From an uncultured Desulfospira sp. (GTDB taxonomy: Bacteria > Desulfobacterota > Desulfobacteria > Desulfobacterales > Desulfobacteraceae), in NCBI GenBank assembly GCA_963663165.1, contig OY760175.1, forward strand, positions 4,864,001 through 4,928,000: a stretch of DNA of 64,000 bases, in the 5' to 3' direction. The notes below the pieces were generated by a model. That model was not told the origin of the DNA. It saw only the letters and a program-made list of their open reading frames with translations, and made no database searches. Below are positions 1-64,000 of this stretch, piece after piece. Within the stretch, counting starts at the first letter, position 1. Every line of letters begins with the position of its first letter. A program made the position numbers and the translations under genes.

Positions 1-1
1 G

Positions 2-112
2 AAAAAGGCCAGCCGGATGATCGGGATTATCAACAAAGTCGCCGGGAGCCTGCTCATTGTCATTGGCCTGCTTTTGATTCTTGACAAGTTCCGGCTTCTG
101 GCCCTGGCATGA
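2..112 (+). CDS. 3' end of a membrane protein, possibly CcdA-like cytochrome c biogenesis protein (partial)
   Basis: Open frame from the window edge, KKASRMIGIINKVAGSLLIVIGLLLILDKFRLLALA*, with a hydrophobic C-terminal helix resembling CcdA ends. Confidence 0.4.
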   Translation, partial: KKASRMIGIINKVAGSLLIVIGLLLILDKFRLLALA

Positions 113-143
113 AGCGGTTGGCTAACAGCTAAAGACAACAGAC

Positions 144-1331
144 ATGCCCCAGAACTCCAACCGGCTTTACACCTTTATCGGCCTTGCCACCTTTGCCAAA
201 CTGCTGCTCAACATCACCAGGAGACTGGTCTACCCCTTTGCCCCTGAATTTGCCCGGGGGGCCGGGGTCGGCCTATCCGCCATTACCCCCATTATTGCCC
301 TGAACCAGGCCACGGCTGTTCTCGGTCCCATTGGGGCTTCGGCTGCCGATAAATACGGGAATAAACCTGTCATGCTGACGGCCTTGGCTGCTTTGGCCCT
401 GGGCACCTTGCTGGCCGGTACTTGTCCCGTTTATGCGGCCCTGGCCCTGGGGCTTTTTTTGTCAGGCCTGGCCAAAAGCCTGTTTGACCCCAGCCTCCAG
501 TCTTTTATCGGCAGTTCGGTTCCCTATAACCGGCGGGGGCGGTTTATCGGCATCACGGAAACCTCCTGGGCCGGATCCACCCTGGTGGGAATTCCCCTTG
601 CCGGCCTGATCATTACCCGGTTTTCCTGGCAGACCCCTTTTATCCTGGTATCGGTTTTATCCTGTATCTGTTTTTTAGGTATCCTCAGGATCATGCCAAA
701 AGCCAAAAGAAGCGCCCCAACAAAGGCCCGGGCTTCCTTTGCAGCCAACTGGCGGCAGATCCTCAAAACCCCTGCGGTTCCCGGCACCCTTGGTTTTGCC
801 TTTTTTGTTTCTCTGAGCAGCGATAATTTGTTTGTGGTATACGGGGCCTGGCTGGAGCAGTCCTATGACCTGTCCCTGGCTGCCATCGGCATGGGCACGG
901 TCATGATCGGGATCGCTGAAATTCTGGGTGAAAGCCTTACAGCCCTGGCATCTGACCGGCTGGGCCTTAAAAAGTCGGTTTTCCTGGGGGGCATCTGCTG
1001 CTGCCTTGCCTATCTGCTGCTGCCGTTGCTGGACAGGGGGGTGGGACCGGTTCTGGCCGGCCTGTTCCTGGTCTTTCTTTTTTTTGAATTCACCTTTGTG
1101 ACCTCCATGGGCCTGGCCACGGAACTGGTTCCGGAGCTGCGGACATCGGCATTGTCCGCCTTTTACGCCATGGCCGGCATGGGCCGGGTGGCCGGGGCAT
1201 TTATTGGGGGATTTGCCTGGTCCCATTCCGGTATTTTAACCATCAGCATTGTCTCCGGTGCCGGCATCCTGGCCGGTCTGGCCTGCCTGATGGGGGCCGG
1301 CCGGCTTTCCTTTGGGGCCAAAGGGAATTAA
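144..1331 (+). CDS. MFS transporter
   Basis: 395 aa, about 12 hydrophobic segments, MFS motif A-like ADKYGNK and SDRLGLK. Confidence 0.9.
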   Translation: MPQNSNRLYTFIGLATFAKLLLNITRRLVYPFAPEFARGAGVGLSAITPIIALNQATAVLGPIGASAADKYGNKPVMLTALAALALGTLLAGTCPVYAALALGLFLSGLAKSLFDPSLQSFIGSSVPYNRRGRFIGITETSWAGSTLVGIPLAGLIITRFSWQTPFILVSVLSCICFLGILRIMPKAKRSAPTKARASFAANWRQILKTPAVPGTLGFAFFVSLSSDNLFVVYGAWLEQSYDLSLAAIGMGTVMIGIAEILGESLTALASDRLGLKKSVFLGGICCCLAYLLLPLLDRGVGPVLAGLFLVFLFFEFTFVTSMGLATELVPELRTSALSAFYAMAGMGRVAGAFIGGFAWSHSGILTISIVSGAGILAGLACLMGAGRLSFGAKGN

Positions 1332-1476
1332 AAGTTATAAGCTATTACATTTTTTTCATAATATAGAACATTTTTTTCATAGTTTCTTCCCAAATAAAAT
1401 TTTCGAATCCGGTTCGGGCATCATGAAACACTTGAATTATGGGGTTTTTAAATATTTTAAGTGTTCGTGCCTGTAA

Positions 1477-1492
1477 TGGAGCGCTTTTTGCA
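1477..1492 (+). promoter_or_regulatory. sigma-54 (-24/-12) promoter candidate
   Basis: TGGAGCGCTTTTTGCA (GG-N10-GC), about 85 bp upstream of the 1576 ATG. Confidence 0.5.
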
Positions 1493-1575
1493 AAACATCA
1501 ACTATTGAACTATAACCATAATTCCAGGGCAGTCCTTTCGGACGCTTCGGAATTGAACCAAGGGGAGAATCCCAC

Positions 1576-3375
1576 ATGAAAAAACAGGTTTCATTCATCT
1601 TTATCCTATCGGCATCTTTTTGTATGGCGGCTTTATATCCGCTGGCCCGGGGCGCTCATGCCATGACCCCGGAAGAATGCTACCAGGGGGTGTTGGCAGA
1701 TTGCGGTATCAGCAATCCTTTAGATGATGAAAATGATTGCTTTGAAGCAAAGTACAATGCGTGTATAAACCTGTACTGTGAGGATGAATGTTATACTGAA
1801 TATAATCAGTGTCACGCAACCTGTTTTAATGCATGCAGTGCGTCTTTTTATACAGGTCAGTGTGCCGATGAATGTGCCAATGGCTATGGCTCTACGGAAT
1901 GCCAGTCTTGTGTCCAAACAGAAAGTGATGCGTGCATGGCCAATGACCCTGGCTGCTGTCTGCGGGCGGAAACTGAATGCCACGAAAATTGCCCTGCAGA
2001 TGAGACATGCACCACGCAATGCGCTGCGAATATGGACCTTGACGGAGACGGTGCCAGCGACGATAGTGACCTGTGTTTCTGGGTCTATAGCAATGAACCT
2101 TACTATGATACAGACGGGGATGGTGTTGGGGATGCCTGTGACCCTGACATTGATGACGACGGCTATCCAAACGATGAGGACAACTGTCCCTTTGTGTTCA
2201 ATCAACCCGGGGATAATACGGATGAAGATGGAGATGGAATATTAGACACCTGTGACCTGACAGACATCCGGATCGGCCCGGATGGCTATACCCCCCTGAC
2301 ACCCGTCATCACCTCCGGACCTGAACTGGCCATGCCGGAAACCGATTCACCAAGCGCCATAATTGATCCGGAAATCAAAACATATACGGCCTGGGCATTT
2401 GACATCAGCAGCGAAGATACCGAAAGGATCGTGGGGCTTTACACCCCTGAAACAGCAAATGACACCCATCAACGCGGGTTTATATGGGGAGACGGTCCAG
2501 CCACAAATGACGCAGTAAACATTGACATATCACAAACCGGTGCTGAAGACACGGTGCTGTGGGGGATTTATAACGCTTCAAATTACGTGGGCCAATACAG
2601 CCTGAACGATATCACCCAATCCATATGGATCCAGCGGAATGAGGGTACCGGCACCTATACCTACCGTTTAATCAATCCGGTTTTCCAGGATATTGCGGTT
2701 TCTTACAGCAGCGCCTGGGATTATGCCCTGGCCGGCGGGATGCCAAGCATTGTAGGCCGGTACGCAGATTCATATGGGGACAGCCACGGATATCTGTACC
2801 AGGACGGCACCTTTACCTCCATTGACGTGAAGGGTGCTGATGAAACAAACGGCTGCGGCATCAACGACCAGGGGAAAATTGTGGGGTATTACAAAGCCGA
2901 TGATACGTATCACGGATTCTTGTTGGAAGGCGCTGCCTTGGAATCCATCCACGTTCCGGGCATGGTCCATACCTGGGCATACCGCATCAACAACGCCGGC
3001 GATATCTGCGGGTTTTTTCTGGGCACCGATGGAATGAACCATGGATTTGTCTATTCCGCATCAGCAAAGACCTACCGGACCCTGGATATTGAAGGGGCCA
3101 AAGACACCTTTGTCCACGGGATCAATGATGCGGGCAAGCTGGTCGGGTACTACAGGGATGCCTCCGGCACCCATTCCTTTGCCGCCGCCCCCCTCTGCCG
3201 GGGGGACCTTGACGGGGACAACCATCTGGACGCCAATGACCTTTCCGCTTTTGCCCAGGCCTTCGGGCGTTCCGGCAATACCGGCCCGGGAGATATCAAT
3301 CCCTTTGACAACGATGTGGACGGTTCCGACCTGGCCGCATTTACCGCCTGCCTGGCCAACGGATGCCCCCTGTAA
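1576..3375 (+). CDS. Secreted mosaic protein: Cys-rich N-terminus, thrombospondin type-3 Ca-binding repeats, HAF-like repeats, C-terminal dockerin-like domain
   Basis: Signal peptide ending AHA; DxDGDG..D.CD repeats; GIND.G.IVGYY....HGF repeats; paired GDLDGDNHLDANDL / GDINPFDNDVDGSDL EF-hand-like motifs; ends NGCPL. Confidence 0.8.
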   Translation: MKKQVSFIFILSASFCMAALYPLARGAHAMTPEECYQGVLADCGISNPLDDENDCFEAKYNACINLYCEDECYTEYNQCHATCFNACSASFYTGQCADECANGYGSTECQSCVQTESDACMANDPGCCLRAETECHENCPADETCTTQCAANMDLDGDGASDDSDLCFWVYSNEPYYDTDGDGVGDACDPDIDDDGYPNDEDNCPFVFNQPGDNTDEDGDGILDTCDLTDIRIGPDGYTPLTPVITSGPELAMPETDSPSAIIDPEIKTYTAWAFDISSEDTERIVGLYTPETANDTHQRGFIWGDGPATNDAVNIDISQTGAEDTVLWGIYNASNYVGQYSLNDITQSIWIQRNEGTGTYTYRLINPVFQDIAVSYSSAWDYALAGGMPSIVGRYADSYGDSHGYLYQDGTFTSIDVKGADETNGCGINDQGKIVGYYKADDTYHGFLLEGAALESIHVPGMVHTWAYRINNAGDICGFFLGTDGMNHGFVYSASAKTYRTLDIEGAKDTFVHGINDAGKLVGYYRDASGTHSFAAAPLCRGDLDGDNHLDANDLSAFAQAFGRSGNTGPGDINPFDNDVDGSDLAAFTACLANGCPL

Positions 3376-3380
3376 ATCAC

Positions 3381-3412
3381 TGTTTGAACGGCTCGATAGC
3401 GCCGTTCAAACA
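3381..3412 (+). terminator. Stem-loop, probable terminator
   Basis: TGTTTGAACGGC ... GCCGTTCAAACA immediately after the stop codon. Confidence 0.55.
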
Positions 3413-3538
3413 CAGGTTTTCGGCCAGGCGCAAATTAAGCGTCCAAAGCCCATAAAATTGCAACCCTGACCCGTTTCTTCGAAGCTAAAACAATCAGAAC
3501 ATCCCCTTCCCGGGGTTGGTCCCCCATATTTCAGTGGA

Positions 3539-3595
3539 CAATAAAAAGTGTAAATGTTTTTTACATCCAGTAAAAAACATTTACACTTTTTATTG
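3539..3595. repeat. Perfect 26-bp AT-rich inverted repeat
   Basis: CAATAAAAAGTGTAAATGTTTTTTAC-atcca-GTAAAAAACATTTACACTTTTTATTG. Confidence 0.9.
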
Positions 3596-3731
3596 GGGTT
3601 GCGGTAAACTGACCAGAAGGAGAGGGGCTATAAACATGGGGTGTTGACCGTTAGGTGAACTTGATGGGCTAATGGTGCGAATATTGCTTGTCCTCTCTTT
3701 GGGCGATTTTTTTTATGGTTAAAGGAGGGCA

Positions 3732-6700
3732 GTGCCATTGGGGAAAAAGGCCATTGATGCCATATTTTTTGATAAGCGGGACCACAAGCTCATTGAGATT
3801 GTAAATTCCGTTTATGATGAGCCTAAATCCCTGAAATATACCGGAAAACTGTTTTATCCGTTCTTTCATCCCCTGGGGATCAAAGAGCTGGCCGAATCCC
3901 GGGGGCTGAGAACCGCCTATTCCATTGTCAATTTGATGGAGTCCATTGAACGGGGGGAAATCACCAGCCGCCTTACAGCCCTGGCCGGACTTAAAGACGA
4001 TATTGTCGACACCGTGGGCGGCCCCATGCCGAAAAATACGGCCCGGGTCCTTCTCCAGATCATGAAAGACCTGGTCCGGGCCAAGGGAAATTCTGATCTT
4101 CAGGTCCGGCTGGCCCACGATTTCAGGATGGCCGCCTTTGGCAAGCCCCGGATTATCCGGGCCCTGCTGGACCAGTACCATCTGCTGGAAATGCCTGAAG
4201 AATGGCATCAGATCACCTTTGATGACCATGTCCATGACGCCAACACCTCGGGCAGGAAAACCCCCACCCACCTGATTCTGGATGCCTGGATCAAGGGAAT
4301 TCGCCGGCTCAGGGTGGTGTATTATCATTATATTGAACCCCGGTTCGCCCTTGAGTTGATTGAAGCTGCAAGGATCATGGAAATCGATTTGAGAATCGGG
4401 ATCGAATTCTGGGCCCTCCACCGGGACCGGTATATTTCCTTTACCTGGGTATCGAGAAGCCTGCCCAACCTTGAGGCCTTTTTGTGTTTTTTGAGTTCTC
4501 CTTCTGTGGTGGCGTTCATGGAAGAGGGCAAAGCGGTTCAGCTATATCATAAACGGTATATTCTCTATCGCCTGGAGGAATTTAACCGGTCTGTACGGGC
4601 CAACCTTTGCCGGGATTTGAACATTTCCATGGACCCGTTGCAGGCCGAAGACTTCCTGAAATTTGTTCCTCCGGGCCAGCCCACCCTGGAATACCTGGGT
4701 GAATTTATTCATTCCAGGATACGCCCGGCCATGGAAGCCCATGTCGCAAAGCTCAATGAAGATCTGGCCACGGCCGGCCCAGAACAAAGGCAGGAGATTG
4801 AAAACGCCGTCAAAATTCTGGACAGGTTCACCATCAGGGACCTGTTGAAACAGTATTTGAATTCAGAACGGTTTTTTACAGAATTCAGAGCCTATATTAA
4901 ACATTCACAAGAACTTGTTCCCGACAGGTTGAGCGTTCCTTTCGGCGAATTCCTGGACCGGCTTGTGCAGCTTCACCATGACTACCGTATCACCTTGAAC
5001 CTGGACCGGATCGGGCCGGAGGATGTTCTAGAGCTTTTATATGAAAGCGACGGCCGGATTACCCGGATTGAAATTATTAACCTTAAAAAATATAACCCGG
5101 CGGAAACCGGCCATATTCTCTGTATCAATGACCTTCAGAAGGCCATCAGCCAGGGCAGTACCCTGAAGCTCAAGCGGATCATTTCAAAAATTATCGCCAA
5201 TGTGGAAACCAGCCGTCCAGACGACTGGGAAGACCGGCTCAGGGTACTGACGGCCATTCTCAACGACATTGATGAATTCAAGCATATGTTTGACCTGCGC
5301 CCCATTGAACTGAGAATCGGGTCTGATTCCACCGGCAAACCCCACCACCCCTACGGCATGGGGTTTGCCGTTCTGGACACCCTGCCCGGTAATGTCAGGC
5401 GGAGATTTAAAAGGGCCAATGTGGGCCGGCTGGCGTTGCCGGTTTACATTAAAACCAGCCTGAGTACCACGGTAATTGAACCGGAATATCTGCCCCGGTT
5501 CCTGGCCTGGATTCCGGGTATCCGCCGGTTGCTGGCCGATAGGAAAAATGAATGGGTTGTGGGGCCTTATCTGTTGGACCGGCTCACCCGCAGCAATCTG
5601 GTCACCCTGGGGAAATCCGTCGCAAAATCAAGAAACGGCTTTATCTCCAGCAAAAAACCCGAAAAGAAACCGGGAAAACGACAGTTAAAATATCTGAACA
5701 CCAAGCTGAAGAACACTCTGAAAATTATGATCGGGTTTATCCCGGCCCAGCTTTGTTTTATGCTGACCAAGGAGTGGTGGGTTCTGGCTTATCTGGGGGC
5801 TGTGATCTGGTTTTCCATTACCGGTGTAAGGAACGTGGTGCAGTCCATCCTTGGCGGCGGCGGCATTAAACGGGCGTCGCTGCTCAAGTGGAATGATTAT
5901 GTTTCCTGGGACCGGTTGGCGGATTCTCTGCTGTTCACGGGATTTTCCGTCCCCCTTCTGGATTATTTGGTCAAAGAACTGCTGCTCAAGGAGGCCATGG
6001 GCATCACCATGGCCAATGAGCCGGTGATTCTCTATGCGGTCATGGGGCTTGCCAACGGCCTTTACCTGTCAAGCCATAATGTCCTTCGGGGGCTGCCCAA
6101 AGGTGCGGCCATCGGCAATCTTTTCAGAAGTATTCTGTCCATACCCGTGGCTGTGCTGATCAACACCGCCATTGGCACAGTCCTGGGCGGGTTTCAAGTC
6201 CCTGACATCAACGGGGTTCTCCAAAAATGGGCCGCGATAATTTCCAAGGGCGCATCAGATATTGTGGCCTGTTTTATCGAAGGCGCCGCAGACCGGTCCA
6301 CTTATACCCGATTAAGACAGCAGAATATCCGTAAAAAAATTCTGGACCTGTACGATATTTATTCCAGGCTGGTCATGCGCTTTCCGGACACCGAAGAACT
6401 GATCATTCTTGAAAAATCCGACCGCCTGCTGGAAGACAAGAATTCCGAGGTCCGGGATCTGGTCACCCTGATCATGATCAACGCCCTGGACCTGTTTTAT
6501 TTCTGGATGTACCTTCCCCGTGCCCAAACGGTAATGATGGACATGATTTCGGAGATGACGCCCGAGGAAAAGGTAATTTTTTTTCAATCCCAGAACATGC
6601 TGCGCCACGAACACCACATCAGCCGTCTGTTTGTGGACGGCGTCCTGGGCCGGAATTTTTCCCGGCCCCTTTCCTTTTACCTGACCTCATACCGTTATTA

Positions 6701-6797
6701 CCTTAAAAGCATCCATAAGGCACAAGCCCTGGGGAAAAACGGCCATAACAAGGAGACCGGTGGAAAGGAAACCGGAAACCGAATGCACAAACTTTAA
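3732..6797 (+). CDS. Large hypothetical protein with PHP-like metal-binding motifs and a C-terminal multi-TM region
   Basis: AGGAGG RBS then GTG; FDDHVHD motif, IGIEF, IGSDS; hydrophobic helices around aa 665-850. Confidence 0.7.
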   Translation: MPLGKKAIDAIFFDKRDHKLIEIVNSVYDEPKSLKYTGKLFYPFFHPLGIKELAESRGLRTAYSIVNLMESIERGEITSRLTALAGLKDDIVDTVGGPMPKNTARVLLQIMKDLVRAKGNSDLQVRLAHDFRMAAFGKPRIIRALLDQYHLLEMPEEWHQITFDDHVHDANTSGRKTPTHLILDAWIKGIRRLRVVYYHYIEPRFALELIEAARIMEIDLRIGIEFWALHRDRYISFTWVSRSLPNLEAFLCFLSSPSVVAFMEEGKAVQLYHKRYILYRLEEFNRSVRANLCRDLNISMDPLQAEDFLKFVPPGQPTLEYLGEFIHSRIRPAMEAHVAKLNEDLATAGPEQRQEIENAVKILDRFTIRDLLKQYLNSERFFTEFRAYIKHSQELVPDRLSVPFGEFLDRLVQLHHDYRITLNLDRIGPEDVLELLYESDGRITRIEIINLKKYNPAETGHILCINDLQKAISQGSTLKLKRIISKIIANVETSRPDDWEDRLRVLTAILNDIDEFKHMFDLRPIELRIGSDSTGKPHHPYGMGFAVLDTLPGNVRRRFKRANVGRLALPVYIKTSLSTTVIEPEYLPRFLAWIPGIRRLLADRKNEWVVGPYLLDRLTRSNLVTLGKSVAKSRNGFISSKKPEKKPGKRQLKYLNTKLKNTLKIMIGFIPAQLCFMLTKEWWVLAYLGAVIWFSITGVRNVVQSILGGGGIKRASLLKWNDYVSWDRLADSLLFTGFSVPLLDYLVKELLLKEAMGITMANEPVILYAVMGLANGLYLSSHNVLRGLPKGAAIGNLFRSILSIPVAVLINTAIGTVLGGFQVPDINGVLQKWAAIISKGASDIVACFIEGAADRSTYTRLRQQNIRKKILDLYDIYSRLVMRFPDTEELIILEKSDRLLEDKNSEVRDLVTLIMINALDLFYFWMYLPRAQTVMMDMISEMTPEEKVIFFQSQNMLRHEHHISRLFVDGVLGRNFSRPLSFYLTSYRYYLKSIHKAQALGKNGHNKETGGKETGNRMHKL

Positions 6798-6903
6798 GAA
6801 TTTCCAACGTCCGGTTCCCCTTCTCCGGTCTTCCATAGGGCAATCGCATGTAAAAAAATTATCTTTGATAATTTTTATTTACATATGGATTCAAGGTCCG
6901 CCC

Positions 6904-7067
6904 CTCTGTGTAGTTTGGCGAAAGCCAAACCTCGGTGCACTCTGTGGTTTAAAAATATGAAATCCCAAAGGGGTTGAATTATTCTTCTTTAACCTCCTGG
7001 TTTTATAAATTGTGGGCTTCGCCCACTTTTTAAATTCAACCACAGAGGGGCACAGAGAAACACAGAG
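6904..7067. repeat. Inverted clusters of CACAGAG/CTCTGTG short repeats
   Basis: CTCTGTG, CTCGGTG, CTCTGTGGTT (6904-6949) facing AACCACAGAG, CACAGAG, CACAGAG (7038-7067). Confidence 0.6.
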
Positions 7068-7191
7068 TTTCAGTGCTGCGCACTGAAATTGCATTCGGTA
7101 AGCTTAAACAGTGGGAAAGTTACATTCGATTGCCCTGCGGCCTTCCCTTTTTTCCTTTTCTTTTTATTCAATAGTGGTATCCTGCGGGGCT

Positions 7192-8334
7192 ATGAAAACG
7201 ACGAACTTCCAACTGTCACGGGTATTGTTTATTTCCCTGTCCCATTTTGTCCATGATGTGTATACCAGCTTTCTGGCCCCGCTGCTGCCGTTGATCATTG
7301 ATAAGCTGTCTTTAACCTTGAGCCAGGCCGGGTTGCTGTCCACGGTCATGCAGATTCCGGCCCTGGCCAATCCCCTGATCGGCCTGTTTGCCGACAACCG
7401 GAGCCTGGCACGGTGGCTGCTCATCCTGTCGCCGACCCTGACGGCTCTGCCCATGAGCTTCATGGGGCTTGCCCCGTCCTACGGCGTTCTTTTGATTCTG
7501 GTGTTTGTGGCCGGGATTTCGGTTTCCCTGTTCCATGTGCCGGCCCCGGTGCTGGTGGCCGGATATTCGGGCAGTAAAAAAGGCCGGGGCATGAGCTTTT
7601 TCATGACCGGCGGGGAACTTTCCAGGACCTTAGGGCCCATATTTGCCGTGGGCGCGGTCTCTTTGCTGGGCCTTGAAAATTTTCATTTTGTCCTGGTGTT
7701 TGCCCTGGCCACATCGGTGTTGCTCTGGTTTTCTTTGGAAAAGGAGACTGAAAAAATCCAGGTCAAGGCAAAAGGGTCATTAAAGGCCACTTATCGGGAA
7801 ATCCGCCATGTGTTCAATCCCCTTTGCGGGATACTGGCTGCCAGGGCCTTTATGCACGCAACTATGGGAATGTTTCTGACCGTATTTGTTGAGCGGGAAA
7901 CCGGCAGCCTCTGGTATGCCGGGGCGGCCCTGACCCTGTACGAGGCCTTCGGGGTGGCCGGGGTTCTGTCCGCCGGGACCCTGTCCGACCGGCTGGGCCG
8001 CAGACGGGTCCTTTTCTGGGCCCTGGTTACGGCCCCGGTGGCCATTTTGCTGTTTGTGTTCGGCGGCACCTGGGTGAAGATATTAATGCTGGCGATCATC
8101 GGGTTTACGGTGCTGTCCACAACTCCGGTGATGCTGGCCATAGTCCAGGAAAATGCCGTGGAAAATCCGTCGGCCGCCAATGGGTTGTTCATGATGGTCT
8201 CTTTTATGGTCCGGTCCGGGACCGTGGTCCTGGTGGGATGGATCGGGGATGTGGCGGGAATGGAAAATATGTTTACGGTTTGTGCCGTTATGGGCTTTTT
8301 TTCCCTCCCCTTTTTACTCAAACTCGAAAATTAG
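7192..8334 (+). CDS. MFS transporter (Fsr-like)
   Basis: SHFVHDVY..FLAPLLP N-terminal motif, GTLSDRLGRR; start moved to ATG 7192. Confidence 0.85.
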   Translation: MKTTNFQLSRVLFISLSHFVHDVYTSFLAPLLPLIIDKLSLTLSQAGLLSTVMQIPALANPLIGLFADNRSLARWLLILSPTLTALPMSFMGLAPSYGVLLILVFVAGISVSLFHVPAPVLVAGYSGSKKGRGMSFFMTGGELSRTLGPIFAVGAVSLLGLENFHFVLVFALATSVLLWFSLEKETEKIQVKAKGSLKATYREIRHVFNPLCGILAARAFMHATMGMFLTVFVERETGSLWYAGAALTLYEAFGVAGVLSAGTLSDRLGRRRVLFWALVTAPVAILLFVFGGTWVKILMLAIIGFTVLSTTPVMLAIVQENAVENPSAANGLFMMVSFMVRSGTVVLVGWIGDVAGMENMFTVCAVMGFFSLPFLLKLEN

Positions 8335-8431
8335 GTATAAAGGCTGAAGGTGGTTAGACTGAAGGCTGAAAGGAATTCGATAGTCGATACCTTCAGCCTA
8401 AACCCCTTTTCCCAAAGGAGAACACTATACG

Positions 8432-9328
8432 ATGTTAAAAACCAACAAAGACAAAACCGTTGAAGTGCTGCTGCCCTGTAATCCGGGCCCCCCCAGGGTG
8501 GGGCCCGGATGGCGGGTGGACCACAAGGGCATTCCTTTTCTGTTGCCCGGAATCGGGGGAATCACCCTCAATGTCCAGGTAGGGGACCCGGCATTCGGCC
8601 TTGCCGGGGACCATATTGAACCCGGGGTCTCCTGCACGGCCAATGCGGAAAAGCCCAATGACTTTCCCAACAACTCTCTTCAGCTTCTCTCCTGTGTGGG
8701 CAATGAGGCAAAAATTGTATCCGGGGATGCCAAAGGGGAAACCGGGATTGTTCTCGGCCATCACGGGGGTTCCGAGCATGTTATGGTGGATTTTCCGGGG
8801 CCGGTAAAGGCCCGGATGACTTATGAGGATAAAATACTGATCCGGGCCAGGGGACAGGGACTTGAACTGACGGATTATCCCCATATCAAACTGTTCAACC
8901 TGTCGCCGGACCTGCTGTTTAAGATGAACATCACTGAACAGGGAAACAACACCTTGACGGTGGGGGTTACCACAAAAATCCCGGCACCGTGCATGGGGTC
9001 TGGGGTGGGCCGGGCCCATGTGGGGGCAGGGGACTATGATGTGATGACATCAGATCCTGAAACCGTTCAAAAATTTAACCTGGATAAAATGAGGTTCGGG
9101 GATATCGTGGCCATCATGGATCATGACAACTCCTATGGCCGGGCCTATGTGCAGGGAGCGGTCAGCATCGGCGTTGTGGTTCACTCAGACTGCCGCCTGG
9201 CCGGCCACGGCCCGGGGGTTGCCACCCTGATGACCTGTCCGGCCGGCGGGATTGAACCGGTGATAGATCCCGGGGCAAATTTAGCGGATTTGTTTAATAT
9301 TGGTACGCAACTGACAAAAAAAGACTAA
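8432..9328 (+). CDS. DUF4438 family protein
   Basis: [35 protein letters not shown] and AGHGPG motifs; AAGGAG RBS. Confidence 0.75.
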
Positions 9329-9651
9329 TAGGTTACGGTTTCCGCGTATTCGACCCCATACCCATAAGGCCCGGGCGGTTGGGAAGTGCCCAGTTCATCG
9401 GACCATTTAACGTATCCGATATATTTGTCGTACTTTTCAAACCCGCCGTCGGAGGGGTCATAATTGCGGATTTTAATAAATAGCTCCTGGCCGATATCCA
9501 GTGCTTCTTCGGTTTTAAGGTACATGCCGCCGATGCTGTAATTCTGGAGTTCGGCCGCTGCCCCGCTGCTTAAGGTCTCGTTCCGGTACAATAACAAGGA
9601 CGCCTGATGATTGTACCGTTCATACCGGCGCTTTTCTATGCCGCTTGCCAT
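9325..9651 (-). CDS. PilZ domain protein (c-di-GMP receptor)
   Basis: RRYER (RxxxR) and NYSIGG (D/NxSxxG) motifs, YGVEY. Confidence 0.85.
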
Positions 9652-9815
9652 AACCGTCTCCTTTTAGAGGGTGTTTTGTTACATTATGTTTCGTTTAAAC
9701 CGGTTATATATTATCCTTGTTTGGAATTGGATTACAACCAAAATCCTGATATAGTGTCCTTTGCGTAAACTGTTTGAGAGTTTGACCAGGGACCTGTGTT
9801 GACTTTCAATAGGCG

Positions 9816-11090
9816 TTGCGGGCGGTTTGGGGTGGAATAAGCCAAAGCCGCCCGGGGCTGTTATTTGATCATGAGGATGAAACGTTGAATCCGGCAAAAA
9901 AATGTATTCTGCAGAAAGGCAAAGGCAGAACAAGAAAGCTTGCCAAGCTTGAATATTTATACGAAAAAGAGTCTTTGTATTTTGCACAGATATCTGAAAG
10001 CATTAAGGAACTGGCCCTAAACGAGCTCAAAGAACTGAATGCACAGGATCTCAAACCCGTATTCCGGGGCGTCTGGTTCAAGGCGTCAAAGCCCGATTTT
10101 TACCGGATTATATATTATTCCCGGTTGATATCCCGGGTCCTGGCCCCCCTGGCCCAGTTTGACTGCCTGGACAAGGATGAACTTTACCGGCAGGCCAAAA
10201 AAATCCACTGGGAAGAGTTTTTAACCCCGAGAAAGACCTTTGCCGTATCGGCCAATGTGTCCGAATCATCCATTACCCACTCCAATTTTGCAGGGCTGCG
10301 GGTCAAGGATGCCATTGCCGACTACTTCCGGGACAGGACCAACAAACGGCCGAATGTGGATGCCCAGAACCCTTATGTGCTGATCAACGTCCACATTCAT
10401 AAAGACAGGGCCACTTTGTCCGTTGATGCCTCAGGCGGGCCCCTGCACAAACGGGGCTACCGGGAGGAAACCGTGTCCGCCCCCATGCAGGAAACCGTTG
10501 CCGGGGCCATTGTCCGGCTTTCCGAGTGGGACGGCGCCATCCCCCTTTACGATCCCATGTGCGGGTCCGGAACCCTGCTTTGTGAGGCACTGATGCATGT
10601 CTGCGGGATTCCGGCCCAGGTCCTTCGCACGGACTTCGGGTTTGAGCGGCTTCCCGACTTTGACAAGGGGATGTGGGAACAGGTCAAAGCCCGGGCCCGA
10701 GACGATATAAAGGACCTTGTCCCGGGGCTGATTGCCGGCAGTGATATTTCCGAACATGCGGTCGAGGCGGCAAAGACCAATTTGATGGGGCTTCACCACG
10801 GGGGAAAAGTAAGTATTGAATTAAAAGATTTCCATGATATAAATAAACTTGAAGATGTTGTGATTATTACCAATCCACCCTATGGTATTCGGATGGGAAA
10901 AGATCAGAACATGAATGAATTTTATAAAGACCTGGGGCTGTTTTTGCGGGAAAAATGTTCTAAATGCCAGGCCTTTGTGTATTTTGGAGACCCCAAATAC
11001 ATTAAAAAGGTTCCCCTGTCACCCTCCTGGAAACGGCCTTTAAAAATCGGGGGCCTGGACGGAAAACTGGTTAAATATGAACTCTACTGA
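9816..11090 (+). CDS. THUMP-domain class I SAM-dependent RNA methyltransferase (RlmL N-terminal-like); start uncertain, possibly TTG 9885
   Basis: LHKRGYR, AP..ET.A, DPMCGSGT, GSDI, TNPPYG motifs. Confidence 0.9.
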   Translation: MRAVWGGISQSRPGLLFDHEDETLNPAKKCILQKGKGRTRKLAKLEYLYEKESLYFAQISESIKELALNELKELNAQDLKPVFRGVWFKASKPDFYRIIYYSRLISRVLAPLAQFDCLDKDELYRQAKKIHWEEFLTPRKTFAVSANVSESSITHSNFAGLRVKDAIADYFRDRTNKRPNVDAQNPYVLINVHIHKDRATLSVDASGGPLHKRGYREETVSAPMQETVAGAIVRLSEWDGAIPLYDPMCGSGTLLCEALMHVCGIPAQVLRTDFGFERLPDFDKGMWEQVKARARDDIKDLVPGLIAGSDISEHAVEAAKTNLMGLHHGGKVSIELKDFHDINKLEDVVIITNPPYGIRMGKDQNMNEFYKDLGLFLREKCSKCQAFVYFGDPKYIKKVPLSPSWKRPLKIGGLDGKLVKYELY

Positions 11091-11114
11091 AGACGGGTGT
11101 TAGAATAAACGACA

Positions 11115-11285
11115 ATGGAAAATCCTCAGACCGGCACCAGCACATACACATGCACTGATTACAGAGAAGAGATGGTCCTTTTAGGGCTTCAGCGAAGACT
11201 GACCCAAACGGACCTTTCCTTAGAAGAAAAACAAGAGATTTTAAAACAGATCACAGAGGTTGAGAAAAAAATGGGCATGGACTGA
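11115..11285 (+). CDS. Small hypothetical protein (56 aa), not in the ORF track
   Basis: MENPQTGTSTYTCTDYREEMVLLGLQRRLTQTDLSLEEKQEILKQITEVEKKMGMD*; fills the gap between two co-directional genes; coiled-coil pattern. Confidence 0.65.
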   Translation: MENPQTGTSTYTCTDYREEMVLLGLQRRLTQTDLSLEEKQEILKQITEVEKKMGMD

Positions 11286-11310
11286 TGCCAAAAACCTTAA
11301 AAGGTGTAAA

Positions 11311-14300
11311 ATGGCGCTTTCCCACAGTTACCCACAGGCACCGTCTACCAAAATTTACCATGAGCTCATGGGGTCAAAGGTGGCGGACATCCTTCTGGTT
11401 TCCTGCCCCTATGACGCCTTTATCATGGAAGAAGAGGGCCGGCTGTCCAACCGGATCATTCATGAGTACAAGGGCCTGAACCTGTCTAAGCCGCCCCGGC
11501 TGACCTGGGCCTCCTCGGCAAGTGAAGCCTTTGACCTGCTGGAGACCCAAAAATTTAATTTCATCATTGCCATGCCCAGCCTTGACGGCGTGAACGTGTA
11601 TACCTTTGCCCAGCAGGTGAAAGACCGGTATCCCAAGCTTCCCTTTTTCATGCTGCTTCACAATACCTGCGACATTGACCATTTTGTCTGCACAAGCCCC
11701 GGCACAGCTATTGCCCGGACCTATATCTGGGGCGGCAATGCCGATCTGCTGCTGGCCATTATCAAAAATTTTGAAGATGAAATGAATGTGGCCTTTGATA
11801 CCCGGAAGGCCAGGGTCAGGGTCATTATCATGGTGGAGGATTCCCCCCACCATTATTCTGCTTTGTTGCCGGTTCTGTACAAGCAGATTGTGCTTCAGAC
11901 CCAGTCCGTGATTGAAGAATCCATTAACGAAGAAGACCGGCTGCTCAAAATGAGGGGGCGGCCCAAAATTCTGGTGGCCCATGATTATGAGGGGGCCCTG
12001 GCCCTTTATACACGGTATCGTCCCTATGTGCTGTCTGTTTTTTCAGACATGCGGTATCCCCGCAAGGGAAAGGTGGACGAGTTTGCAGGGGTTAAGCTGC
12101 TCAAAAAGATCAAGGCGGATATCCCGGACCTGCCGGTTCTTCTGTTGAGTACCGAGGACCAGGCCAGGCAAAAGGCCTCAGAAATCCCCGCCGTCTTCAT
12201 CAACAAAAATGCCAGCGACCTCAACGACCGGATCAAGAGTTTTTTTGCCGGCAGCCTGGGGTTTGGGGCCTTTGTCTTCAAGACCCCCCAGGGACAGGAG
12301 ATTGCCCGGGCCAGTGATTTAAGGGCCATTGAAAAGCTGATCCCTGAAATCCCGGACGAGTCAGTTGCCCGGCATGCGAAAAACAATGACTTTTCACGCT
12401 GGCTCATGGCCCGCAGCGAAATTGACCTGGCCTTGAGTTTAAGGCCATATACCATTTACGATTTCCCTGATCCCGGCGCCTTAAAACGGTTTCTGGCCGA
12501 AAGTATCCGGGCCAGAAGAAAGGGAACCCGCCAGGGCCAGGTGATTGACTTTGATTCCGGAAAGTTTGATCCGGATACGGATTTTATGAAAATCGGGGCC
12601 GGTTCTCTAGGGGGAAAGGCCAGAGGTCTTGCCTTTATGGCCTCCCAGCTCAAACAGGACGATTCCTTGAGCCAAAAATTCCCGGATGTGGATATCAGTA
12701 TTCCCCAGACCTTTGTCATCTCAACAGACGGGTTTAAATCCTTTATTGAAAAGAACGACCTGGCCGGCCTGTTAAAATCAGAAAAACAGGCCCGGGATCA
12801 GGACATGATCCGCCGTTTTGTAAAGGCGGAGTTCCCCGAACGGCTCAGGCAGCAGCTCAGGGTTTACCTTGAAAACATCCATTACCCCATTGCGGTCCGG
12901 TCGTCTTCCTTATTTGAAGATGCCCATTACCAGCCCTTTGCCGGCCTTTACAAAACCTATATGCTGCCCAATTCTCATTCCGATCTTGAGGTCCGCCTGG
13001 ACCGGCTGATCATGGCCGTTAAAATGGTGTATGCCTCAACCTATCTGGCGGCCCCCCGGTCTTATGCGAAAAGCACCATGCACCGGACCGAAGACGAAGA
13101 AATGGCCGTGATCCTCCAGCAGATGACGGGCAAAGCGTACAAGAATTATTTTTATCCATCCATTTCCGGTGTGGCCCAGTCCTATAATTTTTATCCCATT
13201 GCCCACCTGAAAGCCGAAGGCGGCATCTCCCATATTGCCCTGGGGCTTGGGAAAATCGTAATGGAAGGCGGCCAGACCTTGCGGTTCTGCCCTGACTTTC
13301 CTACCTTTTTACCCCAGTTCTCCATGGTCAACGATATTCTGGAAAATTCCCAGAAATATTTTTATGCCTTGAGAACCGATAAGTTCCCTGGAAAAGATCA
13401 GCTGATTTCCGATTCTTCCGAGGATACGGCCCTGATCAAACTTGAGATCGACCAGGCCCGGGACCACCCGTCTGTTCAGGCCCTTTGCTCCACCTATTAC
13501 TCCCAGGACAACCGGATCAGGGACGGGTTTTCCAATAAAGGATTTCCTGTATTGACCTTTGCCGATATTCTCAAATATAATAGTTTTCCACTGGCCCGGA
13601 TTCTGTCCGAAGTCACCCGCATGGGACAAAAATGGATGGGGACCTCTGTGGAAGTTGAATTTGCCGTTAACCTTAACGGCCCGCCGGGCCGGGAAGACAG
13701 TGAGGGCAAACCGGAATTTTCCCTTCTCCAGATCAGGCCAATGGGCCGGTACCGGCAGAACCTTGGGGTAACCATTTCCCCCGAAGATATTAAAAGGGCT
13801 TTTTGCTATTCTACTTGTTCTCTTGGAAACGGGGAATACAAGGATATTTACGATATCGTCTATGTGGACCCGGACCGGTTTGATCCGGCCAAAACCATGG
13901 AGATCACCCGGGAGATCAACCAGATCAACGCCGGGTTCAGCCATGGGGGCGGCAAATACGTTCTGGTGGGGCCCGGCCGGTGGGGATCGTCTGACCGGTG
14001 GTTAGGGATTCCCGTGGTCTGGAACGATATCTCCAATGTCGGGGTAATGGTGGAAACCACCATTGAGAGTATTAAGGCTGATCCGTCCCAGGGATCACAT
14101 TTTTTCCAAAACATTACCTCTTTGGGGATTAGTTATGTTACTGTATTGGATAAGGGCGACGATTTTATCAACTATGATTTTTTTAAGCAACGGGAATGCC
14201 GGGCCAAGACCCGGTATTTAAGGCATATCCGGTTTGAGGACCCCATTCGGATACTAGTGGACGGCAAAACCTCAACATCCGTGATGATGCCCTGTGCCCC

Positions 14301-14343
14301 GGATGAGGGCGAGGACATTATGGCGGATATTCCCGTGACCTGA
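11311..14343 (+). CDS. Receiver-like domains fused to a PEP/pyruvate-binding (PPDK_N, ATP-grasp) domain
   Basis: N-terminal receiver-like folds; SLGGKARGL, AVRSSSLFED, FAGLY.T, EVEFAV, LLQIRP; GPGRWGS; no phospho-His domain seen. Confidence 0.85.
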   Translation: MALSHSYPQAPSTKIYHELMGSKVADILLVSCPYDAFIMEEEGRLSNRIIHEYKGLNLSKPPRLTWASSASEAFDLLETQKFNFIIAMPSLDGVNVYTFAQQVKDRYPKLPFFMLLHNTCDIDHFVCTSPGTAIARTYIWGGNADLLLAIIKNFEDEMNVAFDTRKARVRVIIMVEDSPHHYSALLPVLYKQIVLQTQSVIEESINEEDRLLKMRGRPKILVAHDYEGALALYTRYRPYVLSVFSDMRYPRKGKVDEFAGVKLLKKIKADIPDLPVLLLSTEDQARQKASEIPAVFINKNASDLNDRIKSFFAGSLGFGAFVFKTPQGQEIARASDLRAIEKLIPEIPDESVARHAKNNDFSRWLMARSEIDLALSLRPYTIYDFPDPGALKRFLAESIRARRKGTRQGQVIDFDSGKFDPDTDFMKIGAGSLGGKARGLAFMASQLKQDDSLSQKFPDVDISIPQTFVISTDGFKSFIEKNDLAGLLKSEKQARDQDMIRRFVKAEFPERLRQQLRVYLENIHYPIAVRSSSLFEDAHYQPFAGLYKTYMLPNSHSDLEVRLDRLIMAVKMVYASTYLAAPRSYAKSTMHRTEDEEMAVILQQMTGKAYKNYFYPSISGVAQSYNFYPIAHLKAEGGISHIALGLGKIVMEGGQTLRFCPDFPTFLPQFSMVNDILENSQKYFYALRTDKFPGKDQLISDSSEDTALIKLEIDQARDHPSVQALCSTYYSQDNRIRDGFSNKGFPVLTFADILKYNSFPLARILSEVTRMGQKWMGTSVEVEFAVNLNGPPGREDSEGKPEFSLLQIRPMGRYRQNLGVTISPEDIKRAFCYSTCSLGNGEYKDIYDIVYVDPDRFDPAKTMEITREINQINAGFSHGGGKYVLVGPGRWGSSDRWLGIPVVWNDISNVGVMVETTIESIKADPSQGSHFFQNITSLGISYVTVLDKGDDFINYDFFKQRECRAKTRYLRHIRFEDPIRILVDGKTSTSVMMPCAPDEGEDIMADIPVT

Positions 14344-14400
14344 AAATTGAGGCCGGCCAGAGGGCCGGTTTACCATATGTGAAATTAACCATTAATTATT

Positions 14401-14508
14401 GTAACTGTTCAGCAGTGCCCCATCTTCGCTCATTCAGGCCTTCTCACATAGCAACAGTATGCTACGAAGGCCTGACTAAACAAATATGAAGCACTGATGA
14501 ACAGTTAC
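14401..14508. repeat. 108-bp fold-back element (MITE/REP-like)
   Basis: GTAACTGTTCAGCAGTGC ... GCACTGATGAACAGTTAC ends, internal stem TCAGGCCTTC/GAAGGCCTGA; extra half-end GCTGAATAGTTAC at 14540-14552. Confidence 0.7.
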
Positions 14509-14620
14509 GGACCCTGGTTTTGTTTAGTTTTCAGCATTAGCTGAATAGTTACTAATTATTAAGGCTTTCCGTTCCTGTAGGGAAGGCGGCAGGCCGATCG
14601 ACGTCAAAGGCGGGTATGGC

Positions 14621-15889
14621 ATGAGAATTCTAATTGTGGACGATGAGAATATTTCACGGAGAACTCTGGCGAAAAAGGTGGAAAGCCTGGGGGAATGTAC
14701 CTGTGTCGACAGCTCAAAACAGGCCCTGGAACTTTTTGACAAGTCCCTGGAGGACAACGCTCATTTTGATTTGATCACCCTTGACGTATCCATGCCCCAC
14801 ATGGACGGCCGGGAGCTGCTCAAAGAAATCAGGAAAAAAGAGCTTAAACTTAAATTGCCGCCCCCAAAGCGGGTAAAGGTCATCATGGTCACGGCCAAGA
14901 TGAACATGTCCACCATCAAAGAGTGTATTAAGCTGGGCTGCAACGGGTATCTGGCCAAACCCGTCACCCGGTACCAGCTCATGGAAAACTTAGGCAAACT
15001 CGGGTTTGAAATTCCGGAGAAGCTGATGGGGCAGGACGACAGCAGCCATGCCCAGGTGGTTGCCGAGCTCATTCAAAAATTTTATCAGGGGGGCATTTCG
15101 TTGCCCATATTCCCCAAAATCGCCCGGGAGATTCCCCCTCTTTTCAAAGACAGGGACCCTACTGTAGAAGAATTGGAAGCCGTGGTTAAAAAAGATATTT
15201 TTATCATGGCCAAGATGATATCCATTGCCAACTCTTCTCTTTACAAGGATATGCCCCCTGTGGCCACCCTGAGGGCGGGCCTGGAACGGCTGGGGATCCA
15301 AACCATCAAGACCATTATATCCAGAGTGGCTGTCAAGAATCTTTACGAGACAAAAAGTGAACCGCTCACCGCCCAGATGGAAAAAATTTGGCTGCATTCC
15401 ATGGCAGCGGCGGTTATCGCCCAGGGGCTTGCCAAAGAACGGAATATGGAAAACCTGGACGAAATTTTTCTAATGGGCATGGTACACGACATCGGCAAGG
15501 TTTTATTGTACAGCTCATTTGTGGAAATGTCGCCGGACCACGCCCTTGATGATCCCGGCCTGGATACGGCGATTCACGAAATCCATACCACCTTTGGCGC
15601 GGCCCTGCTCAAAAGGCTCCGCTTCCCGGCGTCTTTTGTCCAGATGGCGGAATTCCACCACTGGGAGGCGTACTCAGAAGGGATAGAGCCTGAACTGATG
15701 ATCATCAGCCTGTCCGACCATCTGGCGGACGGCCTGGGATACACCAGCATCGGGGATCCTTTTGAACTCTCGGTTGACCATATCAAGGACCTCTCTGCGG
15801 TCAAACACTTGGGGCTTGCCCCTGAAAAGGTTATGGAAATCACCCAAAACAGCAAAGAGCTCATTGAAGAGACCCGCCAGGGCTTTTAA
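14621..15889 (+). CDS. Response regulator with HDOD (HD-type) output domain
   Basis: ILIVDD, LDVSMP.MDG, YLAKP receiver; ANSS, WLHS, HDIGK, FHH HDOD motifs. Confidence 0.9.
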   Translation: MRILIVDDENISRRTLAKKVESLGECTCVDSSKQALELFDKSLEDNAHFDLITLDVSMPHMDGRELLKEIRKKELKLKLPPPKRVKVIMVTAKMNMSTIKECIKLGCNGYLAKPVTRYQLMENLGKLGFEIPEKLMGQDDSSHAQVVAELIQKFYQGGISLPIFPKIAREIPPLFKDRDPTVEELEAVVKKDIFIMAKMISIANSSLYKDMPPVATLRAGLERLGIQTIKTIISRVAVKNLYETKSEPLTAQMEKIWLHSMAAAVIAQGLAKERNMENLDEIFLMGMVHDIGKVLLYSSFVEMSPDHALDDPGLDTAIHEIHTTFGAALLKRLRFPASFVQMAEFHHWEAYSEGIEPELMIISLSDHLADGLGYTSIGDPFELSVDHIKDLSAVKHLGLAPEKVMEITQNSKELIEETRQGF

Positions 15890-15891
15890 TT

Positions 15892-16497
15892 ATGAATCAA
15901 ACAGAACTGATCAAGGGATTCATTGAAAAAGCTGAACTGGTGTCTGCCCGGGTGGTCCGGGTGGACAGCCTTGATCAGGCATTTGAACAGGCTGTTGAGA
16001 TCTGCCGGGAAAAGCCGCCTTTGGACCCGTTGATGGATAACGGGCCGTCTTCGGCATCAGACCTTAAAATCATGGCCGCCCCCAACCTGGATGAAGACAC
16101 TTATGCCGGGCTGTCCAAGGCCGTAAGCCGCCACCCGGATATTCACCTGATCCGGGACCATCTCAGGGATTATCCCGGCGGGATTGATATGGGGCTTACC
16201 CTGATGGACGCCGGCATTGCCGAGACCGGAACCCTGGTGCTCAATTGTGATTCTGAAGAGACCCGCCTTTGCACCATGCTGTGTGAGATCCATGGGGCCG
16301 CTGTTTTTGAATCCGATATCCGGCCCACCGCCCTTTCCATGGCCGACGACTTAACGGCCAGGGTAACACCGGCCCATTCCTATACAGCGTTTATCACCGG
16401 CGCCAGCCGGACCGCCGATATTGAGCGGGTCCTGGCCATTGGTGTCCACGGTCCCCTGGAACTTTTCATTTTTCTGATAAGGGGGAATGGCGCATGA
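15892..16497 (+). CDS. lutC: Lactate utilization protein LutC/YkgG (LUD domain)
   Basis: GIAETGTLV and FITGASRTADIE..L.IGVHGP motifs; overlaps the next gene by ATGA. Confidence 0.85.
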   Translation: MNQTELIKGFIEKAELVSARVVRVDSLDQAFEQAVEICREKPPLDPLMDNGPSSASDLKIMAAPNLDEDTYAGLSKAVSRHPDIHLIRDHLRDYPGGIDMGLTLMDAGIAETGTLVLNCDSEETRLCTMLCEIHGAAVFESDIRPTALSMADDLTARVTPAHSYTAFITGASRTADIERVLAIGVHGPLELFIFLIRGNGA

Positions 16498-18626
16498 CCT
16501 CATCAGAAAGCCCGGCATCCTATAAATCCCGCCTGGATCAGGCCCTGAAGAATGAGTTTTTAAGAACCGCCATGGACAAGTTCGCCGTGTCCTACCGGGC
16601 CTCCCGGGAAAACGCCTTTGCCGGCATTGACCTGGACGGCCTGATCAATGAAGTGGCGGATATAAAAGCTAAGGCCATCCGGAATATGGACGCCCTTTTA
16701 GAAGAATTTACCCGGAAAGCAATGGCGGCCGGGGCTAATGTCCATGTGGCCCAAACGGCTGAAGACGCCAACCGGATCATTGCTGATATTGCCCAGGACA
16801 CCGGCTCTCTTCGGATCATCAAATCAAAGTCCATGACCGCCGAGGAGATCCACTTAAACCAATGGCTGGAAAACTCAGGGATAGAGGTCACAGAAACCGA
16901 TTTGGGGGAATGGATTGTCCAGCTGAGAAAAGAGGGTCCTTCCCACATGGTCATGCCGGCCATTCACCTGTCCCGGCACCAGGTGGCCAACCTGTTTTCC
17001 CAGGTCACGGGAAAGGAACAGGACCCGGAAATTGAGCGGCTGGTCAAGGTGGCCCGGAAAAATTTAAGGGAAAAATTTGTCCAGGCGGATTTAGGCATCA
17101 CCGGGGCCAACTATGCCCTGGCCGATACCGGCACCATCGGCATCGCTACCAATGAAGGCAATGCCCGCCTGGTCTCCACCCTGCCAAAGGTCCATGTGGT
17201 GGTTTTAGGCCTTGACAAGCTGCTGCCGTCCATTAAAGAGGCCTTAACCATTAACCGGGTCCTGCCAAGGAATGCCACAGGTCAGGCCATTACCTCCTAT
17301 GTGACCTGGATCACAGGGCCCAGCGAATGCAAGCCGGCCCCGGGCGGGAAACGTCAGATGCACATTGTGTTCATCGACAACGGCCGGCGGAAAATCGCAC
17401 AAGATCCCGTATTTTCCCAGGTGCTCCACTGTGTCCGCTGCGGGGCCTGCGCCAATGTCTGCCCGGTTTACCGGATGGTGGGGGGGCATCAGCTCGGGTA
17501 CATTTATATTGGTGCCATCGGCCTGATCACCACCTATTTTTTCCACGGCAGGGAACATGCCCGGAACCTGGTCCAGAACTGCACCAACTGCGGGGCCTGC
17601 AAAACAGTCTGTTCGGCCGGCATTGATCTTCCCTGGCTGATCAAGGAGGTTCATGCCCGGATTCAGGATGAAGAGGGGCACCCCTTAAAGAGCCTTCTGC
17701 TGGCCAAGGTCTTGAAAAACCGTAAACTGTTCCATGCCCTGCTGCGGAGCGCGAGCCTGGCCCAAAAGCCTTTTACCGGCAACACCCCATACCTTCGCCA
17801 TCTGCCCATGGTTTTTTCAAAAGAGCATAATTTCAGGGTGCTGCCGGCCATTGCCAAAACCCCTTTCCGGGACCGGTTTGTGAAATTGAATGCCCCGGTC
17901 ACCTCCCCGGCGGTTAAAATTGCCCTGTTTTCAGGCTGTGTCCAGGATTTTGTCTACCCCGAGCATCTTGAAGCGGCCATGCGGGGCTTTTCCCAGAATA
18001 ACGTGGCGGTCCGCTTTCCCATGGGTCAGACCTGCTGCGGTCTTCCGGCGGTAAGCATGGGGGAAATGGACGCGGCCCGGGATGCCGGTCTTCAAAATAT
18101 AGACGCCTTTGAAGATGCGGGCGTGGATTATATTGTGACCCTGTGCGCGTCCTGCGCCTCCCATCTTAAACACGGCATGCCCCATCTGGTGAAGGATGGT
18201 GATGCCCAAAGGGCCCGGGAATTCAGTGAAAAGGTCCTGTCTTACAGCCAGTTCATGGACAGGATTTTTAAAAAAGAGGGGCGCCCAGGCCCGGGAAAGA
18301 AAACCGCCTTTCATTCCCCCTGCCACCTTTGCCGGGGCATGGGGGTGAAACAAGCGCCCCGGACCCTGATTGAAAATTCCGGGAACACCTATGTTCCCAC
18401 GGCAGAAGAGGAAACCTGCTGCGGTTTCGGAGGCAGCTTTACCGCCAATTTTCCGGCCGTGTCCAGTGAAATCCTGAACAAAAAACTTGAGGATGTTGAG
18501 ACCTCCGGGGCTAAACTGCTGGTCACCGAGTGTCCCGGCTGCGTGATGCAGCTTCAAGGCGGGGCCATGAAGCAGAACCGCAACTTCAAAGTGATGCACA
18601 TCGCCGAACTGCTATACCCGGAATAA
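16494..18626 (+). CDS. ldhH: L-lactate dehydrogenase large Fe-S subunit (LutB plus CCG domains)
   Basis: KSKSM, ETDLGE, PSHMVMPAIH; two CxxCxxCxxxC ferredoxin motifs; two CCG domains. Confidence 0.9.
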   Translation: MTSSESPASYKSRLDQALKNEFLRTAMDKFAVSYRASRENAFAGIDLDGLINEVADIKAKAIRNMDALLEEFTRKAMAAGANVHVAQTAEDANRIIADIAQDTGSLRIIKSKSMTAEEIHLNQWLENSGIEVTETDLGEWIVQLRKEGPSHMVMPAIHLSRHQVANLFSQVTGKEQDPEIERLVKVARKNLREKFVQADLGITGANYALADTGTIGIATNEGNARLVSTLPKVHVVVLGLDKLLPSIKEALTINRVLPRNATGQAITSYVTWITGPSECKPAPGGKRQMHIVFIDNGRRKIAQDPVFSQVLHCVRCGACANVCPVYRMVGGHQLGYIYIGAIGLITTYFFHGREHARNLVQNCTNCGACKTVCSAGIDLPWLIKEVHARIQDEEGHPLKSLLLAKVLKNRKLFHALLRSASLAQKPFTGNTPYLRHLPMVFSKEHNFRVLPAIAKTPFRDRFVKLNAPVTSPAVKIALFSGCVQDFVYPEHLEAAMRGFSQNNVAVRFPMGQTCCGLPAVSMGEMDAARDAGLQNIDAFEDAGVDYIVTLCASCASHLKHGMPHLVKDGDAQRAREFSEKVLSYSQFMDRIFKKEGRPGPGKKTAFHSPCHLCRGMGVKQAPRTLIENSGNTYVPTAEEETCCGFGGSFTANFPAVSSEILNKKLEDVETSGAKLLVTECPGCVMQLQGGAMKQNRNFKVMHIAELLYPE

Positions 18627-18770
18627 CGGGCTTCGGCTTCTAAAAAATAAGACCAGCGTAACCGGATTTATAATAAACTTAATCTTCAATAAACCTGAAC
18701 GGAGACCGGATGCGCGCCTCCAAGGGAACCCGGCATCCGGCAGCTATCGTTACATTTTTGGTCAATGCAA

Positions 18771-18823
18771 GGTTGGAGCGGGCCATGCCCGCGATCGAAT
18801 CGCGGGCATGGCCCGCTCCAACC
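18771..18823. repeat. REP-like doublet (perfect 25-bp inverted repeat)
   Basis: GGTTGGAGCGGGCCATGCCCGCGAT-cga-ATCGCGGGCATGGCCCGCTCCAACC; each arm has an internal GCGGGC..GCCCGC palindrome. Confidence 0.8.
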
Positions 18824-19033
18824 CTACCGCTCAAACCAGGGAACTTGACGGTTTCGGTCTCCCGCCGCCTTTTCTCCGGTTTCCGTTTTTTACATTTACA
18901 AATGATTTCAAAATATCATGCCGGATTATAAATTCGATTACCCTGAAAATAAGGTTCTATCCCCTTGACAAAACAATATAAAGTTGCAATGGTTTAACCA
19001 TTGATATATGAAATTAAATGCAGGAGATCGGCC

Positions 19034-19945
19034 ATGATCAATAAACTCATCAGCAACATCCTTCCCCACATGCCGGAAAAACTGGTATGGATGGTTTCAA
19101 AAAATTATATTGCGGGTAAATCCGTTCAGGATGTTTCTGCAGCATGCCTTGACCTGAACCAAAATCAGGTCATGGTCACCATTGATATTCTCGGGGAGTT
19201 TATTGAAACCCTTGACCAGGCCAAGGCCAATATGGATGAATACGTGGCGCTGATCCACGCCATTCAGGAGCAGAACATCAACGGCAACTACTCGGTCAAA
19301 CCCACCATGTTCGGGTTGCTTTTGGACGAGGAAGCCTGCTATCAGCACATCCGGGAAATTGTCAAAACCGCTGCCGCCCACAACAATTTTATCCGCATTG
19401 ACATGGAAGACTCCCCCTGTGTGGACAAGTCCATTGCCCTGTTCCGGCGGATCAAGGCAGAGTTTCCTGAAAACATTGGCCTGGTCCTCCAGGCCTATCT
19501 GAAAAGGACCCTGTCCGACATTGAGTCCATGCTGGATTTGAAAACCGAATCTCAGGACTTGAATTTTCGCCTGGTCAAGGGAATTTATATTGAGCCGGCC
19601 GCCATTGCCTATAAAGATCCGGCGCAAATCAATGCCCATTTTATGGAAGACCTTGAATTTATGATCAAAAACGGGGTCTATGCCGCCATTGCCACCCATG
19701 ATAAGGCCTTAATCGACGGGGCCCTTGACTTGATTCAAAAATACGATCTGGCCAAAGACCGGTACGAATTTCAGATGCTTTACGGGGTTACCCCGGGCCT
19801 TCGCTCCGAGTTGGTGGGTGCCGGCCATCCCATGCGGGTATATGTCCCTTACGGCGAACACTGGTTTGGCTATTCCACCCGGCGGCTCAAAGAAAACCCC
19901 TATATTGTCAAGCACATTGTCAAGGCGGTGTTTTATAAAGGATAA
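19034..19945 (+). CDS. Monofunctional proline dehydrogenase
   Basis: YIAG, DILGE, RIDMED, LQAYL, RLVKGIY.E, IATHD, FQMLYG, RVYVPYG, YSTRRLKE; AGGAG RBS. Confidence 0.93.
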   Translation: MINKLISNILPHMPEKLVWMVSKNYIAGKSVQDVSAACLDLNQNQVMVTIDILGEFIETLDQAKANMDEYVALIHAIQEQNINGNYSVKPTMFGLLLDEEACYQHIREIVKTAAAHNNFIRIDMEDSPCVDKSIALFRRIKAEFPENIGLVLQAYLKRTLSDIESMLDLKTESQDLNFRLVKGIYIEPAAIAYKDPAQINAHFMEDLEFMIKNGVYAAIATHDKALIDGALDLIQKYDLAKDRYEFQMLYGVTPGLRSELVGAGHPMRVYVPYGEHWFGYSTRRLKENPYIVKHIVKAVFYKG

Positions 19946-19958
19946 GGGCTCGACGTCA

Positions 19959-20654
19959 TCAGATCCAGACCTTTAATTCAGTCAACGCGGTTGAGGCCAT
20001 CAGATACGGTTGTTGGGCGGCCAATGCGGCTGCCTGCATCTCATTGAACAGTCTGTTCAAGGACCACGTTTCAATGTGGCGGGCGGGGGCATCGCTGTAA
20101 TCGGAAACATATCCCCACATATGCAGGAGCGCATTCCTGATCCCGCCGGCTGATGGTGCTGTTCGTGATGTTTCGGTGAGCAGGACGGCAAGCTCTTTGA
20201 AATCCTGAGCAGGAGACATTTGGGCCACCCCCCGGCCGATTTTTTTGTAAAGGTTGGGGTCCCGGGCCAAAACCGAGTATTTGTGATGGGCCCATATGTC
20301 CTGGGCTGTATGGGGAAGCCCGATTCTTCCGGGCTCTTTGTCCCGGTATTTTTCACAAAGAATGGCAAACTGGTCAAACGGGGAGTCGATATAGGTTTGA
20401 GGCCACATCCCCTTGTTTTTGCGTGTGGTTACCGGGGACTTGTCCGTGAAGTTCCTTAAAGACATTTCCGCGGCCAGCAGGCGGTGCCTTAAATTCAGCG
20501 CCCACCCGCAATCAACCCATCTCAAGGTCTCAGGATGCCGGGCATATCCTTTCTTTTTGTTGACAATGATGGAGACGATGCCATGAAGTTCACGGTGTTC
20601 GCCCAGCAAACTTTGCCGGTTTAAATACCCTGGATGAATGTCCCAGACTCTCAT
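19959..20654 (-). CDS. Pyrimidine-dimer glycosylase-like N-terminal domain plus DUF1722 C-terminal domain
   Basis: MRVWDIHPGYLNRQSLLGEHRELH and HPETLRW; WAHHKYSVL and NALLHMWGYV. Confidence 0.7.
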   Translation of the reverse strand: MRVWDIHPGYLNRQSLLGEHRELHGIVSIIVNKKKGYARHPETLRWVDCGWALNLRHRLLAAEMSLRNFTDKSPVTTRKNKGMWPQTYIDSPFDQFAILCEKYRDKEPGRIGLPHTAQDIWAHHKYSVLARDPNLYKKIGRGVAQMSPAQDFKELAVLLTETSRTAPSAGGIRNALLHMWGYVSDYSDAPARHIETWSLNRLFNEMQAAALAAQQPYLMASTALTELKVWI

Positions 20655-20657
20655 GAT

Positions 20658-21551
20658 TTATCCTAACGGACCAAACCCGTATAGCCTGGCCGGGTTGTCC
20701 ACCAGGATTCCGGTTAAGGTCTTTTCATCGGGGACCCATGCGGCCAGAAGGTCTAACAAATCCCCGTCATTGGGCATGGGCACATTAATACAGGGATGGG
20801 GCCAGTCCGTGGCCCAGACCACCCGGTCCGGATTGGTTTCAATGATTTTTCGGGCATAAACCGCGGTGTCGGTGTAGGGAACGGTCTTTTGGCCGGTAAT
20901 CCGGTAAGCGCCCGAGACCTTGACCCAGGCCCGGCCTTTTTCCAGCATGGCCAGCATTTTAACGAATCCCGGATGATTTACCCCAAGGGATGCGGGCATA
21001 TGTCCCATATGGTCAAACACCACATCCACAGGCAAATCGGCCAGGGTGTCCAGATCAGGGAATTGCGAGACATCCACCAGCATTTGCAGATGCCAGCCCA
21101 GAGGGGCAATCTTGCGGGCCAGGTTTCTGATATCAGATATGGTAATGCCGCTTTTAAACAGCAGGTTGATCCGGATCCCCCGGGCACCCCTTTCGTGCAT
21201 GCGCTTAAGCTCCCCGGCATCAACAGCCTCATCCACCACCACCACAGCCCTGAAATTCTCCCCGCCCTGGGCCACGGCATCCAGGGTGGCCCGGTTGTCT
21301 GTGCCGTATACCGATGGCTGAACAATGACGGCCCGGTCCAGGCCCAGGGTGGCCAGCATCTTTTGATAATCTGTCAGAGATGCTTCGGGGGGCGTGTAAG
21401 ACCGGTGAGGGGTGTAAGGATACAGGGTTTCAGGCCCCAGGATGTGGGCATGGCAGTCACAGCCCCCCGGGGGCGCTTTAAACCCGGGGGCTTTTGGATT
21501 TGGATCTGCGCCGGCGCATTCCGGAATATGGGGCTCTTTGGTCAGTGCCAT
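20658..21551 (-). CDS. Amidohydrolase-2 family (LigI / 2-pyrone-4,6-dicarboxylate lactonase-like)
   Basis: CDCHAH, VQPSVYGTDN, RGIRIN, WHLQ, DHMG, WATDWPH. Confidence 0.85.
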   Translation of the reverse strand: MALTKEPHIPECAGADPNPKAPGFKAPPGGCDCHAHILGPETLYPYTPHRSYTPPEASLTDYQKMLATLGLDRAVIVQPSVYGTDNRATLDAVAQGGENFRAVVVVDEAVDAGELKRMHERGARGIRINLLFKSGITISDIRNLARKIAPLGWHLQMLVDVSQFPDLDTLADLPVDVVFDHMGHMPASLGVNHPGFVKMLAMLEKGRAWVKVSGAYRITGQKTVPYTDTAVYARKIIETNPDRVVWATDWPHPCINVPMPNDGDLLDLLAAWVPDEKTLTGILVDNPARLYGFGPLG

Positions 21552-21733
21552 TCAATTATCAGCCATTGGTTGAAGGCTGGCGGCTGTCAGGATTGCCGGT
21601 TCCGTGGCCTTCATAAAATGATTGTTTTTAACATTTTTTGAGTTGAAACTTCCAGATAAACCTGATGTAAAGGAAAGGATTCATTGGTCGGAAATGGAAT
21701 AACCGTTCAAATTTTAGGTAAAAAGGGTTTCTT

Positions 21734-22657
21734 ATGAAAAATCATTACATCCCTGAAGACCGCTTTCCAATGGCCCTCAGTCCCAATGTATTCATGCTGG
21801 GCAACTATTTTTTCAACCTTTTTCTGGTCCGGGGGAATACGGGCTCAGCCCTTTTTGAAACGGGAATTTCCGGCATCTGCGATGCCGTGATCGCACAACT
21901 TGATGTATTGGGGGCTAAACCGGATTTTCTGATCCCAAGCCATCCCCATACCGACCATATCACCGGCCTGCCCGGGTTGGCACAACAATTTCCCAACGCA
22001 AAAATCCTGAGCGGTGCCGGTGCCGCGAATTTTCTTTCCCATCCCAAAGCCGCTGCGCCCCTGATCAGGGACGACCGCTTCATGTCCCAAAGCCTTGAAA
22101 AAATGGGCATCCGGCCGGGAAGGCCTTCCCTTGAAACGGTCCCGGACCTCTCTTTGGCCCGGGAGATTGACGCCCCCTGCCGGTTTGACCTGGGCGGCAT
22201 TACATTGGAACTTATCCCGGTCCCGGGGCATTCCCCCGGCAACCTGATCGGCCGGGTCCTGGAGGAAAATATAATATTGAGTGCCGACAGCATAGGGTTC
22301 CATTTTCCGGGCCGCTGGTTCTATCCCCTCTTTTTTACCGGGGTCAGGGACTATCTTTCCACCCTTTCGTTTATCCGGGACCTTGCCCCTGCCATGATCT
22401 GCCCGGCCCACCAGGGACCGCTGAAAGGAGAGGCAGCCTTAAACGCCATAAAGGAATCCACGGACACCACCCGCGAGATCATCCGCCGGATCAACACCGC
22501 AGGCCTGTCCGACGAACAGTTTGCCATGGAACTGTTCACCAAAGGGTATAAGGATGAGTTTACCCTCTACACCCGGGAAAATATCCTGAACTGTTCCCGG
22601 CTTCTGGTCAAACGGGCCCGGGAGGGGGTCAGGGAGGTGGGGTCAAACCTTGATTAG
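21734..22657 (+). CDS. MBL-fold metallo-hydrolase
   Basis: SHPHTDHITG (HxHxDH), PGHSPG, PAH. Confidence 0.85.
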   Translation: MKNHYIPEDRFPMALSPNVFMLGNYFFNLFLVRGNTGSALFETGISGICDAVIAQLDVLGAKPDFLIPSHPHTDHITGLPGLAQQFPNAKILSGAGAANFLSHPKAAAPLIRDDRFMSQSLEKMGIRPGRPSLETVPDLSLAREIDAPCRFDLGGITLELIPVPGHSPGNLIGRVLEENIILSADSIGFHFPGRWFYPLFFTGVRDYLSTLSFIRDLAPAMICPAHQGPLKGEAALNAIKESTDTTREIIRRINTAGLSDEQFAMELFTKGYKDEFTLYTRENILNCSRLLVKRAREGVREVGSNLD

Positions 22658-22695
22658 TGAATAAGTTGATATATCTTGGTCAAGATCTGCCCCCA
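22638..22695. repeat. 58-bp mini-element made of the Y1-transposase terminal repeat and an imperfect inverted copy
   Basis: TGGGGTCAAACCTTGATTA identical to 24213-24231; inverted TCAAGATCTGCCCCCA; contains the stop codons of both convergent genes. Confidence 0.75.
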
Positions 22696-24134
22696 TTCCC
22701 ATCCATTTCCCGCTTAAGGATATTCAGGGAGTTGCGGGCCTGCTGATAATCGGGGTTCAGTTCCAGGGCCTTCTCAAAACTGGTTCTGGCCTTGGAAAAA
22801 TCGCCTTTTTTATAATAGACATACCCCAAAGAGTTATAGGCCTCCACAATGGCGGCATCCTTTTGCACCACATCCAGAAGAATTTTTTCAGCCTGGTCAA
22901 ACCGTCCCAAATCGCCTAAGGCCACGGCCATGTTAAAAGTGGCCGGCAAAAGGTCGGGCTGGATATCCAGCGCCTTTTGAAATTCATTGATGCTGGCCTC
23001 CTTTTCGCCCTGGTTGAACAATTCATTGCCCTTTTCAAAATGGGGGGCGGCCACTTCTGGCGGGGTCTCGGGCATCCGGACAGGCCCAAGCCCGGTATCG
23101 GGAACAAGATAATTGGCCCGGGCCAAAGGACTGTTAAAATCGGCCAGTTCCATCATTTTATGGGGCAGAACACAAACACTGAAAATTTCATCCACGCCGG
23201 CGGTAAATTCAATCCAGGTCAACTCCCTGCCGGTATTGATATCCACCACCCAGACCCCGCAGATCCGCCGGGGCAGGCGGGTGACAGGCAGGCCGCTGAA
23301 CGTGGCGCTCTCCCTGACCTTGGAAACGCCGATAAAGGCCAGGTCGTTAATCAGCTGAAATCCTCTGGTAAACCCCGGCACCCGGGACTTTTCCATGACG
23401 GTTCCCGTATCCGGGTCCAACCGGCACAATGCACCTTTGCCGGATTCCAGAAACCAGATCGCATCCTGGTGCCATCTCGGGGAATGGGGCATACTCAATC
23501 CTTCGGCCAGGATCTTATTGGTGTCAATATCCATGAGCATCCCGCCGTTGGCCTTATGGGCCCGCCACCCCATGGGGTCATCGGTCTTTCCCAGAAAGGT
23601 GACGTATCTAGGGCGCCCGTCCCGCATGCCAAGGCCGTTAAGATGGCACTTATCCACCGGTGAGAGATCAGAGATAAACGGCGGTTTCCACACCGGTACA
23701 AAGCTGTTTGCCCCGTCATTGACGCACAGGCAGGAGAACTTGGTATTGATGAAATAAAGCCGGTCGGAAAATGCCATTTCATGGATATCAATATCCCCTG
23801 TAAAATGGATATTAAAGGGCAGATAACAGGCGGTGAACACCTTTTCCTTATCCCCCCGGGGGGCTGCGGTGGAAAGATTCTGGAAATGCCATAAGCTGTG
23901 GCCCATGCCGGCCCACAGATTCCTGCCGTGGGTGGTCATGCCCATGGGCCGTAAAAAATCTCTATAACGGATATCCAGTTTTCCGTTTTCCTGGCCCACA
24001 AGTAGAATTTTGCCGGACTGATAGGTACTGACAACAAGGGTAATCCCGAATTGTTCCAGCATTTTTACAAGGCTGTCAGGATAATTAAAGGAGATGGTCT
24101 GGGGTATTTTCCCCCCGGTCTTATGGCCACTCAT
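22680..24134 (-). CDS. TIGR03032/DUF4915 family protein with C-terminal TPR repeats
   Basis: STYQSGK, TGDIDIHEM, NTKFSCL, WKPPFIS, DKCHLNGL, GLSMPHSPRW; three TPR-like helical pairs. Confidence 0.85.
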   Translation of the reverse strand: MSGHKTGGKIPQTISFNYPDSLVKMLEQFGITLVVSTYQSGKILLVGQENGKLDIRYRDFLRPMGMTTHGRNLWAGMGHSLWHFQNLSTAAPRGDKEKVFTACYLPFNIHFTGDIDIHEMAFSDRLYFINTKFSCLCVNDGANSFVPVWKPPFISDLSPVDKCHLNGLGMRDGRPRYVTFLGKTDDPMGWRAHKANGGMLMDIDTNKILAEGLSMPHSPRWHQDAIWFLESGKGALCRLDPDTGTVMEKSRVPGFTRGFQLINDLAFIGVSKVRESATFSGLPVTRLPRRICGVWVVDINTGRELTWIEFTAGVDEIFSVCVLPHKMMELADFNSPLARANYLVPDTGLGPVRMPETPPEVAAPHFEKGNELFNQGEKEASINEFQKALDIQPDLLPATFNMAVALGDLGRFDQAEKILLDVVQKDAAIVEAYNSLGYVYYKKGDFSKARTSFEKALELNPDYQQARNSLNILKREMDGNGGRS

Positions 24135-24212
24135 TTTTTTCCAATCTGTTCAAGTGTGGTCTGCTACGCATTTCTCCTTATAGTTCAGTTTTCCCGCCTT
24201 GGCAAACAACTA

Positions 24213-25258
24213 TGGGGTCAAACCTTGATTATAGCATTAAAAATTGACTGGATTTTCAGATGCTGATAATATAACGGCATGTCAAGACCTTTGAGAATAG
24301 AATTTGACGGTGCTTATTACCATGTCCTCGCCCGAGGAAATCATCACGGCCCCATTTTTAATACTGAAAATGATTACAATACTTTTCTTGAGTTATTAGA
24401 GGAGCTTACTGATCGGTTTCTGATCACTATATATGCCTATGTTTTAATGGGGAACCATTATCATCTGCTGTTGCAGACCCACCGGGCCAATCTTTCAAAA
24501 GCCATGCAGTGGCTTGGAACGACTTATACCAGACGGTTCAACATAAAAAACAAGCAAAGTGGGCATCTGTTCCAGGGGCGGTTTAAAAGCATTCTGGTGG
24601 AAAACACCTCATATTTCTTTACCCTTTCTTGTTATATCCATAGAAACCCGCTGCGGGCTCAGATGGTTAAAAGGCTGATGGATTATAAATGGAGCAGCTA
24701 CCCCTATTATGCATATCCACGAAAACAGCCGTCCTGGCTGGACACAGACCAAATTCTTTCACAGGTTGGCCAGGGCAAGGAGAGGCATTCATTGTACCGG
24801 AAAAAGGTTCAGGCTTACAGCGAAGAAAAGGAGTCCGTCTGGGAGCAGGTGAAATTCGGGTTTCTTTATGGATCTAAACCGTTTGCAGATAGCATTAAAG
24901 ACAAATATCTGCCGGACAGTCCGGACGGGGAGCGGCCCCAGTTGAACAGAATTTTAAAATCCTATTCCCCCGGGATTCTGATCAAACAGGCTGAACAGGT
25001 ACTCAATTGTGATATTGAATATTTCCGCCATACCAGCAGACTGACCGGGGCGGACCTGGACAAAAGAGATACCCTTGTCATCCTGCTATGGGAAATTGGA
25101 AGGTACAGCAACACAGAGATAGGAGAACTGCTTGGTCTTACACACTCATCGGTCAGTAAACGGTTGACCCGGGCCAAAGGTCTTGTGAAAAGCAGGGAAA
25201 ATAATCCTGTGAAAATAAATTATGATAAAATAAAGGCTATAATCAAGGTTTGACCCCA
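24213..25258 (+). mobile_element. Y1/HUH (RAYT-like) transposase element bounded by perfect 23-bp terminal inverted repeats
   Basis: TGGGGTCAAACCTTGATTATAGC (24213-24235) and its reverse complement (25236-25258). Confidence 0.8.
24279..25253 (+). CDS. REP-associated-type tyrosine (Y1) transposase with C-terminal HTH
   Basis: MSRPLR...YYHV..RGN, LMGNHYHLL (HUH), GHLFQGRFKS, YIHRNP, YKWSSY; stop codon lies inside the right TIR. Confidence 0.9.
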   Translation: MSRPLRIEFDGAYYHVLARGNHHGPIFNTENDYNTFLELLEELTDRFLITIYAYVLMGNHYHLLLQTHRANLSKAMQWLGTTYTRRFNIKNKQSGHLFQGRFKSILVENTSYFFTLSCYIHRNPLRAQMVKRLMDYKWSSYPYYAYPRKQPSWLDTDQILSQVGQGKERHSLYRKKVQAYSEEKESVWEQVKFGFLYGSKPFADSIKDKYLPDSPDGERPQLNRILKSYSPGILIKQAEQVLNCDIEYFRHTSRLTGADLDKRDTLVILLWEIGRYSNTEIGELLGLTHSSVSKRLTRAKGLVKSRENNPVKINYDKIKAIIKV

Positions 25259-25263
25259 ATTCC

Positions 25264-26778
25264 ATGACCCCAATTCCATTCATATGGCTGATGCTTCTTC
25301 TGACAGCGATTCCCCAGGCATGGGCAGGCCCGGAGACCCGGCCGCCGGCGGTTTCCGGCAGCTTTTATCCGGCAGATCCGGGCAAACTCAAGGCTGTGAT
25401 TGCCAATTATACGGACCGGGCCGACCTTTCGGGTGTCCACCTGCCGGAAAATGCGACCCTCAAGGCCCTAGTCATGCCCCATGCCGGTTATGTCTACTCG
25501 GGGCCTGTGGCGGCCCATGTCCATTTTTTGCTCAAGCCCCATGCCTTTTCCAAGGTTATCGTGATGGGGCCGGACCACCGGGTGGGGTTTTCAGGGTGTG
25601 CCGTATCCGATGCCAAAAATTGGCTGACCCCTTTGGGAAGCGTCCCTGTCCATCCGGATGCGGCCGCGCTGATCAAAGCGTCCTTGATATTCAGTCCGGT
25701 TGCCGAATCTGACCGGCTTGAACATGGTATTGAAGTGATCCTTCCCTTTCTTCAGACCTATGTGAAAGATTTCTCCCTGGTGCCCGTTGTCACCGGTTCC
25801 TGTGACTTTAAACCGGTTGCCCAATACCTGGCCGGCCTGATTGATCCGTCTACCCTGGTGGTGGTCAGTACGGACTTGTCCCATTACCTTCCTTATAACC
25901 GGGCCATTCATAAAGACCAGGAAACCATCTGGATGATCCTGAACCTGGATCAGGAACGGCTGGCAAAATCGTCCAATGCGGCCTGCGGAAAAATCCCCTT
26001 GCTCATTCTCATGGAAATTGCAAAAATGAAGCAGTGGACCCCCTACCTGCTCCACTATTCAAATTCCGGGGACACGGAAGGGGACAAACAGCGGGTGGTG
26101 GGATATACGGCCATGGCTTTTTTTCAGGAACCGGAAAGCGGCACAGGCCTTAACCCCGGCAACCTGCCCCCGGAAACCAACGGGAACGAAACCGTGAAAC
26201 ATGAATTTTCAGAAGATCAGGGAAAACTGCTGGTAGAACTGGCCCGGAAGACCATTGCCGGAAAACTGGGAAAGCCGCCGTCCCAAGAGGCCGCGTCATC
26301 CCTGGAACAGGCCCTTGACCAGGCCGTGTTCAAGCAGGACCTGGCAAGCTTTGTCACCCTTCATATCAATGGCCGGCTCAGGGGATGCATCGGCACCCTT
26401 GAGGCCAGTGAGCCCCTGGTGGACAATGTCCGGAACAACGCCCTGAACGCCGCGTTCAGCGATCCCCGGTTTTCCAAATTAAGCCGGGCCGAGCTGGACC
26501 TGATTGATATTGAAGTCAGCATCCTGACCCCGCCGGAAAAGCTGGCCTATTCAGATGCCCAGGACCTTTTATCCAAGCTTGAGCCCGGGGTCCACGGCGT
26601 GATCTTAAAAAAGAACTGGGCCCGGGCCACCTTTTTGCCCCAGGTCTGGGACCAGCTTCCCGACAAAAAAGATTTTTTGTCCCACCTTTGCCAGAAAGCC
26701 GGCCTGTCGGCCAATGAATGGAAAAAAGGCGATCTTGAAGTATTCACCTACCGGGTCCAATATTTTGAAGAAGAATAG
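25264..26778 (+). CDS. amrB: AmmeMemoRadiSam protein B (MEMO1) fused to protein A (AMMECR1), with signal peptide
   Basis: RPPAVSGSFYP, PHAGYVYSG, EHGIEV, STDLSHY, NSGD, VVGY; then FVTL....LRGCIG, DPRF, ATFLPQVW. Confidence 0.9.
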   Translation: MTPIPFIWLMLLLTAIPQAWAGPETRPPAVSGSFYPADPGKLKAVIANYTDRADLSGVHLPENATLKALVMPHAGYVYSGPVAAHVHFLLKPHAFSKVIVMGPDHRVGFSGCAVSDAKNWLTPLGSVPVHPDAAALIKASLIFSPVAESDRLEHGIEVILPFLQTYVKDFSLVPVVTGSCDFKPVAQYLAGLIDPSTLVVVSTDLSHYLPYNRAIHKDQETIWMILNLDQERLAKSSNAACGKIPLLILMEIAKMKQWTPYLLHYSNSGDTEGDKQRVVGYTAMAFFQEPESGTGLNPGNLPPETNGNETVKHEFSEDQGKLLVELARKTIAGKLGKPPSQEAASSLEQALDQAVFKQDLASFVTLHINGRLRGCIGTLEASEPLVDNVRNNALNAAFSDPRFSKLSRAELDLIDIEVSILTPPEKLAYSDAQDLLSKLEPGVHGVILKKNWARATFLPQVWDQLPDKKDFLSHLCQKAGLSANEWKKGDLEVFTYRVQYFEEE

Positions 26779-26809
26779 CCGATGAAAATGTTGGATTAAA
26801 GGCGGTTTC

Positions 26810-28966
26810 ATGAACCCTTTTCATCCTTCATCCTTCACCCCGCATCCTTCCGGACATCCTTCCAAAACGCTTATCTTCGGCCTCATCATCACCACGGGCA
26901 TTGCCTCGGTGACCAATCAGCTGGTCATGATCCGGGAATTTTTGTCCTTGTTCGGCGGCAATGAAATTATCATCTCCATGGTATTGTTTAACTGGCTGCT
27001 CCTGGGCGGCCTGGGCACCCTGGCCGAAAGGTGGTATGAAAAGCCCTGTTTCAATTTGCCGCCCCCAACGCTTCCGGTCATTGCACGGTTCTGTCTGGTC
27101 CTCTGTGCCTTAGGGCCTGCCCAGGTCATTGGGGCCAGAATGTTAAACCATTTCTGGTTCCTTGAAGGCACATCCCGGGGGTTTTACGCGATTTTCGGTT
27201 TTACCGTCCTGGTTTCCGCGCCCTATTGCCTGCTGGTGGGATTTTTACTTCCCTTCAGTCTTTCCGGGGCAAAGCTTGCGGCCCCCAAGGTTTCATCCAC
27301 TGAAATTTACATGGCCGACAATGCCGGTGATACCCTGGGCGGGGTCTTGTTTTCCTTTGTGTTTATCTGGTTTCTCTCCCCTGTCCAGGCCGCTGCCGCC
27401 GCCGGTCTGCCGCTGTTTGCCCTGTCGGTAAAGGGATTGACCGCTGGTCCGAAAGGGCGCGTGGCTTTATGGATTTTGCCGGTATGCCTTGTGGCCTTTA
27501 TTTCCCTGGGGCTGGAAAGGCCAAGCCTTGGGTTTCACAACGGTTCCCTTGCCGTTTATCGGGAAACCCCCTACGGCCGGGTGGAAGTCCGGGATCAGGC
27601 CGGCCGGTCCGTGTTTATCCTCAACAGCATTCCCCTTTTTGACAGCCAGGATACGGCAACGGCGGAAAAACGGGTCCACTGTGTCCTCTCCCAGCTGGAA
27701 CAGGTCCATCACGTTCTCCTGGTCTCTGCGTCCCCCGGCTGTATCCGGGAAATCCAAAAATACCACCCTGACCGGATCGACTATCTGGAAATAGACCCCG
27801 AGGTGTCCGGGGCCATGGTGGCTTGCGGCTTCATTGCCCGTCCCCCCAGCCTTAATGTGATCCACCAGGATGCCCGGGCATATTTAAGCAGGACAAGGAC
27901 CCGTTACGACGCGGTTATCCTTAACCTGCCCGGACCGGACACCTTTCAGGCCAACCGGTTATACACCAGGCAATTCTTTGCCCTGGTCAGGTCAAGGCTT
28001 ACGGACCGGGGCACGGCCTGTTTTTTTGTCCCGGGGTACGATAACTACCCGTCCCCCGGGCTTTTAAAACAGCTGTCCTGCCTTTATGCCGCCGCGTGTC
28101 AGGCCTTTGATCATGTCCTGGTCCTGCCGGGGCTTGAAACCTATTTTATCCTGGGCAACACCCGGCTTACCAGCGATATCCCCAAACGGCTCAAGGCAAA
28201 GGATATCCGGACATCATACCTGGAAGACCATTTTTACGGGGATTTTTCCCCCATGAGACTTCAAACCCTCATGGCGGCCCTTGATCCTTTGGCCCCGGCC
28301 AATGCCGATTTCTCCCCGGGCCTTTTGCCCGCCTCCTTTGAACACTGGTTTGAAACCTTCGGGCTTTCCCCCACCCTGTTTTTCGGGGTCACCGCCCTTG
28401 TTTTTCTGGTGTATTTTTTTTTGATTACCCCAACGGAAACCCTGCTGTTCACCACGGGCCTGACCGCCATGGGGGTGCAGTTGATGGTCTTGTTTGCCTT
28501 TCAGATTCTGTTTGGCTGCCTTTACCTGAAGACCGGCATCCTTCTCACCCTTTTCCTGGCCGGGCTGATGCCCGGGGCATGGGCCGGCAGGCGGTTTTTA
28601 AAGGGAAGTGCCCGGGGACGTGCATTAACGGTAGACCTGGCCATTCTCATATGGATTGCGGTATTTACGGGGCTGTTGTATTACGGCTATTATACGGGCC
28701 GGCCCCCCGGGGTGCTGTCCTTTTACGGGGCCTCGTTCTTAACCGCCTTTCTCATGGGCCTGGAATTTTCTTTTTGCGTTCCGGGAAAAGGGGATACGGC
28801 ATCCATGGCTGCCGGCCTGTTTGCCGCCGACCTGATGGGCGGGGCTGCCGGCATCATTCTTTTCAGTCTGGTCCTGCTGCCCTTTTGCGGGATGTTTCAA
28901 GCCGGGCTCATTCTGGTGTTGATCAAAGCCCTGGGCCTTGCCAGGTGTCTGGTATGGAAAAGATAA
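26810..28966 (+). CDS. Membrane protein with spermidine-synthase-like SAM-binding domain (start uncertain)
   Basis: TM block, then ETPYGRV, EIDPEV, DARAYL, YDAVILNLPGP, RLYT..FF, then a second TM block. Confidence 0.8.
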   Translation: MNPFHPSSFTPHPSGHPSKTLIFGLIITTGIASVTNQLVMIREFLSLFGGNEIIISMVLFNWLLLGGLGTLAERWYEKPCFNLPPPTLPVIARFCLVLCALGPAQVIGARMLNHFWFLEGTSRGFYAIFGFTVLVSAPYCLLVGFLLPFSLSGAKLAAPKVSSTEIYMADNAGDTLGGVLFSFVFIWFLSPVQAAAAAGLPLFALSVKGLTAGPKGRVALWILPVCLVAFISLGLERPSLGFHNGSLAVYRETPYGRVEVRDQAGRSVFILNSIPLFDSQDTATAEKRVHCVLSQLEQVHHVLLVSASPGCIREIQKYHPDRIDYLEIDPEVSGAMVACGFIARPPSLNVIHQDARAYLSRTRTRYDAVILNLPGPDTFQANRLYTRQFFALVRSRLTDRGTACFFVPGYDNYPSPGLLKQLSCLYAAACQAFDHVLVLPGLETYFILGNTRLTSDIPKRLKAKDIRTSYLEDHFYGDFSPMRLQTLMAALDPLAPANADFSPGLLPASFEHWFETFGLSPTLFFGVTALVFLVYFFLITPTETLLFTTGLTAMGVQLMVLFAFQILFGCLYLKTGILLTLFLAGLMPGAWAGRRFLKGSARGRALTVDLAILIWIAVFTGLLYYGYYTGRPPGVLSFYGASFLTAFLMGLEFSFCVPGKGDTASMAAGLFAADLMGGAAGIILFSLVLLPFCGMFQAGLILVLIKALGLARCLVWKR

Positions 28967-29131
28967 AACCAGCCGTCTCGTTCATCAGATTTAAACGATT
29001 CTAAGCCGACTTTAAAAAATTTTCCACTGTGTAAAAACAAATGACACACCGGTGTGGGGATTTGAGGCGGTCAAATATGTTTTTTGTTTTATTACAATAA
29101 GTTATAAATTGATTTAAATCCTGACATTCCC

Positions 29132-29147
29132 TGGTACGGTCATTGCC
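29132..29147 (+). promoter_or_regulatory. sigma-54 promoter of the hydrogenase-pta operon
   Basis: TGGTACGGTCATTGCC matches TGGYRC-N5-TTGC; AT-rich tract and imperfect palindrome TGTGT-N11-ACACA about 100 bp upstream. Confidence 0.7.
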
Positions 29148-29282
29148 TAAGCAGCTAGTATAAACTGCCCGGCATGGGGGGTTTACCCCCCGCCGGGTTG
29201 TTTTAGTTGATAAAGTTGCACATTCTGGAATTAAATATTCCCGGGGCCCGTGCGGTCCCGGGCAGACCACTAGGAGGAAACA

Positions 29283-31283
29283 ATGGCAAAAGTCATTTTC
29301 GGGGTCTGGGACAATCTGGTCGTCGATAACCGGAGCAAGAAAATTTTTGAGATCGACGAACACGCTGAGTTCAAGGATTTTGACGAATTCAATCCGGGCA
29401 ATCCCATCAAGGCCTTTCTGGGGCCCCATGGTTTTTTTATTTTTGAGCCTGGGGTCAATCTTCTGGACGCTGTCCGCCAGTACATGGAGCGGGTGGCCAA
29501 AGAATCCTGCGGTAAATGTACGCCCTGCCGGGTGGGGACCCAGATCATCCGGTCCAAGCTTGAGGACCTGGCCTTGGGCCGGGGCACCAATGAACTGCTC
29601 AACGAAATCGAGTCCGTGGCCGTCCATGTCCGGACCACTTCCATGTGCGGGTTGGGCCGCACCGCCACCGTGGCGCTGGAGGAGATGATCCGGTACTTCA
29701 GGGAAGAGCTGACCCCGTCAGGCTCAGGCCGCCGGACCCCGGAAAAACAACCCGGCGTCACCTATGTCACGGCACCCTGTATCGAGGCCTGCCCGTCCCG
29801 GGTGGATGTGCCCCGGTACATTGATTATGTCAAAGACGGCAAGTTCACCCACTCTTTGGGCATTATCCTGCAAAAATATCCCATGGCCGCCACCTGCGGC
29901 CGGGTCTGTGTGAGGTTCTGCGAAATGGCCTGCCAGCGGACCCAGGTGGATGAGGCCGTGGGGATCAAGGTTCTCAAACGGTTTGTGGCCGACCATGAAC
30001 AGGAGATGAGCACCGAGTGGTTCTCCTCGCACACCGTCCCAAAGAAAAAGGACCCCGACCTTAAGGTGGCCGTGATCGGAACGGGTCCTGCCGGGATCTC
30101 CGCCGCCTATCACCTGCTGCTCAAGGGATACCCGGTGGATGTCTATGAGGCCAAGTCCGTTCCCGGCGGTATGGCGGCTACGGGCATTCCCGAGTACCGG
30201 CTGCCCAAGGCGGTCTTAAGCAAAGAAATCGGCATTATCCAGGCCCTGGGGGGAAATCTGTATTACAACAAAAAGATGGGCAAGGACTTTACCCTGTCCC
30301 AACTGCTGGGCCGGGGATACAAGGCGGTATTCCTCGGGGTGGGGGCCCATAAGGGCCGTGTCATGAAGGCCATGGGAGAGGACCCCTCCCTTGACGGCTA
30401 CAGCTTTGGCGTGGATTTCCTCTTGCGCATCAACCATGAGTACATTGATAAAGGGATTCCCATGACCCTGGGCGAGAAAATGGTGGTGGTGGGCGGTGGC
30501 AATGTGGCCATGGACTGTGTGAGGTCGGCCCTGCGCATGGGGGTCAAAGAGGTCCATCTGGTGTACCGCCGAAGCCGTGAGGAAATGCCGGCAGATCCCG
30601 ACGAAATTGAAGCCGCTGAAAAAGAAGGGGTGATTTTTCACATGCTGGTCAATCCCGTGCGGGTCATTGCTGAAAAAGGCAAGATCAAGGCCGTGGAACT
30701 GGTGGAAATGGCCCTGGGCGAACCGGACAGTTCCGGCCGCCGGAGCGCCACCCCCATTGAGGGGTCCCAGTTTATCCTGGAAACCGACCACCTGATTCCG
30801 GCCATCGGCCAGGAGGTGGAGCCAGGCTTTGTGTCTCCTGAAGCAGACCAGGTGGCCTTTAATTCCTGGGGCACCATCCAGGTGGATCCCAACTCGCTGA
30901 TGACCACCCGCAAAGGGGTGTTTGCCGGCGGGGACTGTGTGACGGGGCCGGCCACCCTGGTCCAGGCCATGGCCCAGGGTGAAAAGGCGGCCAGGGCCAT
31001 GGACGATTACCTCACCTGCGGCCGGGTCCGGTTTTTTCCGGCTGACCGGATGAGTGAACTGGTGGCATCGGTGCAGCCCATGATCGCCTCGGGCGTTAGG
31101 ATCCCGGTCCGCCATGAATACCGGGTCAAGATTCCCGAACTCAATCCCGAAGTCCGCAAAAAAATCTTTGAGGAGGTGGAAAAACCCATTTCCGTGGATG
31201 AGGCGTACCATGAGGCCCACCGGTGCATGCGGTGTTACCGGGTCTATTCAGTCATCACAGAGCAAGAAGGAGGCAGACCATGA
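29283..31283 (+). CDS. SfrB/GltD-like FAD/Fe-S NAD(P)H oxidoreductase with N-terminal NuoF-type 4Fe-4S domain
   Basis: ESCGKCTPCRVG..SMCGLG; PCIEACP, CGRVC..FCE..C; GTGPAG, GIPEYRLP, GGGNVAMD, YRRSREEMPA. Confidence 0.88.
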   Translation: MAKVIFGVWDNLVVDNRSKKIFEIDEHAEFKDFDEFNPGNPIKAFLGPHGFFIFEPGVNLLDAVRQYMERVAKESCGKCTPCRVGTQIIRSKLEDLALGRGTNELLNEIESVAVHVRTTSMCGLGRTATVALEEMIRYFREELTPSGSGRRTPEKQPGVTYVTAPCIEACPSRVDVPRYIDYVKDGKFTHSLGIILQKYPMAATCGRVCVRFCEMACQRTQVDEAVGIKVLKRFVADHEQEMSTEWFSSHTVPKKKDPDLKVAVIGTGPAGISAAYHLLLKGYPVDVYEAKSVPGGMAATGIPEYRLPKAVLSKEIGIIQALGGNLYYNKKMGKDFTLSQLLGRGYKAVFLGVGAHKGRVMKAMGEDPSLDGYSFGVDFLLRINHEYIDKGIPMTLGEKMVVVGGGNVAMDCVRSALRMGVKEVHLVYRRSREEMPADPDEIEAAEKEGVIFHMLVNPVRVIAEKGKIKAVELVEMALGEPDSSGRRSATPIEGSQFILETDHLIPAIGQEVEPGFVSPEADQVAFNSWGTIQVDPNSLMTTRKGVFAGGDCVTGPATLVQAMAQGEKAARAMDDYLTCGRVRFFPADRMSELVASVQPMIASGVRIPVRHEYRVKIPELNPEVRKKIFEEVEKPISVDEAYHEAHRCMRCYRVYSVITEQEGGRP

Positions 31284-33079
31284 TCGGATACATCAACGGC
31301 AAAGAGGTGTCCTTTGAACCCGATGAGACCATTCTCACCGTGGCCAGACGAAATGGCCATTTTATCCCCACCCTGTGCGAAATGGCAGACCTTAACCATA
31401 CGCCGGGCACCTGCCGGGTCTGTCTGGTGGAGATGCGCCTGGCAAATCAGACCGGCTATCAGGTGGTGACCTCCTGTACCACCCCCATGGCTGAAAATAT
31501 CGACGTTCTGACCCGGACGCCCCGGGTGCGCCAGATGCAGCGCCTGCAGGTGGAACTGCTTTTGGCCGACCACAACCAGGACTGCGCCTCCTGTATCCGC
31601 CACGGCAATTGCGAATTGCAGGACGTGGCCCAGTTTGTGGGCTTGCAGCAGACCCGGTATCACTACCCCCATTTTTACGAGCAGCGGACCCGGGACTTTT
31701 CCTCACAGGCCGTGGTCCGGGACATGAGCAAGTGTATCCGCTGTTTCCGCTGTGTGAGCGTATGCCGGGAGATCCAGGGAGTGGATGCCCTGGTGATCAC
31801 GGAAAAGGGACTGGAAACCGAAATCAGCGTAAGAGACGGGCTTCCTCTGGGCAGTTCCGCCTGCGTCGGATGCGGACAGTGCATCCTGGTCTGCCCGGTA
31901 GGGGCACTGGCGGAAAAGAACGACATTGAAACCGTACAGGACTTTCTTTACGATCCGTCCGTCATTACCGTGTTCCAGTTTGCTCCGGCCGTGCGCACGG
32001 CCTTGGGTGAAGAATTCGGCCTTTCCCCAGGAATCAATGTAGAGGGCAAGCTCATCACCGCCCTTAAAGCCCTGGGCGCAGATCTGGTTCTGGACACCAA
32101 CTTTGCAGCGGATCTGGTGATTATGGAAGAGGGCAGCGAACTTCTGAACCGCCTGGAAAAAAAGCGGGCCCTGCCCATGTTCACCTCCTGCTGTCCGGCC
32201 TGGATTTCCTATGTGGAAAAAAATTATCCGGATTTTACCAGCCATGTATCCACCACCCGATCCCCCCAGCAGTGTTTCGGGGCCATTGCCAAAACCTTTC
32301 TGGCCCAAAAGGCGGGCTGGTCCCCTGAGCAGATGCGGGTGGTCTCCATCATGCCCTGTACCGCCAAAAAAGGGGAGGCCCAGCGGCCTGAATTCAGCAA
32401 GAACGGCCGGCCGGATGTGGATGTGGTCCTCACCACCCGGGAGTTGGCCCGGCTGCTTCGGCGGGAAGGCATTGCCCTGGGCGATCTGGAACCGGATGGC
32501 TTTGACAACCCCTGGATGGGCACCTGGTCCGGCGCGGCCGTGATTTTCGGGTCCACCGGCGGGGTGATGGAGGCGGCGGTGCGGACGGTTCACCAGGTGG
32601 TGACCGGCAAGGAGCTGGGCCAGGTGATATTTGACCAGGTCCGGGGCGATGACCGGGTCCGGGAAGCCACGGTAGACTTTGGGGACGGCAAGGGGTCTGT
32701 CAAGGTGGCGGTGGTTCACACCCTGAAAGCCGCGGACAAGATCCTTAAACAGCTGGCGGCCGGCCAATGTGACTACCATTTTGTTGAGGTGATGGCCTGT
32801 CCGGGCGGCTGTGCCGGCGGCGGGGGACAGCCGAGAAGCAAACATGCCTTCCAGGCCGGGGCACCCTTACGCCGGGAAGGCCTATACCAGATTGACGAGA
32901 CATCGGCCGTGCGCCAGTCCCACAACAATCCCCAGATTGCCAAACTTTATAAGGAATTTCTCGGGGCGCCGTTGGGGCACAAGTCCCATGAACTGCTGCA
33001 CACCCGGTATATGAACCGCAGCCGGAAAGTCTCCCGCACCATGAGTGAAATCTGGCGGGAGATTGAAGAAAGAGCATAA
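31280..33079 (+). CDS. hydA: [FeFe] hydrogenase, group A catalytic subunit (2Fe-2S, His-ligated 4Fe-4S, 2x4Fe-4S, H-cluster)
   Basis: H-cluster motifs FTSCCPAW, MPCTAKKGE, EVMACPGGCAGGGGQP; SHNNP..LHTRY tail; AGGAGG RBS and ATGA overlap. Confidence 0.95.
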   Translation: MIGYINGKEVSFEPDETILTVARRNGHFIPTLCEMADLNHTPGTCRVCLVEMRLANQTGYQVVTSCTTPMAENIDVLTRTPRVRQMQRLQVELLLADHNQDCASCIRHGNCELQDVAQFVGLQQTRYHYPHFYEQRTRDFSSQAVVRDMSKCIRCFRCVSVCREIQGVDALVITEKGLETEISVRDGLPLGSSACVGCGQCILVCPVGALAEKNDIETVQDFLYDPSVITVFQFAPAVRTALGEEFGLSPGINVEGKLITALKALGADLVLDTNFAADLVIMEEGSELLNRLEKKRALPMFTSCCPAWISYVEKNYPDFTSHVSTTRSPQQCFGAIAKTFLAQKAGWSPEQMRVVSIMPCTAKKGEAQRPEFSKNGRPDVDVVLTTRELARLLRREGIALGDLEPDGFDNPWMGTWSGAAVIFGSTGGVMEAAVRTVHQVVTGKELGQVIFDQVRGDDRVREATVDFGDGKGSVKVAVVHTLKAADKILKQLAAGQCDYHFVEVMACPGGCAGGGGQPRSKHAFQAGAPLRREGLYQIDETSAVRQSHNNPQIAKLYKEFLGAPLGHKSHELLHTRYMNRSRKVSRTMSEIWREIEERA

Positions 33080-33093
33080 TAAGGAAGAATTTT

Positions 33094-35208
33094 ATGGCGA
33101 ACAGTCTGTATATTACCCCCACTGAAACCCGAAGCGGAAAATCCCTGGTTGTTCTTGGCATCATGCAGCTTTTGCTCAAAGATATCAGAATTGTAGGATT
33201 TTTCAGGCCCATTATCAACCCTGGTGAAAAGGGGGCAAGGGATCATGATATTGATCTGGTCCTTTCCCACTTTTACCTGGGGATCCAATATGAGGAAACC
33301 TACGCCTACACCCTGGAGGAGGCCAAGCAGATGGTCAACTCCGGGCGCCAGGCCCAGATGATGGAAACCATTTTAGACAAGTATAAAGCCCTGGAGGAAA
33401 AGTGCCGGTTTGTCCTGTGCGAGGGCACTGATTTTGCCGCCGGGTCCGAGGCCTTTGAATTTGATATCAATGCTGATATCATGGCTGACCTGGGATGTCC
33501 GGCCCTGGTGGTCTCCAACGGATTTGAAAAACAGATGGAACAGGTGGTCAGCTCCTGTCAGCTGGCCGTGGAAAGCCTGATCCACCGGGGGGTGGATGTG
33601 CTGGCCCTCATGGTCAACCGGGCGGCACCCGATGGCCTGGCCAGCCTTAAGATAGAGCTGGATATGGCCATCTCCCGGCCCGAGGTGCTGGTGTATACCA
33701 TTCCCGAAACCCCGGCCCTGAACCGGCCGTCGGTCAGGGATTTGATCCAGCCGGTGGATGCCCAGGTCATTTACGGCCGGAATGCCCTGGAAAACCAGAT
33801 TTCCGGGAGCCTGATCGCGGCCATGCTGTCCCCTAATTTTTTGGATCACATTAAAAAAGACAACCTGGTGGTGACCTCCGGGGACCGCTCCAGCATAGTC
33901 CTCACCTGTCTGGCCTCCCGGCACTCCATGGCCTATCCGGATATTGCGGGCATCCTGGTCACCGGAGGGATTCCCATCCCCGATTCCGTGATGCGGCTTA
34001 TCAATGGGTGGACAGAGCTGCCCGTGCCCATTCTCCAGACCCGGATGGACACCCATTCGGCCGTCAAGGCCGTTGACCAGGTCTATGGCCGGATCTGCGC
34101 CGATGACCCCCGGCGCATTGCCCTGGGGCTGGGGATCTTTGAATCCAGTGTGGATGCCGCATCTTTCAGGCAGCGGCTTTCCGCCAGGAAATCCGTGCGG
34201 ATCACCCCCCAGATGTTTGAGTACAGCCTTATTGAAAAGGCCAAGAAAGACCGCCAGCATATTGTGCTGCCCGAGGGCACCAGTGAGCGGATTCTAAAGG
34301 CTGCGGACATTCTGCTGCGCCGTTCGTTCTGCGATATTACCCTGCTGGGCAAAACCGATGATGTGTTGCGACGGATCAAGGAACTTGGTCTGAACCTGAC
34401 CCAGGCCCGGATCGTCCAGCCCGATGAAAGCCCGCTGCTGGATGATTATGCCAAGACTTATTTTGAATTGAGAAAACACAAAGGCGTTACCCTTGACATG
34501 GCCAGGGATACATTAACGGATCCCTCCTATTTTGGGACCATGATGGTCCACAAAGGGGATGCCGACGGCATGGTGTCCGGATCCGTGAATACCACGGCCC
34601 ATACCATCCTGCCGGCGTTTCAGATCATCAAAACCCAGCCGGGATGTACCATTGTGTCCTCAATATTTCTCATGTGCCTTAAAGACCGGGTCCTGGTTTT
34701 TGGCGATTGTGCCGTTAACCCCAACCCCACGGCCTCCCAGCTGGCGGAAATCGCCGTGGCATCGGCCAGGACAGCGGCTATTTTCGGCATTGAGCCCCGG
34801 GTGGCCATGCTGTCCTATTCCACAGGATCTTCGGGTTCCGGAGCCGATGTGGACAAGGTCATCCAGGCCACGGCCCAGGCTCGCAAGGCAGCCCCGGACC
34901 TTCCCATTGAAGGGCCCATTCAGTATGATGCCGCCATTGACCCCACGGTGGCCATGACCAAACTGCCCAACTCCCAGGTGGCCGGAAGGGCCACGGTATT
35001 TATCTTTCCGGACCTGAACACCGGGAACAATACCTACAAGGCCGTGCAGCGGGCTTCGGACAAAGCCGTGGCCATCGGCCCGGTCCTTCAGGGGTTGAAC
35101 CGGCCCATTAACGATTTAAGCCGGGGATGTACGGTACCGGATATTGTCAACACCGTGGCCATCACCGCCATCCAGGCCCAGGCCGGCAAGGCCCGGCGCG
35201 GGACCTGA
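33094..35208 (+). CDS. pta: Phosphate acetyltransferase, long form
   Basis: SGKS N-terminal domain, GDR/TGG (DRTGG) domain, IVLPEG, GDCAVNP.P, EGPIQYDAA, NDLSRGC. Confidence 0.95.
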   Translation: MANSLYITPTETRSGKSLVVLGIMQLLLKDIRIVGFFRPIINPGEKGARDHDIDLVLSHFYLGIQYEETYAYTLEEAKQMVNSGRQAQMMETILDKYKALEEKCRFVLCEGTDFAAGSEAFEFDINADIMADLGCPALVVSNGFEKQMEQVVSSCQLAVESLIHRGVDVLALMVNRAAPDGLASLKIELDMAISRPEVLVYTIPETPALNRPSVRDLIQPVDAQVIYGRNALENQISGSLIAAMLSPNFLDHIKKDNLVVTSGDRSSIVLTCLASRHSMAYPDIAGILVTGGIPIPDSVMRLINGWTELPVPILQTRMDTHSAVKAVDQVYGRICADDPRRIALGLGIFESSVDAASFRQRLSARKSVRITPQMFEYSLIEKAKKDRQHIVLPEGTSERILKAADILLRRSFCDITLLGKTDDVLRRIKELGLNLTQARIVQPDESPLLDDYAKTYFELRKHKGVTLDMARDTLTDPSYFGTMMVHKGDADGMVSGSVNTTAHTILPAFQIIKTQPGCTIVSSIFLMCLKDRVLVFGDCAVNPNPTASQLAEIAVASARTAAIFGIEPRVAMLSYSTGSSGSGADVDKVIQATAQARKAAPDLPIEGPIQYDAAIDPTVAMTKLPNSQVAGRATVFIFPDLNTGNNTYKAVQRASDKAVAIGPVLQGLNRPINDLSRGCTVPDIVNTVAITAIQAQAGKARRGT

Positions 35209-35372
35209 ACCGTTCCGGTCCTGGGGTCCGGTTCTTCAGGGGGCGGGACGCCGGGCCGGGATTAGAACGGTTAGACGTTGCTGGATGTTCACCATTGGCC
35301 GTCAGCTTCTGGTTTCACCAGATTGGCTGACGGCCAATTGCTTTTTATTTTTTTTGATCGTATAAATTATAC

Positions 35373-36563
35373 ATGGAAAAAATGACCAGAAGACAATGGT
35401 TAACCCTGGCCGGGTCCATGGCCCCGGCCGTGGCCGGGATTTGCCTGGGGTTTCCTTATGATGCCTGTGCCGGGTTGTTTTCCAAAGGAAAATCTTTGGG
35501 GTCCGTTAAAGGGAAAATTTTCAAGAACGACGCCCCGTCAAGCCCCTGGCAATGGTCAGCCCCGGCCAGATTTTATCAGACGCTTGGCCAGAAGCGGGTC
35601 ATGTGCAGCACCTGCCCGAACCGGTGTGTCCTTTCTCCCGGGGACAGAAGTGTCTGCCGGTCCCGGGTCAACATTGACGGGACCCTTTACAGCCTGGCCT
35701 ATGGAAATCCCTGTGCCGTGAACGTGGACCCCATGGAAAAAAAGCCCCTGTTCCATTTTAAGGCGGGCACCTCTGTATTTTCCATTGCCTGTACCGGATG
35801 CAGTTTCCGGTGCCTGAACTGCCAGAACTGGGAGATTTCCCAGGTAAAGCCCGAAGATGTCCGGGCCAGGACTTTGTTTCCCGATCAGGTGGTGGAAAAG
35901 GCAGTGGAGACCCAAAGCCCGTCCATCGCCTATACTTATTCGGAAGCCACCACGTTTTACGAGTACATGACGGACACGGCCCAAAAGGCAAAGGAAAAGG
36001 GCCTGTCCAACATCTATATTTCCAATGGGTATATCAACCCGGAGCCTTTGGATTATCTTTGCCGGGTCATTGACGCCGCCAACGTCAACCTCAAGGCCTT
36101 TTCAGATCCCGTATACCAGGCCCTTAACGGGGGCCGGCTCAAACCGGTGCTGAACACCTTTGAGACCCTCCACGAAAAAGGGGTCCACTTCGAAATCACC
36201 AACCTGGTGGTCCCGGGGTATACGGATGATCCCGCCATGATGGAGGCCATGTGCCAGTGGATTCTGGATCGCCTGGGACCGGATCATCCCCTTCATTTTT
36301 TACGGTTTTTTCCCCAGTACCGGCTCAACCGCCTGCCCCCCACACCGGTGGATACCTTGACCCGGTTCAGGCAAAAGGCCATGGACATGGGGATCCGGTA
36401 TGTTTATGCGGGCAATGTCCCGGGCCATGAGGGCAACCATACCTACTGCCATAATTGCGGGAAAAAAATCGTGGAACGGAAAGGGTATGCCGCGCCAGTG
36501 GTTCATATCCGGGATTCCCGATGTGAATTCTGCGCCACCAAGATTCCCGGTGTATGGGGATAA
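35373..36563 (+). CDS. amrS: AmmeMemoRadiSam radical SAM enzyme with twin-arginine-like leader
   Basis: MTRRQWL leader; DPMEKKPLFHF; GCSFRCLNCQNWEISQ (CxxxCxxC); AYTYSE, RFFPQY, YVYAGN. Confidence 0.93.
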   Translation: MEKMTRRQWLTLAGSMAPAVAGICLGFPYDACAGLFSKGKSLGSVKGKIFKNDAPSSPWQWSAPARFYQTLGQKRVMCSTCPNRCVLSPGDRSVCRSRVNIDGTLYSLAYGNPCAVNVDPMEKKPLFHFKAGTSVFSIACTGCSFRCLNCQNWEISQVKPEDVRARTLFPDQVVEKAVETQSPSIAYTYSEATTFYEYMTDTAQKAKEKGLSNIYISNGYINPEPLDYLCRVIDAANVNLKAFSDPVYQALNGGRLKPVLNTFETLHEKGVHFEITNLVVPGYTDDPAMMEAMCQWILDRLGPDHPLHFLRFFPQYRLNRLPPTPVDTLTRFRQKAMDMGIRYVYAGNVPGHEGNHTYCHNCGKKIVERKGYAAPVVHIRDSRCEFCATKIPGVWG

Positions 36564-36665
36564 ATCGGGCAGGCGCGCGGGTTGCCCGGTTTCCGGTTCC
36601 GGATTTTGGGCGGCCGGCCTTACGGCAGCTTTTTTACCCCAACCCGGTCCACTGATTAACGGGAC

Positions 36666-38591
36666 TTATCGTTTCATTTTTCGCCACAATGTGGTCCTGC
36701 TGATCCCCAGCTCTTTTGCCAGTTGTGATTTGTTTCCGGAAAGCTGATTCAGCTTTTCACTCAAAACAACCTGTTCAAACAAGGTCGTCATTTCATTTAA
36801 ATTGCCGCCCGGAAGCGCTTCGGCATGGCCGGAAGCAACACGGCTGTCTGATGAAACCGTCAGGGCCTCTTGCAAGAGGATTTTCGCCTCTGCCATGAAT
36901 TCCTTGGGTCCCATTATCTCCAATGATGCAACCATCCGGCGCAGGAGGTTTTCCAGTTCACGCACATTGCCCGGCCATGTATGCGACTGCAGAGCCTCCT
37001 TGTGGTGCATCAGCAGGCTGTAAATTTTTTTGGTCAAAGATCGGTCCGGACAGATGCGGTACAGGATGGTTCTGGTTAAGGGCAGAATATCTTCTTTCCT
37101 TTGGGACAGCGGCGGAATTTCCATGTGCAGGATATTGAGCCGGTGATACAGGTCCAGACGGAATCGATCTTGTTTTATGGCCTCGTCAAGCTGTCTGTTG
37201 GTTGCGGTGATTATTCGGACATCCACCGGAATTATTTTGGCGTCGCCGATGCGCATGATTTCTTTTTCCTGCAGCACACGAAGCAGCAGGACCTGGGTTT
37301 CCAGGGATATTTCCCCGATCTCGTCAAGAAAGATGGTCCCGCCGTGAGCCAGTTCAAAAAGACCTTGTTTCCCCCCTCGTAAGGCGCCGGTAAAAGCGCC
37401 TTCAGCGTAGCCGAACAACTCGCTTTCCAGCAGATTGGCCGGGATGGTGGCACAGCTGACGGCAACAAAAGGGTGATCGCGCCGCGGGCTGGCATTGTGC
37501 AGGCTTTGTGCAAAAATTTCCTTTCCGGTGCCGGTCTCGCCGGTGATCAGTACGGTTTCGTCCGATTTGGCATAATGTCGTGCGCGCTTTACAATTTTTA
37601 TGGCCGCAGGGCTTTTGGCAATAATATCATCAAACGTCAGTTTGGCGTGAAGTGATTTTTGATGCGCCGCCCGCCGTATTTTTTCCTCTAATGACCGGAT
37701 ATGCGACAATTCCTGAAAGGTAATAATGGTGCCGACAAATCGTTTTCTGTCATGAATTGGTATGGTGTTGACCATCAGCTGATTCTTGCCAAAGGCCTTG
37801 ATTTCGGCAAGGCGGGGCACTGCCCGTGATTTGCTGGGACAGATGAGGCCGTTGGGCATTATATCACCGGCTTTCTTGCCAAGCACTTCGCTGCCCGACA
37901 GCATCAGCATACGCTCGGCTGCCGGATTGAAAACGGTTATGATGTTATGGTGGTCGGTTACGACAATTCCGGAAGAAGCAAACTGCACCGTATACTTAAA
38001 CTTCATGGCTTCATAGCGTTCTTTGCGCTGTACGGCGGAAATCTGCCTGGCCTGCTGATAAGCCTGTTCTATCATTTCAGGTCCGGGAAGCAGTGTCACG
38101 AAATTAAAACCGATATCACGGGCTATGCCTTCATTGATGCCGCCGCCGACACCGCACACACAGCCGTCCTGCCGGGCCTGTCGTATTTTTTCCGAGGCAT
38201 CCTCAGGCCCTACAAATACATAGGCCTTGACCGGGCATTCGAGCATGGCGCTGATGGCATCAAGGCGGGGGCTGCTTTCATGGGGTTCAAACATGGCAAC
38301 AGGTCCACCGAAAAGCCGTTTGGCTTCATTGACCGCAACGGCAATATCAAAGGTGCTCATGGGGATATGAACCACAGGAACGGAACAGGTTGACCGGAGC
38401 TTTCGTGAATGAAAAGCCGTGGTCACGATAACCTCACAACCGATCTTTTCGATTTTGCGCAATGTCGATTCGGCCCCGTCCATGACACTGTCTTCGAAAA
38501 TATGGGGAGGGGACTGGCTTTCTGCAAAATGGGAATACAGTCGTGAGGTGAGTTTTGGATATGGTGATATGAAACAAATTTTATAGCTCAT
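36666..38591 (-). CDS. sigma-54-dependent activator, PrpR-like (N-terminal sensor, PAS, AAA+, Fis HTH)
   Basis: GETGTGKE, ESELFGY, GAFTGA, FLDEIGE, WPGNVREL, LGISRTTLWRK; likely start MSYKICF. Confidence 0.92.
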   Translation of the reverse strand: MSYKICFISPYPKLTSRLYSHFAESQSPPHIFEDSVMDGAESTLRKIEKIGCEVIVTTAFHSRKLRSTCSVPVVHIPMSTFDIAVAVNEAKRLFGGPVAMFEPHESSPRLDAISAMLECPVKAYVFVGPEDASEKIRQARQDGCVCGVGGGINEGIARDIGFNFVTLLPGPEMIEQAYQQARQISAVQRKERYEAMKFKYTVQFASSGIVVTDHHNIITVFNPAAERMLMLSGSEVLGKKAGDIMPNGLICPSKSRAVPRLAEIKAFGKNQLMVNTIPIHDRKRFVGTIITFQELSHIRSLEEKIRRAAHQKSLHAKLTFDDIIAKSPAAIKIVKRARHYAKSDETVLITGETGTGKEIFAQSLHNASPRRDHPFVAVSCATIPANLLESELFGYAEGAFTGALRGGKQGLFELAHGGTIFLDEIGEISLETQVLLLRVLQEKEIMRIGDAKIIPVDVRIITATNRQLDEAIKQDRFRLDLYHRLNILHMEIPPLSQRKEDILPLTRTILYRICPDRSLTKKIYSLLMHHKEALQSHTWPGNVRELENLLRRMVASLEIMGPKEFMAEAKILLQEALTVSSDSRVASGHAEALPGGNLNEMTTLFEQVVLSEKLNQLSGNKSQLAKELGISRTTLWRKMKR

Positions 38592-38660
38592 TAAGGCAGT
38601 CTCCAAATGCTCAATTCTTTTAGTTCCAGTAGCAGAAGTGTGGCGCCAAAGCAACTGATT

Positions 38661-38698
38661 TTTCATAAATGAAACACTCATGTTGTAAAAATGAAACA
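38661..38698. promoter_or_regulatory. Tandem upstream activator sites for the divergent activator
   Basis: TTTCA-TAAA-TGAAACA and TGTTGTA-AAAA-TGAAACA, about 150-190 bp upstream of the -24/-12 box. Confidence 0.55.
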
Positions 38699-38849
38699 TC
38701 AGCCATTGGGCGGGCTCAATGTTTTTAAAAATGGAAGGACAGACCGGCAGTGAAAATGGTTTTTGCAGACGAGCCGTATTCCGCGGGCATGGCCTTTTGC
38801 ATGATGGGGGCATATTCTTTTAAACAATATCGTCCCAAGGATGTAATTA

Positions 38850-38865
38850 TGGCATTTTCTTTGCT
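38850..38865 (+). promoter_or_regulatory. sigma-54 promoter of the TRAP operon
   Basis: TGGCATTTTCTTTGCT (GG-N10-GC). Confidence 0.75.
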
Positions 38866-39047
38866 TAATGTGGGGCTATGAGGTGTTAAGAAGTGGGTGG
38901 GCCTAACACCGGCCAGAATAGGCGCCACCATAACTGCCATGGGCAGGCCATCCGGTTTAAGGCCTGCCACAATGAAACATGAAAGCCGTTGGCCGTCTGC
39001 CAGGGCTTTCAGAAAATGAGCGTTGCATCAATCAAAAGGAGGGTACA

Positions 39048-40103
39048 ATGAAAAACAGAAAAATGCGTCGATGTACAGTCGGTTTTGCTTTTTTGGCAGC
39101 CATAACTTTTGCAGCGATAGTGACAGCGGTTCCGGCCAAGGCGGAGCCTGTAACGTTAAAGCTGGCCAGTTTTCAACCCAGCACCAGCAAAACCCATGAA
39201 CAGTTTGTGGCATGGACCCAGTTGATCGAAAAAGAAACCGCCGGAAAAGTCAAATTCGTCCTGTTTCCCGGTTCAACCCTTTCAAAACCGCGGGATACCT
39301 ATAATTCTGTTGTCAACGGACTTGCCGACCTTGGCTGGACATTAAGCGGTTACAGCAAAGGCCGGTTTACAGTATCGGAAGTCATTGCCCTGCCTCTCGG
39401 CTTCGAAAATTCCATGCATGCGTCCCAGGTTATGTATGATCTTTATGATAAATATGAAGCTATCCGTGAGGAATACAAAGACGTTCATCTGTTGTGGCTC
39501 AGCCCCGGCAATATGCGCCAGATTCACTCCAGCGTCCCTATCCGGACCCCGGAAGATCTTAAAGGGCTCAAGGTCCGTGTGCCGGGTTCGGAAGCCGACT
39601 ATGTGCTGGGGTTATCGGCCGTCCCGGTTTCCATCGGCGGTCCGGAAGTATACGAAGCACTGGAACGGGGTGTTCTTGACGCAGATTTCCATCCCTGGGA
39701 GGCCGTCGTCACTTATCGCTGGTATGAAATCATCCGGTACCACACTCAGGCGGATCTCTACGGCGGGGGCCTGTTTATTTTTGCCATGAACAAAAACGTA
39801 TGGAACAAACTTCCGGCCGACGTACAGCAGGTTTTTGACAAATACAGCGGCCGATACGGCTCTTTTGAAGTTTCTGCCAAAGGCATGTGGGACAATTGGG
39901 ACAGCCACTACAAAGATTTTATCAAATCAAATACCCAGAACGAGGTAATTGAATGGAGTGCTGAAGACAAAGAAAGAGCGCAAAAGATGATGGGTGACAA
40001 AGTTGAACCCAAATGGCTCAAAGCCGCTGCCGCCAAAAAAGCTCCGGCACAGGAAATTCTTAACGATTGTAAACAGTTATTGAAAAAATACATGAATAAA
40101 TAA
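39048..40103 (+). CDS. dctP: TRAP transporter substrate-binding protein
   Basis: Signal peptide; PIRTPEDLKGLKVR, EVYEALERGVLD; AGGAGG RBS. Confidence 0.9.
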   Translation: MKNRKMRRCTVGFAFLAAITFAAIVTAVPAKAEPVTLKLASFQPSTSKTHEQFVAWTQLIEKETAGKVKFVLFPGSTLSKPRDTYNSVVNGLADLGWTLSGYSKGRFTVSEVIALPLGFENSMHASQVMYDLYDKYEAIREEYKDVHLLWLSPGNMRQIHSSVPIRTPEDLKGLKVRVPGSEADYVLGLSAVPVSIGGPEVYEALERGVLDADFHPWEAVVTYRWYEIIRYHTQADLYGGGLFIFAMNKNVWNKLPADVQQVFDKYSGRYGSFEVSAKGMWDNWDSHYKDFIKSNTQNEVIEWSAEDKERAQKMMGDKVEPKWLKAAAAKKAPAQEILNDCKQLLKKYMNK

Positions 40104-40113
40104 AAGGCATGCC

Positions 40114-40632
40114 ATGAACGACGCAATGAAAGGCGGCACAGTAAACACGGTCTTGCAATACATCAACACCATTTCGCGGGGGTTCTGGTTTGTCAGCTTC
40201 GCCACACTGGTGCTCATGATGCTGCTCACGGCAACCGACGTATTCGGCAGATATTTTTTCAAACATCCGGTGCGTGATGCCCTGGAGCTGACCGAATTGC
40301 TGCAGGTAATAACGGTTGCTGCGGGGCTTGGCTACACCCAGAAGCTCAAAGGCCATATCGCGGTCGACTTGCTCACCAATCAACTGCCCCAAAGCTGGCA
40401 AAAGGGATGTGAGGCATTTGGCAATCTGATCTGTCTTATGCTGTTCGCCCTGTTTTCATGGCAGGCCTTTAATGGTGCCCTCATGGAGTGGAACAACGGT
40501 GTTACCGTCGGTTCATATGAAATACCGGTCTGGCCGTTTTACGGCTTTCTGGCCATGGGTTGCCTGGTTACATTCCTGTCGTTTCTGTCTGATTTGTTAA
40601 CATTATTTATCCCGGAGGAAATTACAAAATGA
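40114..40632 (+). CDS. dctQ: TRAP transporter small permease
   Basis: 4 TM helices; DVFGRYFF, GHIAVD. Confidence 0.9.
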   Translation: MNDAMKGGTVNTVLQYINTISRGFWFVSFATLVLMMLLTATDVFGRYFFKHPVRDALELTELLQVITVAAGLGYTQKLKGHIAVDLLTNQLPQSWQKGCEAFGNLICLMLFALFSWQAFNGALMEWNNGVTVGSYEIPVWPFYGFLAMGCLVTFLSFLSDLLTLFIPEEITK

Positions 40633-41927
40633 TTACCACCGGCATTCTTATCTGTCTGGTCCTCGTTATCCTGATCTTGCTGCAAGTTCCTGTCGGTGCG
40701 GCCCTGGCCTTTGTCGGATTTTTGGGAATGATCCTGATCACCAACTTGAATTCGGCATTGGGAGCGCTGTCAACAAGCGTGTATTCGTGTATCGCATCCT
40801 ATTCCATGAGCGTTGTGCCGCTGTTTGTTCTGATGGGGTATTTTGCCTTTCACGCCGGCCTCAGTCATGACATCTACCGGGCCGCCAATATCTGGCTGTC
40901 CAGGATCAAAGGCGGTATGGCCATCGCTACCATCATCGGATGCGGCGGATTTGCCGCATGCTGCGGGTCGAGTGTGGCCACCGGTGCCACCATGACGGCC
41001 ATTGCCCTGCCGGAAATGCGAAAATATGGTTATGATGAACGGTTGATCACAGGAAGCCTTGCCGCCGGCGGCGTTATCGGCATCCTAATCCCCCCAAGCA
41101 TTTGTTTTGTGGTGTACGGTATCATCACGGAGCTGTCCATCGGAAAATTGTTCATTGCGGGCATCCTGCCGGGAATTCTTGAGGTGGTCTCTTTTATTAT
41201 CACCATCCAGATTCTATGTAAGCTCAACCCCGACTTTGCGCCACAGGGTGCCGGCGAAACGCTGCCCCTTAAGGAAAAAATCGGAGCGCTTATCCGCACC
41301 TGGCCGATTCTGCTGCTTTTTGGCATTGTCATCGGCGGCATTTACGGGGGGATCTTCACCCCGACCGAAGCGGGCGGTATAGGCGCTTTCGGCGCTTTGG
41401 TGCTGATGGGTATCCGGGGCAGGCTGAACCGTGAAAATCTGGCCAAATCCCTGAATCAGACCGCGCGCACCACGGCAATGGTCTTTTTTATTTTGATCGG
41501 CGCCACGATCTTTGGCTATCTGCTGGCCGTAAGCCAGCTTCCCATGGAGGTGGCCGGCTGGATTGCCCCGCTGCCCGTAAACCGGTACGTTATTCTCACG
41601 GCCGTGCTGCTGCTGATTACCGCCTTGGGATTGTTAATGGATACACTGGCGATTCTGCTCCTTGTCATCCCCGTGATTTTTCCGACCATTCTGAACCTTG
41701 GTTTTGATCCCATCTGGTTCGGGGTGATCATGGTCAAGGTTTCGGAAATCGCACTGATCACCCCGCCGGTGGGCCTCAACGTTTATGTGGTTAAGGGCGC
41801 CGCATCGGATGTCAAATTAACGACCATATTCAAGGGGATCGTTCCATTCCTGATTGCAGATGTCCTTAATGTGGTTTTGCTGATCATGTTCCCCCAGATA
41901 GCCCTGTTTCTGCCGAATATGATGTAA
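40629..41927 (+). CDS. dctM: TRAP transporter large permease
   Basis: VPLFVLMG, GSSVAT, LIPPS, GIFTPTEA, DPIWFG, ITPPVGLN. Confidence 0.93.
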   Translation: MITTGILICLVLVILILLQVPVGAALAFVGFLGMILITNLNSALGALSTSVYSCIASYSMSVVPLFVLMGYFAFHAGLSHDIYRAANIWLSRIKGGMAIATIIGCGGFAACCGSSVATGATMTAIALPEMRKYGYDERLITGSLAAGGVIGILIPPSICFVVYGIITELSIGKLFIAGILPGILEVVSFIITIQILCKLNPDFAPQGAGETLPLKEKIGALIRTWPILLLFGIVIGGIYGGIFTPTEAGGIGAFGALVLMGIRGRLNRENLAKSLNQTARTTAMVFFILIGATIFGYLLAVSQLPMEVAGWIAPLPVNRYVILTAVLLLITALGLLMDTLAILLLVIPVIFPTILNLGFDPIWFGVIMVKVSEIALITPPVGLNVYVVKGAASDVKLTTIFKGIVPFLIADVLNVVLLIMFPQIALFLPNMM

Positions 41928-41991
41928 AAAAGGAACCACATTTTATGTTGACCAATCTAAACTGACTCAATAAAAAAGGAAGTACGATACA

Positions 41992-43149
41992 ATGACTGCT
42001 CATCAAGGAATACCCCGGAGCGCTGTTATATCCATCAGCGACATGCTTGAACAATGCGCCGGGGTTAAAGCCGGGCAGGAAGTCTTGCTGTTGGCACAGC
42101 TTGATGGCCTGTATGGCGGGGACAACCTGGTGGATACAACGGCCATTTCATGGATACAGCAAGCTGTCCAGCACCGGGGGGCAAAGGCCTCAATACTGTG
42201 GATTGATGAACCGGCGCAGCCACATGCCTGGCGTGTGCCGCCTGTTGTCAAGGCAGCCCTGTCTGCCTGCGATGTGTTCATCAACACCTCATTTGATCTG
42301 GTTTTTGAAGAAATGGTGGAATTGAAACAGTTTTTATGGGAAAAGCAGATCATCATGGTGCGCAACTTCGCAACGACCGCACCGCTGCTTTGCAGCACAT
42401 GGGCACAAACCCCCTATGAACTGGTCAGTGAGATCAGATATCAGGCGGCTGTGCCGATCAAGGAAGGACTCCCCTGGCAGCTTTTCGATGCCAACGGCAC
42501 CCATCTTGAGGGAACGATAAGCCCCGCCTATCACAAGGATCACCCCTGGTTTAAAAAATATACCACCCGCCGGAGCGAAGCCGGTACCTATCGCCCGTGG
42601 CCCGAATGGGTCGTACCGCCGATCTATTTGGCAGACACGAACGGGGAATTCATTTTCGACATTATGCTGAGCTGGTGGGCCCGCTATATCGGCATCTCGC
42701 CCTATTTTGACAAACCGGTTCGGCTCACCATCGAAGACAACCGGATAAAAAAAGTTGAAGGTGGCAGCGAAGCCGAAGCCCTGCGCCGTTTCCTGGCCGC
42801 TATGAAAGACCGCGTCGGCGACGGTGTCTACAATTTCGACTGTCTGCATTTCGGCATCCATCCCCAGGCGGCCGTGTCTGAGGCCCAATGTCCCCACATT
42901 CTGTACCGGCGGCTGATTGAGCATTCTCACAGCTCGAACATCCACGTTCATATCGGCGCGCCGTCAGCCACCCCCGGCTATCCGTATTGGATGCATTGCA
43001 CCGGTGACATCAGAACGGCCACCTTTCAGATCGGAGATACGGTTATTCATGACCGCGGCCGCCTGATGGTGCTGGATCATCCCGAAATCCGCAAAATTGC
43101 CGAAAAGTATCCGGGAAGGCCGGGAGTTGGCGGGGTAATGGATGGTTAA
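41992..43149 (+). CDS. Hypothetical metalloenzyme, distantly M29-peptidase/NicX-like
   Basis: PVRLTIEDNRI..VEGG.EA, LHFGIHP, HVHIG, HCTGD C-terminal His motifs. Confidence 0.5.
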   Translation: MTAHQGIPRSAVISISDMLEQCAGVKAGQEVLLLAQLDGLYGGDNLVDTTAISWIQQAVQHRGAKASILWIDEPAQPHAWRVPPVVKAALSACDVFINTSFDLVFEEMVELKQFLWEKQIIMVRNFATTAPLLCSTWAQTPYELVSEIRYQAAVPIKEGLPWQLFDANGTHLEGTISPAYHKDHPWFKKYTTRRSEAGTYRPWPEWVVPPIYLADTNGEFIFDIMLSWWARYIGISPYFDKPVRLTIEDNRIKKVEGGSEAEALRRFLAAMKDRVGDGVYNFDCLHFGIHPQAAVSEAQCPHILYRRLIEHSHSSNIHVHIGAPSATPGYPYWMHCTGDIRTATFQIGDTVIHDRGRLMVLDHPEIRKIAEKYPGRPGVGGVMDG

Positions 43150-43252
43150 GAAATGATCCCGGGATAACGTGTCCGATTTTCCCCCTCTCCGGTCGTGGAG
43201 AGGGGGGCTTCCGGGTTATAAAACTGACAGAAGAATTCGGTTTTTTACACGG

Positions 43253-44179
43253 TCATGTCGCGCCGGCCTCTTCGGCAAATCCCGTGTAAATGAATTTTTC
43301 CAGGTCTATTTTTTCGTAAATATTGCCCATTACATTGACGATGTAGTTTTGAATTTTTTCAAAATCATCAATGCTGGGCATGAGGCTGTCCGTTGTGATG
43401 CGATCTGCCGGCGAAGTTAAAATTTTCTCGACAACATTGATGTCCTGATTCAGGAAAAATACCCCGATTTTGGCGGCTTCACTGGTATTTTCCGTGATAA
43501 ATTTACCGGATTTGACAAGGCTGTTGGTAAATTCCTGAACCGCATTGGGAAAATACCGGATAATTTCGGTTTTGACCACCAGAACGCAGCAGGGGTGTCC
43601 CGGCCAGATGTTTTTGGACAATTCAAATTCGTCGCCTAACCCGGCCTTGATGACATTGGAGCCAAAGGGCTCGGCCACCAGAAATCCGCCAATGGTCCCT
43701 TTATCGTCAATTTCCACATAAGTGGGCATCTTGGACGGCGGCACCGTCTGCACCTCAACATCCTTGCCGATCCCTATTTCAAGGCCGTTATCGGCCAACA
43801 GTTTGTGCAGCAGCATGTTATGGGTGGACAAATGGAAGGGGATTAAAATATCTTTGCCCTTTAAGTCGCTGATCCGTTGTATGTTGGCGCTTTTGTTGGT
43901 GATCAGCACGCTTCCGTTTCGATGGCCCAAAAGGACCAGCCGGATGTCCTCTCCTTTTCTGAAGTGGTCCATGGACAGCGGTGCCAGCATAAATGCCGCA
44001 TTGATTTCCCCCCTTGAAAAGGCGTAGCTTAAAGTCTGCCAGTCGATGAACGGGCGGGGCTGAAGGTTGACGTATTTAAACTGTTCTTCTTTTCTGAGGA
44101 CCTTTCTTTCGGTTACGCCGAGAATAAGATGGTCTGCGATGTTTAAATAGCCGACCTTGATGGTGGGTTTGTTGTTCAT
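43253..44179 (-). CDS. NrtA/CmpA (NMT1-like) substrate-binding-fold protein without signal peptide
   Basis: IKVGYLNIADH, AFMLAP, HRNGS, STHNMLL, AEPF, WPGHPCCV. Confidence 0.8.
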   Translation of the reverse strand: MNNKPTIKVGYLNIADHLILGVTERKVLRKEEQFKYVNLQPRPFIDWQTLSYAFSRGEINAAFMLAPLSMDHFRKGEDIRLVLLGHRNGSVLITNKSANIQRISDLKGKDILIPFHLSTHNMLLHKLLADNGLEIGIGKDVEVQTVPPSKMPTYVEIDDKGTIGGFLVAEPFGSNVIKAGLGDEFELSKNIWPGHPCCVLVVKTEIIRYFPNAVQEFTNSLVKSGKFITENTSEAAKIGVFFLNQDINVVEKILTSPADRITTDSLMPSIDDFEKIQNYIVNVMGNIYEKIDLEKFIYTGFAEEAGAT

Positions 44180-44369
44180 TTTACCTCCGGGATAATGAAA
44201 AGGAAGTCCATATCTTCGCTTTCACAACAATTCAGGGGTGACAACCCAAGAATTAAATCGTATTAACAAGGTTTAATTGTTCATTCAGGGAGCCGTTAAA
44301 AATCGTATTTGAAAAGATTATGAAGAGTTTACACCAACAAACCGAATATTACAAATATCTTTGTTCAGA

Positions 44370-44447
44370 AAAAATTTTGATCAAATGATCAAAATTTTTC
44401 TTGACAGAGGGTTTGTCTGGCTTTATATTTTGGTCAAATGATCATAA
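44370..44447 (+). promoter_or_regulatory. sigma-70 promoter bracketed by two palindromic operators
   Basis: TTGACA (44401) -17 bp- TATATT (44424); AAAAATTTTGATCA-AA-TGATCAAAATTTTT (44370-44399) and TTTTGGTCAAATGATCATAA (44428-44447). Confidence 0.75.
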
Positions 44448-44459
44448 CAAGGAGAGCCA

Positions 44460-44813
44460 ATGCCCAGACCCAAGCGCCCCCGATGCATCGCATCCAGACC
44501 AGCGATTAAAGGGTTTAAGCCCAGGGGAGCCATAGAAACCGGAGAGGTTGTCCTCTCATTAGAAGAATTTGAAGCCCTCAGGCTCATTGATTATGAGGGG
44601 CTGGACCAGTCAGGGGCAGCCGAAGTGATGGATGTGTCCCGGCAGACCGTGGGCCGGATACTGAAAACCGCCCGCTTCAAAATTGCAGAGTCCCTGGTGA
44701 CGGCCAAACGGCTTACGGTCCAGGGCGGCTGTTATGAAATGCGGGGCCGGGGACGAGGCAGGGGCAGGGGCTGTCGGCATGGCCGGGGCAACGGCCATGA
44801 TCAGAACAGATGA
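44460..44813 (+). CDS. DUF134 family HTH protein
   Basis: MPRPKRPR, FKPRG, EEFEALRLIDYEGLDQ..AA..M.VSRQT. Confidence 0.9.
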   Translation: MPRPKRPRCIASRPAIKGFKPRGAIETGEVVLSLEEFEALRLIDYEGLDQSGAAEVMDVSRQTVGRILKTARFKIAESLVTAKRLTVQGGCYEMRGRGRGRGRGCRHGRGNGHDQNR

Positions 44814-44863
44814 GCTTATCCTTAAATTTATAAACCCAAAGGACGTTAAAGGAGGTGATAGCC

Positions 44864-45037
44864 ATGAGAAAAGGACAAGATAAGGCTGGCAGCCGGTTTA
44901 ACGGCCGGAACAGCAACTCAAACCAGGGCCAGGGCAGATGCCGGGGCGGCGGTCCCGGAAGATGCGGTGCCGGAACAGGCCAGGGCAAAGGCCGGTGCGG
45001 CAAGGGCCAGGGCCAGGGCCGCGGCCAAGGCAGATAA
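44864..45037 (+). CDS. Small Gly/Arg/Cys-rich protein
   Basis: AAGGAGGT RBS; GQGRCRGGGPGRCG repeats. Confidence 0.55.
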   Translation: MRKGQDKAGSRFNGRNSNSNQGQGRCRGGGPGRCGAGTGQGKGRCGKGQGQGRGQGR

Positions 45038-45137
45038 CCATAAAAACCAGAGGCTGAAGGCGCCTGGTTGAAAGATAATAAATATCGTTATTCCAGACAC
45101 CTTCAGCCAAGCATACATAATGCAAAGGAGAATTCAC

Positions 45138-45440
45138 ATGCCAGGATTAAACCAGAGAGGCCCGGAAAACATGGGGCCCATGACAGGAAGAAGAATGGGA
45201 AGATGCGTAACCGGTTCTCCCCAGGATCCGGCCGTTTATTCCGGCCAGGGATTTGGCTACGGACGGGGCCGGGGATGCGGCCGGGGATTCGGTCCCCGGG
45301 GCAGAGGGGCTGCCTTCTGGGGGGCGCCGGCAGGACCGGTAGCGCCGCAGACAAAAGAAGACCTGAATCTGAGGGCAAAGGCCCTGGAACAGGAACTTGA
45401 GGCCGTGAAAAACGAATTGAAAAATTTAAGTGGCGAATAA
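45138..45440 (+). CDS. DUF5320 family protein
   Basis: MPGLNQRGP...GPMTGRRMGRC, G/R-rich middle, coiled-coil tail. Confidence 0.85.
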   Translation: MPGLNQRGPENMGPMTGRRMGRCVTGSPQDPAVYSGQGFGYGRGRGCGRGFGPRGRGAAFWGAPAGPVAPQTKEDLNLRAKALEQELEAVKNELKNLSGE

Positions 45441-45615
45441 CGGTCCCGGACCGTCTTGGATTATCCAGCTAAGTCTCGGTCCACAATGAAAAATGAAAGT
45501 TTTTTCAGGTTGTTTGAGACTTTCATAAAACCGCCCCTTAAAGGGAAACGACCGGTCTTGCAGCACACAAGGCCGGCCGATTCCCTTTGCCGGGAAAAAT
45601 TACGGGAGATGAGAT

Positions 45616-46002
45616 ATGACAAAAGAATACAGCCTTACGGAAAGCCTTGAAGACTGCCTTGAAACCATATTGGAACTGCAGACCATGAATACGGTTGCCC
45701 GCTCAAAAGATATTGCCGCTAAACTGGACATTAAATGCGGTTCTGTCACCGGTACCCTTAAGAAGCTGGCCGACCGGGAACTGATCAATTATAAACCGTA
45801 CGGATACATCACCCTGACCCCTAAAGGCGACAAAATCGCCAAAGAGGTCACCACCCGCCATAATGTGTGCCGGCATTTTTTATTCAAATATCTTAATCTT
45901 GATGAACACGTTGCAGAGAAGACCGCATGCCGCATGGAACATGCCATGGACCAGGCGGCTTTTATGAAGTTCAAAGCGTTTGTTACCCGACTGGATGCCT
46001 GA
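45616..46002 (+). CDS. DtxR/MntR family metal-dependent regulator
   Basis: SLEDCLETI, SVT..LKKL, Y.PYG.I.LT..G, RH, ACRMEH. Confidence 0.88.
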   Translation: MTKEYSLTESLEDCLETILELQTMNTVARSKDIAAKLDIKCGSVTGTLKKLADRELINYKPYGYITLTPKGDKIAKEVTTRHNVCRHFLFKYLNLDEHVAEKTACRMEHAMDQAAFMKFKAFVTRLDA

Positions 46003-46634
46003 AAATCCGGATGGGCACATTTTTATGCCGTTGTCCATTCCCCTCTGTGTATTTGGGGAAAATTCCCGGCAATGGGACCATCCGTTGGGTTAAAATTTTT
46101 TTGCAGTAAAAAATTGAAGGAGATTGGTAAGATGCCAGTCTCCAACAATAGAACCGACTATTTTTATTCGGTGTTTATGGAAAAGAGAATTTTTTCACAG
46201 GCAGATTGTGGGCGCAGTGATCCGAATAAAATATTTGGTGCTGGTGTTGATTTTTAAGGGTTTGATGGTCAAAACTACTAATGATAGCCTGGAGATTGAA
46301 CTTCATATTTGGAGGATTTTGTTATTCGAAATAATCCTCAGTGAGAAATTTGAAATGATATCCCCACAATGCGTCTGATATTCAGCGCTGTTTTCGAAAA
46401 AACCTGGGCGGCAGCGAATAGGCATAGTCAGCACTATAGCATTTAACATCTACGGTTCATTTGTAGCCTGTTTCTTGTATTTTCTTAAAAGGTCTATTTC
46501 GGCACCAAAATGGGGCCGCTAAGAGCGGTCTCTGCAAGCTATAGCGGATTTTAATATTTAAAAACAACTGGTTGCAAGGATTTGCCTGGTCCAATTCCAT
46601 AGGCGGAATATCGGGTCGGACCAAGCTATATCCT

Positions 46635-47432
46635 TTATTCATAGGCATCTTGCTGCCAAATCACGGTGTTATTAGGGGCTATATTGCTGTTTTTGCCCTC
46701 AAAAAGAGGATTATAGGATTGTATTTCCTCTCGGATCTGTAATGTTTGCCCCTTTTCGATAATTTTACGACCTTTTGCCCTCAAACCCAATTGAGACAGA
46801 ATATCATTTATGAAATTGTTACTACCAACTGCCAGGCTTTCGGTCCATCTTTCCTTTCTCTTGATAATATCAGCTTTTAATGCACTATCAATCCAATTCC
46901 TGTGAGCTGTTTGAAAAGCATTAAAAGTATCAAAACCTGCTAAGGTTCTGACCTTTTCATAATCAATCAACACATTTTTTCGTCGTGGGTTTTGTACTTC
47001 ATTATAACCGCTCCAATGCCATTGGGACGGATGGTCTATAATTCCTGTCCTCACCATGTTCAAATCGATATAGGCAATGCATTTCCGGAGATGCTCGCCT
47101 GTTTCAACGGCCGTTGCATGATACCGGTCCTGCCGGAAAGCACCTTTCCTCTTCTTTCTGATATTATACTCTTGTCCAATCCTTCCAGCTAATAATTGAA
47201 CAGACTTTGGAATTACATCAGCGCTACCATTATCATATACCAATAGGTGTGTGTGGTTGGATGTTACAATATAATCAAGGACGACAAGGTGATATCTTTT
47301 CTTGGCCTGATAAAGCCACTGCATCCATCGGTGTCGATCCTTAGCGAATTTGAATAGAAATTCCATTTTATGACAACGATGGGTTAAGTGCCAGATGTGT
47401 CCTGGAATATAATGTCTATTCGCTCTTGCCAT
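46635..47432 (-). CDS. Second RAYT-like Y1 transposase
   Basis: MARANR..WHLTHRCH, TSNHTHLL (HUH), DRYHAT, YIDLNMVR; imperfect flanking IRs CGGGTCGGACCAAGC (46612-46626) and GCTCGGTCCCGACCCG (47531-47546). Confidence 0.85.
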   Translation of the reverse strand: MARANRHYIPGHIWHLTHRCHKMEFLFKFAKDRHRWMQWLYQAKKRYHLVVLDYIVTSNHTHLLVYDNGSADVIPKSVQLLAGRIGQEYNIRKKRKGAFRQDRYHATAVETGEHLRKCIAYIDLNMVRTGIIDHPSQWHWSGYNEVQNPRRKNVLIDYEKVRTLAGFDTFNAFQTAHRNWIDSALKADIIKRKERWTESLAVGSNNFINDILSQLGLRAKGRKIIEKGQTLQIREEIQSYNPLFEGKNSNIAPNNTVIWQQDAYE

Positions 47433-48016
47433 TTTTATTCCTATATTGCTCTTTTGGGCCCCCAAAAATCAATTATAGACCCGTTTTAGAGGGTATTTAT
47501 TAAGCTATTTCCTTAATTGACAGCCTTCTTGCTCGGTCCCGACCCGCTTTGCATTTTTCCTTAAATCAGGAATTAATTTACCCAAATATTGGGGTTAACT
47601 TTCGGGCTATCCTTTGTTTTTGAGTGGTTTATAGCTGTTTTTAAACTATTTCTGTCTCATTGTATTTGTTTGTATTTCCTTTGATTTTAATAGATTACAA
47701 AATCTTAACGGTTTTTAACAGTGGTTTTTTCCCCAAAATGGGCGGATTGTGATTTATAAGACTTTGAATTGCCCATAATCTGAACCGCATATGTTGACGG
47801 CAGTGCAGCAGGGGCCAAAGCCGGTGCCTCATAGGACAAAGCTTATACGGATTTGCAGACCGTCATGTATAATAAGGAGAACCCATCATGAAAAAACCCT
47901 GGCCGTTTTTATTGCCCTATGGCTGGTGTTGCTCACTTTCGGGGCTGCGCCCCCCTGCCTTGCCAGCAACGTGACGATAACCAAATTAGTGGGTAATCCC
48001 CCACTATCGAATAATA

Positions 48017-49448
48017 CTGATTATATCGGATTTTGGGGAGGGCTTCGGTACCCACCCAAAGAAGCCGAAATGTAAAGGTTATGCAACCAGTTGTCGTGAT
48101 ATCTAAATTGATTCAGCCTTTCAGCTGGGCTTTTGAATCCGTTATGCCTTTTGACGGTTTCCGGGTTGTAAGGAGCAAAATTATGAATGAGTGTCCATCC
48201 TCGAATGCTCAGTTGCGCTGCATCCATTACTCCATGAAAATATTGAGTGCTGAACAGATGGCGATCCATTCTTTGCATCAATCTGTCAACCATGTTGCTC
48301 GTTCTGTGTGCCTTGGGATGATCATAGGCGTTTCTGTATGAAACAATATTTTTCCGTAATTTGTTTATGGGGTCTGATATAACATTCGGAGCATCTTGCT
48401 TTTTGCACCATTCGATCAACCTCCTGATTCGCTGTGAAAATGATATTTTGCTTTCAGCCCGATAACAATCCCATAGTTTTGATGCTGTTTCATCAAAAAT
48501 GTCTCTGTATTTCTTCTTTGCCCTATCACGAATTTTTATGAATACATGCAAAAAACAACAAACGATGGCTACCGATGGAAAAAGGCTTTTCCATGCCTGC
48601 CGGGTAGCTTTCCATCCGTCTATATTGACGGTCTCCGGAGAATATTCAGGCCGAAGGCATTGGGCTTCATCCCGGTAAAATTGATAAGCTCCAGTCAAGG
48701 CTTGTTTTCCAGCATTTTGAGCAACAGACGCTCCAAGAATGCAGCCATTTCCAACAGTTGTTGCCACATAAGTTTTTTCTCCCAGAATCCGGGTATGCTT
48801 CTCATCCGCCGCAAGATGTTGCGGGATGTCTTCCGGTTGTCGGATGGTTGTTCCAACGATACTATTGCGACCAAGTGACTGCTCAATCCGGTACCAATAC
48901 ATTGGATCCTTACCGAAAATGTGGCTCAGTGCCCAGAAGGGCACATTAAATTTTCGCATAAAAAGAGCTTTTTCAACCTCATCGACCAAGCCGGTGAGAT
49001 AGGGTGTCACAAAGGAAGGGCGGACTGTGTAAGCAATGCCGGACATCTCGATTCGCCGAATAGGGATCAACATTTTTTTTGAGTGATAGATATCTTTCAT
49101 TCGATATCCTTCTCTGGAAATTTCAGCTGGAAATAGTTCCGGGAAAAGCTCAATCCTTTCATTGAGACAGTTCCGAAATTTGTCAGGATTTTGAATGTTG
49201 TCATTATAATCATCTTGAGAAAAAGGCACACATATGGTTCTATGGTTTCGGATTGCGGATTCTGTATCTGTTTCCCACATATAGTTAGAGACCTCCTTGG
49301 CGGGTTTGGTCTCTAACTATATGAAATTATTGACAAAAAGTCTAGTCGGAATTCCCTTTGATTTCAATGGGTTACGAAAAAGTTTTTTACCCCCTTCCAA
49401 TGATTAGAGCGGTTTTGGCCTCTGTTCCCCTAAATCCGTTATAATCAG
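48017..49448 (-). mobile_element. 1432-bp IS with 23-bp TIRs and 8-bp TSD
   Basis: CTGATTATAwCGGATTTwGGGGA ends (21/23 match); GAATAATA at 48009-48016 and 49449-49456. Confidence 0.92.
48021..49280 (-). CDS. Transposase, IS256/Mutator-like RNase H fold, family uncertain
   Basis: AADEK, NIDGW, CFLH (CxxH), RTSNMVDR; fills the TIR-bounded element. Confidence 0.8.
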   Translation of the reverse strand: MWETDTESAIRNHRTICVPFSQDDYNDNIQNPDKFRNCLNERIELFPELFPAEISREGYRMKDIYHSKKMLIPIRRIEMSGIAYTVRPSFVTPYLTGLVDEVEKALFMRKFNVPFWALSHIFGKDPMYWYRIEQSLGRNSIVGTTIRQPEDIPQHLAADEKHTRILGEKTYVATTVGNGCILGASVAQNAGKQALTGAYQFYRDEAQCLRPEYSPETVNIDGWKATRQAWKSLFPSVAIVCCFLHVFIKIRDRAKKKYRDIFDETASKLWDCYRAESKISFSQRIRRLIEWCKKQDAPNVISDPINKLRKNIVSYRNAYDHPKAHRTSNMVDRLMQRMDRHLFSTQYFHGVMDAAQLSIRGWTLIHNFAPYNPETVKRHNGFKSPAERLNQFRYHDNWLHNLYISASLGGYRSPPQNPI

Positions 49449-49977
49449 GAATAATAAGATAGCCATTTCCGTCTCCATTGATCCTTGTGATACCCTCCTA
49501 TATGCATACAATTATTATTATGTCGATAAGGTCGAGGGCAAAGAAGTGTTACTTTATGAAAGCGCTATTGAATGCAAAGATCACGAATTGTCAATCAGCT
49601 TGCCCGAAAACTTTTTGCTGGGCAACCCTGTATACCTTAAGGTGGTTGTTCGGTCGGAATTTTCAGAGCTTGGCTCCGCGCAAATTGATCTCAGGGAGTG
49701 TGAACTTGCTGGTGAGTGGGTTAACGCCACGCTTTCCTATAACCCCCATGTCCTAGCGGACACAACGAAGCATGAAACACTTGCAAATTTTGAAAAAAGG
49801 TCATAGCCCGGATGGCCACCCAAAATCCCCCACTTATGGCCACCTCAAAATCCCCCACCTGAGCGTTTAAAAAATCAGGCGTAATCGCTGATAATCAGGA
49901 AATTCAGGAAAAACGGCGACAGAACGTTTAAATTCCCATGTATTACCCGATCAATCTAATCATGGGAGTTGGAAAGG

Positions 49978-52620
49978 ATGAACGTTTTGAAACCAGAAAA
50001 ACAGGCAGCAATCAGCACATTACTCAACAAGAATGTAAGCCAGCGAGAAATCAGCAGGAAAACTGGTATTGACCGGAAGACAGTACGCCGATACATACGT
50101 CAAAACGCTCCCGGATCAATCCAAATTCCCCCACCGGAGGCCACATCAAAATCCCCCACCCCGGCCACCGATCAGATTGGAAAGCCCCCACCCCGGCCAC
50201 CGGCTGATTCAGTGGATTCAGGCCCCATACCGTTTCACGCAAGATCCGCCTGTGAGCCTCACCGGAAATGGATTGAAGACCAGGTTCGACTGGGCAGAAA
50301 CGCCATGGCTATCTATCAGGATCTGGTGGAGCAGTTCAGTTTTGAACATAAGTACAACAGCGTTAAACGCTTTGTCCGCAAGTTAAAGCGCAAAGACCCC
50401 AAGCAGTTTGACCGACTGGAGTTTAGGCCTGGAGAAGAAGCCCAGGTGGATTATGGCCAAGGCGCCTTAACCAAGGGGCCGAATGGCAAATACAAACGTC
50501 CCCGGTTATTTGTGATGACCCTGAAATATTCCGGGCGCTCCTTTCGCAAGGTGGTCTGGAAATCCAGTCAAGAAACCTGGGCCAGGCTCCATGAAGAGGC
50601 GTTCCGGTATTTCGGTGGTTGCCCTGAATACGTGGTCTTAGACAATTTAAAAGAGGGTGTTATCAAGCCGGATATCTATGAGCCTGAGTTGAACCCGGTT
50701 TATGCAGCTGTACTGGCTCACTACGGTGTAGTAGCAGACCCGGCCAGGGTACGAGATCCCGACCGCAAGGGCACGGTGGAGAATGCCGTTCAGCATACCC
50801 AGAATACAGCCCTGAAAGGAAAGCAGTTCGACACCATTGAAGCCCAGAATGAATGGCTGATGCACTGGGAAGAAAGATGGGCATCAACCCGGATACACGG
50901 CCGGAAGAAACGGCAGGTGGAGGAGATGTTCCAGGAGGAAAAGCCCCATTTGTCCCTCCTGCCGTTGAAAGGGTTTGAATATTTTCGCCAGGAGACCCGC
51001 ACAGTGTATGATGACGGAACTATCCAGGTAGACTCATGCTATTATTCCGCCTTGCCGGCGCCGTTGCACCAGGAAATCATTGTCCGGATTTATGAAACAC
51101 AGATTGACATCATCAATCCCCGGACCATGGAAAAAATCCGCACCCATATCAAAGGCGACCGGCCCGGAGCGGTTAAGATGGAGGAGGAAGACCGGATCTT
51201 CAATCCATCCCGGCAAACAACCAGCCTTTTGAATAAAGCCGAAAGTATCGGTCCTGCGACGAGACAGCTATGCGAACTGATTTTCAAGGAAAAGGGACGC
51301 CCCGGACAGCGCCGGATGCAGGGCATTGTCAATCTTGCCCGGAAACATGAGGCCGGCAGTATTGAGGCGGCGGCCCAAACAGCCATAGAGAAGGGATTGC
51401 GCAGTTACAAATCCTTTTGCCGGCTGGTTGAACACCAGAAATCATTTACAGATACCAGACCACAAGAGGGTATCAGCCAGGAGCATGAACTGATCCGGCC
51501 GTCAAATGATTACGGTCAGTTTTTCGACACGTATGCTGCAGGTAATCAACCCGTTATCTCAAAACAGGACCTGCCAAAGGTATGGCAAAGTGCCGACTGG
51601 TTGAAGGTGATGGCCGTTTTCGGCCTTGAGCCCCAAAAGAACAAAAAAGACGAAATCTGGATTCAATCCCCTTTTACCGGAGAACAGAACGCCTCTTTGC
51701 ATGTGCATCTGGGGCAGAATGTCTACAAGGACTTCAGCAGCGGCAAAGGCGGTGGAATCCTCAATTTCTGCCAGGATCTGCTCGCCCGCAAAGGGCGGGT
51801 GATGAACTGCTACCAAGTGGCGGAATGGATGATCAGCGAAGGCATTTCAAGCCTGAACAAACCCGTGGCCGTTGAGCCCAAACCAACTCCAGAAAAGAAT
51901 CAGGCCAACCCGCCGGTGAGTATTGATCTGCAACCGTTTCTGGAAATCGTTCATCCGGAACTTGAAAACCGGGGGATTTCCAATAAGGCCTGCAGATACC
52001 TGGGATGCGGATATCTGCCCAAGAGAGCCACAGGCAAAAGTTCTCCATTAAACGGAAGAGTGGTCTTTCAGGTGCGAGGGATCAGTCCGGAACTAACCCC
52101 TGTCATTCTAAGCCATGTCGGCCGTGCATTGACAGACCATCAGGCTGACCTGGATGGCAGATACTGGGGCTTTCCTTTCTCCAAAAAGCTGGAAATCTAC
52201 AACCAGGACAAACTGCTGCTGGACCCAAACGCCAGGGATCAGGTGGAACGATATGGCTTGACCCTTGTGGAGGGCTTTTTTGATGTGGCAGCCCTGGTGT
52301 CCGCTGACTGTTTGAATGCAGGCGCTCTCATGGGAGCACATCTGGCAGTGGAACAGGTTCTCCAACTCAGGTTTCTGGCATCACATATGGATATAAACAA
52401 GGTCAACCTTTTCCTGGACCGGGATGAGGCTGGAAGTAAAGGGACCCGGGCTGCGGCATCACTACTTACGCACCATGGGTTTACTGTAAATGTGTTTGAC
52501 TGGAACCACCGGTTCAGCCGGCCTGGATGTCCACCTGCAGGGATCAAGTCCGATATAAAAGATCCGGCGGACATGTCTGAAACCCAGCTCAAATACTTAA
52601 GAAAACAAGGGATGATTTAA
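49978..52620 (+). CDS. istA: IS21 transposase IstA fused to a C-terminal DnaG-like (ZBD-like plus TOPRIM) module
   Basis: HTH ISRKTGIDRKTVRRY; DDE AQVDYG / VLDNLK / KGTVE; then SPFTGEQNASL..YKDFSSGKGG, LVEGFFD, FLDRDEAG, KDPAD. Confidence 0.88.
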   Translation: MNVLKPEKQAAISTLLNKNVSQREISRKTGIDRKTVRRYIRQNAPGSIQIPPPEATSKSPTPATDQIGKPPPRPPADSVDSGPIPFHARSACEPHRKWIEDQVRLGRNAMAIYQDLVEQFSFEHKYNSVKRFVRKLKRKDPKQFDRLEFRPGEEAQVDYGQGALTKGPNGKYKRPRLFVMTLKYSGRSFRKVVWKSSQETWARLHEEAFRYFGGCPEYVVLDNLKEGVIKPDIYEPELNPVYAAVLAHYGVVADPARVRDPDRKGTVENAVQHTQNTALKGKQFDTIEAQNEWLMHWEERWASTRIHGRKKRQVEEMFQEEKPHLSLLPLKGFEYFRQETRTVYDDGTIQVDSCYYSALPAPLHQEIIVRIYETQIDIINPRTMEKIRTHIKGDRPGAVKMEEEDRIFNPSRQTTSLLNKAESIGPATRQLCELIFKEKGRPGQRRMQGIVNLARKHEAGSIEAAAQTAIEKGLRSYKSFCRLVEHQKSFTDTRPQEGISQEHELIRPSNDYGQFFDTYAAGNQPVISKQDLPKVWQSADWLKVMAVFGLEPQKNKKDEIWIQSPFTGEQNASLHVHLGQNVYKDFSSGKGGGILNFCQDLLARKGRVMNCYQVAEWMISEGISSLNKPVAVEPKPTPEKNQANPPVSIDLQPFLEIVHPELENRGISNKACRYLGCGYLPKRATGKSSPLNGRVVFQVRGISPELTPVILSHVGRALTDHQADLDGRYWGFPFSKKLEIYNQDKLLLDPNARDQVERYGLTLVEGFFDVAALVSADCLNAGALMGAHLAVEQVLQLRFLASHMDINKVNLFLDRDEAGSKGTRAAASLLTHHGFTVNVFDWNHRFSRPGCPPAGIKSDIKDPADMSETQLKYLRKQGMI

Positions 52621-52649
52621 GGGATGAAAAAAGAAAAAAAGGAGGTATC

Positions 52650-53429
52650 ATGAGTATGACGACCACGGAACTTGAAAAACACTTAAAAGAACTCAGGCTG
52701 AGCGGTATGCAGGCTACCCTGGAAAGCCGGGCATTACAGGCCAATCAGTCCAATGCAAGCCTTGTCGAAGGGCTGTCATGGCTGGTTCAGGATGAACTGG
52801 ATCATCGTTCTTCAAATCTTAAACAACGCAGATTCAAGGCATCCGGCCTGGATGAACTCCAGACGCTGACGGATTTTGACTGGGGGTTCAATCCAAAACT
52901 TCCTAAAAAGGAAATTTATGAACTGGTGACCGCCAAGTTCATAAAAAATGGAGAGCATGCCCTTTTAATCGGTGCGCCGGGTACTGGAAAGAGCCGGATT
53001 GCCAAAACCATTGCCCACGCATCTGTTCAATTGTTCCAGAAAACCTTGTACCGGGAGGCCCATGTGTTTTTTGAAGACATGTTCGAAGCCGAACAAACCC
53101 ATAATCAGAAAAAGATCTTCAAACTGTTTACACAGGCGGATCTTTTGGTTATTGATGATTTGTTCCTTCGTAAAAGAATGCCCAACGATGCGGCCGATTA
53201 CCTGCTGGATATCATCATCAACCGATATTCAAAAAGGAAGAGTACGGTAATAACGTCAAACAGACCCCTTGAAGACTGGGGCTTGCTGCTCAAAGACAAT
53301 GCCGCATCATCGGCCATACTGGATCGGCTGCTCCACCATGGTCACCTGCTGAAGTTCGAAGGGAAAAGCTACCGTCTCAAGGAAGCCGCTAAACGGCTCT
53401 CTGCGCCACAAAATAAGAACGAGGGATGA
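52650..53429 (+). CDS. istB: IS21 helper AAA+ ATPase IstB
   Basis: LKELRLSGM, DFDWGFN, GAPGTGKS, LLVIDD, ITSNRP..DW, AILDRLLHH, GKSYR. Confidence 0.95.
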   Translation: MSMTTTELEKHLKELRLSGMQATLESRALQANQSNASLVEGLSWLVQDELDHRSSNLKQRRFKASGLDELQTLTDFDWGFNPKLPKKEIYELVTAKFIKNGEHALLIGAPGTGKSRIAKTIAHASVQLFQKTLYREAHVFFEDMFEAEQTHNQKKIFKLFTQADLLVIDDLFLRKRMPNDAADYLLDIIINRYSKRKSTVITSNRPLEDWGLLLKDNAASSAILDRLLHHGHLLKFEGKSYRLKEAAKRLSAPQNKNEG

Positions 53430-53538
53430 AAAAAGGAAAAAATCGCAGATTTTAAGAGCATAACTTAGATCTCAATATTCTGTCGCTGGGGGATTTTGAC
53501 CCGGCCACAGGTGGGGGATTTTAAAGTGGCCATCCGGG

Positions 53539-53920
53539 ATAGCTATCAATTTTTTTTCGACCAAGAAAAATATATGGAGTGCGACAGGTTTTTAAAACGT
53601 GATAAGCTGTCTGCAGAACCTCGGGGATACGGGGCCTTTTCGGCAGGGTATGAATATCCAGATATTTATCCAGAGTCTGGGTCCGCCGCCATCCATTTTG
53701 GTCTGGATAGACCCGCCATAATTGAGAATCCTCTGCCAGGGCTGCCTTTGTACGGCCGGTGGACTCCACCCAGTAATGAATGGCCCGGTTCATCAGATCA
53801 ACAATAAGTTCAGGCAGCGATGCAGAATCTCTTTTTTGAACAACCTGATTCCAGGCAGGGTCTGATTCAAAACAGGTGTCTTTGATTAAAGCTGTGGCAT
53901 CGTTGATATCCGCAGCTTTG
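53539..53920 (-). pseudogene. Orphan C-terminal fragment of a larger, probably signalling, protein
   Basis: ELIVDLMNRAIHYWVESTGRTKAALAEDSQLWRVY....WRRTQTLDKYL...LPKRPR reads as a genuine domain; in-frame stop upstream, no RBS. Confidence 0.45.
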
Positions 53921-54453
53921 AGTTAACTGCTTTTTTGTGCAGCCGGTATGGTTAGACGGGGAATACCCCCCGTATGCTTCGAGCATGTTTACCATCCATA
54001 CTCTGCCGTTATTTTAAGCCAGTCGTTTTGATTGGACATCCGCCGGGCTCTTATAACCATAATTTTTTTGATCAGGTTCTGCTCCTCCCCCGATCCCGCA
54101 ACTAACTCTGGCATAATCTTTTTTATGACCAGGCCTGTTTTGAATAGGACGGCATGAGGGTACATTTTTGTTTCTATGACGCAGCAGAAATCAACATCAC
54201 TGCTGCAGCTGCCAGGCTTGGGCGTTTTTATCCTTTGCCATTGGCGGTTGATCCTCAATAAGTGTTTGGTGCAGACTTTTTCTGTCTCCGGATATGAAAC
54301 TCAAGCCAGGGCTAAATATCAAAAAAACGGAAATTTCTCTGAAATTAACAAAAAAAAGGCTTTGGGTGGGGCTTACGGGAGCATATTATTTATTGACAAG
54401 TGGGGACCTTCTAAGTGTTAGCTTTTTATTATATTTTCATATTGTTACATACT

Positions 54454-54748
54454 TTAAGCAGAACGGTTTTCCCAATAATCTGGCTTACGTTTATGTGAGC
54501 AACCGCAATGATTCGAATATGATCAGGTTCAATTGAATAAATGAGGTAGTAAGGGAACCTTGGAACCAAATAACACCTAAATGGTGCTTGCAAAATCCGA
54601 TATACGAATGGTGAGTCTGAAATTTGCTTAGCGGCAGACTCAATGGCAACTCGAAACCGCGTCCCAGGCCATTTTGACACTCTTCATAATACAAGATGGC
54701 TTCTAAGAATTCTTCCTTGGCTTCAGGGTCAAATCGTACCGGATTCAC
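54454..54748 (-). pseudogene. RelE/ParE toxin with two frameshifts
   Basis: F.PEAKEEFLEAILYYE....GLG..F / RFPYYLIY....IRIIAVAH / KRKPDYWENR split by frame changes. Confidence 0.8.
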
Positions 54749-54978
54749 TTGGCGATTAATCTTTCATCGTCTGAAAAAACTTCATGCGCTGGTATTCCAG
54801 GACGTAGCCCTTTCTGATATTCTTGATACCTACGCTCCGCTTCATCAAGCCATGCAATATCAATATCACTCAATGGGCTTTCGTTAAGAGAACTTAATAG
54901 GCGATCAGCCAAAAAGGCCCTTTCCTGAACAGAGAGATCAAGGGCTTCGTTTTCTATTTTTTTTAGTAAGTCACTCAT
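54745..54978 (-). CDS. Addiction-module antitoxin (TIGR02574-like)
   Basis: EALDLSVQERAFLADRLLSSL, AWLDEAERR; overlaps the toxin start. Confidence 0.85.
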   Translation of the reverse strand: MSDLLKKIENEALDLSVQERAFLADRLLSSLNESPLSDIDIAWLDEAERRYQEYQKGLRPGIPAHEVFSDDERLIAK

Positions 54979-55072
54979 ATTTTTCAAATCCTTGCATTTG
55001 TTTTTAATATCTCAACAATAATACCATACTTTGAAAAAAATTGAGAAGGGTTCTTCAGTTCATCGTTTCGGA

Positions 55073-55187
55073 AGCTAACGCCGGAGTGGTACCGGTCACT
55101 CCGGCGTTGATCAAGGCGCGCGGAGCGCGCCTTGATCAACGTTAAAATCACCGGTTTATCCGGTGATTTTTCTGGTTGGGGTTAAGC
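55073..55187. repeat. Three consecutive hairpins with attC-like boundaries
   Basis: AACGCCGGAGTG/CACTCCGGCGTT, GTTGATCAAGGCGCGC/GCGCGCCTTGATCAAC, AAAATCACCGG/CCGGTGATTTT; minus strand GCTTAAC...GTTAGCT. Confidence 0.6.
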
Positions 55188-55234
55188 ATAGTACCCCGGA
55201 ATTCGATTGAAAAATATGCAGCCTTTGCTGTAAA

Positions 55235-55561
55235 TCAGGCAAAAGCACTTCTGAGGGGTCTGGCTTTTTCTATTCGCGCTTTTCTTTCCGGGTTATGCAA
55301 GACGTTCCATATGTCAATACGTCTTTGTAAATTCAACCAAAATTCCGGCGTGTTTTCAAATACTGTTCCAAGCATCAATGCGGTATCAACCGTGATGGCT
55401 CTTTTCCCGGTACACAGTTCATTAACTGTCCTGCGGCTTACTCCCATTGCCTGGCCAAGTTGCCCTTGAGTGATCCCTAATGGTTTAAGGTATTCCTCGG
55501 TGATTATTTCCCCCACGCTCACAGGCTTTCTTTTTGTAATAATCATTTTGTACCTCATCAT
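55235..55561 (-). CDS. higA: HigA family antitoxin
   Basis: GEIITEEYLKPLGITQ..L...MGVSRRTVNEL..GKRAIT, TPEFWLNLQ. Confidence 0.92.
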   Translation of the reverse strand: MMRYKMIITKRKPVSVGEIITEEYLKPLGITQGQLGQAMGVSRRTVNELCTGKRAITVDTALMLGTVFENTPEFWLNLQRRIDIWNVLHNPERKARIEKARPLRSAFA

Positions 55562-55854
55562 CTGTAATCATGGTTGTCCAGATAAATATGTCCCGCCTCG
55601 CCCCGAACATCATCCCATGTAAAGATTAGTCGCCATTGTTTATTAACCCTTATAGAATGTTTCCCTTTTAATGTCCCTGTCAATTTTTCAAAATGATTAC
55701 TTGGAGGAGTACGCAGATCCAAATCACAAGTTGCATCATCAATGATTTGCAATTTTCTAAAAAGAACATCTCGAATTGAAGATGGTATTTTTTTATGATT
55801 GACATCGTCGATAAAAAAATCCTGGAGCCATTTATGGCGAAAAGTTGCAATCAT
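55558..55854 (-). CDS. higB: HigB toxin (RelE superfamily)
   Basis: MIATFRHK.L, DLRTPPSNHFEKL.G, SIRVNKQWRLIF.W. Confidence 0.92.
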   Translation of the reverse strand: MIATFRHKWLQDFFIDDVNHKKIPSSIRDVLFRKLQIIDDATCDLDLRTPPSNHFEKLTGTLKGKHSIRVNKQWRLIFTWDDVRGEAGHIYLDNHDYR

Positions 55855-55889
55855 GGTTACACAGTAACACTCATGGTTACATTAGTAAA
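55855..55889 (-). promoter_or_regulatory. higBA promoter/operator, probably leaderless
   Basis: TTTACT -17 bp- (TG)tTACTGT -6 nt- ATG; overlapping palindromes GTTACACAGTAAC and TTACATTAGTAA. Confidence 0.6.
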
Positions 55890-56176
55890 GTTTTATATGA
55901 TTTTTTTCATCCGTGCCATGAAACCAAATTACACCGTTATTTAAAAACATGTAACGAAAAAACTGTATCATGTTTAAATGCATAAGATATTGTAAAGTAT
56001 AGACAATAAAACCTCCTTGCGGCATGATAGCTTTTATATATGCGGCTGGATTAACATCAGTTATCCAGAATCAATTACCACAAGGAGGTTTCAATGGAGA
56101 GTATGCACTACATCGGAATGGATATCCACAAAAAAATAATTGCATTTTGCATTAAAACCTTTAGCGGGACATTAAT

Positions 56177-58022
56177 CCCAAAATAAGTGTGAAATAAGTA
56201 ATAAAAATGAGAAAAAAGTCTCGAAACGCCTATCAATAAAGAGTATAATGAGTTTGGCAAAACGAACTATACCAAATTGAAAGGGCGTTTCGAGTGAATA
56301 AGAATATCATCAAAAAATTGGCAAAACGCAAGAAAAAAATAAGCAAAAAACTGAACAAAAGAGATTGGACTGAGCAGCCAACTCCCATGCTAAAGGCATC
56401 CAATATCCAGTATGAGATCGACGGTCGCCTTCAGGGAATATCACATGGAGGCATTGGCCTGATCCATATGTTGGCCAAAAAGACCGGCCTTTTGAAAGAA
56501 ATCGATAAAGAACTTGAGCTGCTCAAGCGCCATTTGCCATATCATGAATCTGATCATGTCGCCAATATGGCATACAATATTCTTGCAGGCGGAACCTGTC
56601 TTCAGGACATTGAATTGCAAAGAAACAATGATGCCTGGCTTAATGCTCTGGACGCAAAAATGATCCCTGATCCGACAACGGCAGGGGATTTTTTGCGCCG
56701 GTTTTCCCAGGAAAATATCATTACCCTGATGGATGTGAAAAATACCATACGGAAAAAAATATGGGAAAAGCAGCCTCAAAATTTCAAAGAATCAGCCATC
56801 ATCAATATTGACGGAACTATCAGTGAGACAAGCGGCAAGTGCAAACAGGGTATGGACATCTCCTACAATGGTAAGTGGGGGTATGCCCCGCTGGTTGTTT
56901 CTCTGGAGAGAACAAGGGAACCTCTTTATGTCATCAACCGCTCGGGCAATGCCCCGTCCCACCTTGACTCTGCCCGGTGGGTGGATAAGGCTCTTGATCT
57001 GACGGAAGGCACTTTTAAAAAATTATACGTTCGGGGAGATACGGATTTCAGCCTTACCACGCACTTTGACAAATGGGATCAACGTTGTTCCTTTATTTTT
57101 GGCATGGATGCCAGATCAAATCTAACAAAACGTGCAAATGCTCTTCCTGAAACCGACTGGGTCAGGCTTGAAAAACTGTCTGCGAAAATTAAAACTCAGC
57201 CCCGGAAACGTCCTGAGAATATCAAACTTCAAGTGGTGAAAAAGCGCAAATTCAAACGCATAGAGACTGCGTATGAACATATAGCCGAGTTTGAATACAA
57301 ACCGGGAAAATGTCAAAAACCATACAGAATGATCGTTTTGCGTAAAACAATAAACGAGTTCAAGGGAGAATTACTACTGTTCGATGATATCCGCTACTTT
57401 TTTTATATTACCAATGATTGGAAAAAACCGGCCAAACAACTGGTAGCCTTTTACCGGAAACGGGCTGACCACGAAAATGATATTGAACAGTTGAAACATG
57501 GCGTACGTGCTATGGATAATCCTTCAGACTCTTTGAATGCCAACTGGGCCTATATGGTTATTACCTCCATGGCATGGGATCTGAAAGCCTGGTATGGGCT
57601 GCTGATGCCATATCGTGCATTAGGGCTTTCCATCATCCGCATGGAATTCAAGCGTTTTATCCAGACATTTATAAACATCCCCTGTTTAATTTTGAAATCT
57701 GGCAGGGCTATAAAATATCGAATTATTGGCTATAACAACCGGCTCCAAAGCATGTTCAAATATTTTGATTTTATAAGGACCGTCCGGGTTACATGATGCC
57801 ATTGCTCTCCGGATAGTTATTGCAAACGGGTTGCAATGGCGAGTCCAAACCCTGCAGTCTCAAAAAAGGAATGACAAAAACATGAAACACAAGACAACTG
57901 GCAATACTCAAAAAAACTGGGGACTCGTGTTTCTACTGGATGGCAAGTTGGTGGCCAAAATAATACCTCAAACGGCGGGTTGCTCATGAGTATATCTTTT
58001 TTGAAAACGCGCTTGTTTTGGG
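56177..58022 (+). mobile_element. IS1380-family element (1846 bp)
   Basis: CCCAAAATAAGTGTG ... CGCGCTTGTTTTGGG; ATTAAT duplicated on both sides. Confidence 0.92.
56294..57796 (+). CDS. IS1380 family transposase
   Basis: IPDPTTAGDFLRRF, NIDGT, VRGDTDF, YRKRADHENDIEQLK, NWAYM. Confidence 0.92.
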   Translation: MNKNIIKKLAKRKKKISKKLNKRDWTEQPTPMLKASNIQYEIDGRLQGISHGGIGLIHMLAKKTGLLKEIDKELELLKRHLPYHESDHVANMAYNILAGGTCLQDIELQRNNDAWLNALDAKMIPDPTTAGDFLRRFSQENIITLMDVKNTIRKKIWEKQPQNFKESAIINIDGTISETSGKCKQGMDISYNGKWGYAPLVVSLERTREPLYVINRSGNAPSHLDSARWVDKALDLTEGTFKKLYVRGDTDFSLTTHFDKWDQRCSFIFGMDARSNLTKRANALPETDWVRLEKLSAKIKTQPRKRPENIKLQVVKKRKFKRIETAYEHIAEFEYKPGKCQKPYRMIVLRKTINEFKGELLLFDDIRYFFYITNDWKKPAKQLVAFYRKRADHENDIEQLKHGVRAMDNPSDSLNANWAYMVITSMAWDLKAWYGLLMPYRALGLSIIRMEFKRFIQTFINIPCLILKSGRAIKYRIIGYNNRLQSMFKYFDFIRTVRVT

Positions 58023-58994
58023 ATTAATCAAACAAGGAAAACTTCCCGCAACACGCAAGGCTCTTAGCAATTGGCTGGAGGGTTTGCCCCAGCCATGGAC
58101 CGCTGCGATGGAAGCCACATTATTTACAGCTTGGATATACGATTTTCTAAAGCCACATGCCCAATCCATCAAGGTGGCGCATCCTGAAATGCTGAAGGCC
58201 ATTACAGCCGCAAAGAAAAAAAATGATGTATCAGACGCTGAAAAGATAACTGATCTGCTAAGGGTGGATATGTTGCCGGAATGCTATATGATGCCGCAAG
58301 AGCTTAGGGATCTTAGAAGGGTATTACGCTATCGCAACCATATTGTTAGGACGGCAACAAAAGAAAAAAATAAAATCTCAGGCTTATTGATGGAAGCCGG
58401 CGCCCAGTATAATAAAAAACGGCTACACGGGAAGAAATATTTTTCAGAGCTTCTGGACACCGTGGAACATGTCCCTGATTCAGTAATCAATATGCTCAAA
58501 TTGAGCCGCTCTAATCTTGAAATATTTACGGATACACAGAAAAGGCTGGTACATACCATGAAGGTGAACGATCTCATACGAGACCGTGTCGAGCGCCTTT
58601 TAACAATTAGAGGCGTCGGTGAAGTTACAGCGCTGACCTGGGTTCTTGAGGTAGGTGAGCCTGAGCGGTTTCATTCAATTCGCCAGGCCATCAGCTACTG
58701 CGGACTTTGCGCCGCCCAAAAAGAATCGGCGGGCAAGGAGTATCGCGGACCGATCTCTAAAAAGAGGAACAAACACATTCAAACGATATTGATTGAGGCA
58801 GCCAAACTGGCCCCTGTCTGGAACCCCCAATTGGCTGAAGTTCACCAAAAAGAACTGGCCAAAGGCAACAAGAATAGAGCGACTCTGGCCGTCGCCCGAA
58901 AGTTGGTTGCGTATATGCTTGCTGTGGATAAAAGTGGGCAGCCATTCCAGGTCAAGGAGTCAGAAATGGCAGCATAATTGATCATGAAAAAGCA

Positions 58995-59200
58995 TTCGCA
59001 TGTATGGTTCTTCCTGCCGTTTCATGCAGTCTGGGGACTGAGTGACTGGTTTTAAACCATGATACTCCAGTAACGTGTTTCATGACCGGCAGGTTCCCCA
59101 AATTTAAACTTCTGCGATAGTCATCAGACCAGATGACTTGATGCAGCAAATGGATGTCTGGTCAAAAGAACCGATTTTTAGAACCGATTCTTTTTGGCAC
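58995..59200 (+). ncRNA. Candidate bridge/seek RNA of the IS110 element
   Basis: Stem CCTGCCG/CGGCAGG with internal loops TCTGGGGAC and TAACGTGT; downstream ATGGATGTC identical to the element end; boundaries approximate. Confidence 0.6.
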
Positions 59201-59342
59201 AAAATTGATTAAGTTCCAATGCATGGCGTTTGTTTTCAGTAGTTTAGGGTAGTAGTAGGGTTACCGCCAAGAATGGATGGCTTTGGGTTGGGCAGGGGAG
59301 TTTTATTTTTTACTTGACAATACTTATCATGGATGTCCCCGG

Positions 59343-59417
59343 AATTCTATACCTGTTTTAGGGGGTGTTTTTTAAGTTAATTCCTTAATTGACAAGCCTC
59401 TTGCTTGGTCCAACCCC
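59343..59417. repeat. Diverged copy of the upstream end of the 46.6-47.5 kb Y1 transposase element
   Basis: GTTTTAG.GGGT.TTT.TTAAG..A.TTCCTTAATTGACA..C.TCTTGCT.GGTCC..ACCC shared with about 47471-47546. Confidence 0.7.
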
Positions 59418-59992
59418 AAATCAACCAAATCACCAAATCCCTCATGTCCCTGCATTAAGTAAAGTAAGTAAAGGGGTCATAAAGGGGTCAGGCTTGACAT
59501 TTACTTCAAGGGATCTGACATGGATGGTCAGTCCCCGGTCCTCCTCTTTTAATAAAGTCAATTGAGTATTGCGTTATAATGGCCAACCGACGGGAAATAA
59601 ACGATTTCATAACCGTCCCCTGGATAATTAATGCTGGAGGAAGGTCAAGGCTTTTTTATCTTCGGAAGCATGGCTTATGAATACATCCCAATTCGATTGT
59701 TTAACATCCATCAGTAAAACCCATTAAAGTTAACGCCAACATCTGCGGCTTGTCCGTCAGCATGTTTTTGTTAGTTTTCTTCTATGAAAAAGATCTTGAC
59801 AATTTAATTTTACTCTGACCCCAATTATCTGGTTGCCCCGGATGATGCCCTGGTTCCAGATGCCGATAAAACTGCCGGCAGTCAGGCCGCAGTGGATGGC
59901 TGTGATCAACGTCAGTTATAATACCCGCCGAACGACAATTAGAATTCCCGAAATTTAACACTCATAAAAAGGGGTCAAGTATAAAAAGGGGA

Positions 59993-60129
59993 AAAGGGGT
60001 CAAGTCTACCTTTGACCCTTAATTGCATTCTTCCTCACATAATCACATGAACTATGGCAGAGGGTTGAACATGGTTCCCCTTTGACCCAACTTTTTAAAC
60101 TATGGGTCAAAGGTAGACTTGACCCCTTT
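59993..60129. mobile_element. MITE with perfect 26-bp TIRs of the GGGGTCA class
   Basis: AAAGGGGTCAAGTCTACCTTTGACCC ... GGGTCAAAGGTAGACTTGACCCCTTT. Confidence 0.75.
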
Positions 60130-60262
60130 ATGACCCAAATGAGAAGTCTTTTACCCAACGTATTACTTTTTTTTCATAAAAGTGTTACCTTTTTTCTATA
60201 GAAAAATCTACCCAAAAATAGCATAAATCAAGGTAGTTGCACCTTTTCGCCCAAGGCGATGA

Positions 60263-60278
60263 CGGCATGTTTTTTGCT
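60263..60278 (+). promoter_or_regulatory. sigma-54 promoter candidate
   Basis: CGGCATGTTTTTTGCT (GG-N10-GC) upstream of the exported-protein start at 60458. Confidence 0.6.
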
Positions 60279-60457
60279 TCTTTGTCTAAAGCCATATGCT
60301 AAACCGAAATTGAATATCAATAAATGTAATACAACTGAAAGGAGGAAGTTAAAGAAGATTTACCTGCAAGTGGCGCTATGGTTTTTATTCGGTATAGCAT
60401 CTACAGTAATACTTTCATAATTTGGTATTTTATAATTCAAAAAAGGAGAAATAATAG

Positions 60458-60581
60458 TGAAGAAGATATTTTTAGCAGGATTGGCAACAAGTTTACTAAT
60501 TCTGGGTTTGCTTGGCCTCGCAAATGCAGCATCGATTTCTAATTTTGAAGCCGTTTATGATTCTAACCTTGAACAGCTAAA
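60458..60581 (+). pseudogene. 5' end of a secreted protein gene truncated by IS1380
   Basis: AAGGAG RBS; MKKIFLAGLATSLLILGLLGLANA|ASISNFEAVY signal peptide. Confidence 0.65.
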
Positions 60582-61055
60582 CCCAAAACAAGCGTGAGAT
60601 AAGTAATAAAAATGAGATAAAATCCTCGAAACGCCTATCAATAAAAGGTATAATAAGTTTACCACAACGAAATATACCAAATTGAAAGGACGTTTCGAGT
60701 GAATAAAAATATCAACAAAAATTTGGCAAAACGCAAGAAAAAAATAAGCAAAAAGCTCAACAAAAGAGATTGGGATGAACAGCCAGCCCCTATGTTTAAA
60801 GCATCCAACATTCAATACGAGATTGACGGTCGCCTCCAAGGGGTTGCTCCCGGCGGCATAGGGTTAGAGCCTGGTTGAATCTATCATGAAGCCTGGTTGA
60901 ATGCTCTGGATGCAGAAATTATCCCCGATCCCACTACAGCCGGAGACTTTTTGCGCCGGTTTTCCAAGGAAGATATCATAACTCTGCAGGACGTCAAAAA
61001 TACCATCCGGAAAAAGGTATGGGAAAAGCCTATGACCGCAAATGACGGTTGGTAT

Positions 61056-62810
61056 TTATTTTGCATCTGCTGGACAAAACAGCGTTGAGATTTTTACCGT
61101 TAATTCAGTATCCCTTATCATTTTTTTGATCCCCGGGAATATTTTGCAATTGTTTTCAGCCGCCTTGGTCAGCTCTTTTTGTACCAGATCAGCATCAATT
61201 TGTGAAAACCTTTCTGCCAGGTTGGAACATCCATTGAGAATAATCTCCATATACTTGTCGTTTTTTAAATTTTGCACCAGCGGCGTGTCGGCAAGGACCG
61301 CTTTTAGCATTTTGTTCAGCGATCCCATGCCGGTTTTTTTCCGACCTCGTCGTTTTTCATCCCGGAAAAATCTCTCCAGAAGGTTATTCGTCCTCTGTGG
61401 TTGGACCGTAAAAATTCCGTCCGATGTGACGACTGGTATCGGGTCGGCAAAGAGCTTTTCCCAGTATTTGTCAATCTGTGCCACCATGTTAGCATAGGTT
61501 TTTTGTCTGTGTTTATTCTCAAGGAGCCAGTTCCTGAATTCAGTCACTTTTTCTTCAATACTTTTCATGTTCATGGAATCGCCATTATCATTAATGCCAT
61601 TTTTGCCATCAGGAAGGGCAATTCGCATAGCACAACGCAGCTTGTCAAATACGGCTGCCTTTGATTCCATGTTTTTGGCAAGATCATTAAGACGCTTATC
61701 TTCTACGACTTTTATGACTACTTTATATAATTGGGAAAAGGCTCTGTTTAAATTTGCTGCCTCACTGAGGTTCACGGTCATGATTTGTTCCAGCAACCGG
61801 AGAACATCTTGAAGACGTCGATAAAAATCAAGGTATGGACGGTCAAAAGGGAAACCATATCCGTTGGATTGATTTGGATAGTCAAATATCCAATGGATTA
61901 AAGCATATGCCATAATCGTGGGGATATGATCGAAATCAGTTGCCTGCCAATTCCCACTTTGAAGGCTCTCAATAATTTCATCAATATCCTTGCCGACCGG
62001 ATCAATTTTTTTCTCAAGATACTTGGCCTGCCTCCTCAATGCAGGTCGAACCTTGAGTTTCTTTAACCGTTTCTGCAAAAAACTATATTCATCAGCTAGC
62101 AGGTCTTTGCCAATGTCACGCAGGAAATGAAAATGACATATAAAATCGGGTGTCCCTGGGAAAACTTCCTCCACCGCACTGACAATCCCTTTACCCATAT
62201 CGTGTACGAGTGCCCTTGGTTCACCATACTGCTCTTTGATGCTACGGAAAAATGGGATGAGCTCATCTTTTTTCTCTGAAGAAATTTTTACCGTATCAAG
62301 GACCAGTTCTGAGAGTCCGTCAAGGCCGCAAAATAGATTGGGGCTATCACCTTCACAAGTTCCATCCACATGAAGGATATATCCTCCCCTGCTTGTGAAG
62401 AACTTTCGCAGAGCCGGCCGGCTCTGTCGGTGAGCCAGGGCAAGATAAATGATAAACTTACGGCCCAGAAAGCTGATCTCCCGTTCAGAGATGAATACAT
62501 TCTTGATCGCCAATTCAGCCATGACCTCCTGATTGCTGAGACAACGGACAAAAAGTGCAAACCCCACCTCCACAATGACATCAAACCCGAAAGTGCCGCC
62601 CCTGGGTACAAGGTTTCGAAGCTGTTCGGACCTGAACGTTCCGTGACCGTGGGGGCAATACAATACCGTTTCCTTGGCAAAATAGGCACCGATGTCCATG
62701 GTGACCCTGGTCTTCGTATCGGTTTTCTGAACATGGAGTGTAGAATTACAATCAGGGCATTTTAAAATTTCCGGGTAAAAATGCAAAGTCGGCTTTGCTG
62801 AGAATAGCAC
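61056..62810 (-). CDS. DDE transposase catalytic ORF (Zn-ribbon, CxxH; Mutator/ISL3/IS66-like, family uncertain)
   Basis: CPDC..CPHGH; LHVDGT, VHDMG, ICHFHFLRD, RTNNLLERFFR. Confidence 0.85.
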   Translation of the reverse strand: MLFSAKPTLHFYPEILKCPDCNSTLHVQKTDTKTRVTMDIGAYFAKETVLYCPHGHGTFRSEQLRNLVPRGGTFGFDVIVEVGFALFVRCLSNQEVMAELAIKNVFISEREISFLGRKFIIYLALAHRQSRPALRKFFTSRGGYILHVDGTCEGDSPNLFCGLDGLSELVLDTVKISSEKKDELIPFFRSIKEQYGEPRALVHDMGKGIVSAVEEVFPGTPDFICHFHFLRDIGKDLLADEYSFLQKRLKKLKVRPALRRQAKYLEKKIDPVGKDIDEIIESLQSGNWQATDFDHIPTIMAYALIHWIFDYPNQSNGYGFPFDRPYLDFYRRLQDVLRLLEQIMTVNLSEAANLNRAFSQLYKVVIKVVEDKRLNDLAKNMESKAAVFDKLRCAMRIALPDGKNGINDNGDSMNMKSIEEKVTEFRNWLLENKHRQKTYANMVAQIDKYWEKLFADPIPVVTSDGIFTVQPQRTNNLLERFFRDEKRRGRKKTGMGSLNKMLKAVLADTPLVQNLKNDKYMEIILNGCSNLAERFSQIDADLVQKELTKAAENNCKIFPGIKKMIRDTELTVKISTLFCPADAK

Positions 62811-62860
62811 ACTAGTTTGGACGGACCCAGTCAGCTTGGAGATAAAGCTTTTGAGCAGTT

Positions 62861-63526
62861 TTAATGCTTGGAATCCGGAATTTTTTTTAACAACTCATGA
62901 GACTCCATAAATCCTTGGATATTAGCCGGCTTTAGTTTGCTCTTTTTGATCTCCGGCAAGCCCAAAATGTCTTCTGCGGATATGCCATGATGCCTGATAA
63001 TAGCAACCAGAATCATGACTGCTTCCTGGTCAGAAATGGAAATAGCCGCTTGACGGAGGACAAGGGAACTCCTTTGTTTTACTTGATTTTTAAATATTGA
63101 AATGTTGTCAGAGAAGTAGACATAGACACCAGCGTGCTTTTCTCGACAGATACCCGGACAACTACGGAAATGATGCACAAAGGATTGTGGTGATAACCCA
63201 AGAAGTTCACCAAGTTGTCTGCCGGTAAGCCCTTCAGATGAGGAGTTCACTAAATGGATAATGGTTTTTTTTAGATTACCATACTTAGAGAACGCGGCAT
63301 TTTTAAATTGCCATATACCATAAACGTCAAATTGAGGGATTTCAGGCAAAGTATAATACTTCCCGTTTTGATTGTAACTTGTGTAGGTCTTCCACTGTTT
63401 AAGTTTTGTTTGGGCAGTTCTGGAGGAACAATCCAGAATTGAAACAAGCTTTTTGAGGGTAAAAATTTTTTGTTTTTTAAGCGTTGATCTGGCCGATTCA
63501 ATTTTTTGAACGTCGATAATAGGCAT
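62861..63526 (-). CDS. Upstream HTH-like ORF of the same IS
   Basis: GAGG RBS then MPIIDVQK; CSSRTAQTKLK, TSYNQNGKYYTL, GLTGRQLGELLG. Confidence 0.75.
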   Translation of the reverse strand: MPIIDVQKIESARSTLKKQKIFTLKKLVSILDCSSRTAQTKLKQWKTYTSYNQNGKYYTLPEIPQFDVYGIWQFKNAAFSKYGNLKKTIIHLVNSSSEGLTGRQLGELLGLSPQSFVHHFRSCPGICREKHAGVYVYFSDNISIFKNQVKQRSSLVLRQAAISISDQEAVMILVAIIRHHGISAEDILGLPEIKKSKLKPANIQGFMESHELLKKIPDSKH

Positions 63527-64000
63527 GACAACCTCTCTTCGTAGTATATGATATTTGTGCCAAATAATATCATATACTACGAAGCAATAACAGGAAAAAT
63601 AATCCATTTCGCCCAGAATCTTAGAGTTTTTCGATTCAACGACTAAAACATATACTTTGCAAATTGAAACAAGTTGTATTAATTGAATTAAAAATCAGTT
63701 GGTTGAAAAAATCCAACTGTCATTTGCGGTTATAGGGAAAAGCAGCCGCAAAACTTCAAGAAAGAAGCCATCATCAATATCGACGGCACTATCAGTGAAA
63801 CAACCGGCGAGTGCAAACAGGGTATGGACATCTCTTATAATGGTAAGTGGGGATATGCCCCTCTGATAGTCTCTCTGGAAAAAACAAGGGAGCCTCTTTA
63901 TATAATCAATCGATCCGGCAATGCTCCGTCCCACCTCAACTCTGCGGGTTGGGTGGATAAGTCCCTTGATCTGCTGGAAGGCACTTTTAAAAAATTATAC

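Follow-up and report, generated by a model that had tools for sequence, protein, structure and literature searches.

A complete IS21-family element of 3,732 bp occupies positions 49807-53538 of the window (the whole 64-kb stretch of DNA that was analyzed). It has matched ends and carries only two genes, an istA that continues in frame into a primase-like module and an intact istB, with neither a relaxase nor a T4SS gene. The element begins with CCCGGATGGCCAC... at 49807 and ends with ...GTGGCCATCCGGG at 53538, and it is flanked by a 4-bp target-site duplication, ATAG, whose left (49803-49806) and right (53539-53542) copies match. In contigs from the public runs X1, X2, and X7, the sequence is continuous through the unoccupied site, which contains a single ATAG, and public contigs also show other flanks. 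The original prediction of a complete element with an intact istB is borne out.

As is usual for IS21 ends, each terminus contains two repeat units with a spacing of 25 bp: the left terminal inverted repeat (49807-49861, + strand) has two subterminal, L1/L2-like units with AAAATCCCCCA cores at 49822 and 49847, and the right repeat (53484-53538, − strand) has two R1/R2-like units with cores at 53487 and 53512. A third pair of end-like units lies within the coding region (50121-50160, + strand; cores at 50123 and 50148, also 25 bp apart). The exact word AAAATCCCCCA occurs five times in the window, which is more than expected by chance, and every occurrence is inside the element. The codons overlapping the internal pair (aa 51-88) have a low dS of 0.38 and a dN/dS of 0.94, which hints at a possible constraint on the DNA itself. 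The canonical 5'-TG...CA-3' ends of IS21 are absent; two duplications, the empty site, and another 10 copies establish the termini as CCCGG.../...CCGGG, and because the curated IS21-family member IS1631 also ends in CCCC.../...GGGG, the CC...GG ends are a subgroup trait. With 3,732 bp and a transposase of 880 aa, the element is larger than is usual for IS21, in which lengths are about 2-2.7 kb and IstA proteins have about 400-585 aa. No Rfam family match was found in 43000-56000.

The element is an IS1631-like IS21 element that has transposed recently. A second copy in the same genome is 99% identical and has the same termini but a CTCA duplication; both copies are chromosomal and have intact frames, with 23 synonymous and 8 nonsynonymous changes separating them. 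The left terminus recurs in this second copy, as it does in the copies from NaphS2 and Desulfatiglandales. Duplications of 4-8 bp, the range typical of the IS21 family, are present at 12/12 copies delimited at both ends, comprising the two in the window genome, each with 4 bp, and 10 related copies (six in NaphS2 and four in a Desulfatiglandales MAG); this count leaves out a Terriglobia copy with an undelimited right end and the MFD02979 copy with an undelimited left end. The joints reported in public contigs included neither IRR-IRL circles nor tandem junctions, but since contigs drop rare forms, this is no proof that they do not occur.

The fusion gene (49978-52620, + strand; stop codon 52618-52620) lies in an open frame that extends from an alternative TTG at 49969 (49969-52620; 883 aa counted from the TTG), but translation is likely to start at ATG 49978, giving a product of 880 aa with the N terminus MNVLKP, a start shared by most aligned homologues and by the 880-aa protein P0001. 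Its N-terminal part is a complete IstA, with the helix-turn-helix, DDE core, and β-barrel of an IS21 transposase. The HTH (aa 11-45, numbered from the TTG; 49999-50103, + strand) matches Pfam HTH_28 and related families, the DDE core (aa 168-264; 50470-50760, + strand) matches Pfam rve, and the β-barrel (aa 331-383; 50959-51117, + strand) matches Mu-transpos_C_2 at 26.2 bits, slightly below the cutoff of 27. In IS5376 IstA, the β-barrel domain contacts IstB (PMC11208146). A helical C-terminal region (51118-51525, + strand), recognized by BLASTP comparison with the IstA of IS1631 and by invariant columns, extends up to an LIRP..DYG.FF motif; similarity to the unfused IS1631 IstA stops in this region, and a flexible linker joins the IstA part in frame to the primase module. 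The fusion protein matches NCBIfam transpos_IS21 with E 2.5e-80 (270 bits; cutoff 160), and the family profile matches the IS5376 IstA structures 8q4d and 8b4h with E 1.6e-24. The catalytic residues Asp161, Asp225, and Glu271 and the LIRP..DY motif (508-515) are invariant in 25 aligned family members; all of the IstA and DnaG motifs quoted in the original prediction are present and similarly invariant, although its statement that IstA is about 500 aa or shorter does not hold for the closest unfused IstA, that of IS1631, which is annotated with 585 aa. Directly downstream, as is characteristic of IS21, is istB (52650-53429, + strand), which encodes an AAA+ helper ATPase of 259 aa (Pfam IstB_IS21, E 1.2e-48; NCBIfam IS21_help_AAA, 201 bits with a cutoff of 200).

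Profile comparison and predicted fold identify the last 360 aa as a DnaG-type primase module, with its parts in the order that had been predicted: a domain resembling the zinc-binding domain (ZBD) of DnaG (aa 532-630; 51562-51858, + strand), the N-terminal subdomain of the primase RNA-polymerase domain (RPD; aa 648-752; 51910-52224, + strand) with the motifs GRVVFQVRG, HVGRA, and GRYWGFPF, and a TOPRIM domain with a short C-terminal helix (aa 753-883; 52225-52617, + strand) containing Glu768, Asp772, Asp817, Asp819, and Asp865. Pfam gives a weak Zn_ribbon_DnaG match (562-604; E 1e-3) and Toprim_2/Toprim_4 matches (766-845; E 2e-8), whereas the NCBIfam dnaG model TIGR01391 matches the fusion protein with E 2e-18, under the family cutoff. 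Residues 22-355 of 363 match the DNA primase family phrog_47 (E 4.8e-26), and the clade profile matches Aquifex DnaG over the ZBD and RPD (E 1.1e-41) as well as the primases of S. aureus (4.9e-29), E. coli (4.6e-20), and T7 gp4 (2e-7). PADLOC matches to two DRT-associated models, RT_UG29 and RTasDnaG-like, involve only the primase portions of these models and were read as a shared domain, not a defense system. An AF2 model of the module alone, based on 58 diverse sequences, has a pLDDT of 93.5; a model of the whole protein, built on 25 close homologues, reached a pLDDT of only 57.5 and was left unused. The modeled module resembles DnaG (2au3, Z 19.4; 5guj, Z 19.0, 2.6 Å over 203 residues) and T7 primase (1nui, Z 17.6), with primases at Z 16.5-19.4 and other TOPRIM proteins at no more than 9.2; the profile and fold matches exclude the absence of a TOPRIM fold, which had been named as a ground for rejecting the fusion.

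The ZBD-like domain retains the DnaG zinc-ribbon fold (Z 11.1 over 95 residues with 1d0q), but in an alignment with Aquifex DnaG the four CHC2 ligands pair with Ser567, Thr570, Asp588, and Ser591, in agreement with the earlier observation that the Cys/His ligands are replaced; the zinc site typical of DnaG-type primases is thus lost. In contrast, the polymerase domain has both the basic/NTP motifs of the N-subdomain and the TOPRIM Glu, DxD, and Asp, and Arg697, Arg703, Gly718-Arg719, Tyr732, Glu768 (LVEGFFD), Asp817/Asp819 (DRD), and Asp865 (KDPxD) are invariant in 25 sequences, so that the claim that all acidic TOPRIM residues are retained stands. The helical subdomain of the RPD is missing from the module, and only 13 residues follow the last TOPRIM element in the protein. 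The DnaB-binding domain is absent, with no match to DnaB_bind, in contrast to the bona fide DnaG P0269.

The module is carried, at E≤1e-20, by 550 protein clusters (485-1546 aa), and IstA and primase share a single frame in 47/80 reference-genome loci. Long contigs of many genomes, which represent at least two phyla, contain the fusion, and the fused modules form a single clade (SH-aLRT 100 in a quick IQ-TREE tree). The primase module is under purifying selection: dN/dS is 0.17 for the primase part (0.12 in the ZBD-like domain and 0.13 in the N-subdomain) and 0.12 for IstA, as compared with 0.49 for the linker between them. Some copies are split or broken, with an in-frame stop in L060, a frameshift in L078, and degradation in L087.

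Closest to the module are standalone primase genes of 350-400 aa that match Pfam Toprim_2/Toprim_4, families assigned by Iyer et al. to mobile-element primases (PMC5512222). They likewise have no full set of zinc ligands, which indicates that ligand loss is older than the fusion, and 9 of 12 standalone loci examined adjoin genes for a relaxase, MobC/NikA, or a T4SS coupling protein, a context that is absent for the fused gene. Since the nearest relatives are zinc-less standalone primases beside relaxase and coupling-protein genes, the module is a primase of conjugative or mobilizable elements that was captured whole.

The conserved primase domain of the transposase suggests that DNA synthesis may be initiated by the transposon itself. 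The likeliest role of the module, to which we assign a probability of about 0.5, would be to prime DNA synthesis on replicative transposition intermediates. The module would be an active, helicase-independent primase, and because of its tether to the transposase tetramer on the synapsed ends, it is proposed to lay an RNA primer on exposed single-stranded DNA of such an intermediate. Candidate templates are the displaced or uncopied strand in the copy-out step proposed for IS21 and the fork of the strand-transfer product. The second strand could then be completed by host DNA polymerase with no wait for PriA/DnaB/DnaG restart, and IstB would keep its known role as a target-DNA-bound activator of IstA. 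It is a more tentative proposal, and a somewhat doubtful one, that the tethered module primes second-strand synthesis within the transpososome itself and renders the IS1631-like lineage independent of host PriA/DnaG restart, perhaps with the DnaC-paralogous IstB as its partner in a minimal priming machine encoded by the transposon.

It should be recognized that some observations count against a priming role. The ZBD has none of its four zinc ligands, and DnaG and T7 gp4 require this domain to prime de novo; the module also has no helicase-binding domain as a route to the template, and circles and tandem junctions were not seen. Because ordinary IS21 and IS1631 transpose without a primase of their own, the module is not needed for the basic chemistry of the family. 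In the available text of PMC11208146, the copy-out/paste-in route of IS21 is still only "proposed," and its unsettled replicative nature is a further point against priming.

It is conceivable, but unlikely, that the module is active catalytically or structurally without making primers, either as a targeting or regulatory domain that binds single-stranded DNA or forks or as a TOPRIM nuclease, altering the pathway by cleavage of the non-transferred strand. The zinc-less ZBD suggests altered template handling, and TOPRIM domains can be nucleases, as those of RNase M5 and OLD show; the fold matches do include RNase M5, gyrase, RecR, and Topo VI, at Z 8.4-9.2, but those to primases far exceed them. 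Moreover, what has been kept is, its helical subdomain apart, the entire DnaG RNA-polymerase domain and not only TOPRIM, including the GR..FQ.RG, GR, and G(K/R)YW.FPF motifs, and the nearest relatives of the module are located where primases are expected. The available text of PMC11208146 gives no defined role to IstA's own C-terminal part, which leaves room for a non-primer function. Retention of an ancestral, conjugation-linked job, in which the module primes the complementary strand when the IS enters a cell as single-stranded DNA, with early expression and transposition, is improbable. It would fit the genes beside the standalone relatives and the fact that conjugative Toprim primases prime transferred single-stranded DNA (PMC5512222), but the fusion is found in 0/1,317 matching plasmid records, both copies here are chromosomal in an element with no relaxase or T4SS gene, and the protein would need either to be made while the DNA is still single-stranded or to be transferred itself, and nothing points to either. 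That the fusion is a functionless neutral passenger, assembly chimera, or decaying read-through is highly improbable and already contradicted, since the broken copies are outweighed by the 550 clusters, the occurrence in many genomes and at least two phyla, on long contigs, the single clade, the low dN/dS, the invariant catalytic residues, and the intact frames of both copies; the suggestions that it might be a unique chimera or in neutral decay are thereby answered.

If the more tentative proposal is correct, a self-priming transpososome would provide natural evidence for a replicative, primer-requiring intermediate in IS21-family transposition. That a transposase keeps a complete primase domain, with purifying selection acting on it in hundreds of lineages, points on evolutionary grounds to priming as a step that can limit transposition in this family. 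The system is compact and testable, with one protein, clear active-site mutants, and IS1631 as a natural primase-less sister element. It also documents a flow of domains from conjugative elements to an insertion sequence and defines a clade of zinc-less DnaG-like primases.

We know of no other DDE transposase fused to a DnaG-type primase, and no description of an IstA-primase fusion was found in the searched literature, as the original prediction had anticipated; in the available texts, "primase" and "Toprim" are absent from PMC10122671 and PMC11208146, and "transposase" is absent from PMC5512222. The closest unfused IstA is that of IS1631 from Bradyrhizobium (58% identical, 305/524, query 1-516, by BLASTP), which resembles the window element in having istB directly downstream, termini that begin CCC.../...GGG, and AAAATCCCCC-type subterminal repeats. 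The IS1631 copy examined is 2,712 bp in length, as compared with 3,732 bp, and has a 5-bp duplication; its IstA ends in about 50 unrelated residues where the window element has the linker and the 360-aa primase module. IS21 and IS5376 share with the element an IstA with HTH, DDE core, and β-barrel, an AAA+ IstB, and paired L1/L2 and R1/R2 end repeats, described in IS5376 as direct units within the terminal inverted repeats (PMC10122671). However, the IS5376 IstA, with chains of 373 and 406 aa, has no primase, the reactive end of canonical IS21/IS5376 is 3'-CA whereas the window element ends in GG, and in IS5376 the repeat spacing is 23 instead of 25 bp and the duplication 5 instead of 4 bp.

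As in DnaG (Aquifex 2au3, E. coli 1dd9, S. aureus 4e2k), the module runs from the ZBD fold through the RPD N-subdomain to TOPRIM and has the acidic metal-site residues and the GR and (K/R)Y motifs, but it differs in the absence of the zinc ligands, the helical RPD C-subdomain, and the DnaB-binding domain and in its fusion to a transposase. Described conjugative Toprim primases include TraC1 of RP4 and SogL of R64 (PMC5512222); these are named from that paper, the likeness being drawn via the standalone relatives, and the fused form differs from them in having no T4SS context. The T7 gp4 fragment 1nui is similarly a minimal ZBD plus RPD primase without the helical subdomain, but its ZBD binds zinc and its partner is a helicase, whereas the module is zinc-less and has a transposase as partner. 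The likeness to casposons, Polintons, and phage Mu is conceptual, in that all of them depend on DNA synthesis to move; they differ from the window element in that casposons and Polintons encode a polymerase of their own, a protein-primed PolB, and phage Mu recruits the host restart primosome and relies on host PriA.

The original prediction described an uninterrupted istA-primase frame, and this frame exists at 49969..52620 on the plus strand, encoding 883 residues from a TTG codon (the origin of the residue numbers used here). The ATG at 49978 is the likely start of the fused gene, giving 880 residues with the N terminus MNVLKP, because most aligned homologues have the same beginning and because of the 880-residue protein cluster P0001. 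Pfam places an HTH domain (residues 11-45), rve (168-264), Mu-transpos_C_2 (331-383), a weak DnaG zinc ribbon (562-604, E 1e-3), and Toprim_2/Toprim_4 (766-845, E about 2e-8) along the protein, which scores 270 bits with the NCBIfam transpos_IS21 model and has a sub-threshold NCBIfam dnaG match (E 2e-18). The C terminus carries a DnaG-type primase module of 360 residues. Its single-sequence matches in the PDB were all DnaG structures (E 2.6e-4 to 1e-3), and in PHROGs it matched the DNA primase family phrog_47 (E 4.8e-26) over module residues 22-355 of 363. A profile built from 58 sequences matched Aquifex DnaG across both the zinc-binding domain (ZBD) and the RNA-polymerase domain (RPD) with E 1.1e-41, S. 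aureus DnaG with 4.9e-29, E. coli DnaG with 4.6e-20, an isolated ZBD with 1.2e-16, and T7 gp4 with 2e-7. The AlphaFold model from the same alignment has a pLDDT of 93.5; Foldseek ranks DnaG 2au3 first (E 9.7e-15), followed by T4 gp61, T7 gp4, and Twinkle, and an independent second aligner gives Z 19.4 for 2au3, 19.0 for 5guj (2.6 A over 203 residues), 17.6 for the T7 primase, 16.5 for E. coli, and 11.1 for the ZBD, with non-primase TOPRIM proteins at 9.2 or less. The comparison with DnaG that had been suggested thus places DnaG first and recovers a TOPRIM fold. The model finishes right after TOPRIM and therefore has neither the helical subdomain nor the DnaB-binding domain.

Among 25 full-length fused family members (61-87% identity), Arg697, Phe700, Gln701, Arg703, Gly704, Gly718, Arg719, and Tyr732 are invariant, as are Glu768, Asp772, Asp817, Asp819, and Asp865, so that the predicted retention of the TOPRIM acidic residues (Glu768, Asp817, and Asp819) holds in 25/25. 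Replacement of the zinc ligands was also correctly anticipated: in the alignment with Aquifex DnaG the four CHC2 positions are Ser567, Thr570, Asp588, and Ser591, and none of the 25 members has a full ligand set, a single Cys remaining in one. Domain identity, an intact catalytic site, a flexible-linker tether, and selection are established here. The extreme C terminus of IstA has no defined role according to PMC11208146. We infer that the module would prime DNA synthesis on a transposition intermediate, where a primase at the synapsed ends could initiate the second strand independently of the host restart primosome; to this priming role we give a probability of about one-half. Against this reading, the module has no zinc site, it has no helicase-binding domain, and sister elements without a primase do transpose. 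A non-priming role for the module in DNA binding, targeting, or nuclease action is rather unlikely.

Retained conjugation-entry priming is a less probable role. Relatives of the module were searched for exhaustively with the module as query, which gave 842 representatives with E<=1e-3, 72 of them reaching E<=1e-30. Standalone proteins of 350-400 residues that cover the whole module at 30-41% identity are numerous among these; they have Zn_ribbon_DnaG and Toprim, lack DnaB_bind and the full CHC2 set, and have a C-terminal tail in common with the module. Neighborhoods were compared at 12 standalone loci, from 17 standalone and one ambiguous. A MobA/VirD2 relaxase lies within about 4 kb of the primase at 8 of the 12, MobC/NikA with a coupling protein occurs at 1 further locus, and integrases, Rep3, ParA, and TraV are also found nearby; three loci of a Desulfarculus MAG have no transfer genes. 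According to the portion of Iyer et al. cited (PMC5512222), Toprim_2/3/4-type domains are active DnaG-like primases of conjugative elements and prime the transferred single-stranded DNA; the word "transposase" is absent from that paper. In a quick maximum likelihood tree, all 22 fused modules and the 383-residue solo protein P0121 fall into a single clade (SH-aLRT 100), with two standalone proteins as its sister (SH-aLRT 98), nested in the standalone group; this fits one capture, from a conjugative or mobilizable element, of a primase that was already zinc-less. Of 72,556 plasmid records searched by tblastn, 1,317 gave a match, and in none of these did it reach 80% of the fused query. The Desulfarculus loci (L019, L022, and L025) are three standalone primase-like gene copies with common upstream neighbors and no relaxase. 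All three have an upstream HTH_3 protein, and L019 and L022 also have ORFs of ~316 and ~930 residues without a Pfam match; the three may belong to a separate kind of repeated mobile element that likewise carries a primase of this clade. At locus L009 (9468-12135), a pair resembling a Gabija-type system, made up of one protein with AAA_15 plus an OLD-like TOPRIM and then a UvrD-like helicase, adjoins a relaxase/coupling-protein/primase module and is followed by a DNA methylase.

The fusion is a conserved family, and an artefact is excluded. Restriction to one assembly, which would have told against the original prediction, is contradicted by 550 clusters (485-1546 residues, E<=1e-20) in a module-restricted search. 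Among the best 120 matches listed (75-100% query coverage, 57-99% identity), Toprim_2 is in the precomputed Pfam list of 119, and the NCBI name is "IS21 family transposase," nothing more; the domain architecture is visible in public annotations and was passed over without comment. A literature search, with ISfinder outside its reach, turned up no account of IstA joined to a primase, in line with the earlier statement that no such fusion was known. Classification of 80 reference-genome loci by gene layout placed IstA and primase in a single open frame at 47. At 9 others istB follows immediately, 7 of these being truncated by contig ends and 2 interrupted by a stop or frameshift; the rest comprise 6 tiny contigs and 18 standalone or other loci. 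Among long contigs, those with the fusion belong to Desulfobacterota and Acidobacteriota, and its assignments to Omnitrophota, Treponemataceae, and "Pseudomonadota" are less safe because they rest on short MAG contigs. Pairwise dN/dS values (22 fused genes, 229 pairs), approximate because dS is saturated near 1.1-1.3, are 0.12 for IstA against 0.17 for the primase part. Taken by domain, the primase part has 0.12 in the ZBD-like segment, 0.13 in the N-subdomain of the RPD, and 0.20 in TOPRIM, and the linker joining ZBD and RPD has 0.49. Neutral decay is contradicted by the value of 0.17, and a neutral passenger is very improbable. Locus L060 has an in-frame stop exactly at the IstA/primase boundary, with three fused sibling copies in the same MAG, and L078 is split through a frameshift; these and P0121 could be pseudogenes or two-protein variants.

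The putative priming module travels in an element that is mobile and has moved recently. Matched ends, an ATAG duplication, and istB are all present as claimed: the left end starts at 49807 (CCCGGATGGCCAC...) and the right end finishes at 53538 (...GTGGCCATCCGGG), each with ATAG outside, and istB lies at 52650-53429 (NCBIfam IS21_help_AAA, 201 bits). At each end, the core AAAATCCCCCA occurs in two repeat units at a spacing of 25 bp. Besides this copy, the source genome (a single contig of 6.74 Mb) has another that is 99% identical and has the same termini, flanked by CTCA rather than ATAG. The fused frame is intact in both and differs at 31 nucleotides (23 synonymous, 8 nonsynonymous). The second copy bears two later insertions, one of 1,380 bp in the left end region (L004 1626-3005, 3-bp TAA overlap) and one of ~13 kb that separates the stop codon of istA-primase from the start of istB (G000:C1:5551904-5564964, 8-bp AAGGGATG overlap). 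In public contigs of sequencing runs X1, X2, and X7 the site also appears empty, ATAG being present once, and those of X2, X5, and X7 join the element ends to other flanks. Six copies in NaphS2 and four in a Desulfatiglandales MAG have common termini (CCCTGA(T/G)GGCCAC.../...GTGGCCATCCAGG), each with its own 4-8-bp duplication, so that all 12 copies with both ends delimited, the 2 here included, have one. Some 0.5 kb before the left end of the element, a 419-residue ORF (48021-49280, minus strand) with weak Mutator/MULE similarity (E 1e-3, under cutoff) is probably another transposase-like gene; positions 44500-45500 have a GC content of 0.55-0.58, against a background of ~0.40, and a strong positive AT skew. 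An Rfam scan of 43000-56000 found no family.

A third repeat pair with the core AAAATCCCCCA (50123/50148) lies inside the istA-primase gene, and all 5 exact occurrences of this word in the 64-kb window fall within the element. The pair is overlapped by 50069-50202, which encodes a Pro-rich, low-complexity segment (residues 51-88) and contains a 22-nt direct repeat (50149-50170 and 50181-50202). In the fused family as a whole this segment has an unusually low dS (0.38) and a dN/dS of 0.94, as if its codons were constrained at the DNA rather than the protein level, and the region may be an internal transposase-binding site. In one X1 contig (depth 5.7), 32 bp between the direct repeats are missing (50152-50185), which would put istA out of frame at around codon 62.

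By sequence comparison, a complete IstA makes up the N-terminal 516-520 residues, as proposed for the first ~520, and the IS1631 family is the nearest unfused relative found. The best plasmid matches are IS1631-family istA genes (about 58% identity, residues 1-516). An IstA-like match occurs in 66 of 401 sampled genomes of the phylum, and an intact fused gene only in this genome and one other (G223); fragments at 56-67% identity occur in 3 more, and other unfused IstAs are at 38% identity or less. The fused-family profile matches the solved IS5376 IstA (E 1.6e-24). BLASTP against one annotated IS1631 IstA (585 residues) gave 305/524 identities, the alignment stopping at a common LIR(P/T)..(D/E)YG..F motif, after which the IS1631 protein continues for about 50 unrelated residues. 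The IS1631 copy compared is 2,712 bp long, with CCCC.../...GGGG ends, TCGAG flanks, and subterminal repeats resembling those of the present element. The canonical reactive end, as given in the section of PMC10122671 cited, is 3'-CA; CC...GG termini are non-canonical but common to the IS1631 copy and are therefore a subgroup trait.

Follow-up and report, generated by a model that had tools for sequence, protein, structure and literature searches.

Several traits of the closest described insertion sequences are already known from the accessible parts of two reports (PMC11187229; PMC11208160): guidance by an RNA, its location 3′ of the gene, the order of its guides, natural retargeting, and landing in the repeats of other elements. 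ISPa11 targets REP repeats (PMC11187229). Repeats of another kind belong to the TIRYT/TIRtron elements. As far as the accessible text of PMC3733652 (Di Nocera et al. 2013) and 10.1101/279083 (Quentin et al. 2018) describes them, these repeats carry GGGGWSAS, inverted copies of GGGGWSA flank class-2 Y1 genes, and solo copies and dimers occur too. To judge from sequence comparison, positions 59008–59200 of the window (the whole stretch of 64,000 nucleotides of DNA that was analysed) very probably encode the two-loop bridge RNA belonging to an element of the IS110 family, IS1111-like in layout and usually guided to TIRYT repeats.

The window element is an IS110-family copy that is dead as it stands. 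It runs from core to core over 55971–59336, and its recombinase gene is split by an IS1380-type insertion (Table 1). Together the two recombinase pieces total 1032 nt, or 343 codons and a stop, just as long as the gene is in intact relatives, among them P0001, to which the 3′ piece is 92% identical. PF01548 and PF02371 score above cut-off and NF033542 reaches 177 bits (cut-off 140), giving an N-terminal DEDD RuvC domain and a C-terminal catalytic-Ser domain, and an alignment of 14 recombinase sequences shows D10, E56, D94, D97 and S261 to be invariant. The non-coding DNA comprises about 360 nt at the right end, downstream of the gene, against 120 nt at the left end. The IS1380-type element itself (56177–58022) has several copies of more than 99% identity in the same genome (G000), and an 80–86% relative at 60578 (region 60578–64000) is broken up by a MULE-like transposase unit whose terminal repeats lie near 61029 and 63736.

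Table 1. Features of the element, its bridge RNA and the adjoining target DNA, by window position
Feature	Position	Strand	Basis or detail
Remnant start of TIRYT-like Y1 gene (ATG GCA CGG ATG AAA AAA), about 50 nt inside the target repeat	55902..55919	-	L007
Left target half GTATCA and left core TGT (55971-55973)	55965..55973	+	left end starts after TGT in relatives; 7/9 to guide 59070-59078
Left end, carrying the donor right half TTAAATGC, the -10-like TTAAAT, a short subterminal inverted repeat that starts at 55982, and the ribosome-binding site	55974..56093	+	
Recombinase 5′ piece (MESMHYIGMD...) with the first catalytic Asp and, at its end, the 6-bp duplication ATTAAT	56094..56176	+	alignment
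IS1380-type element (DDE_Tnp_1_4) inside recombinase gene; second ATTAAT at 58023-58028	56177..58022	+	
Recombinase 3′ piece, carrying the E, D, D residues and QKESAG, the catalytic Ser motif	58029..58977	+	PF01548, PF02371, NF033542
Target-binding stem-loop of predicted bridge RNA	59013..59093	+	outer helix: 98.8% of cells paired, 8/12 pairs with two-sided changes
Right target guide TCTGGGGAC	59030..59038	+	pairs with right-flank top strand, 8/9; covariation
Left target guide GTAACGTGT	59070..59078	+	left-flank sense, 7/9; covariation
Right donor guide AATTTAAAC	59101..59109	+	complement of left end 55972-55980, 8/9
Left donor guide AATGGATGT	59149..59157	+	right-end sense (59328-59336), 8/9
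Right end, with the -35 TTGACA (59314-59319), a subterminal repeat reaching to 59327, CATGGA as donor left half and TGT (59334-59336) as core	59314..59336	+	
Right target half CCCCGGA and ATT, outer end of GGGGACA-type terminal repeat	59337..59346	+	repeat also found beside Y1 genes at G000:C1:4421592 and 4426329

Genome, metagenome and Acidobacteriota-group loci agree in highly conserved ends, with TGT followed by TTRAATGNATAAG on the left and CTTATCATGGA followed by TGT on the right. Because this left end is conserved, the left boundary is placed 8 nt outside the one first proposed. The empty site reconstructed in the original prediction has no copy in the genome; TTTAAATG belongs to the conserved left end, and the empty site is therefore GTATCA-TGT-CCCCGGA. 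The corrected 16-mer, GTATCATGTCCCCGGA, occurs as one empty site in G000, with eight sites lying within one mismatch of it, and agrees at 13 of 16 positions with the composite guide, whose target had been correctly derived. The identity of the two copies of ATGGATGTC, at 59150–59158 and 59329–59337, also stands, except that the last C (59337) is target DNA and not part of the element.

BLAST, motif and profile searches of G000 recovered one full copy of the element and one 33-nt right-end remnant, with no further copies or orphan guide RNAs. On the minus strand at G000:C1:4412425–4412457, a lone right end and target half stand with no other part of the element, adjoining a GGGGTCA-type hairpin. 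Contigs of four sequencing runs (at most three samples, from two studies) held no empty-site or circle joint; short joints from 59163 to 59313–21 were set aside, their sides being 18–24 nt long and having no assembly counterpart. TTGAC(A/T) is found at the same offset in 124 of 131 right ends, and 138 of 147 left ends carry a −10-like TTGAAT, TTAAAT or TAGAAT, which lies 17 nt after it when read across the circle junction, where a promoter is predicted to form. Such a junction promoter is known for IS1111-family elements from the accessible text of PMC11187229.

All the strings on which the original prediction was built are present at their coordinates, including the stem arms 59013–59019 and 59087–59093, and the 8/9 match between the first guide and GTCCCCGGA (59335–59343) was reproduced. 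Taken as a whole, the 363-nt region has a fold no more stable than those of its shuffles (z 0.19), so the evidence from a single sequence is weak and relatives were needed. The first hairpin alone has a fold z of −2.9 against mononucleotide shuffles, and its stems show compensatory changes across 54 homologues. Over 54 aligned sequences the two-loop structure is 94.5% paired, as against 32–47% for slid controls, and two-sided changes occur at 20 of its 30 pairs, with none in the outer donor stem. Covariation supports the guide RNA that had been proposed; the proposal had missed the second donor guide (59101–59109). A small hairpin placed by RNAalifold at columns 189–199 has no covariation, and the outer donor stem was put there instead; Rfam, searched over 55000–61000, gave just two weak matches at chance level, both outside the RNA region.

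In both the target and the donor loop the top-strand guide comes first. The 9 + 9 nt of target guide overlap on GT, giving an apparent 16-bp target, and junctions that keep the target base at the first or the third position of the TGT trinucleotide suggest that strand exchange takes place there. At 59095–59100, in the outer donor-loop stem, the closest relatives have TTACCC and the window has TTCCCC, which breaks one pair; this change is possibly decay after inactivation.

Relatives were drawn from genome contigs (80 loci, the best 80 of 135), from 161 genomes of the same family (17 matches), from metagenomes (79 loci, the best 79 of at least 253), and from 401 genomes of the phylum of one Acidobacteriota record, six of which supplied 24 loci. 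The first set counted the window copy and left out two duplicates, three loci whose left ends were uncertain, one whose right end was doubled, and those that had no flank or no parsed guide, while the metagenome set, parsed by nearly the same rules, was used as a replication. Both target guides covary with their flanks in these two separate sets, about 160 relatives in total, so that this test, one that the original prediction had set for itself, did not refute it. Left guide and left flank agree at 4.23 of 6 positions in the first set (shuffled 2.21; 62 distinct pairs) and at 4.28 in the metagenome set (shuffled 2.15; 60 pairs from 70 of the 79 loci that are the best of at least 253), and right guide and right flank agree at 5.02 of 7 (shuffled 3.93; 43 pairs) and 5.23 (shuffled 3.96; 44 pairs, again from the best 79 of at least 253 loci); in each comparison none of 20,000 shuffles, which ignored kinship, reached the observed value. 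The clearest evidence of covariation is natural retargeting at ten loci, where the right guide lacks GGG and the flank matches the guide at 7–9 of 9 positions, with 9/9 in four. GT plus C is retained even in these retargeted members. Flank matches are poor at L051, L069 and L079, at 2–3 of 7.

The donor guides vary with the ends of the element, with few independent changes. In the first set a left-end G goes with C in the RNA in 67 of 67 cases and an A with U in 9 of 9, one other being unmatched, and in the metagenome set (the best 79 of at least 253 loci) four loci break this rule, three having G with U and one A with C. Right ends that read CATAGA go with ATAGA donor guides in 7/7 cases in the first set and in 2/2 in the metagenome set, under the same selection of the best 79 of at least 253. 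A few loci have unusual joints. The element at L081 stops at the DNA that encodes its left donor guide, and this DNA is joined straight to a normal target half, having acted as a false right end. At L134 the right end runs directly into the 3′ half of a sibling bridge-RNA gene, the joint lying exactly at the core of that gene's left target guide, which suggests recombination at guide-encoding DNA, and at L035 and L175 a few terminal bases of the right end are tandemly duplicated before the target.

As to the sites themselves, 125 of 144 parsed right guides end in GGG(A/T)C, and the right flank takes the form xG(T/A)CCC in 101 of 124 cases, which marks these as GGGGAC- or GGGGTC-type sites. The prediction that relatives would share the target therefore holds for most of them, with the ten retargeted loci and other sites in some Acidobacteriota-group genomes falling outside it. 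The further prediction, that the repeats of Y1 elements are targeted, agrees with a strong enrichment of class-2 Y1 genes on the inner side: such a gene lies within 100 nt to the left at 20 of 101 loci, against 1 of 95 to the right (outside), where the count rises to 2 of 95 within 400 nt. Most of the adjoining Y1 genes have their starts pointing away or their ends pointing in, which is the geometry of two terminal repeats, and an inverted partner of the site accompanies 8 of 62 distinct sites on their left and none of the 62 on their right. Neither an adjoining Y1 gene nor an inverted partner accompanies 43 of the 62 distinct sites, which may be solo repeats. Among the 23 Acidobacteriota-group loci examined no Y1 gene was seen near the insertion; in this group the copies in G344 (4/4) and G355 (3/5 clearly) sit in short GGGGWSAG palindromes, and those of G424 and G518 occupy other sites. 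Guides in G162 and G165 match the resident Y1 ends at 14/16, where other guides reach 10–12, and those of G163 and G164 match at 11–12/16 and do not stand out.

Within G000 the best agreement with the composite guide is 14 of 16 positions, reached by 11 sites, where simple arithmetic leads one to expect about 3. All 11 follow one repeat consensus, and two are ends of Y1 elements. A pattern search for the target repeat returned 17 copies in this genome, of which three adjoin Y1 genes and four make up two inverted dimers. Repeats of matching type border Y1 genes here and in relatives, many reading GGGGWSA and then C, T or A, and other Y1 genes in G000 carry GGGGTCA-type ends. The window's left flank is also present at L007, where it continues into a Y1 reading frame (MARMKRIVVPGYPHH), of which the window retains the first codons alone.

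The right flank (59343–59420) resembles the DNA upstream of another Y1 gene of the window (about 47470–47540) and a third site in the genome; several relics of GGGGTCA-type terminal repeats lie at 59473–60136, among them a 32-nt inverted pair at 59993–60129 and, at 59816, a copy of a repeat type that other guide variants target. Directly behind the Y1 start remnant, where the Y1 gene would otherwise stand, 55235–55854 encodes a HigA-family antitoxin and a HigB-like toxin, and a second small toxin-antitoxin-like pair is found at 54491–54987. An IS21-like pair spans 49969–53429, and its 883-aa IstA-like protein seems, from inspection of the translation by eye, to have a long primase-like C-terminal extension.

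How these guides relate to the repeats can be read in other ways. The guides could be real and their link to the repeat incidental, with the clade preferring GTCCC-like sites, Y1 repeats being the commonest matches to them, and no selection for tracking. The 43 of 62 distinct sites without a Y1 sign, the GT plus C kept in retargeted members and the several lineages off the repeat all fit such an account. We nevertheless consider it unlikely, given that GGG(A/T)C is found in 125 of 144 guides, though the retargeted members show that it is dispensable, and that the variable halves of the guides fit distinct repeat subfamilies in G162 and G165, though not clearly in G163 and G164. Covariation of both donor guides with the ends, in a conserved internal loop arranged like the target loop, weighs against another account, in which the first hairpin alone works as a short seekRNA, the protein recognises the ends, and the end matches are leftovers of end duplication. 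That an 82-nt seekRNA is enough for ISEc11 is reported in the accessible parts of PMC11187229, and L081 suggests that a DNA copy of the left donor guide can serve as an end, but on balance we find this account very improbable.

It is hardly tenable that the matches arose by chance or that GTCCCCGGA is part of the element's own end. A lone 9-mer match is weak, ATGGATGTC occurring 100 times in the genome, and the z of 0.19 for the full-region fold would be in keeping with chance, but right flanks vary among relatives and track the guide, so that covariation in two separate sets refutes both ideas, and the exact empty site is present in the genome.

The reading that we prefer, a two-loop bridge RNA usually guided to TIRYT repeats, draws on the ends, the four guides and their covariation, the RNA stems, the identity of the repeat and the polarity of insertion, all of which come from comparing sequences, and it suggests the following cycle. 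The element would excise as a circle, in which the joined ends would create a promoter (TTGACA, 17 nt, TTAAAT) transcribing the recombinase and the RNA. Once bound by the recombinase, the RNA would open the 16-bp target with its first loop and the circle junction with its second, and the DEDD/Ser recombinase would exchange strands at the common (T)GT core, the probable position of exchange. The usual target of the clade is the GGGGWSA terminal inverted repeat of TIRYT elements, along with its solo and paired copies, and insertion takes a fixed orientation in which the element's left end faces inward; guide variants match different repeat subfamilies. The repeats may serve as safe landing sites, as first proposed, or may be inactivated by the insertion. 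The window copy inserted into the upstream repeat of a Y1 element that has since been reduced to its first codons, and the IS1380-type insertion later inactivated it.

It is possible, although we lean somewhat against it, that this clade represents a third and uncatalogued architecture of bridge RNA, set apart from IS621 as well as from strict IS1111, with two matching loops of reversed order, 9 + 9-nt guides, 16-bp GT-core sites and a SAG catalytic finger, and that its guides have diversified to track Y1-repeat subfamilies across several phyla. If true, the clade would be parasitic on a single class of mobile element under the direction of its RNA, and its recombinase, reprogrammed in nature, would recognise a longer site than the current tools do. 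The terminal repeats of TIRYT elements join the REP, attC and Tn21 repeats on the list of targets of RNA-guided IS elements, and a large clade with well-resolved guides, ends and natural retargeting offers a natural data set for the pairing rules of reversed-order bridge RNAs. The clade also supplies candidate recombinases with an apparent 16-bp site, and its insertions mark the ends of poorly studied Y1 elements.

Among known systems, the IS1111-family elements ISEc11, ISKpn4, ISPst6 and ISPa11 (Siddiquee et al. 2024, accessible parts of PMC11187229) likewise have their non-coding region 3′ of the gene, place the top-strand match 5′ of the bottom-strand match (59030–38 before 59070–78 here), and have a junction promoter (predicted from sequence here), a protein of about 340 aa and natural retargeting. 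As far as that text describes them, they differ from the clade in its clear donor-binding loop and its TIRYT-repeat target. A perfect subterminal repeat of 5–10 bp was found in 120 of 122 elements of the clade, with a median of 7 bp and 17 nt between the repeats, whereas strict IS1111 members have, in the accessible sources, repeats of 11–13 bp with extensions of 7 (or 6) and 3 bp; the strict IS1111 motif GL-P----S(t)G is also absent, GLC..Q..S[AG]G standing in 14/14. On account of repeat length, spacing and catalytic motif, the element is therefore filed as IS110-family and IS1111-like, not as IS1111, although the looser repeat range of 7–17 bp given in the accessible text of Durrant et al. 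takes in 76 of 122 elements.

The TIRYT repeats agree with the target, which is their GGGGWSA inverted repeat, and the main text of PMC3733652 names no IS110 or IS1111 element; nor does the accessible text of 10.1101/279083 report such an insertion into them. The table in Fig. 1C of PMC11208160 has three similar proteins with an empty ISfinder column, the readable portions of its supplement do not contain the clade's end motif, and no link between IS110/IS1111 and TIRYT repeats was found in a literature search outside which lay subscription papers, ISfinder and bioRxiv supplements. The clade is widespread, nameless and apparently uncatalogued, and its preferred target is apparently unreported, while its core mechanism is known.

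IS621 and ISCro4/IS622 (Durrant et al. 2024, PMC11208160; 10.1101/2025.05.14.653916), in the accessible parts of these reports, resemble the clade in having two internal loops with four guides and a target and a donor with a common short core, and IS110 elements are described there in REP repeats. The clade's RNA, in contrast, lies 3′ of the gene, its guide order is reversed in both loops, its core is (T)GT and not CT, and its apparent site has 16 bp as against 14. Protein similarity to IS621 and ISCro4 is weak, with E-values of 4e-8 and 2.5e-9, and in pairwise comparison similarity to IS5075/IS4321 is equally weak, at 24–25% identity. IS4321 is reportedly a case of an IS110-family element landing in the terminal inverted repeat of another mobile element; the host element of the clade described here differs from that of IS5075/IS4321 in being of the HUH Y1 type and not a DDE transposon.
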